Shown: positions 1 to 32,383 of the stretch, in pieces
Layout: each line of letters starts with the position of its first letter
Numbering within the stretch: position 1 is the stretch's first letter
Source of the DNA: Jimgerdemannia flammicorona
Taxonomy: Eukaryota
Reading direction: 5' to 3'
DNA: 32,383 nucleotides
NCBI GenBank assembly: GCA_003990765.1
Contig: RBNJ01000351.1
Location: 1-32,383 of the forward strand
Notes under the pieces: generated by a model
The model's database searches: none
What the model saw: the letters and a program-made list of their open reading frames with translations, nothing else
What the model was told of the DNA's origin: nothing
Made by a program: the position numbers and the translations under genes

Positions 1-287
1 CTATTATATAAGTGTGTGGTATGATTAGTATATTCTTTTTGAACCTTTCTATTTCTCTTTCTCCTTTTTGAACTATTGTTTATTCTCATTTTCTCTGTTT
101 CCAACAGTTCTCAGACTTCTATTCTAATTATCCTTATTATACTCTTCTTAAATATACTTATAATGAGGTTTGTCATCTTGCACTCTATTGTTCTCATCAT
201 TCTGACTAAGTATCTATTATTTGGATTCTCAGTAACTTCTTAGTTATCCTATTTCTATTGTTTGTAATCTACTTACTTCTGTTGAAT

Positions 288-865
288 TGTAAGAGGGTTG
301 CTTTTTAGAGTAACTATTACATAGTTCTGGAAGGGTTTTCTGGAAGTTCTGGATATTCTGGAAGACCATTTTCTTAAGGTCAAGATCAATTTCATATAGA
401 GTATGTCCTCTATGCTTATTGATTTCAAGATTGGGTTGACATCTCAACCAAAGTCCTTTTTCAGACCAGTTCAGGAAGTTTAGGAAACTAAGACCAGCTT
501 AGTTGAATTGGCATATTGCTGCAGACAATACCCAATTAGGAAATTTTATAATAGGGTTAGGAGTGGGACCTAATGGGGAGCAGATTTACTTAAGAGTAGT
601 TTGTGGATTATTATATAGGTTTATTCACTATTTATGATATTGCTATACTAGGAGTAGTTGTATGAAGGGATATTGTGGAGAAGTGCTCAGGGGTTGTGTT
701 CAGATTGTTCAAGTGTTCAAGTCTTGTGTTCTGTGACTTTATATTGACTCAGCTTTGTATACTGTGACTTCAGTTTGACTTAGCTTTGTAATCTTACATG
801 TGATTTCAGTGGCTTGTTTAGAGGGTGATGTGTGATTTCAGTGGCTTGGAGGTTGTGTGCTTACA
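288..865 (-). repeat. 3' LTR of element A (578 bp, short-U3 variant of the E2 LTR)
   Basis: Termini are tgtaag (288) and cttaca (865). Positions 288-~700 match 24141-~24540 and the last ~45 bp match 25576-25620. A polypurine tract (aagaagaggagag on minus) lies at 867-879. Confidence 0.9.
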
Positions 866-1304
866 ACTCTCCTCTTCTTAGCTCTCAACATCCTTGTCAG
901 GGCCTTCTAATTTATTCTAGTATTGTTATACCATTTGGAAGGTCAAAAGTTCAGTAAAGTCTATTTTTTTTAGAAAGTAGCATGCTCATAGTACAGTTGC
1001 CTAATACATTGGATTCATACATTAAAGGGTTATGTATTCAATACCATGTGCCGGAAGTGATTCTGATATCATTCACTGCTGGAGAATTTCCTCTAAGGAA
1101 TTTTCTTAAATGTCTATACCTCATTTCCCACCAATGGTATGAAGAGAATAGGCTTGCTTTCAGTTTTGTTATTTTTCTAGAGGGTCAGTATTCTTTTTGT
1201 CTTGACTTTGCTGAGTTCTTGATTTTTGTTCATGGTAATTATAATGTTCGGGAGGATAATGTATAGTATATACTAATAGGTACTAGGTAGTCAGTTTCAG
1301 TTGT

Positions 1305-1470
1305 TCAAGAAATCATATTTCTGAACTAAGTTAATGACATTCTGGAGATTAGTCTTGGGTTCCCATATTATATTATAGATCAGGTAATCTTTCCATTTGA
1401 TAAGGTACTCAGGGTAGTTCTTGTGGCCATATTTATTGAGGATTTGTTCAACTTCATATTCTTCTTAATC
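1305..1470 (-). pseudogene. Chromodomain at the integrase C-terminus of element A
   Basis: EEYEVEQILNKYGHKNYPEYLIKWKDYLIYNIIWEPKTNLQN fits the chromodomain pattern EYEVE.IL...YL.KWKGY...TWEP..NL. Confidence 0.9.
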
Positions 1471-2186
1471 ATTAATAATGATAGGTGCAGGTGGTTTAGT
1501 GGTTCAGTTCAAGAATAGCTCATTATTATTTTCATTATATCACTTGAGACATTGGACATTGAAGACTGGGTGGACCTTAATGATATCTGATAGCACCAAT
1601 TTGTAGGAGGTTGAAGAGACTTGTGTAATAACTTCAAATGATCTAATAAACTTGCTATTCAGCTTTATAGATAGTCTATGCTTAAGGTTGTCAACTTGGT
1701 ATCCTCAGATATCTAGTAGAACTTTTTCTCCAATATCAAAGGTTTCTTCTTGGCAGTGTTGGTTAACATACTGTAACTATTGTTCTTGAGCTTATGATAA
1801 GTTCTCAATTGTGATCTGGCTTAGATTGTATATTTGGAGTAGGAATTCTTCAATAGCTTCGACTGTAGAGGGTTCATCAGTAGTTCAGATAAGTGTCAGA
1901 GGAGTGTTTGGGTTTTGTCCTATGTTGGTAAAGAATGGGGTCATTCTCAGAGAGGCTTGCTTGCTATTGTTATAGGCAAACTTGACTGTAGTGAGGTATT
2001 CATGCCAATCATCTTATCTGTAGGAAATATAGTTTCTTAGTATTTGTTCCAGAGTTCAGTTCATTCTTTCAGTTTGGTCATCAGTTTTAGAGTGAAAGGC
2101 TGTGGATAGTACAAGTTTCATTCCAAGGTATGCATGGAGGGCTTTCCAAAAATGGCTGGTAAATTTCAGATCTCAGTTACTAATAA

Positions 2187-3030
2187 TGGGGACTACAGAT
2201 GTGGAGATGAGACAGGCTACTGCTGGGCAGTGCTTTGGTGGAGAACTTCTAGAATAGAGTATATATAGGGTATAGGGGGAGACATATGGCTGAAAACTTG
2301 GTAGAGGGTGGGGATTAGCAAGGAGTGGGACTGGAATGGTCTTTGGCCTTAGAGCAAGCAGGTGATATAGTGGCTTCCCCTCAAGTTCTGGATAGTATGG
2401 TAGTGGTTTCTAAGGCAGAATATGATATTGAACTTTCGGTCAGGGTACTTGGTGGTGGATGGCACATTTGAGTATGAGAAATATTTGGATGTTAGACAAG
2501 AAGAGAGAGTGGTACAAATGTCTAAACATTGGCTTAGAGAGTGTGATGTCTTAAGGAAGTTTTGGTACCACATTGCAAACTAGTTAGATCTGCAAGCCCT
2601 GGTGGGAGGAGAAGGGGGGAGATAGAGAGAGCTCTGCTAAAGGCTAGTGGGAGGGGTTGGAGATGAATGGCTGACCCTGAGTTGGGCTCTGGCAATTTGG
2701 GTTAGGCTAACCAGGTATTGGCTATATGTATTTAAGGAGGGCTGGCAAGTTGGGGTTGGAACTAGGGTAGCATATTGAGAATGGCTATTACTGGACATTT
2801 TGAATGGCTGATGGAGAGGGTGGGGACCAGGTGAGAGAAGCTACTAGAGTTTGGTAAATTGTATTTATCAGAAAAGTAGAGAGAGGATTCAGATAGTGGG
2901 TGACTGGGTTATCCTCTGACAGAGAGAGATAGAGGGTGGCAAGAGAGATCCAAGGGATATCAGTTGAGGAGATACAGGTGATATTATATTATTATTATAG
3001 ATTGAGATAATAAAGGAAAGTCCAAGTAAC

Positions 3031-3104
<74 letters not shown>
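2187..3104 (+). mobile_element. 5'-truncated L1-type LINE (3' ~0.85 kb plus poly(A) 3034-3104)
   Basis: gatgtggagatgagacaggctactgctgggcagt matches ~30507 onward in the full LINE. It ends in agtccaagtaactat(A)71, like the other two copies. Confidence 0.85.
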
Positions 3105-3110
<6 letters not shown>

Positions 3111-5070
3111 TAGTAGACTAGATAGAAGGTTGATCTTTCTAGACCAGGAGAAGGTCTATGATCAGGTGAGACAAGTCTGACTAGAGAAGATACTGAATAG
3201 ATTAAGTCTTCTTTAGTATTTCTAAGTTTTGATAATTAGTCTATTAGAGAGTAGCAAGATAGTATTTATATATAATAGATACTATGGTTTGGCTTTTCCT
3301 TTGGAGAAAAGGGTGTCTCAGAGAGATCTGTTATCTCTGATTCTATATGCTCTATTGTTGGAGCCATTGATAGACCAAATTCAGCATATAGTGGCTGAGC
3401 TCTCAATCTATAGAATAGTTTAAAAGATTAGAGCATTTGCTGATAATATAATAGTTGGCCTTGGCTCTGTCTCAGATATTAGAGTATTATAAGAAACTAT
3501 AGAATAGTATAAAAGACACTCTGGAGTAAAGCTCAACTAGTATAAGTGTGAGACAATAGTATTAGAAAATAGTTTAGTAAGAGGGGATATTATTGAAACA
3601 ATTATTCCTATAGGAGAGACTGTGCAATATTTGAGTATTTTCCTTTCAGTATATAGATCTGTTTTACTGAAAATCTAAAGGAAGAAAAAGGTGATCACTA
3701 CTGCTACAAAAGGTTTGAGAGATGAGATTTTCTTCCAAAGGCTCTTCAGAGGATCTGATGTCATTAATAAGACTAGATAATAGCTGGTACTTATGGTTTT
3801 AGGACTTCTGATAGGAGATAGTGAAAGGTACTCATCATATTGGGCTATATTAGTATAGTAGTGAGGAGAAAATCAATTGGAGTTCTAGAATATAGCAATG
3901 AGATCAACTTCTGTTGAGTGGTTTACTGCTGGTAGACTTTAATCTCAGTGCTAGAGTAGAGTGCCAGCAAGAGATAGGCCAGAACTAGAGATTCCAGATA
4001 GCTGGCCATATGGCTAATAGCTGGTCAGAGTGGCTTGGTCTTAAATTTACAGTCAACTGGCCAAGTATCTTAGTCTTATATTTAGTCTAACTAGCTAGCC
4101 AATCTATAAATTTAAGGCTAAGCTATTCTGTCTTAGTCTTAAATTTACAGCCAACTGGTCAAGTGGCATTTACAGATCTTATATTTAATTTGGAAAATTT
4201 GGAAATCAAAATAACAAATAAGACCTAGCCACTTGACTAACTAGCCAATCTATAAATTTAAGACTGAGCCACCCTGGTCAGCCATTGGCTATATAGCCAG
4301 CCATCTGGGATCTCTAGCCAGGACCTATGGTCAGTGAGATAGCAGATGGCTGGAATTAATAAAGTGTAGGACTGAGTGAGTTTCTGGACCTGGAGTATAG
4401 AGGTAAGAGATAGCTTCCTCCAAAGTTCTGAATAGTGTAATGGTATTTATTATAGAGGAATATCATGCTGAACTTTAGATCAAGATACTTAGTAGTGGAT
4501 GGTATCTTTGATTATGAAGAGTACTTGAATATAGAGTAAGAGGGGGGGTTTGTATAGATATCTGAATATTAGCTGAGTGAGTGTGAGATTTTTAGAAACT
4601 TCTGGATTGTAATCAGAAATTACCTAGAGGTAGTGAGAGGAGCAGTTGGTGTGCAGGATCAGTAGGAGGATTTGCAGGTATATCTGATAAGTTGTATTGA
4701 AGATAAGTGTCTTACTGTTAGGTGGGTCTTAGCAGTATAGATAAGGCTAGCAAGATATTGATTATATATATTTGAGGAGAGTATGAAGTTGAGCTTGAAG
4801 AAGTATCTATTGCAATAGAAAGGATTGATGGGAGATGTTTTGTCTAGCTGATAGGCAGATTGGAATCCTTAGAGGGATCATTACTATCAACTAATAGAGG
4901 AGATTTATAAGAAGAGTAGAGAGAGGGTTATAGTAGTTAATAGTATAATAGCCTTTAATTGTGAAGAGATAGGAGGAGGTCCCCCTAAGGATATTGGGTA
5001 GGGTTGGGGCTTTTTGTATTATATATAGATTAGATTGGCTTAGTAATATATATATAGGAGTCTAAGTAAC

Positions 5071-5134
<64 letters not shown>
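3105..5134 (+). mobile_element. 5'-truncated, internally deleted L1-type LINE (RT relic, 3' end, poly(A) 5074-5134)
   Basis: FLDQEKVYD, RVSQRDLLSLILYALLLEPL, AFAD, SGVKLN*YKCE and QYLSI parallel 29430-29950. It ends in agtctaagtaactat(A)61 and is interrupted by a MITE. Confidence 0.9.
3986..4316. mobile_element. hAT-type MITE, family 1 (331 bp, long inverted repeats)
   Basis: Termini tagagattccagatagctgg / ccagccatctgggatctcta are inverted. The 8-bp TSD is gccagaac (3978-3985) / gccaggac (4317-4324). The matching empty site gccaggat is present in the LINE near 30595. Confidence 0.88.
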
Positions 5135-5136
<2 letters not shown>

Positions 5137-6149
5137 CTCTAGTACTAATTTGAGTCCCATAGATAACCTGGCTCTATACTATAGCACTATAACAACAGTA
5201 CCACAAAGCAGAACTAAGGAGTCAGTAGAGTTTAGTAAAAAGCTAAAAACTGAAAACTAATACTATAAATAAAAAGAGATATCTAGCTACCTAATCCTTA
5301 CAAAAGACTGTCTAACTTATACAAAAGGCCACCTATTTACAAAACTGCTCCACCTGCTGATCTCAGGCCTTGATGAGCCTATTATCTATTATAAGTATAA
5401 TAACTATAATATCTGAGCTCTTCTTGAAAGCAATAGTACCAAAGAGGTCATATAGTTGGAATAGGACAATTATATTGATTGCAAATAAGACTCCAAAACT
5501 ATAGATGAGGTTATACTAAATATTGCTACTATTTTTTCAAGTTGGGTCCTTCCTTTCTAAAATGTAAAATATTATTAGAGTGATATTGTTGTCTATATAT
5601 ATGAGTAGAGAAATATTATACCCAATATATCCTAATATAATATAAGTATATAGTTAGGTGAACTCTTGGCCCAGAACCTCATATTGTCAGACAGTACTAA
5701 AGAATACCTGCTCTTCATCCAGCCCTGAGAGCTCTAGCTTAAAAATCTACTAAAATAGATAGTATCTAATTAAATCTTTCTTTTTTATATACAGAGACAG
5801 AAATCCTCAGACTATACCAAAAAAAAAAAAGTCAAGCTCCTCACCTCATACAGTATGCTAAATTATATTAAGAATATATATATAGTAACACTGAGAGTAC
5901 TACTAAGCTGGTCTGCTATTTAGTCTAGCAATCTTCTCAAAGAACCCTAGATCATGACTGCCATTACTATATAGGCTATATCATACTCACATACAGTTTG
6001 TTCTTTGACAGTACTTTTAAAGTTCCAATAAGAGTACAGAATTCTATATATCTCTGAAAATTTAATAAGAATAGATTAGTAAAGAAAATCTTGAAAAAAG
6101 AAGACAAATGTGAAAAAAAAACTCTAGAGAACTCACCTTTGCTAATATT

Positions 6150-6540
6150 ATAATATATCCAATTTCTGTTCAAACTCTCCCTCTCTGTTTTTATATTCTC
6201 TCTTTTCTGCTATTCAGTATTTGATACAATCCTTGCAAATCTCATTAATATAGTAATAAAGTTCATTATCATAGAGATTTTTTATCACTATTATAACAAT
6301 CTCTCTATGTTTATTAATAATGATATAGTTCTCTTTATTGTTGAATACTCCAGCAGGCCAATGGGCTTCTTGATTGAGAATAATTAGCTCTGATTTAAAT
6401 ATAAACCTCCAAGTCTTAATAGTAATATTAGTATTGCTTATACTGAATAACTTGCTCTTGAACTTCTCTATTTAATCAGATACTAGATACATATAGTCAA
6501 ACTTAGATAACTTTGAATTCTTCTCTATAGTAGAACTGAG
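6150..6540 (-). pseudogene. Degenerate coding relic of unknown identity
   Basis: One frame reads ~130 codons with only 2-3 stops in very AT-rich DNA (...KTWRFIFKSELIILNQEAHWPAGVFNNKENY...YYINEICKDCIKY*). I recognise no family. Confidence 0.35.
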
Positions 6541-7336
6541 TCTTGATCTGAGTAGTGAGCTAAGTTAAGTATGTGGACAGATTACATATAAGTATCATAT
6601 GAGAGTTTTTAGGAGAGAGTATATAAAAATAAAGTTAAATAAAATATAAAGTAAGTATTTAGAAAAAGAAATATAAGAATAAGTTGTTTACAGATGAGTT
6701 ATATACAGATGAGTTATATAAGATTACTTATAAAAGCTTGCTTCTGATCTATTTGAGATTTTTACCATATAATATATTAACTCAATAGCTCAACCACTAA
6801 AGGTATATCACTTTGCAACATTCTCCAGTCTTTCTTTATCTTGATCAGATATTGTGAATAAAGTTAGCAGATCTTGCTGTAGAGCTATAGACTCTGAGAA
6901 AAAGAGAAATAGTATGAAATAAACTTGGTCATATTGTGGAAATTTAAATATAGTAGTGAAAAGGTAACCTACATCTACTATTGGCTGCTCTAAAAAGGCT
7001 GCTATATATATAACTATGAGGTTTATTAATTCCAAGGTCTAAAGAGTCACTATGAGTTATTGCTAGAATTCTCTCTCATCTTCATCACTATCACTATCAC
7101 TATTACTACTTTAACTCTCAATGAGTAGCTTATATATTGCTCATATGAGAAAGAATTTAATGTTGTCAGCAGAGAGTGTATTCTCACCTTGAATATTCTC
7201 TCTTTTGATGATCATTAGGTAAGACTAATATAAATTAAGGATTACTATTTATTTATTCATAATATAATAAGAGAAACAAAAAGAAGTATCAGAGTATTAG
7301 AGATAATAAAGAAAGAGACAATAAAGAGAGGATGAT

Positions 7337-8550
7337 GAGCCTTTCTTCACTACCTTACTGGTCACAAGGTTTGGTAGGCAACCTTCTGAGTTCCCTTTCC
7401 CCTATTATTATCCCCTCTACCTTAGGTTGGTTTGCTGTGCCTGCATAGGTATAGTGGGAGGAGGGCAATAGTGATGAGTTGCCCTTTTATCGATATCAGA
7501 TCAGTGTCTTCTCTACTTTTTCATGGTTTCTGGTGTCTTCAGCTGCATCTGGAGTGCATCTGTTTTGGTGTGGTACCTTCTTCCTTTTGCCATTGCCAAT
7601 AAGGTGCTGTCTTGGTATGTCTCAGACTATGTAGAGAGTCAGCTGACCTTAGGCATTAAGTGCTCAGTATAAGTTACCTGCAGGTCCTTGGTACCTGTGG
7701 TGGGGCCCTCTGGCTTTGGCAAGCTTCCCAGCAAGTGTGGTTCTGGTATAGGTAACTGTTTTTCAGGTGATATTGGGATGGGAAGGGAGATGGCTGTCAC
7801 AGATAGGAGGAAGGATGATTACAGTAAACCAGTAGGGTGCCAGACTAGGGGCAGTTATTGGGGCTGGGGCAGACAATATTTTGGTGGGGCCTTTTGATTG
7901 GCTGGTGGGGGGTGGGGTAGTGTAGGGGCCGGTGTCCTGACTGTACCCGACTAGAACCAGGAGCTGATGTGGCAATGTGATCAAGGCCCACAGGCTTGGG
8001 GAGTGGGGCCTTCCTCATTTGGCAGTACCCGACTGGAATCAGGAGCTGACGCAGCAATGTGATTGAGACCTGTAGGCTCAGGGAGTGGGAGTGGGGTCTC
8101 TTCAGGCCCTAGCCCATGTATAAGTTCTTTGAGGAAGGTGCTACATGTAAGTCCTTTACTCACCCACTTTGAATCTACTTTGCTCTCTGTTGGTTAGTTG
8201 GGGGGTTTTTTCTTTGCCTTGGGCTTTCTTTTGGGGTTCAGGGGGCTATTCTTTATTCAGTCCTAGTGCTGCTAGATCTAATACATAGGTGTGCTCTTAT
8301 GTGTAAACAATGATCCAGCCCTGGTGAGCAGACAAGTCTAGTCTATGTTGTGGAAGTCGACATAGCCAGTATTTGACAGGTATAGCTGGAGCAGTAGGAC
8401 TGCTGGACAATTTAGTAGCCTAGGTTAATGAGGGGATATTGTTCGGTGGATGGTGGGGGAGGGTTTTGGTCTATATAGTCTAGGTTCCCTTCCAATAAAA
8501 ATCCATGTGACTATGAGTCTGTTAAAAAAAATAAAATAAAATAAAATAAA
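7337..8550 (+). mobile_element. ~1.2-kb non-autonomous SINE-like retroposon, copy 1
   Basis: It is flanked by the direct repeat ataaagagaggatgat (7321-7336 and 8551-8566) and ends in an A8/(taaaa)n tail. It is homologous to 17555-18904 and 32148-32383, and has no RT motifs. Confidence 0.85.
7943..8089 (+). repeat. 82-bp-period tandem duplication inside the SINE-like element
   Basis: gtacccgactagaaccaggagctgatgtggcaatgtgatc (7943) recurs as gtacccgactggaatcaggagctgacgcagcaatgtgatt (8025). Confidence 0.85.
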
Positions 8551-8629
8551 ATAAAGAGAGGATGATATCACTAAAGATAAAGAAAGGGTAATGTCACTAA
8601 AGATAAAGAAAGGGTAATATTATCAAAGA

Positions 8630-8760
8630 TTTTGAGTAATCTGGATTAATCCAGATCAATCCAGATCAGATTATAAGACCAATCTGAGTTGTTCAAATCT
8701 ATTATATGATGAATCTGAATCAAATCTCATTTAGATAAATTGCATCCATTTGGAGTACTA
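8630..8760. mobile_element. Orphan hAT-like terminus related to MITE family 2
   Basis: It ends in tttggagtacta (compare tttggagcacta at 18216) and is preceded by atccagat/atctgg subterminal motifs. I found no partner end. Confidence 0.55.
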
Positions 8761-9237
8761 AAAATGAGATCTTTATCTGAAAGAATTATATCTTTTCTTA
8801 TCTTTTCCTATCATAATCTCTTTATGTCTAAGATAACAGATCACATCCTAAGATAAATAAAATATATTCTTAGTATAAACAATAAGTACCAAGCTATATA
8901 ATGTATACTAAGCTGTAAACAAATTGCATTAGTTATAGTAGACCATAGATAGATTATAGACTATAAAGGTATACAAAACCAAAGAGCAGACTATAGATAG
9001 GCTGTACTAGACCATAAAGATATATAAAACCAAGCAGACTATATTACACTCAAATAAGATCAATACTAGTAAGTTTGTAGCTTCCAACTTTAATGAGTGA
9101 GTAGCCAAATAGTAAAAGACTATACAAGATCAAGATGAAGGCAGAGTTGGTGAATAAGATAAGAGTGGTAAATAAAGCAGAGATGATGAACAACTTAAGC
9201 TTATAATTCAGAACAACAAGGTATTTCTATATAGTGA

Positions 9238-9318
9238 GGTACTTTTAGATAATAAGATACTTCTAGATAATAAGATACTTTTAGATAATAAGATGTTTCT
9301 GGATAATAAGGTACTTTA
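9238..9318 (+). repeat. 18-bp minisatellite (~4.5 units)
   Basis: The unit tactt(t/c)tagataataaga is repeated. Confidence 0.8.
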
Positions 9319-10187
9319 TAACAATGATGTAGAGACTTGTTTGATCAGATATGCAAGATAGATAGTTAAGTAAGACAGAAAAAGAAATAAGTAAGTTGTT
9401 TTTAAAAATGAGTTTATAAATTATAGTTTGTATATTATAGCTTGTTTATAAATATAAATTGAATTTTCTTATCATAATTTAGCAAATCCATAAGTATCAG
9501 TGATCTCTACTAAAAATATAAGATTAATAAAGTAATCTAAAAGCTTACAGTAAATATACTTCTTCATCATCTTTTTCTTGAAGATCTTTTCCCAAAGTAC
9601 AATAGTGATCTGAAAATGGATATTATTGTTAAAATTTTAAAGGATATAGGTTTAAAGGCCAAAGATAGTAATGAGTCAATTTATACTATAGTGAGTATTT
9701 CATTCATATTCTATTCATATATTTATTTAATAGTTCATAAACTCAACTATTTTTATTTTTATTAAAAAAATAGCTATACCATCAGATTATAGTTTATTAT
9801 TTCCATATTTGTAAAGTCTTTGACAAAAAGTTCAATCAAATCTTCTCTAATATAGACCAGCTAAGATCTATAGCTCTAAAAGATATTACTTATACTTGCC
9901 AACAAGTGGTACAATATTTGAAAGTCTGGAATAATTTTATTTATCTAAAGAATGATAAGGGTGAGTTCAACAAGCTATTCTATTGCAACTATATAAAGCA
10001 ACTACTCTATTTTATATTTTTTAAATAGAAACCTCAATTTGTGAATATATTTCAAAAAGATAAATATATATATTAACTATTATATAGTTATTATTATTTG
10101 TATATTTGTGAGTATATTTTCAAGTTTGTAGATTATATATACTTATTCAATATATATATACTTATCTCTTTATATAATTATAGCTAG

Positions 10188-10645
10188 TGTGATAGTACAG
10201 CTAAATATGGAAGAAGGAAATAGGGAATAGACACTTGATCACACCCAGTCCCAAAGTAGTATAGCCATATAGTTAGCAGTCGCCAATTCCGACATTGTCT
10301 AAATTTCTAGACATTATTCAAATCGAACACCCTGATTTAGTATAGTATTTAGACATTGTCCAAATATTTTGACAAAGTCCAAATGACTCATTTATTACTT
10401 AGCCACCCTCTCATAGCTAGCAAACTTGTATAAATAACCCAGTATCTTTGAGTGAATAAACCTCAGATCGAAATAGTTCAAAGCAAAGAGATAGCAAAGG
10501 AACTAGTAAGCCTATGGGCAGATACACTTCGAACTCACCCACCCTTCCCTACAACTTCAAGAGACTCTGCGAGAGTCAGAACAGTCAAGTTTTCAAGATA
10601 CAGAAATCTGATGTACTTTCAAGAGTAAGCGTCTGCTACATTACA
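10188..10645 (+). repeat. E1 5' LTR
   Basis: Termini are tgtga...ttaca. It is colinear with 16427-16884, with tataaata at 10429 and aataaa at 10455. Confidence 0.97.
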
Positions 10646-10648
10646 ACT

Positions 10649-10665
10649 TGGTGCCCATTGACTGG
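10649..10665 (+). promoter_or_regulatory. E1 primer-binding site (non-Met tRNA ending ...GGGCACCA)
   Basis: tggtgcccattgactgg starts after a 3-nt act spacer following the LTR end. Confidence 0.8.
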
Positions 10666-10759
10666 TGATTTAAGATGAATCCCTCACTTTCAAGCTGAAT
10701 AACAAACAACTGCCACTACCTGAACAACCATACAAATCGAGCTCCAATACCCAGACAAG

Positions 10760-13700
10760 ATGGATATGAGACTGCCAGTATTCCACGAATATACCTCAGA
10801 TGAATCAATCATCACCTTCATTGATGATTTCGAGCAGTATGCTGCTGTAAGAACTCTGACAGCAGCACAGCAAGTAGCTCTCATGCCCTTCAGCCTATGA
10901 GGCCCTGCCAGAGCAGCATTCACAGCTGTAACCCATGCAGGAAATGATGCTGATGCTATACTGACAGCACAGAAGACCTGGCTCCGAAATATATATTACA
11001 CAGATGAGATCAAGCAAGCCCTGAAGAATTAGCTCAACACAACATGCCAAGGAATGAGCGAGGATCCAAACACATTCTATACCAGAATTCAATATCAGAT
11101 AATCCTTGCAGATTATGCTGCTGCTATCCGAGATCAAGTAGCCAAAGCAACCTTCATGAAAGGAGTCCATCCAGAAATAGCCATGGCCATCCGCTCATCA
11201 CCAGTAATTCTGGATCTGCCATAGAAGGTCACCTATGCTCAGCAATACTGGATAGCCAGATACCCACAAGACCATATAATGGAGAGAGTTACAGGAGTCA
11301 GAATCGAGGCACCCAAGACAACTAGTGTAATCCCCACCACAATGATCAATCGAAACACATCTCAGCCAAAAGCTACAGAGCAGCAAAAGAACAGTGACCC
11401 TATGGAGGAACTTACCAAAAGGTTTGCTGAGATGACTGCCCACCTGGGAGATATGGTAAAGGAAATCTGAGGAAGAGATTGCCGCCTTGTTCAGAAGTTT
11501 GCCGCCACCTCAGACAAAAAGAAAGGTACCTGCTACAGCTGTGGAGAAGAAGGCCACTACTCCTATGAATGTATGAGTGAAACCAAATGCAAGGCTCAAC
11601 CAAGCAATGCCACACAAAACAAGGAGCAGGCCAATACAATCACCTTTGAAGAAATTGGAGAATCCAATGAAGAGGAATGGGAGGCCTATCCTGCTCAGAC
11701 TACCAAGAAGGATGCTCGCAAAGAACCCTACAAGAGACCACCAAGAAGACCCAAGAAGAACCCAGTGGAAAAGTGGATGGAAACTGTCACAGAAAGTCAA
11801 GCCAAAGAGATGGACCAAGATATTGAGCTGGAGCAAGCAGTTCAAGATATCATCCGAGGAACCACTCCAGCCAGTGAAGGAGAAAAAGAAAAGAAGCTTT
11901 GCAAGATCAAGACCTTCAAGTATGATATCTTCAAGGATCTCAGTCAACAAAAGGTCAATGCAACCTTTGGTCAGCTCACAGAAATCCCAACATTCAGACA
12001 GCAAATGAGGTTTGGACTTGCCGAAACAACCAAGAAACAAGGATGGAAGATAACTGAGACCAATAATGTTCAAGAGGACTCAGGAGAAGAAAGTGAGAAC
12101 AATCGCAAAACCTCTGCTTATACAACATACCAAATCGAAGATAGAACCTTTGAAGCTATCATTGATATGGGAGCAGGAGGATGTCTCCTCAGTAAGAAGG
12201 CAGCAGACCGCCTAGGTTGGGATGTGGAAGAAGCAACTAAGTTAGTATTCGTCACAGCTGATGGCACAAGAGCCACACCTCTGGGAAAGATCTGAGATGT
12301 TCCCATCAAGATTGGAGGAGCAACAATCCCAGTAGACATAATCGTAACCAATGCCACCAACTATGACATCCTCATCAGCAATCAATGGCTTCACAAAGCC
12401 AAGGCGGTAATCAATCTCAATGCTCAGAAGATGCAGATCACCTACCGGGGACAGAAGATACAAATTTCCATCAATACCAACAAAGGAGTCCTGCCTGATA
12501 TGGAGGAAGAAGAGAGTAAGCAAGAGGAAGCTTATATGGTAACTACTCCAAAGAAGAAGAAAGTTGGATGGATGAGTGAAGAAGAATGGTGCAAGAAGAT
12601 TGCAGAAGGTTATGCCCTACAAGGAGTCTGTCCTCATGGAATCAAGATGTACTGTATGGAGCATGTCAATGATTGCTACCAGTGCACCATCGGAACCAAG
12701 AAGATCTATCAGGAAAGAAGGCAGAAAGCTCTCGAAAAACAGATCAGGGAAGAAGAGAAGGAGGAAGACGACAAACCACCAGCCCTCCTGGAGGACAGTG
12801 ATGATAAAGAAGAAATCAAGGTCAAGATTTGAAAGATCCACCCTGATGCAGTCTTGCCAGAATACAAGTCAGAAAACGCAGTCAGAATGAACATCACTAC
12901 AGTAGAAGAAACTGTACTTGAACCCCAGACAACCACCCTACTTGCAACTGGACTAGAGATGACCATCCCAAAGGATCATGTCGGGATTCTCAAGACAAGA
13001 AGCAGCCTGGCTAGAAGCAAAATCACAATCGAAGGAGGAGTCATTGATTTAGACTATACTGGAGAAATTCTACTCATTGCTAGAAATCACAATTCTACAA
13101 TTCCATTCCCAGTCAAGAAGAAGGACTGATTGGCACAGATGTTGATCTTTCCAATCATACAACCAAGGATCATAGAAGTCAAGAATCTGGAGGAAATGAA
13201 AAGAGGAAAGAAAGGATTTGGATCCACAGGAAGAGGAGTATTCGCCAGCACCAAGATCACCAAACTCAAGCATAAGAAGGAGGAAAACATGAGCAAGCAC
13301 AGTTATACCATTGGAGACAAATTCCCACTCAAGGAGAAACTCAAGAAAATACTCCATGAATTCGAGGATGTCCTTGCCACGGATTTCAAGGATATCAAGA
13401 GAAAGACCCCACACTACTATCATGAGGTAGATACCAGAGACACCGAATCAATTTATCAGAAGGCAAGATCTGTCCCACCAGTCTACTAAGAATGGCTCAG
13501 AGAAGAAATCAAGCAGATGGAAGAAGCTGGAATCATCAAAGAAGCCAGCAGCCCCTGGTCTTTACCAGTTGTACTAGCCCCGAAAAAAGGAAGCAAACCT
13601 GGAGAATTTGCCTCAAGGCTCTGTGTTGACTACAGAAAGCTCAATGCAGTTATCAAGAAGGATTACCAACCACTGCCACTCATCAGTGACATCCTTATAA

Positions 13701-14752
13701 CACTGGGAGACGAAGTACAGTACTATAGTACCTTGGACTTATACTCAGGATTCCACCAAATTGGACTCACAGAAATGGCAAGTGAAAAGTCAGCCTTCAT
13801 CACCCCAGACAGAACCTACATCTACCTATGAATGCCATTTGGAATGTGCATTGCACCAGCAAGCTTTCAGCGAATGATGAACAAAATCTTCCGCTATGAT
13901 ATGGGAAGATGGATGATGGTCTATGTTGATGATGTAATCATCTACAGTAAGACACCTGAGGAACATCTGCAGCACATACAGCAGATAATAGAGAGACTAA
14001 GACAACATGGCCTTTATATCAAACCCAAGAAGTACAAGTTTGCAGAAATCAAGATCTCCTATCTTGGCCATATTATCAATTGAGATGGAACACATACAGA
14101 CCCCCTCAAAATACAAGCGGTAGCAGCGTACCCAAGGCCCACTACTGTTACAGAAGCCCAAGCCTTCATGAGACTTGTCTCCTACTATTGCAGATTTATT
14201 AGAGGATTCTCTAACATCACAGGTCCAATCTACGAACTCAACAAGAAGAATACCAAGTTCTAGTGGACTGGCAGACAACAAAAAGTATTTGATGAACTCA
14301 AGATCAGACTAACTCAGGCACCCATCCTCAGACGACCCAATTGGACCCAAGAATTTATCCTTCAGACAGATGCAAGTGTGCAGGGACTAGGAGCAGTCCT
14401 AGCTCAAAAAGAAGACAAAAAAGAGTATGTTATTACATACCTTAGCCGTGGAACCCAAGGGGCTGAAAAAGAATATGAGTCCTACAAGTTGGAATGCCTT
14501 GCAGTCATCTGGGCTGTGGAAAAGTTCCACTACTATCTGGCTGGAAGACACTTCATCATCCAGACGGACCACTCAGCTCTCACCTGGCTACTGACAACTG
14601 GACAACCCAAGGGAATCTATGCCAGATAGATAATAAAGTTACAAGCCTATGATGTAACCATCATACACCGCCCTGAAAGAACAAATTCCAATGCAGATAC
14701 TCTCTCACAGACACCTCAAACTACCTCCAACCAACAAATCAATCATGAATAA
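10760..14752 (+). pseudogene. gag-pol: E1 Gag-PR-dUTPase-RT-RNase H polyprotein (single frame, multiple premature stops)
   Basis: Motifs: MDMRLPVFHEY...FIDDFEQYA, zinc knuckle CYSCGEEGHYSYEC (11531-11572), protease AIIDMGA, RLCVDYRKLN, LDLYSGFHQI, MPFGM, YVDD, LQTDAS, TDHSAL, NADTLS. All track ORFs from 11279 to 14378 that carry these motifs share one frame, which ends at TAA 14750-14752. Confidence 0.95.
12815..13231 (+). pseudogene. dut: Trimeric dUTPase domain of E1 (between PR and RT)
   Basis: IHPDAVLPEY...TGLEMTIP...TRSSLA...GGVIDLDYTGEI...LAQMLI...RGKKGFGSTG gives motifs II-V clearly, with motif I decayed (AVRMN). Confidence 0.95.
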
Positions 14753-15938
14753 GGAGCTCTACTATGGAATTATCACATACCTGGGACAGTGAAAGATGCC
14801 CCAACATCTGGAAGAATGGACACAAATGATTATCAATAGGACATGGAAACAATTCGAAACTGATGGAGAAACACTGAAGAAAGGAAAACTACTGGTTATA
14901 CCAGAACACAAGAAGGAGCAAGCGATGAAATCAGTACATGAACTTGGCTATCTAGGAGGAATAAATACATATGACAAGGCAAGAAGAACAATATGGTGGC
15001 CAGAGATGGAGGAAGATATCAGACAATTTGTCAAGACATACAACAAATGCCAGAAACAAAAATAAGACCAATGGAATCAAGCCCCAGGATCAGCACACAT
15101 AGAACCAGTACCATTTGCCCATATAGCAATAGATGTAATCGGCCCTCTACCCTTGACTCTGACTGGTAACTGATATATCATTATCATCATAGACCTTTTT
15201 ACGAAGTGGATAGAAGCAGGACCTCTCAAGGAAGCCAATGCACAGTCAATTGCCGATTTCTTCTACAAGGAAATCATCTGCCGGTTCAAGACCCCAATAC
15301 AAGTAACTACAGATAGAGGAACAGAATTTGTGAACCAGCTCTTTGAGGTTCTCTATAAGAAGTACAAGATCCAGCACATTCAGACCACAGCCTATCACCT
15401 CCAAGAAAATGAACAAGTAGAAAGGACCAACAAAACTCTCAAGAATATTATCACCAAGATCTGTGATAACTACGAGAACTGGGATTACTATCTGCCAATA
15501 GTATTATCTGCTCTCCGGGATATTCAATCACAAAGCACCCACTTTACCCCTTGAGAAATGCTGTTTGGAGAAGAATGTTCTCAAGGAACCCTATCATCCA
15601 ATGGAGATACTGTATAGAAACATGTGGATATGGAAATACGGAGATTACACCAAATCAGAAAGAAGGCTGAGGATTACATAACCAAGGTGCAGACACTATA
15701 ATAGAGGAATGCAGAAAAGACCTACAAGCTCTTGGAGATTATCAAGATAGGAGACAAGGTCCTAGTATATTGGAATATGGTAGAAGCTTCATAATCATGA
15801 AAACTGGAGCCCAAGTGGGAAGAACCTTATCTTGTGCAAGATATAAAAGAGACCACCTTTTGGCTATAAAAACCCTCAGGCACAATAATCTCCACTACCA
15901 TTCACCGAAACTGACTCAAGAAATATTATGGCCAGTAA
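14745..15938 (+). pseudogene. E1 integrase in its own reading frame
   Basis: Motifs: MNKELYYGIITYL, VHELGYLG...WWPEM...YNKCQ (decayed HHCC), IDVIGPLP, TTDRGTEF, QVERTN, KLEPKWEEPYLV (GPY), IHRN*LKKYYGQ*. Confidence 0.93.
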
Positions 15939-16404
15939 CAAAAGTACTACAATGGCACTCAAGATTACTAATGCTGCCCAAAGAGCCATCGAAAGACAAT
16001 GGCACACCACCAAGCCTCCGACCATAGAGGCATACTATGAGAATATTCAGAGTATTGTGCAGACTCATCTCTCTCAGATCTCACACTTTAGAGCCTATCA
16101 ATATCAGGCAGAATTCCAAGAGTACTTCAAGCTTAGACAGGTGCTCAATCAGGATCCAGCAAAGACCAAAGAGGACTAGATTGCCAAGTGTCAACTCTCC
16201 CACTCACAAATCACTATCGCCAAAAGGATCCACAAGTTATTCCAAGAAGATGAACCAGTGATAGACTACCTGAGAGGAGTAATCCCCACCAACTTCGAGA
16301 AAGTGAGGAGACATCATTGGGAAATAGTCATATAGCAAATTACACAATATAAGACCATATAGATGGTTGAAGCCTGGGAGTTTGAATAGATGCCTCAGAG
16401 ATGA
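15928..16404 (+). pseudogene. E1 extra ORF3 of unknown function (3' end uncertain)
   Basis: The ATG overlaps the integrase stop. There are 83 open codons, and the frame then continues (IAKRIHKLFQEDEPVIDYLRGVIPTNFEKVRRHHWEIV) up to the PPT with only TAG stops. Confidence 0.7.
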
Positions 16405-16416
16405 GACCATCTATTC

Positions 16417-16425
16417 AGGAGGAAG
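16417..16425 (+). promoter_or_regulatory. E1 polypurine tract
   Basis: aggaggaag lies immediately before the 3' LTR. Confidence 0.8.
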
Positions 16426-16426
16426 T

Positions 16427-16884
16427 TGTGATAGTACAGCCAAATTTGGAAGAAGGAAATAGGGAATAGACACTTGATCGCACCCAGTCCCAAAGTAGTA
16501 TAGCTGTATAGTTAGCAGTCACCAATTCCAACATTGTCTAAATTTCTAGACATTATCCAAATCAAACACCCTGATTTAGTATAGCATTTAGACATTGTCC
16601 AAATATTTTGACAAAGTCCAAATAACTCATTTATTACTTAGCCACCCTCTCATAGCTAGTAAACTTGTATAAATAACCCAGTATCTTTGAGTGAATAAAC
16701 CTCAGATCGAAATAGTTCAAAGCAAAGGGATAGCAAAGGAACTAGTAAGCCTGCAGGCAGATACACTTCGAACTCATCCACCCTCCCCTACAACTTCAAG
16801 AGACTCTGTGAGAGTCAGAACAGTCAAGTTTTCAAGATACAGAAATCTGACGTACTTTCAAGAGTAAGCGTCTGCTACGTTATA
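16427..16884 (+). repeat. E1 3' LTR
   Basis: Termini are tgtga...ttata (terminal CA decayed to TA). It has about 22 substitutions and no indels versus the 5' LTR. Confidence 0.97.
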
Positions 16885-17554
16885 CTAAATTATATTATCT
16901 TGCCTAATATCTTACCAAAAACTTTTAATGAAAGAGAGTATAAGAAAATATATATGAAATAGCTTAAGATAATTAACAAGATTTATAACTATGTCAATCT
17001 ACTTGAGATTGTAAAAATAGTTCATAATATATATAAAGATATTGACTCAAATAAAGATAACAAAATAATCAATATCTCTAATATTTCTCTTTATTGAACA
17101 AAAATAATCTAATCTAAGAGAGAGATAAGTAGAATATAGAGAAGAATATATATATAGTAGGAGGAACTATTTGCAGAAGAAGAAAGTATTTGTATAAGAG
17201 AAGTATCTATAGATAAAAATATTCACAGGAGTATTTGTAAATAAAAAAGAAATAAAATGGTCTTTTTTGAAAATTCTATCTTATATTCATCTATTGTTTA
17301 TATGTAAGTTGTTCATATCTGTGAAATATAAGTTTATACTTATATTAAAGAGTTTATATCTGTGAAATATTAGTTTATACTCATATTAAAGAGTTTATAT
17401 CTATTATTAATGAAAAATGTTCATATCTATAGTAAATATTTGAATATATATATATATATTTCTGTCTATAAAATATATTTGAGTTTATAATATACTATTG
17501 TGAATATATAATAAAATTTATAGATCTCTGCCAAATTCACTTAGAACTGAATTA

Positions 17555-18904
17555 TTTTTTTATAATATACTAATTATAAGATATATATAGATAACTATCT
17601 GAGTAATACTCCTAATGAGTTAATTTAATCTAGATTGAATTTAGATTGATTCAGATTGAATCTCATTCAGATCAACTTAGATAAGATTTGAATCTCATCT
17701 AGATAGATTTGAATCAACTATTGTTTTGATTTCCAAATTAGACAATTAAATATTTATATTGATAACTTAATGAATAATCATCTAAATTTGATGATCTTAG
17801 TATCATTTAAAAGTCTTTAATAAGGCCTATCTAATGATATCAAGAATATTAAAATCAGATTATGCATTACTGAGTTATAAAGGAAATCATCTGAATTACC
17901 AATTTTGAAAATTATTTAATTTACTAATTTTGAAAATTTCATCAAATAGAACATTTTCCTTAATATCTCAGCAATATATAATCTGATTTTAATATTCTTG
18001 ATATCATTAGAAAGGTCTTATTAAGGGCTTTTAAATTACACTAAGATCATTAAATTTGGATGATTATTTATTGAGTTATTGATGTAAATATTTAATTGTC
18101 TAATTTAGAAATCAAAATAATGGTTAATTCAAATCCATCCAGATGGGATTTGATCTTATCCAAGTTGATCCAGATGAGATTTAAATTCCATCTGGATTGA
18201 TTTATTTGGAGCACTATGTCTGAGTCTCTTTTCTCTTAACTTTAACTCCTCTATCTCAGAATGGTTTACTATATCTATAAGAGTATAGTAGAAGAAGAGT
18301 AATAATAATAAGTTGTCTCTTTATTGATATCAGATTGGTGTCTTCTCTACTTTTTCATAGTTCTGATATCTCTGGCTATATATGGAGTATATTTATCTTA
18401 GTATAGTATCTTCTTTCTTTTGCCATCATCAACAAAATATCATCTTAGTATATTATAGGCTATATAGAGTATTAGCTGATCTTAAGTATTAAGTACTAGA
18501 ATAGATTATCTATAAGTTCTTAATATCTATAGTAGAGCCCTCTGAGCTTTAGTGAGCTTCCCAGTAAGTATAATGCTAGTATAAGTGACTGTTTTTGGTG
18601 AGGTTGAGATATAAGAGGAGATGGTTATTATAGATAAGAGAAAGAGTAATAATAGTGAATCAGTAGAATATCAGGCTAGAGACAGTTATTAGAACTAGAG
18701 TAAATATTATATTGATGAGATCTTCTAATTAATACAGAGTAGTTAGATAGTAAGTATCACTCTTAGCTACTTTTGATAATATATAGAGTTGGGTCCTAGT
18801 CATTAGAGATAGTTGAGAGGACCTAAGACTACTCTGATCAGATATCTTAGTTATACTTAACTAGAACTAAGAGCTGATGTAATACTACAATTGAGATCTA
18901 CAAA
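17555..18904 (+). mobile_element. SINE-like retroposon, copy 2 (strongly AT-decayed; interrupted by two MITEs; remainder probably ~31817-32100)
   Basis: agttgtctctttattgatatcagattggtgtcttctctactttttc aligns to 7478 onward and 32285 onward. Alignment continues on both sides of the MITE at 17604-18216. Confidence 0.8.
17604..18216. mobile_element. hAT-type foldback MITE, family 2, copy 1 (613 bp)
   Basis: Termini are taatactcc / ggagcacta, with inverted arms of roughly 270 bp. The 8-bp TSD is tatctgag (17596-17603) / tgtctgag (18217-18224). Confidence 0.9.
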
Positions 18905-19258
18905 TAGTACTCTAAATAAGTTAATTTAATCTAGATTAAATTCAGATTAGATTCAGATTAAATCTCATCTGGATTAACTTAGAAGATATTTGAATTCCAT
19001 CTAGATCAATTATTGTTTTGATTTCCAAATTAGATAATTAAATATTTACATCAATAACTTAATGAATAATTATCTAATTTTGATGATCTTAGTATCATTT
19101 GAAAGCTCTTAATAAGGCCTTTCTAATGACATGTCTCTCTCTAGTACTATTCAGGTTACACAACCTTTGGAAAGCACTTACAACATCGTTTTTGGAGAAA
19201 AGAAACTAATAACATGGCAACTGACAGGCAATCTGAGGTGTGTACTGGGCAGGGTGGC

Positions 19259-20761
19259 TATAAGAGAGTTACTTTTTAGGATAATCATTATGTAGTTCTG
19301 GAAGGGTTTTCTGGAAGTTCTGGATATTCTGAAAGACCATTTTCTTATGGTCAAGATCAATTTCATATAGAGTATATTCTCTATGCTTATTGATTTCAAG
19401 ATCAGATTAATGTCTCAACCAAAGTCCTTTTTCGGACTAGTTCTGGATGTTCAGGATTTTCCATATTTCAGAGAGTTCAAGAAACTAAGACCAGCTTAGT
19501 TGAGTTGGCATATTACTGCAGATAATACCTAATTAGGAAATTTCGTAATGGGGTTAAGAGTGGGACCTAATGGGGAGCAGATTTACTTAAGAGTAGTTTA
19601 TAGGTTATTAAATAGATTTATTCGCTATTCATGATATTACTATATTAGGAGTAGTTGTGTGAAGGGATATTGTGAGAAAGTGTTCAGGAATGTTCTTGTA
19701 TGTTTGAGTCTATTCAAGTCTGAGATTCTGAGGTCTGGGAGAGGGGGTATTTATACTAGTGAGGGGCTATCTGAACTATACTGTATATGGATGTAGCACT
19801 AAGTGCCTTACTGAGTTGGAATGTAGTCATATAGTACAAGTATGATCTGATATATCAAGAGATTGTCTGACTGCTAAGTCAGTTCACAGTTATATCATAC
19901 AAGGCTAATCTAACTATACTATGACTGCTAAACTATTTATAGATTTAGATGCTGTCTGGTTAGTCTTTGATGACATCACTATTGATGACATCATCACTAG
20001 TGAAGTCTGAGCAGTTTTCTGACTTCTGATATCATCAGTTTCAAAGGTATTGTTACTTCTATCTCTTGTAAAATTATGACTATCCTTAGTGGTGGTGGTT
20101 GTATAAGGATAACAGGTCTTGGTTCTCTTTTTTTTTTGGTCTGCTAGTGCATTTGTGAGGACTGGCTATTCTCATCTAGGGCAAGGGCTCCCAATGTCAC
20201 AGCTGGGAGTTCAAACCTCTTGGAAATGATATTTTCTATAATCTAAGGCAATTTCTAATAGTAATATCTGTCATATAGATGGCTTGAGATTGGTTTCGAT
20301 GATGTTAGCTTTCTTGAGTTCAGATGAAGCATCCATCACTCTCTAATAGAGGTGATACAGATAGAGCGAATGGAGTTGTTTAAATGTATTTTACTTCTAC
20401 TAAGTAATGAGGTCTTGTATAGTTGCAGTGTATCCTGATCTTGAGTTGATAAGTATAGTTCGTGAACCTTTTGATGGATGAGATAGGGCTCTTCTTATCT
20501 CGATTTGAGTTTGGTACTTTTGGTTTCCTTTTGTAATAGTACAGTATACCAAACTAGTTATAGCAATTCAGAGTTAGTCTTATAGTTATAGTACTTCTTC
20601 TAGTATTCTTGTATCTTGGCAGTGGGTTCTTGTGCTTGCTGACATATTTTGTGTAACCAGATGATCTCTTCAGTAACTTGTTTTATAGTCTTGCATGTGG
20701 TTTCCAAATTAGTTTTGAGGATACTATGCAATTTTGGTGGCTTAGAGGTTGTATGCTTACA
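19259..20761 (-). repeat. E2 3' LTR (1503 bp)
   Basis: Termini are tataag (decayed tgtaag)...cttaca. A TATA box (tataaata on minus) is at 19748-19755 and the PPT aaaaaggggagag is at 20763-20775. Confidence 0.95.
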
Positions 20762-20819
20762 ACTCTCCCCTTTTTAGCTTTTGACATCCTCATCGGGGCC
20801 TTCTAATTTGTTCTGATAT

Positions 20820-22235
20820 TGTTGTACCATTTGGATGGTTCTTGTGGCTGTATTTGTTGAGGATTTGTTCAACTTTGTATTCTTCTTGATCATTAATAAT
20901 GACAGGTACAGGTGGTTCTGTGGTTCGGTTCAGAAATGTGTCTCAGACCTTCTGGAGTAGTGGTCTGACATGGCTGTTAACTTTAGAAAAGTCTTCTTCA
21001 GAGTTCTCAGATTCTCCTTTAGATGGGCAGATGGAGATGGTGAAGAGAGGGCATTTCTTAGCCAATTTCTTGAGTTGTAGTTTGTTGATATAGGTGATCT
21101 TTGGTCTAGGGTCACTAGAGTTGAGTGAGTCCTTTTCACCTTGCAGTTTGAAGTTATGGCATCCTTTCTTGATGGTTAGAGAATGGTTTACCCAATCGAT
21201 CATAGAGTTCTCTTATTTTAATCATAGAGTCCCAAGGATGATTTCATTATCAGAGAGTGGTATGATCTGGAGGGTAACATGTACTTGGTAGTCACCAATT
21301 TGGAAAGGTAGATTGTGAACTTTCTTGCTAATAATATGGGAGATTCCATCAGCTGTGGTGACTGCTTAGGTTTGTTGTATCAGAGAGGTGAAGACCTTGA
21401 GTCTGTTGGCTGTTTCTTCATTGATGAAGTTACCTGAGACACCACTGTCTATCATAATCTTGACAGGTGCTCGATTGACAAAAGCTTTAAGTGTAAGCAG
21501 TTTGTCTGATCCAATAGTGGTGATTTCAGTTGTAGGAGCTTTCCTTCTATTGGTTCTTCTTTGAGCCAGTTTGTTGACACAAGAGAAGCAATCATCAATC
21601 ATTCAGGAAGAGTACATTTCAATACCATAGAGGCATTGGCCACTTGGTACATATCTGTCTTCAATTTTCTTGTAGAATTATTCTTCTTTGTTCATAGTAG
21701 GTTGGGCTGGGGCCTTGTTTGATGAGCCAAATCCTTTGGATTCTTGGATAGTGGGCAGTAGTTTAGGGACTTCCTTGACTGTTAGAGTTGACTCAATTTT
21801 TTTGAATAGAATCTGGGCAATGCAGAAACCAATGGAGATCTTGAAGGATGTCCAACTATGATTTCAGATGAGGATAATAATTTTGTCTGTGTAATTCTCA
21901 TCAATGACTCCTCCTTCTACTGAGAGTTCTTTCAATGCTAGGCTGCTGCAACAGCATATTCTTCCAATATGTCCTTTAGGAATTTGGATACTGATTCCTG
22001 TATAGACTTGCTTGATTTCTTGATTGGAAACTGTAGCTTCTTCAGCTGCATACAGATTATATCCAGCTGCTTTTTGACTTCCTTTGGTTGGGGCCTTAGC
22101 AGTTTGCCTTAACTTGACAAAGTCTAGTATTCTGGTAGTCAGGTTATTAAGGTGGTGCAGAGTAGTAACAGTTACTAAGGTTTTCAGTTGGGGCAGGTAC
22201 TGGCCATATGTCCTGTCTTTTGGCAATAGAAGCAT
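20820..22235 (-). pseudogene. E2 truncated pol: dUTPase - Cys/His module - aspartic protease - chromodomain stub
   Basis: dUTPase (~21720-22127): KAAGYNLY...TGISIQIP...SSLA...GGVIDENYTDKI...IAQIL...KGFGSS. Protease: IMIDSGVSGNFI...IILG. Then EEYKVEQILNK. It lies in the -1 frame relative to gag. Confidence 0.92.
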
Positions 22236-23179
22236 GCTCTGCTTCTTTGAAGTTCATTCCTTTTGCCTTCAGTGAGTTTCTTGAAGGTACTCAGCTGGGT
22301 GGGTTTGTGATTTCTGGGTGTCCATGAGGTGGATGTGGAGGGAGCTTGGGATGCTACATACTTGGGTTCTTCTTTCTTGGTCCAAGTCTTTTCCTTATTA
22401 TTGAATTGTCTTTGAGGCAGAATTGGTCCAGCTATTAGGATTTGCTTAACTATGGTCTTGATTCTTGCCAGGCACCATTGTTGGTGATTGCAACCAATTG
22501 GGCAGCCTTGTTCTCAGATTTTTCTAGTAAGCCATTTAGGTAGTACATCGAATAGATGGTCTGCTCTTGTACTATTTCATGCTTCATCATTGGCAATATA
22601 TCCTAGGCCAATAGTGTTCAGGAGTGACTTGAGTTTTGTACAGAAGGTTTCAAATTCTTCTTTGCCATATACATCAAATTTGAGGTTGTAGAGTTTTACT
22701 GGAGATTCAGTGATCATCATTTCACTGTAGTATTGAGCAATCATGAGTTGTTTGAGTCCAGGGACTGCAGGATGGACTCCATATCCTAGGGCATTGTTTG
22801 CTGCATTCTGAGCAACTACTGCAGGTCAGGTATCCCATATGAGGAGTTTTTTAGGAAGAGTTTACCACCATTCTTCAGCAGGTCCTTGGAAGAATATAAT
22901 AACTCGGCAGACATAGGCTGTGGTAGTAGCAAAGAGTTGTTCCAGAGTATGGTCTTGATTGTTTGTCAGAATGCGGTCAGCAACTCACTCATTTGTCCAT
23001 TGATTGGCTTCAAAGTTGGTATCAACTATACTAATGAAGCTTTGGACTTCTTGTACAGTACCATTGAAGGTAGGTAGGCTCAGATTTTTGGTAGATTAGG
23101 TCTGTTCAGCTAAGGCAGTAATGATTGCTGCCATTATGGCTACCTGGGCTGTGAGGTCTAGAATCTGTTGGTTTGCCAT
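22175..23179 (-). pseudogene. gag: E2 Gag
   Basis: MANQQILDL...LPTFNGT...FQGPAEEWW...CFYCQKTGHMASTC (zinc knuckle ~22193-22234), all in one frame with scattered stops. Confidence 0.9.
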
Positions 23180-23220
23180 GTTGTTTACTGGAGGCAGTTG
23201 GACTGCTGGTAGTGGTGTTA

Positions 23221-24130
23221 CTAGACTACTTGAGGTACTAGTGCAGAGTGTGAGGGTGTTCTTTGAGTCTGTGTAAGTTGCTGCAGTAGTAGTTGTAGGT
23301 CTGGAGTAAGGGCTCAATAGATAGCTATTTGTTGCTGTGTGGGTGTATTCTGGCCTGATGGAGGTGTGTCTCCTTCAGTGGTATATCTGGGATCAAATTC
23401 ACTGAGATACTCCTCCTTCTCTTCGGTTTGGTCCCCATGTAATTGGGTTTGCTCAGCATCAAAGTAGACAGAATTAGTTGTATATCTGATTTCAGATGGA
23501 CTTAATTCAAAGTCAAGTTCAGGTTTGGTATTGATTTCAGATTCAGGTAGGGCTGTAGCAGGGCCTGCTTCTAGTTCAGAGTCAGGTAGTTGATGAAGGA
23601 TTTTTCTTGCTTCTTCTCTAAGAATATGGCAGGCCTTGCTGTTCTGGAATCGGTAGTATAGTGTAGTCTTGGTCCTGGTATGGTGAAAGTCGGTAGAGTT
23701 GAGCCACTTGGCTACAGAGACTTGGGCTTCATGAGGGACTAAGGCTAGAAAGACTGCTGCTGGTTATTCTAGGTTGCTCAGATTTATAGAGCTAACAAAA
23801 CTCTTGTTGAGAAGAGTAAATAAGGCTTCTATAAGACCTTCTTTGTCTTGACTTGTTGAGTGTAGTGCAAGGAGTTCGGTAAATAGAGTTTTGCCTATTT
23901 GCTGATTTAACTGGAGTATTTCTTTCTTCAAATGAAGTTTGTCCCACTTATTGTAAGTGTGGAGGTCAAATTGTCCTTATACATCAGGTTCAATTCTCTC
24001 CAGATTGTCAGATGGTTCAGGATAAATTCCAGTTCAGAGGTTGGGCTTTATACCAACTTATAGGAATTCACAGAGGGGTTTGTAGCTGGATGAGGAAGTA
24101 TCTTGAAGCAGAATTGGATTGTAAACCACT
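23221..24130 (-). pseudogene. E2 extra upstream ORF0 (~300 codons, unknown function)
   Basis: One frame has only about 5 internal stops (TAA/TGA) and a ~150-codon open stretch. It is absent from the ORF track for lack of a start codon. Confidence 0.7.
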
Positions 24131-24137
24131 GCTACCA
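24126..24137 (-). promoter_or_regulatory. E2 primer-binding site, probably initiator tRNA-Met
   Basis: tggtagcagtgg lies on the minus strand after a 3-nt act spacer. tggtagc is the usual iMet-type PBS start. Confidence 0.8.
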
Positions 24138-24140
24138 AGT

Positions 24141-25620
24141 TGTAAGAGGGTTGCTTTTTAGAGTAACTGTTACATAGTTCTGGATATTCTAGAAGACTGT
24201 TTTCTTATGGTCAAGATCAATTTTATATGAAGTATATCCTCTATGCTTATTGATTTCAAGATCAGGTTAACATCTCAACCAAAGTTCTTTTTCAGACTAG
24301 TTCTGGATGTTCAGGATTTTCCATATTTCAGAGAGTTTAAGAAACTAAGACCAGCTTAGTTGAGTTGGCATATCACTGCAGACAATACTCAATTAGGAAA
24401 TTTTGTAACAGGGTTAGGAGTGAGATCTAACAGGGAGCAGATTTACTTAAGAGTAGTTTGTGGGTTATTAAATAGATTTATTCGCTATTCATGATATTAC
24501 TATACTAGAAGTAGTTGTGTGAAGGGATATTGTGGGGAAGTGTTCAGAAATGTTCTTGTGTGTTCGAGTCTGTTCAAGTCTGAGATTCTGAGATCTAGGA
24601 GAGGGGGTATTTATACTAGTGAGGGGCTATCTGGACTATGTTGTATATAGATATAGCACTAAGTACCTTATTGAGTTAGAATATAGTCACATAGTACAAG
24701 TATGATCTGATATATCAAGAGATTGTCTGACTGCTGAGTTAGTTCACAGTCATGTCATATAAGGCTAATCTAACTATACTATAACTGCTAAGCTATTTAT
24801 AGATTTAGGTGCTGTCTGGTTAGTCTTTAATGACATCACTATTGATGACATCATTGCTGGTAAAGTCTGAGCAGTTTTCTGACTTCTAATATCATCAGTT
24901 TTAAAGGTGTTATTATTTCTATCTCTTGCAAAATTATAACTGTCCTTGGTAGTGGTGGTTGTATAAGAATAACAGGTCTTGGTTCTCTTTTTTTTTTGGT
25001 CTGCTGGTGCATTTACGAGGACTGACCATTCTCGTCTAGGGCAAGGGCTCCCAATGTCATAGCTGGGGGTTCGAACCTCTCAGAAATGATATTTTCTATA
25101 ATCCAAGGCAATTTCTAGTAGTAATATCTGTCATGTAGATAGCTTGAGATTAGTTTCAACAATGTCGGCTTTCTTGAGTTCAGATGAAGTATCTGTTACT
25201 CTCCAACAGAGGTGACACAGATAGAGCGAATGAAGTTATTCAAATGTGTTTTACTTCTGCTAAGTAATGAGGTCTTGTATAGTTACAGTGTATCCTGATC
25301 TTGAGTTGATAAGTGTAGTTCATGAACCTTTTGATGGGTGAGATAGGTTTCTTCTTATCTCAATTTGATTTTGGTACTTTTAGTTTCCTTTTGTAATAGT
25401 ACAGTATACCGAACTAATTATAGCAGTTCAGAGTCAGTTTTATGGTTGTAGTACTTCTTCTAGTATTCTTATATCTTGGCAGTGGGTTCTTGTGCTTGCT
25501 GGTATATTTTGTGTAATCAGATGATCTCTTCAGTAACTTGTTTTGTAGTCTTGCATTGGTTTCCAAATTAGTTTTGAGGATACCATGTGATTTTAGTGGC
25601 TTGAAGGTTATGTGCTTACA
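24141..25620 (-). repeat. E2 5' LTR (1480 bp)
   Basis: Termini are tgtaag...cttaca. It is colinear with 19259-20761 apart from a 22-bp and a 1-bp indel and many transitions. Confidence 0.95.
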
Positions 25621-25939
25621 GTGGCCTAAGTACTTTTGACTGATAGCAGGTGGGGAGGGGCCCAGGCCTGGGGGGGGGCATGAGGGGGCTGCTGGTGAGT
25701 AGATGTAGAAGGGGTGAAGGTAGTAGTAGAGGTCAAGGGTCTGGGAGGACAAGCTTTGTGGAGATAGTAAAGGAGAGATAGCAGGCATTATGGCTGGAGG
25801 GCTGGCTGAGGAGAGGCAAGGAGACCAAGAAGGTGGTAGTATATATGGGAGTAGCCCTTGAAAGGGGGAGCAGTGGAGCTAGGGGAGTAGTGGCTGGGGG
25901 AAGTGTGACTGCTGATGGTAATGGGACTGCCAATCTGGA

Positions 25940-27603
25940 AAAAAATTCCAGATGTGACAGCTGATGGCAAGGCTGAGCAGCTGAGGCTTGGAAGATAAGA
26001 AGATTTGGTGGATGATGTGATGGGCCTGGTGGTGGCCCTGTTATTCAAAAAATCGATCTCGGTATTCATGGTCATACTGTGCTTCCAGGGCTTAGCAGTG
26101 ATAGTGAAAATGATACTGGGGCTTATCACTAAGCAGTTGGCAGAAGTCATGTCAGTAAAGTTTTTGAAGAGACTGGAGGGAGTGGAGGTGGGTTTTGAGG
26201 AGACTGGACCACTAGAGGAGACACTGAAGGTTGGATTAGTAGTTGGAGAAGTGTGTGTTCTGATGGTATGTTGCCTGAAGTGGGATCCCAGAGTGGTCTA
26301 ACTGCTAGTGAAAGGAGTACCCATAGTGATAGCAGTAGAGACAAGAAGGAGAGTTGAGGAAGTTATGGCAGAATATGGCAAGGTGGTAGATATCAGATTC
26401 AGGGTCTGAGAAGGGACCTCACTCAGAACTAGTGACGTGGATGTGTGGATTTGGCTGGCTGGGAAAGAAGCTACCAAGAAGGCAAGGGACTGGCCTTTGG
26501 GGATGATCTGGAGAGTAATCTCATGCAAGATAATGAGAGTGAAGGGAAGTGAAAAGGAGGAGGAGGACTTATTGGAAGCACTAGAAGAGTTGAGTAGTGC
26601 TGTAGAATGGTAAGCAAAGGTTTGGAAGGCTTTTGTGGAGTTGACACACTTGGAGGTGGTGGATGGGAAGAGGATTTGAGTAGACAAGGAGCAGTGGGAA
26701 AGGGCTCAGAGGTGTAAGAGACAGAAGGAGCTACTGGCTAAGATGGAAAACAGACAACTGGAGGATGTAAGTAAGATGAAAAGTACAGGGGGAGCCAAAG
26801 TGAGTGTCTGGGCTAGTGAGGGGGGGGGAAAGGCTGGGAAGGTGATAGGGGAGAATAAGGAGAAGCCTAGTAATGACCCATATGCTGATGGTATACTAAA
26901 GGTTTGGGAGGTGGACTGGGAGGACTCTCCTTCCCCTACCCCTCTTATCAGGTAAGACCCAGCTTCCTGAAACAGAGTGGTGGAGGATGTGCCAATGAGG
27001 GGGGCCCAGAGGGTGCAATTTAGAGTTCCAGAGATGGCAAATGGAGGACAAGTGGTGGCAGCTAGAGAGAAGGAACTGGTGGATATCCTGGAGGTATGGA
27101 ATGAGTCTGCAAGTGCTGGGGCTGATACCACAATACTGGATGGAGGGAGGCCAGTGACTCTGGATGAGAAGGAGATGGGAAACCTACTTTAGATATGCTG
27201 AATGATGAATAACCTAGCAGTGGAAGAGTTGGGGAAGGTGGACTTGAGAGTGATAAGTGATGAGCATTGGGTACAGATACTGCAGAGGGATGGAGTGATG
27301 AAGGCATTGAAGGCAGAAATTCTTGCAGTATATCTGGAGGAGGAAGAATATGAGGTGGATAAGGAAAGAGAGGCAGAGATGGTGATCATTACTAGGGAGA
27401 GGGCTGAATACTGCTAGAACAAGCATCATAGATTATAGCTCTGACAGGAGGTCTGCCTAGAATACCAAGAAGAGTTTGCAGAGAAGGCAGATAGAGAGAT
27501 GAATGATCTGCTGGCTGGATTGGAGGCTCAGAGGGCTGAAGAGGAGGAGGTGACTGCAGAATATAATCTGGACACAGCACAAAAGAAGATGAATATAGAG
27601 TAG
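25940..27603 (+). pseudogene. LINE ORF1 relic (start uncertain)
   Basis: Track ORFs 26005, 26743, 26977 and 27202 share one frame. LLVKGVP...VEEVMAEYGKVVDIRF...RTS resembles RRM-type L1 ORF1. Confidence 0.65.
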
Positions 27604-27636
27604 TAGAGATTGATTGATAATATAACATATTTCATT

Positions 27637-30600
27637 ATGAATAGTACAACTAACATTTTTTCTTTAAACATGAATAGGTTACAGGGCACTGCTAGATATA
27701 GGAACATTTTTACTTGGATGAAAAGATTGGAGACTGATCTCTTCCTCTTGCAGAATGTCAGGTGTGAGGATAATTCTGATAGGATAAAATAGATAAAGGA
27801 ATGGGGAGGTGTGGTGATCTGGAAGGGTAAGGTCAGGATTCTGGTTCAAAAAGATAAGGGACATGAGAAGCTGGGGGGAGAGACTGGTCTGGGGCAAGTA
27901 GATTTGCACAGGCTGAGAGCCAGTTACTGTTGGCTCCTATTACTGTTCTGCTATATAGGGTGAGCATGTAGATTGGGTGAAAGGTCTCCAGGAGAGTGGG
28001 ATTCTTGCAGAGACTGAGGTGGATATGCTTGGAGGAGATTTCAATATGGTTTGGGATATACAAATGGATAGAACAGATGGAGGATGGGGTGCTGAGAGCA
28101 GGAGTGGAGGGCTGGTGGTATGAGAGGAAGTAGAAAGACTAAGTGTACTAGTAGATACTGGTAGAGAGTACTGGGGGGAAAGAAGGGTTTATATGCATTG
28201 GGCAGGGGGCCTGGGGACAAGAATTGACTAGATTCTGACAGCCAGTTGCTGGGGCCTAGATATTTGGAAGTTGCTGAAGGTAGAATAGTGTCCATGGTTG
28301 GATCACTGGGGGCTTTTGAGACAGGTGTGCTTTGGGGGAAGTAGAGATGGGCCTGAACATTGGTGCCTACATTCCTCTTTGTTAGATGATAAACCCCAGT
28401 GAGATGAGTGGGCTAAAGACATTCAGCTAAGGGTGGAGAACTGGTGGCAAGAAGGTGTCTCAGTTGGGGTTTGGTGGATGAGGATGAAGGAGATGACCAA
28501 GATTTACTAGGGTGAGGTTGGCAAGGAGACAGAGAAGCAGAGAAGGTGAAGAGTGTATTGGGCTTCTACTAGATTGGCAAGGCTCCTAGAGGAGTGAGTA
28601 AGGCTGATAATGTTGGAGAGAGAAGAAGATTGGAGATTAATGAGAGCAAAGATGGAGATTGGGGAACTACAACAGGTGCTGTGGGAAGAGAAAGAGGCAA
28701 GAGTACAAAGCTTGGTGGCACAGCTTCATTGACAGGATCTGAAGGAAGGGGAGAGACCTTCCAAGTTTCTTATGAGGGCCCTTAGAGCAAGAAGAGTACA
28801 GCAATAGTGGGAAGAGGTACTTGACTCAGATGGTGTACTAGTACATGGTATATAGGATATTCTTAGATCATTGAAGGAGTGATGGAGTAGATTGTGGAGT
28901 GAGGAGGAGGGTGGGATGGATGCTACTGCTATTGACTGAACATTGGAGGATTGGCACTCACCATAAGTAGAGAGACTTGGTGATCTGATGATGCCTGTAC
29001 AGGAGGATGTGATCTACTAGGTTCTTGCCATGACAACTCCAGGTACAGCACTTGGGGAGGATGGTCTGCCCTGGGACTTCTGAAAGCAGATGGTTGAAGT
29101 CCTGGGTGTGATGGGAGAGATGACAGCATTGTGTAACTTATCTTACAAACAGGAAGATGGGTGGGGGAGCAGGATCTCGGGCTAGTGATACTACTTTATA
29201 AGAACAAAGGAAGGCATGAGGATTGGAAGAACTGGCAACTGATAATGTTGTTAGATATGGACAGAAAGTTGGTGACTAAGGTGGTGGTTGCAAGACTACA
29301 GAAGGTAGTCCAGCAAGTCATGGGTGTTGAACAGAGGGGATTTGTGAGTGGTTGGCTCATTAGGGATGGCACAGCCTAGATACATAGAGTTATTAAAGGG
29401 GCAAGAGCCTGTAGACTGGATGGATATCTAGTCTTCTTAGACCAGGAGAAGGCTTATGACTGGGTACAACAAGTCTGGCTGGTAAAGGTATTGGATAGAA
29501 CTGGAGTTCTATACCAATTCCAGTCAGCAATAATCAGCCTACTGGAAGGGAGTAGAGCTGCACTCATGTATAATGGATATAGAAGGGTAGCATTCCCCTT
29601 GGGTAGAGGGGTGCCCCAGGGGGACCCACTGTCTCCCATTTTGTATACTCTCTCCCTGGAACCCCTAATGGACAGAATTAGATAGAAGATAGTGGGGCTC
29701 TCTGTCTTTGATATTGGGTGAAAAGTTGGGGCCTTTGCAGATGATATAGTGGTTGGTTTGGGATCAATTGCTGATGTCAAGAAGCTCAAAAAGACAGTGG
29801 AGTGGTATGAGGAGAACTCTGGGGCTAAGCTGAATTGGCACAAGTGTGAAATGATAGTGCTAGGCAATGATCTAGTGGGAGGAAAGGTTATAGGAACAAT
29901 TGTCCCCACTGGTGAGACAGTACAGTACTTGGGCATCTATTTGTCAGTCTATGGGTCAGTTCTGCCCAGGCTTTGGTGGAAGCAGAGGATTGAAATCTGG
30001 GAGGAGGTCCTGCAGGATTGCAGAGGAAGGCACTTTTCTCTAGTAGGGTGGGTCTTGATTTTGAATGTCTATTGGCTGCCGAAGTTATGGTATCTGGCTT
30101 ATCATCTGGACTTCTCAGCCTGGGTGGTGAAGAGATTGATGAAGTTGGCAAAGAGATAGATTTGGGCTGGCAGACGGAGTCAGATTGGTTGGAAGACCTT
30201 ATTCTTACTGGTGGCAAGAGGTAGTTTTGGGCTGGTTGACTTTTCAAAATGGCTATACTGCTTAAGAGCATGGTGGCTAAAGAGAGCAGTGGAGTTGAGA
30301 GGAGATGGTTGGATTTCCTTACTACAAAATATCTAGGAGAGACAGTTATTGCTAAGAGGCTTGACTGGCAATCTCCTCTCATTGGTTGGACTTCAAAGCA
30401 CTGAACAACTATGATATAAAGGATTTTGGTGTGGGATAGCAGAGGGGGTGTACTGTATTGGAATTTATTGGCAGGGGAATGAAGAGGAGATGGCTTGGGA
30501 CTCAATGATGTGGAGATGGGATCATATACTGCTGGGCAGTACCTCTTTAATTGAGTTTGACATTGGTGATGGAATGGAATGCCAAAGGAGACCAGGCCAG

Positions 30601-31277
30601 GATCTGTGGCCTAGCAGTTGGCAAGGAGTTGGAATTGGAGAAGAGTGAAACTGGCATAGTATTTGGAACTGGAGTGCCACAGTGAGGAAGTGGATGTCGC
30701 TAAAGTACTGGGTGGTCTGGTGATATATGCTGCAAAGGAATATAATGCTCAACTTCTGCTTGGGGCACCTTATCATAGAGGGTTGTTTCGACTATGAGGA
30801 GTGCCATAATGTAGGACAGGAAGAGGGTTATGTACAGATACCAGAACATTGGTTAGGAGAATATAAGGTATTAGAGGACTTTGGTAGACTATTGGGGATC
30901 ACTTGGGGGTAAGGTATAGGAATGATGAAGTATGGAGGAGGTGGGAGGACTTGAGAGATCGATTGGTAGGGGGGGTAGAAAAGGAGTGGCTTACCTTAGG
31001 CTGGGCTTTGACTATTTGGATGGAGCTGGCCAGTCACTGGCTTTTTGTTTTTGAGGATGGAAGGAGATAGGGCTTGGGAGACTAGTTATTGCAGTGACAT
31101 AGGCTTATGGAAGACACCTTGACAGGCTGGTGGCTTGGTTAGGGACTACAGGGTAGTCAGAAATACTACTTAGTAGAGAAAATCTATAGACAGAGTGGGG
31201 AGAGAGTTGGAGTAGTTGGTGAAAGAATGATCTTTATCTATGAGAAGGTGGAGAGGGACTCCCCTATGGGGATTGAG
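27637..31277 (+). pseudogene. LINE ORF2 relic: AP endonuclease and reverse transcriptase
   Basis: Endonuclease: IFSLNMNRL, DLFLLQN, LGGDFN, RID. RT: KNWQLIMLLDMDRK, QRGFV, FLDQEKAYD, RGVPQGDPLSP, AFADD, SGAKLN, YLGI. Confidence 0.93.
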
Positions 31278-31339
31278 TAGTGGGTGGTAATAATATATAC
31301 TTATTCATAGACTGGTAATAAAGATAGAGTCTAAGTGAC

Positions 31340-31417
<78 letters not shown>

Positions 31418-32147
31418 CCTTTCTAATGATATTAAGAATATTAAAATCAGATTACACATTGTTAAGCTATTAAGGAAAATGTTTCTTTGAAAAAATTTTC
31501 AAAATTGGTAAGTCAAATAATTTCTAAAATTGGTGAGTTAGATGTTTTCCTTAATAACTCAGCAATATATAATTTAATTTCAATATACTTGATATTATTA
31601 GAAAGGCCTTATTAAGGGCTTTTAAATAATATTAAGATTATCAAAATTTGATAATTATTTATTAAGTTATTGATATAAATATTTTATTATCTAATTTGAA
31701 AATCAAAATAATAGTTGATTTGAATCAATTCAGATAGAATTCAAATTCCATTTAAGTTAATCTGGATGAGATTCAAATCTAATCTAGATTAACTTATTCA
31801 GAGTACTATTTATAAACTTAAGTAATAAGGTATTAGAAATCTCCTCTTATCTTATATAAGTTCTCTACTTATCTTATTAGAGAGAACTAGATCCTATTTA
31901 CTATTCTGTACTTTGAAGGAAGTTTTTTTTTACCTATTGCTCTACTTGAGATAGTAGGAGCTATTCTATTTGACTTGGATATAGTCTTATATATATTATA
32001 GATTCAATATATATCTTTAATTATTGATATATGATTACTTTCTCTCTAATAATAGAGAGAGTATAATATATAGAATAAGATATAGATTACTATAAGCCCT
32101 ACTATATTTGATATGGTTAAGTTGCTAGATAATAACTAATCTACGCT

Positions 32148-32383
32148 CCTTTCTCCGCTACCTTACCGGTCACAAGGTTTGGTAGGCGACCTTCCGAGTC
32201 CCCTTTCCCCTATTATTACCCCCTCTACCTCGGGTTGGTTTGCTGTGCCTGCAGGGGCATGGTGGGAGGAGGGCAATGGTGATGAGTTGCCCCTTTATCG
32301 GTGTCAGATCGGTGCTTCCTCCACTTTTTCGCGGATTCTGGTGCCTTCAGCTGCGTCTGGGGTGTACCCGTTTTGGTGCAGCG
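32148..32383 (+). mobile_element. SINE-like retroposon, copy 3 (young, CpG-rich; runs off the window end)
   Basis: It aligns to 7340-7575 from essentially the same 5' start, but retains CG where copy 1 has TG/CA. Confidence 0.9.

What the first reader, a model, noticed from the sequence alone, without database searches (positions are those of the whole stretch)
12572..12685. Unrecognised ~38-aa Cys/His module between protease and dUTPase, shared by two distinct Ty3/Gypsy lineages with opposite domain order
Seen: E1 reads WCKKIAEGYALQGVCPHGIKMYCMEHVNDCYQC. E2 (21579-21695, minus) reads FYKKIEDRYVPSGQCLYGIEMYSS*MIDDCFSC. The two align without gaps, and several differences are single transitions (Y<C, R<G, L<P, Y<H), giving a consensus KKIxxGYxPxGxCPHGIxMYx4(V/I)(N/D)DC(Y/F)xC. 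E1 is PR-module-dUTPase, while E2 is dUTPase-module-PR, and the two elements differ in LTR, PBS, Gag and integrase type. Inference: this is a CHCC zinc-binding module that travels with dUTPase-bearing retrotransposons, perhaps binding nucleic acid or controlling processing. It is not the Gag CCHC knuckle, which both elements have elsewhere. I cannot confirm novelty without a search.
Basis: partly seen in the sequence, partly recalled or inferred. Interest (0 to 1): 0.82.

Follow-up and report, generated by a model that had tools for sequence, protein, structure and literature searches.

The report
Conserved Cys/His domain beside retrotransposon dUTPase
Two decayed Ty3/Gypsy retrotransposons carry a small conserved Cys-His-Cys-Cys domain, probably zinc-binding, between their protease and dUTPase, and it matches no described domain family that I could search.

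Summary
Both peptides lie at the stated coordinates. They align without gaps over the core, at tblastn E 1.1e-6 within the window.

- **Domain order.** Pfam confirms E1 as Gag-PR-module-dUTPase-RT-RH-IN and E2 as Gag-dUTPase-module-PR.
- **Relatives.** Database searches found 18 more proteins and one metagenome locus with the module, in both orders. One is an intact E2-family copy, P0157, which reads CPHG...DCFSC where E2 is mutated.
- **Conservation.** In 19 full modules the pattern is C-x-H-x(10-12)-C-x2-C. The counts are C 19/19, H 17/19, C 17/19 and C 18/19.
- **Link to dUTPase.** All 14 of 14 hits of a module-only profile also carry a dUTPase. At least one PR-dUTPase-RT element, P0127, lacks the module.
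- **Known families.** No Pfam family, PDB sequence or solved fold matched.
- **Structure.** AlphaFold2 gives a helix, a hairpin knuckle and further helices, set between disordered linkers.

Zinc binding and function are inferred, not shown. My best reading is a zinc-knuckle-like accessory of the dUTPase, comparable to the NC-dUTPase fusion of betaretroviruses. I file it as a new variant of a known kind, of moderate interest.

The parts
10188..10643 (+). E1 5' LTR
   Evidence: 456-bp direct repeat, 95.4% identical to 16427-16882
11525..11575 (+). E1 Gag zinc knuckle (CCHC)
   Evidence: PF00098 at residues 19-35 of ORF 11471-12292, 25.4 bits against a cut-off of 20.8
12125..12442 (+). E1 aspartic protease, broken by one in-frame stop at 12293-12295
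   Evidence: PF13650 at residues 220-273 of ORF 11471-12292. PF08284 at residues 2-49 of ORF 12296-12829
12572..12721 (+). E1 Cys/His module. The putative ligand codons are C 12629-12631, H 12635-12637, C 12674-12676 and C 12683-12685. A basic helix follows.
   Evidence: Sequence. Aligned with 18 other modules. AlphaFold2 model with pLDDT 76. No Pfam or PDB match
12776..12829 (+). Acidic linker motif PPALLEDSDDKEEIKVKI between module and dUTPase, shared by E1-type relatives
   Evidence: Seen by eye in P0001, P0002, and P0004 and P0005
12833..13231 (+). E1 dUTPase, with in-frame stops at 12830-12832 and 13127-13129
   Evidence: PF00692 at 51.5 bits on ORF 12833-13126 and 17.1 bits on ORF 13130-13486
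13490..15551 (+). E1 RT, RNase H and integrase (H2C2 and core), with further in-frame stops
   Evidence: PF00078, PF17919/PF17917, PF17921 and PF00665. ORF coordinates
16427..16882 (+). E1 3' LTR
22187..22240 (-). E2 Gag zinc knuckle (CCHC)
   Evidence: PF00098 at residues 92-109 of ORF 22187-22513, 25.1 bits
21720..22100 (-). E2 dUTPase, with one in-frame stop
   Evidence: PF00692 at 59.7 bits on ORF 21867-22253 and 22.9 bits on ORF 21681-21863
21579..21695 (-). E2 Cys/His module, decayed. Stops lie at 21678-21680 and 21603-21605. Ligand positions are C 21633-21635, Y (was H) 21627-21629, C 21588-21590 and C 21579-21581.
21225..21512 (-). E2 aspartic protease (decayed)
   Evidence: PF13975, PF13650 and PF08284 on ORF 21369-21602, all below their curated cut-offs. 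Co-linear with the protease of P0157, which passes the cut-offs
19316..20761 (-). E2 3' LTR plus the 3' end of pol, repeated at 24176-25620
   Evidence: 1446-bp direct repeat at 90.7% identity. The chromodomain of a sister copy at 1300-1464 (-) matches PF00385 at 35.3 bits

Best explanation
The peptide is a small (about 45-50 aa) domain that folds on its own and belongs to the Pol polyprotein of dUTPase-bearing Ty3/Gypsy retrotransposons. Its core is W/F-Y-K-x-I-x-D/E-G-Y-x-P-x-G-x-C-P-H-G-I/V-x-M-Y-x(4-6)-D/E-C-x2-C, followed by a basic helix.

I read it as one tetrahedral zinc site. C and H would sit in the turn of a beta-hairpin (a knuckle). The C-x2-C would sit at the start of the last helix, a treble-clef-like arrangement.

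Flexible charged linkers tie it to the protease on one side and the dUTPase on the other. This holds in both gene orders: PR-module-dUTPase-RT and Gag-dUTPase-module-PR-RT.

The role I think most likely is an accessory of the dUTPase. After processing it would stay on the dUTPase. Through its zinc knuckle and basic helix it would hold the enzyme on the nucleic acid of the reverse-transcription complex inside the particle. The nucleocapsid part of the betaretroviral NC-dUTPase fusion is thought to act in this way.

Shown here: the existence of the module, its conservation, its position and its co-occurrence with dUTPase. Inferred: zinc binding, which mature protein carries the module, and nucleic-acid binding.
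For: **Real and conserved.**
- E1 against E2: E 1.1e-6 within the window.
- 16 further full modules, 2 partial ones and locus L001 were found.
- In 19 full modules: C29 19/19, H31 17/19, C44 17/19, C47 18/19, P30 16/19, G32 17/19, M35 17/19, Y36 17/19.
- Three of the five exceptions are in copies decayed by other evidence: E2win and L001 carry stop codons, and P0002 differs from the window copy at that residue.

**Selection.** Between the two gene orders the module is 27-55% identical, and the dUTPase domain of the same proteins is 29-45% identical. The RT core of E1 against P0157 is 46% identical over 41 aa.

**Fold.**
- The AlphaFold2 model of the E1 module has pLDDT 76. It gives helix 12-20, hairpin 27-28/34-35 with C29 and H31 in its turn, helix 38-43, and helix 45-58 starting at C44/C47.
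- The same pattern appears at 140-202 of P0080, between stretches of pLDDT under 50 (130-143 and 203-225). The pTM of 0.34 means no confident packing against dUTPase or protease.

**Tied to dUTPase rather than to the protease.**
- All 14 of 14 hits of the module-only profile carry PF00692.
- No module was seen without a dUTPase, although the protease is universal in these elements.

**Precedents.**
- MPMV makes a homotrimeric NC-dUTPase fusion whose NC domains bind oligonucleotide (abstract of PMC1802613).
- Bdelloid Juno elements have a dUTPase 'followed by an extra Zn knuckle' (passage of PMC5408684).
Against: - No metal-site geometry could be checked, because model coordinates are not given. 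The models were made without zinc and reach only pLDDT 76 and 71.
- The cleavage sites are unknown, so the module may end up on the protease or on neither protein.
- The module always also adjoins the protease. Where a dUTPase sits away from the protease (P0119, RNase H-dUTPase), no module was found. This fits a protease-linked role just as well.
- P0127 (PR-dUTPase-RT) has no module, so the dUTPase does not need it.
- The co-occurrence count rests on few, mostly short fragments. It comes from a word-indexed search that scored only 7999 candidates.
- The wide HMMER search was run by mistake with a profile that also held the dUTPase of P0002. It therefore says nothing about modules without dUTPase.
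Confidence: 0.4

Rival explanations
1. The module is a protease accessory. It stays on the protease (C-terminal in E1-type, N-terminal in E2-type) and controls its dimerisation, activation or substrate choice. The C-terminal G-patch of betaretroviral proteases (recalled, not from a call) is a small extra domain of this sort.
For: In all proteins that reach far enough, the module adjoins a protease. It comes after the protease in P0015, P0106 and E1, and before it in P0019, P0080, P0157 and E2. The RNase H-dUTPase protein P0119 has no module.
Against: The protease is present in all Ty3/Gypsy elements, yet the module-only search returned only dUTPase-bearing proteins, 14 of 14. The module changes sides relative to the protease. 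In E2-type elements it lies 12-36 aa from the dUTPase end and 44-68 aa from the protease DSG motif (counted by eye). The context model shows no packing on the protease (pTM 0.34).
Confidence: 0.2
2. The module is a structural insulator. It would be a rigid metal-stapled bead between two flexible linkers, and its only role would be to separate a trimeric dUTPase from a dimeric protease so that both can assemble within the polyprotein. It would have no ligand of its own.
For: It is always placed exactly between the two oligomeric enzymes, in either order. It is flanked by low-confidence linkers. That dUTPase is a trimer and the retroviral protease a dimer is established knowledge; the dUTPase trimer is also stated in the abstract of PMC1802613.
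Against: A spacer need not keep about 15 positions nearly invariant across 27-55% identical sequences. P0127 manages with a 46-aa linker and no module.
Confidence: 0.15
3. The module is a diverged member of an already described zinc-finger family, or was captured from a host gene, and my searches missed it.
For: There are weak sub-threshold Pfam hits to zinc-finger families: zf-C5HC2 at 16.9 bits against a cut-off of 22, and DUF4379 'treble clef' at 14.8 bits against 24.5. DUF1451 was matched by 2 of 12 members. Short zinc domains are hard to detect by sequence or by Foldseek.
Confidence: 0.12
4. It is a chance resemblance of two linker peptides with no function.
For: The peptides are short and lie in decayed elements.
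Against: E 1.1e-6 within the window. 18 further proteins and L001 share the motif at 27-55% identity across two gene orders.
Confidence: 0.02

Closest known systems
NC-dUTPase fusion protein (p30) of betaretroviruses such as Mason-Pfizer monkey virus
   Same: A zinc-knuckle nucleic-acid-binding part is joined by a flexible linker to a retroelement dUTPase (abstract of PMC1802613). The E2-type order Gag(CCHC)-dUTPase-...-PR is the same as the betaretroviral gag-pro order; that order is recalled.
   Different: There the knuckles are the Gag CCHC type and lie N-terminal of the dUTPase. Here the elements keep their own Gag CCHC knuckle and have an additional module of another pattern, C-x-H-x10-12-C-x2-C. 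It sits on whichever side of the dUTPase faces the protease. Whether the mature proteins stay fused is unknown.
Extra Zn knuckle after the dUTPase of bdelloid rotifer Juno LTR retrotransposons (Rodriguez et al. 2017, PMC5408684)
   Same: It is an additional zinc-knuckle-like motif next to a dUTPase placed between PR and RT (passage read).
   Different: I did not see the Juno sequences, so homology is untested. The hosts are animals, not the (probably fungal) elements here.
dUTPase-bearing Ty3/Gypsy elements of basidiomycetes (PosPlaTy3-3, -4 and -5 of Postia placenta; Phanerochaete chrysosporium elements; Novikova et al. 2010, PMC2864245)
   Same: The same two dUTPase positions occur: at the N-terminus of Pol, and between PR and RT. 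The authors suggest independent acquisition of the dUTPase (passages read).
   Different: The passages and the figure legend I read list only CCHC and HHCC zinc motifs and mention no module next to the dUTPase. The supplementary .DOC files and the 2008 Doklady paper could not be read, so an earlier mention cannot be excluded.
Retroviral Gag zinc knuckle, Pfam zf-CCHC (PF00098)
   Same: It is a small Cys/His metal-binding unit in a retroelement polyprotein.
   Different: The spacing is C-x2-C-x4-H-x4-C against C-x-H-x10-12-C-x2-C. Pfam finds zf-CCHC in the Gag of both elements but not in the module.

Membership tests
Ty3/Gypsy (Metaviridae) LTR retrotransposon | Two LTRs flanking Gag-PR-RT-RNase H-IN in that order | tested here: met
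   E1 has LTRs at 10188-10643 and 16427-16882 and the Pfam order CCHC, PR, dUTPase, RT, RNase H, IN. E2 has repeats, CCHC, dUTPase and PR, but no RT/RH/IN ORF was seen between 20603 and 21212. Its intact relative P0157 continues into RT.
dUTPase-bearing fungal Ty3/Gypsy elements (Novikova 2008, 2010) | A dUTPase domain inside Pol, either at its N-terminus or between PR and RT | tested here: met
   PF00692 lies after PR in E1 and before PR in E2. A fungal host is not shown: no genome is held, and small shares of the sequence occur in soil metagenomes.
Pfam zf-CCHC (PF00098) Gag knuckle | C-x2-C-x4-H-x4-C and a score at or above 20.8 bits | tested here: not met
   The module spacing is C-x-H-x10-12-C-x2-C. 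There was no zf-CCHC hit on the module at E <= 10 or E <= 1 in 12 members.
Pfam zf-C5HC2 (PF02928) | A score at or above the gathering cut-off of 22 bits | tested here: not met
   16.9 bits for the E1 module only, 1 of 12 members.
G-patch (extra domain of betaretroviral proteases) | A glycine-rich G-patch motif recognised by Pfam | tested here: not met
   No G-patch family appears among the Pfam hits of the module or its flanks.
Treble-clef zinc finger fold | Two ligands from a knuckle in a beta-hairpin and two from the first turn of a helix | tested here: inconclusive
No solved treble-clef chain matched. DUF4379 'treble clef' scored 14.8 bits, below its cut-off of 24.5.
Zinc-binding domain in general | Stoichiometric zinc bound by the four conserved residues | not testable with these tools
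   Only the conservation of C/H/C/C is available.
Zinc knuckle-dUTPase fusion (betaretroviral type) | The mature protein carries both the knuckle and the dUTPase, and binds nucleic acid | not testable with these tools
   The cleavage sites are unknown. Only the adjacency within the polyprotein is shown.

The most novel reading that the evidence does not exclude
The module is a zinc-finger fold not yet described. It has been placed twice, independently, in the one slot between protease and dUTPase. The reason would be that it physically couples the two enzymes' assembly, or delivers the dUTPase to the reverse-transcription complex. On this reading it is a mobile adaptor domain exchanged between unrelated Ty3/Gypsy lineages by recombination, separately from the dUTPase itself.
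Probability: 0.2. Interest if true: 0.6.

Novelty: new variant of a known kind. Interest (0 to 1): 0.45.

Why it matters
The role of retroelement dUTPases is still debated. Their position in fungal Ty3/Gypsy elements is known to vary and has been read as repeated capture.

A conserved, probably metal-binding domain that accompanies the dUTPase in both gene orders gives a concrete handle on three questions:
- How the enzyme is positioned or regulated inside the particle.
- Whether the dUTPase moved between lineages alone or as a cassette.
- How a trimeric and a dimeric enzyme coexist in one polyprotein.

In practice, a profile of this module would improve the annotation of a stretch of Pol that Pfam currently leaves blank.

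Tried and rejected
- **Whole-frame Pfam scans** failed because of stop codons. I used stop-free ORFs instead.
- **Own genome:** none is held.
- **First module search:** The search for homologous proteins on the E1 module region, longer proteins, found no candidate.
- **Wide HMMER search:** the profile used all 232 columns of alignment A1, so P0002's dUTPase dominated the 7640 hits. Only 13 of the 150 listed proteins hold the module. This search cannot test whether the module occurs without dUTPase.
- **ESM Atlas, twice:** best score 0.78 with unnamed clusters, then no usable hit.
- **Earlier findings of the scan:** nothing found by sequence, words or place.
- **PDB by sequence:** 0 hits for the single sequence and for the profile.
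- **Foldseek against PDB:** 0 matches at E <= 0.001.
- **Complex prediction**, two copies of the E1 module with two zinc ions: no verdict, score 0.00, and the alignment was not used. This counts neither for nor against self-association.
- **The look-up of sequencing runs:** small shares (0.06-0.17) in five soil-metagenome runs and one run of a coded organism. No RNA holder was listed and no reads were laid.
With the narrower A5, 3 loci were returned of 401 pattern matches. Only L001 is a true relative. L002 and L003 match only the words around GRCPHGIGM in what looks like non-coding high-GC DNA.
- **dUTPase tree** (148 rows, 138 columns, quick method). The six E1-type rows and five of the six E2-type rows fall on opposite sides of a branch with 96% SH-aLRT support. 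The AU test does not reject holding all 12 together (p 0.226). The origin of the dUTPase-module pairing therefore stays open. Eight dUTPase rows under 90 aa were left out of the tree, among them P0012, P0019, P0026 and P0153-P0157.
- **Literature:** five full-text searches found no description of this module. Novikova & Blinov 2008 and the .DOC supplements of PMC2864245 could not be read.
Full report
**Observation**

The window holds two decayed LTR retrotransposons.

E1 runs on the + strand from 10188 to 16882. Its LTRs are 456 bp long and 95.4% identical. From 11471 to 14626 its gag-pol reading frame is one frame interrupted only by seven single in-frame stop codons (ORF coordinates). Pfam gives the order Gag zinc knuckle, aspartic protease, an unassigned stretch, dUTPase, RT, RNase H, and integrase zinc-binding and core domains.

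E2 lies on the - strand between two copies of a 1446-bp repeat, 19316-20761 and 24176-25620, which are 90.7% identical. Pfam gives Gag zinc knuckle, dUTPase, an unassigned stretch, then protease. After the protease remnant the element runs into the remnant of a chromodomain. I saw no RT, RNase H or integrase ORF there. A sister copy of that 3' end at 1300-1464 (-) matches Pfam Chromo at 35.3 bits, so the E2 family is a chromovirus.

A tblastn of the E1 peptide against the window finds E2 at E 1.1e-6, with 38% identity over 47 columns. The next hit has E 0.39. There is no nucleotide-level match between the two elements.

**Relatives**

No whole genome is held for this window, so I used the protein collections.

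- The E1 dUTPase ORF found one 232-aa protein, P0002. It is 80% identical and carries the module upstream of the dUTPase.
- A profile search of 1.84 billion representatives was run with an alignment of E1, P0002 and E2 (read with X at its stops). By my mistake all 232 columns were used, so dUTPases dominated the 7640 hits.
- A local HMM of the module found it in 13 of the 150 listed proteins, two of them partial.
- A module-only alignment of 12 sequences (A2) was then searched against proteins longer than 107 aa. All 14 of 14 hits at E <= 0.01 carry Pfam dUTPase. Five of them were new, P0153-P0157.
- A scan of metagenome contigs added one decayed E2-family locus, L001, and two chance matches.

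In all there are 19 full modules, counting the two in the window.

- **PR-module-dUTPase:** E1, P0002, P0005, P0015 and P0106, plus the partial P0004 and P0009.
- **dUTPase-module(-PR):** E2, L001, P0008, P0010, P0012, P0019, P0026, P0031, P0080 and P0153-P0157.

P0157 is an intact member of the E2 family. It reads dUTPase...EEQFYKKIKDRYVPSGRCPHGIGMYSSRMIDDCFSC..., protease, RT. Where E2 has stop, Q, L, Y, E, stop, P0157 has Q, R, P, H, G, R. Each difference fits one C>T or G>A change in E2's codons (my inference).

**Conservation**

Across the 19 modules the pattern is C-x-H-x12-C-x2-C, with x10 in P0106.

| Position | Residue kept | Exceptions |
|---|---|---|
| C29 | 19/19 | none |
| H31 | 17/19 | Y in E2 and in P0019 |
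| C44 | 17/19 | Y in P0002, G in P0156 |
| C47 | 18/19 | Y in L001 |

Other nearly fixed positions are the W/F-Y pair, P25, P30, G32, I/V33, M35, Y36 and an acidic residue before C44. A further Cys after M-Y is present in only 8 of 19, so it is not part of the core.

Between the two gene orders the module is 27-55% identical. The dUTPase domains of the same proteins are 29-45% identical. The RT core of E1 against P0157 is 46% identical over 41 residues. The module is thus kept about as well as the catalytic domains, which argues for function.

**Comparison with known families**

- Pfam gives nothing at or above a cut-off for the module. zf-C5HC2 scores 16.9 bits (cut-off 22) for E1 only, and DUF4379 scores 14.8 bits (cut-off 24.5) for P0002.
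- No family is matched by more than 2 of 12 members.
- The Gag zf-CCHC knuckle is found elsewhere in both elements and has a different spacing.
- PDB sequences give no hit for the single sequence or the profile.
- Two Atlas look-ups gave nothing usable.

**Predicted structure**

- The AlphaFold2 model of the 59-aa E1 segment used 12 E2-type relatives as its alignment. Mean pLDDT is 76.
- It gives helix 12-20, a hairpin 27-28/34-35 whose turn holds C29 and H31, a short helix 38-43, and a long helix 45-58 that begins at C44/C47.
- A model of P0080 (dUTPase-module-protease, pLDDT 71, pTM 0.34) shows the same pattern at residues 140-202. It sits between stretches of pLDDT under 50.
- The two models share most of their alignment rows, so they are not independent.
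- The arrangement, a knuckle plus the start of a helix, is what a treble-clef-like zinc site looks like. I could not inspect coordinates.

**What it goes with**

- Every protein that holds the module and extends far enough also holds a dUTPase within 12-85 residues.
- The reverse is not true. P0127, a PR-dUTPase-RT polyprotein, has only a 46-aa linker. P0119, RNase H-dUTPase, has no module.
- The module always also adjoins the protease.
- The module was never seen without dUTPase, although all such elements have a protease. I therefore weight the dUTPase link more. The sample is small, however, and made mostly of short fragments.
- A tree of 148 dUTPase domains puts the E1-type rows and five of the six E2-type rows on opposite sides of a branch with 96% SH-aLRT support. 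An AU test does not reject holding all 12 together (p 0.226).
- So it stays open whether dUTPase and module moved as one cassette, for instance through a tandem-duplication intermediate that would allow either order, or whether the module moved alone.

**Mechanism**

My best reading (confidence about 0.4 for the whole chain) is a zinc-stapled mini-domain that remains attached to the dUTPase. With its basic C-terminal helix it would hold the enzyme on the nucleic acid of the reverse-transcription complex. Two precedents exist.

- The homotrimeric NC-dUTPase fusion of Mason-Pfizer monkey virus, whose NC domains bind oligonucleotide (abstract of PMC1802613).
- The 'extra Zn knuckle' after the dUTPase of bdelloid Juno elements (passage of PMC5408684).

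The rivals are a protease accessory (0.2), a passive insulator between a trimeric and a dimeric enzyme (0.15), a missed known family (0.12) and chance (0.02).

**Novelty**

The variable position of the dUTPase in basidiomycete Ty3/Gypsy elements is published (PMC2864245, passages read). The passages and figure legend I read name only CCHC and HHCC zinc motifs. Five full-text searches found no description of this module. The 2008 Doklady paper and the .DOC supplements could not be read. GyDB and Repbase could not be searched. I therefore file the module as a new variant of a known kind, namely an extra zinc-knuckle-like domain in a retroelement polyprotein, of moderate interest. It is a real, unannotated domain family with a clear experimental path, but not a new principle.

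Noticed in passing
window 12776-12829 (+): An acidic motif, PPALLEDSDDKEEIKVKI, lies between the module and the dUTPase. It is shared by the E1-type relatives P0002, P0004 and P0005. It may be a processing site or a phosphorylation patch.
   Followed up: no
window 21579-21695 (-) against P0157: All eight differences between the E2 module stretch and the intact relative fit single C>T or G>A changes. Two of them turn CGA codons into a stop or a Gln. E1's stops at 12830 and elsewhere look the same. This suggests decay by deamination at CpG or a RIP-like process.
   Followed up: partly
window 19316-20761 and 24176-25620; also 287-1511: The 1446-bp repeat covers the LTR plus the 3' end of pol with its chromodomain remnant. 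E2 is therefore part of a tandem LTR-internal-LTR-internal array. A third copy of this end lies at 287-1511. E2 itself has lost RT, RNase H and integrase.
   Followed up: partly
window 29137-30156 (+); 3001-3177, 5066-5257, 31335-31487: There are remnants of a non-LTR-type reverse transcriptase (PF00078 on three consecutive ORFs). Three long A runs read as poly-Lys ORFs, probably tails of LINE-like elements.
   Followed up: no
P0152: A dUTPase is followed by a different Cys-rich stretch (CSKNKANPLCSGCYYCCSDEDC). This may be another case of a metal-binding add-on to a dUTPase.
   Followed up: no
P0007, P0011, P0014, P0036, P0069 and others: Many of the best dUTPase hits carry three dUTPase domains in tandem in one chain.
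   Followed up: no
L002 about 3005-3120 and L003 about 2285-2400: Two unrelated high-GC metagenome contigs share a stretch that reads GRCPHGIGMVG...SSASPSTPVSE in one frame, amid stops. It is probably a conserved non-coding element and not a module relative.
   Followed up: no
P0010 and P0154 Gag region (columns 150-170): The Gag of two E2-type relatives holds a conserved C-P-H-x3-W-C motif upstream of the CCHC knuckle.
   Followed up: no

Follow-up and report, generated by a model that had tools for sequence, protein, structure and literature searches.

The window analysed here, a 32,383-nt stretch of Jimgerdemannia flammicorona DNA, contains a decayed Ty3/Gypsy-type LTR element (E1; 10188-16884) in which a Gag-PR-dUTPase-RT-RNase H frame is followed by an integrase gene (IN; 397 aa) and then by a third open reading frame, ORF3 (153 aa). 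All features of E1 described below lie on the plus strand. The 5′ LTR occupies 10188-10645 (TG...CA, with a TATA-like box at 10429), and the 3′ LTR (16427-16884) ends in TA in the E1 copy. The pair is identical at 436 of 459 aligned bases, with transitions accounting for 21 of the 23 differences. Three nucleotides past the 5′ LTR lies a sequence that resembles a primer-binding site (PBS; 10649-10666, beginning TGG), a reading drawn from established LTR-element anatomy, and a polypurine tract (PPT) occupies 16417-16425. The flanks, CTAG and CTAA, agree at 3/4 positions and probably represent a 4-bp target-site duplication. Flanks preceding the 5′ LTR in sister copies (L205-L223; 18 besides that of E1) are AT-rich and mostly end in ATAT, CTAT, TTAT or ATAG, which suggests a target preference.

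ORF1 (10760-14752) encodes Gag with a CCHC knuckle, protease, dUTPase, RT and RNase H in a single frame that terminates at a TAA at 14750. Pfam matches to zf-CCHC, Asp_protease_2, dUTPase (9e-23), RVT_1 (7e-32) and RT_RNaseH (6e-33) support this order, and the ORF1 ATG is kept in 19/20 copies. The initial annotation described the 4-kb Gag-to-RNase H frame as lacking a frameshift. This holds over its 1330 codons (10760-14749), but the E1 copy carries 12 in-frame stops there. With 11 more in IN and 3 in ORF3 the copy is dead, and it is depleted of CpG (observed/expected 0.23).

ORF2 (14745-15938) is the stand-alone integrase, composed of a zinc-binding domain, a DDE core and a GPY-type C-terminus (Integrase_H2C2, 6e-14; rve, 3e-11). 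In a profile search of the PDB its best solved relative is the Ty3 IN (Gag-Pol; E 1.6e-59, profile positions 30-412). Assignment of E1 to the chromoviruses was rejected: the IN C-terminus gave no Pfam Chromo match at E 0.1, and in 26 aligned proteins IN ends a few residues past the GPY-type domain. By the structural tests of LTRs, PBS, PPT, the order PR-RT-RH-IN and a Gypsy-type integrase, E1 is a Ty3/Gypsy-type element. ORF3 (15928-16389) completes the coding region; it is modelled as all-helical and belongs to no known family.

Gene junctions in E1 and its sister copies

The first junction, ATGAATAA at 14745-14752 (ATGaaTAA), contains the IN ATG (14745) 5 nt before the pol-frame TAA (14750), with the IN frame at +1. 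The IN ATG had been annotated as overlapping the pol stop codon. The two ORFs do overlap, by 8 nt, but the codons share no bases, since the ATG starts 5 nt upstream. The same start-before-stop design had been proposed for the end of IN and is indeed found at 15928-15938, ATG(n5)TAA, where the ORF3 ATG (15928) lies 8 nt upstream of the IN TAA (15936), again at +1, and the two ORFs overlap by 11 nt.

Sister copies were sought in the 231-Mb assembly, where 40 copies were scored out of 2523 candidates. The final family-A set comprises 61 distinct copies, E1 included, 33 of which came from IN-only protein searches. In this set the pol TAA is present in 61/61 copies, the IN ATG in 60/61, the IN TAA in 55/55, the ORF3 ATG in 54/55 and the ORF3 TAG (16387) in 47/47. 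All other in-frame stops are polymorphic, reaching at most 38% of copies in RH, IN and ORF3 and at most 8/12 copies in gag-pol, where 12460-12950 is without sister coverage. The RH-to-IN spacing is kept in 28 of the first 30 loci, and the two indels both fall inside IN, not at the junction. Because the junction starts and stops are fixed while other stops are polymorphic, the three-ORF layout is the state of the active family. The proposal of a real tricistronic design, as opposed to a random indel, is therefore borne out over 47-61 family copies. A predominance of sister copies with RH and IN in one continuous frame, the outcome named beforehand as refuting it, did not materialize, as no copy lacks the pol stop. 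A canonical Pol polyprotein, with IN in frame with RT-RH, was rejected on this universal stop together with the change of frame. Two further in-frame ATGs lie earlier, at -59 and -53 relative to the stop (52/58 and 49/58 copies). They were also rejected as IN starts, since they coincide with the NADAL codons of RNase H and are followed by an IN-frame peptide that shows no conservation.

The integrase frame across families A, B and C

Protein searches of the same genome yielded two further families, B and C. Family B has ~70% nucleotide identity to A in IN and carries the same 8-mer, ATGaaTAA, in 15/15 distinct contigs covering the junction. In family C the junction is ATGA in 13/17 cases; the other 4 carry an earlier pol-frame stop, at which the reading of the pol frame ended.

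Comparison of 20 A and 15 B copies allowed the frame of variation to be followed through the junction. Up to the ATG, variation concentrates at the codon position expected for pol; from the ATG on, at the one expected for IN, and the change falls exactly there. Amino-acid identity in the IN frame is 0.2 in the 10 codons before the ATG and 0.9 in the 10 after. Bases 0-13 of the junction are nearly invariant, whereas the 30 nt upstream diverge, and between A and B nothing indicated that the IN frame is selected before the ATG. IN is almost certainly a cistron of its own, with selection acting on it from its own AUG onward.

The frame offset between pol and IN is +1 in A and B, -1 in C and five metagenome loci, and 0 in three loci. 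Splits in all three frames argue against one shared frameshift or readthrough.

Split integrases in other elements

We screened 96 loci outside this genome and found RNase H followed by a separately starting IN in 9 of them; no split member was found among 16 loci in viral contigs. Measured as ATG minus stop, the separation is +5 in L047, +18 in L066, +33 in L051 (with two in-frame stops between RH and ATG), +66 in L053, +77 in L059, +161 in L052, +281 in L061 (with an in-frame ATG at +110) and +524 in L050; the junction of L083 is decayed. In 6/11 junctions the ATG falls between -5 and +33 nt relative to the pol stop, and in 5/11 the start is within ~20 nt of the stop, the E1 values being -5 and -8. 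A purine occupies position -3 of the IN ATG in 9/11 junctions.

In L050 the 524-nt spacer is tiled by two ORFs (868-1397): one of 83 aa starts 35 nt past the pol stop, and one of 85 aa overlaps the stop of the first and ends in ATGaaTGA on the IN start. An arrangement of this type arose in 0/3000 dinucleotide shuffles, under thresholds chosen after seeing the case. The spacers of L053 and L061 contain no such relay. L051 (178-2919) differs at its 5′ end, where Gag is preceded by ~400 residues of cysteine-rich and proline-rich repeats, and gag and pol are separate ORFs.

In protein searches, among homologues of similar length, 27/55 are whole stand-alone integrases of 398-442 aa that cover at least 99% of IN, and no long fused relative exceeds 34% identity among the best 120 of 425. 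The 19 closest stand-alone relatives have 38-71% identity. Close homologues that bear a species name are limited to proteins of Rhizophagus irregularis (32-37%), which makes a fungus the likely host. Met1 of IN is an invariant column in the 26/26 aligned proteins chosen, which is weaker evidence than the DNA junctions because gene callers force an initial Met. Ty3/Gypsy integrase is normally cleaved from Pol. Position 37 of the IN profile aligns to residue 33 of the PFV integrase chain, so IN would start approximately where mature IN begins in PFV, and its start appears to be placed about where the protease would normally free IN from Pol. The split families are only 31-71% identical, and several have open frames (L051, L053, L061, L066). 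Elements of this kind risk being scored as broken or as lone 'transposases', and the homologue names include 'IS30 family transposase'.

Forty of the outside loci had enough RH and IN to enter trees. The resulting 44 rows (12 split, 20 fused, 8 IN-before-RT and 4 unclear) are unnamed loci only, with no named lineages or Ginger elements. Split rows cluster, requiring 5 and 4 changes versus 10.6 with shuffled labels (0/500). A, B and L047 group together in both the RT-RH and the IN trees (94/88 and 100/97). AU tests do not reject a single clade for the 12 split rows (p 0.68 for IN, 0.20 for RT-RH), and deep support is weak in the 44-row RT tree of unnamed loci.

ORF3 and its relatives

ORF3 has nine homologues at 66-84% identity and one more at 27%. 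Judged by its fixed ends and these nine homologues, it is a real gene. Visual inspection had suggested a motif in the 3′ ORFs of both other families, B and C, and of four loci (L047, L053, L054 and L060), and this motif was evaluated with leave-one-out profiles on 9679 segments. Recovery was clear for family A (E 1.8e-8), B (2e-10), C (7e-14) and L054 (4e-5) and weak for L047 (0.02), L053 (0.03) and L060 (0.6). On these profiles, a helical core domain is common to ORF3 and the 3′ ORFs of related elements. In most of the split elements observed, an ORF with this domain comes after IN.

The predicted model of ORF3 is all-helical and polar (pLDDT 86.8), and no long hydrophobic stretch, such as the transmembrane segment of an env-type ORF3, was noticed by eye in the 153-aa sequence. 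Pfam placed the first member in no family and gave two stray single-member matches among 12. A PDB sequence search returned one weak match (E 0.025), Foldseek returned nothing at E 0.001 in the PDB or viral libraries, the best VIA match had Z 4.3, and no phage match was found; an Atlas search gave mostly unnamed clusters at 0.95. Non-significant fold rows, namely ParB/VirB cores (Z 3.1-3.3) and a DUF3102 protein (TM 0.40), hint at a helix-turn-helix as far as the whole-protein model goes.

The description of two matching overlaps applies to family A, to which the IN/ORF3 overlap is peculiar, and not beyond it. In four relatives ORF3 starts ~34-61 nt past the IN stop; families B and C carry the ORF3 domain ~500 nt downstream of IN, with other short ORFs between. 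The family-B copies L157 and L158 have, 3′ of IN, an ATG 7 nt past the IN stop, short ORFs, and then an ORF of >300 aa with the ORF3 domain; several stops in this region are fixed.

Expression of a separate integrase

LTR retrotransposons and retroviruses are held to make IN within Pol, which doses it and carries it into the particle. If IN is free-standing, dosing and packaging must be solved another way. Our best reading, which we consider reasonably likely, is that IN is reached by termination-reinitiation on the genomic RNA; among the three mechanisms originally offered (stop-restart translation, a +1 shift or subgenomic RNA), stop-restart is the best supported. The full-length RNA would be read as a relay. 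Ribosomes would finish Gag-PR-dUTPase-RT-RH, and a minority would stay on the RNA, reinitiate at the adjacent IN AUG, and do so again at ORF3. Reinitiation would keep IN at a much lower level than Gag, doing the job of the frameshift in other elements. With Gag and RT fused 1:1, it would be the sole step at which IN output is lowered. IN would also be independent of the protease and, being free of Gag-Pol, would have to enter the particle without a Gag-Pol tether. The split elements make three matters testable: reinitiation after a 1330-codon ORF in what is probably a fungus, IN packaging without that tether, and what the new accessory protein does.

Starts placed on stops in three geometries, together with the relay of small ORFs in L050, point to reinitiation, the L050 case being the most telling. 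Known signals for such coupling were also sought, and none was found, which counts against this reading. UGGGA, which is TURBS motif 1, is absent upstream of the stop in 11/11 junctions. No stable fold was found around either E1 junction (z +0.8, +2.2 and 0.0, with +2.2 for 14745-14860), the 30 nt upstream of the ATG show no conservation between A and B, and ATGs are not depleted in the long spacers (8 versus 7.8, 3 versus 4.6 and 2 versus 2.1 expected). SART1-type coupling was rejected, as both the UAAUG pentamer and the downstream structure (z +2.2, 14745-14860) are absent in E1.

The same junction geometries are proven reinitiation sites in caliciviruses, AUGucUGA in RHDV and AUGA in FCV (PMC2699510). 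CHV1 is described as reinitiating in a fungal cell at ~4%, under 5%, without a TURBS motif (PMC2699510). TURBS-type reinitiation tolerates roughly 30 nt (PMC10275272), a distance exceeded by the spacers of L053 (+66), L059 (+77), L052 (+161) and L061 (+281 or +110).

Tight packing of ORFs can also come from genome compaction with subgenomic RNAs, and the main rival gives IN (and ORF3) a dedicated subgenomic RNA, either spliced from the leader or transcribed from an internal promoter in RNase H. We consider this a serious but rather unlikely alternative. It would accommodate spacers that vary up to 281 nt without a relay, and the good Kozak contexts at the IN starts (ACCACCATGG in L066, and the purine at -3 in most junctions). 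Spliced messages are the typical templates for the ORF3s of LTR elements (PMC5408684), and foamy viruses express Pol apart from Gag (PMC8402755), both of which may serve as precedents by analogy. The signals themselves are scarce: a branch point plus acceptor within 80 nt is absent in 10/11 junctions, and a TATA box within 300 nt is absent in 8/11, including A, B and C. An acceptor-like CAG at 14706-14711 has its AG in only 16/59 copies, and the spacers of L051, L053, L059, L061 and L066 have no YAG in the last 60 nt or are too short. A subgenomic RNA would also leave the starts on stops in three geometries and the L050 relay unexplained.

Internal ribosome entry, through an RNA element before the IN AUG that acts independently of upstream translation, we hold to be very unlikely. 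Its best evidence is a hairpin 3-20 nt before the IN ATG in L048, L056, L058 and L065, in which 31/32 cells are paired and 4/8 pairs have changed on both sides in a compensatory manner, a count from four sequences that also served to derive the structure. The hairpins lie at approximately L048:38-63, L056:190-213, L058:23-46 and L065:506-527, with a CA-NYG-TG loop and a bulged A. In A and B, the 40 nt before the ATG are G-poor (0.05-0.10 versus 0.21) and unstructured. The hairpin was not seen in E1 or in families B and C (B was not folded), the ORF upstream of IN in L056 and L065 has no RNase H match, and A and B show no sequence conservation upstream of the ATG. L056 and L065 have this upstream ORF in common; it ends ~75 nt before IN.

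A programmed +1 frameshift or readthrough, yielding an ordinary RH-IN fusion cleaved by the protease, is highly improbable. A shift is physically possible in families A and B, where no IN-frame stop interrupts the last 87 nt and ~140 nt before the ATG, respectively, and the +1 shift between gag and pol of Ty3 (PMC5911963) might be invoked as precedent. The +1 shift that had been entertained as a mechanism is strongly disfavoured by the relatives, which use offsets of +1, -1 and 0, and by the two in-frame stops before the ATG in L051. The IN frame upstream of the ATG is without selection, families A, B and C have no +1 motif of the Ty1/Ty3 type, A also lacks a slippery heptamer, and the conserved Met would be unnecessary. 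Scarcely credible, and already largely refuted, is a split that arose by damage in a non-autonomous founder or an IN captured from a Ginger-like DNA transposase: every family-A copy examined across IN is decayed by stops or partial and the trees of the 12 split rows do not establish monophyly. Against it stand the occurrence of the split in families with as little as 31-71% identity, several of them with open frames, and the position of IN between the LTRs, where no flanking inverted repeat was reported. In addition, A, B and L047 group alike in the RT-RH and IN trees, and the AU tests allow one clade.

Comparison with known systems

By description, E1 resembles the fungal Ty3/Gypsy elements with dUTPase, such as PosPlaTy3-5 of Postia placenta, the Phanerochaete elements and Tmt1 of Tuber (PMC2864245), in its LTRs, PBS, PPT, PR-dUTPase-RT-RH-IN order, single Gag-Pol frame and Ty3-like IN. 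In those elements, as described, IN is part of Pol (in one Gag-Pol ORF or in gag plus pol), whereas E1 has an IN ORF of its own without a chromodomain, followed by ORF3. Surveys of fungal Gypsy elements likewise report one or two ORFs with IN inside pol (PMC2864245, PMC3248453). No description of an LTR element with a separate IN ORF was found in the literature searched, whose coverage leaves subscription journals and Repbase reports mostly outside.

Reinitiation would place E1 beside several better-known cases. Like caliciviruses, CHV1 and HvV190S, it and families B and C have a start a few nucleotides from a stop and out of frame, with AUGnnUAA and AUGA among the shared forms (PMC2699510, PMC10275272). 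Unlike those viruses as there described, two of them fungal, E1 has neither UGGGA nor upstream structure, its spacing is more variable, and its upstream ORF spans 1330 codons. In the non-LTR retrotransposons SART1 (UAAUG) and LINE-1 (63-nt spacer) the enzymatic ORF is reported to be reached by reinitiation (PMC5972666), and the LINE-1 spacing is comparable to the 35-77 nt spacers of the split elements. Both are non-LTR elements in which the split separates ORF1 from the whole of ORF2, and SART1 needs a downstream structure that is absent in E1.

With the TAV protein of CaMV, reinitiation spans distances from a few to 700 nt and needs no cis-signal (PMC5972666), and CaMV, like E1, is reverse-transcribing with tightly spaced or overlapping long ORFs. 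CaMV has no integrase or LTRs, and ORF3 of E1, at most a candidate transactivator, gave no Pfam, PDB or viral fold match. On a broader reading, which we regard as speculative and clearly improbable, a widespread unnamed LTR lineage would translate its genomic RNA as a polycistronic relay that runs from pol through optional small ORFs to IN and ORF3. It would need no fixed cis-signal, like the caulimoviruses, because it would encode its own reinitiation factor, for which the ORF3 domain is the candidate. Such a lineage would be the first among LTR elements to encode RT and IN in separate genes, and would offer a living model of how the two stood before, or after, they were fused.

Ginger1 and Ginger2 also encode a Gypsy-like integrase, of ~400 aa, with its own start (PMC2836005). 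They are described as having terminal inverted repeats and no RT (PMC2836005), whereas the IN of E1 lies between RNase H and the 3′ LTR. Identification of the E1 IN as a Ginger DNA transposon was rejected for the lack of terminal inverted repeats and the adjoining RT/RNase H.

Other repeats in the window

A second LTR element occupies 19261-24547 on the minus strand, with a Gag knuckle, a dUTPase before the protease and the start of an RT. From there it jumps to a chromodomain-like stretch and a 3′ region like that of family C, and it looks like an internally deleted chimera. A decayed integrase core with a chromodomain-like C-terminus, of chromovirus type, lies at ~1400-2300 on the minus strand beside a copy of this element's LTR. 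Three long poly(A) runs (~3035-3105, 5075-5135 and 31345-31415), each after AAGT[AG]ACTAT, are likely 3′ ends of a non-LTR element, and reverse-transcriptase-like text occurs near 29454-30382. Dispersed inverted-repeat elements of ~500 bp at 17633-18150, 19005-19132 and 31411-31799 are MITE-like and 80-90% alike.
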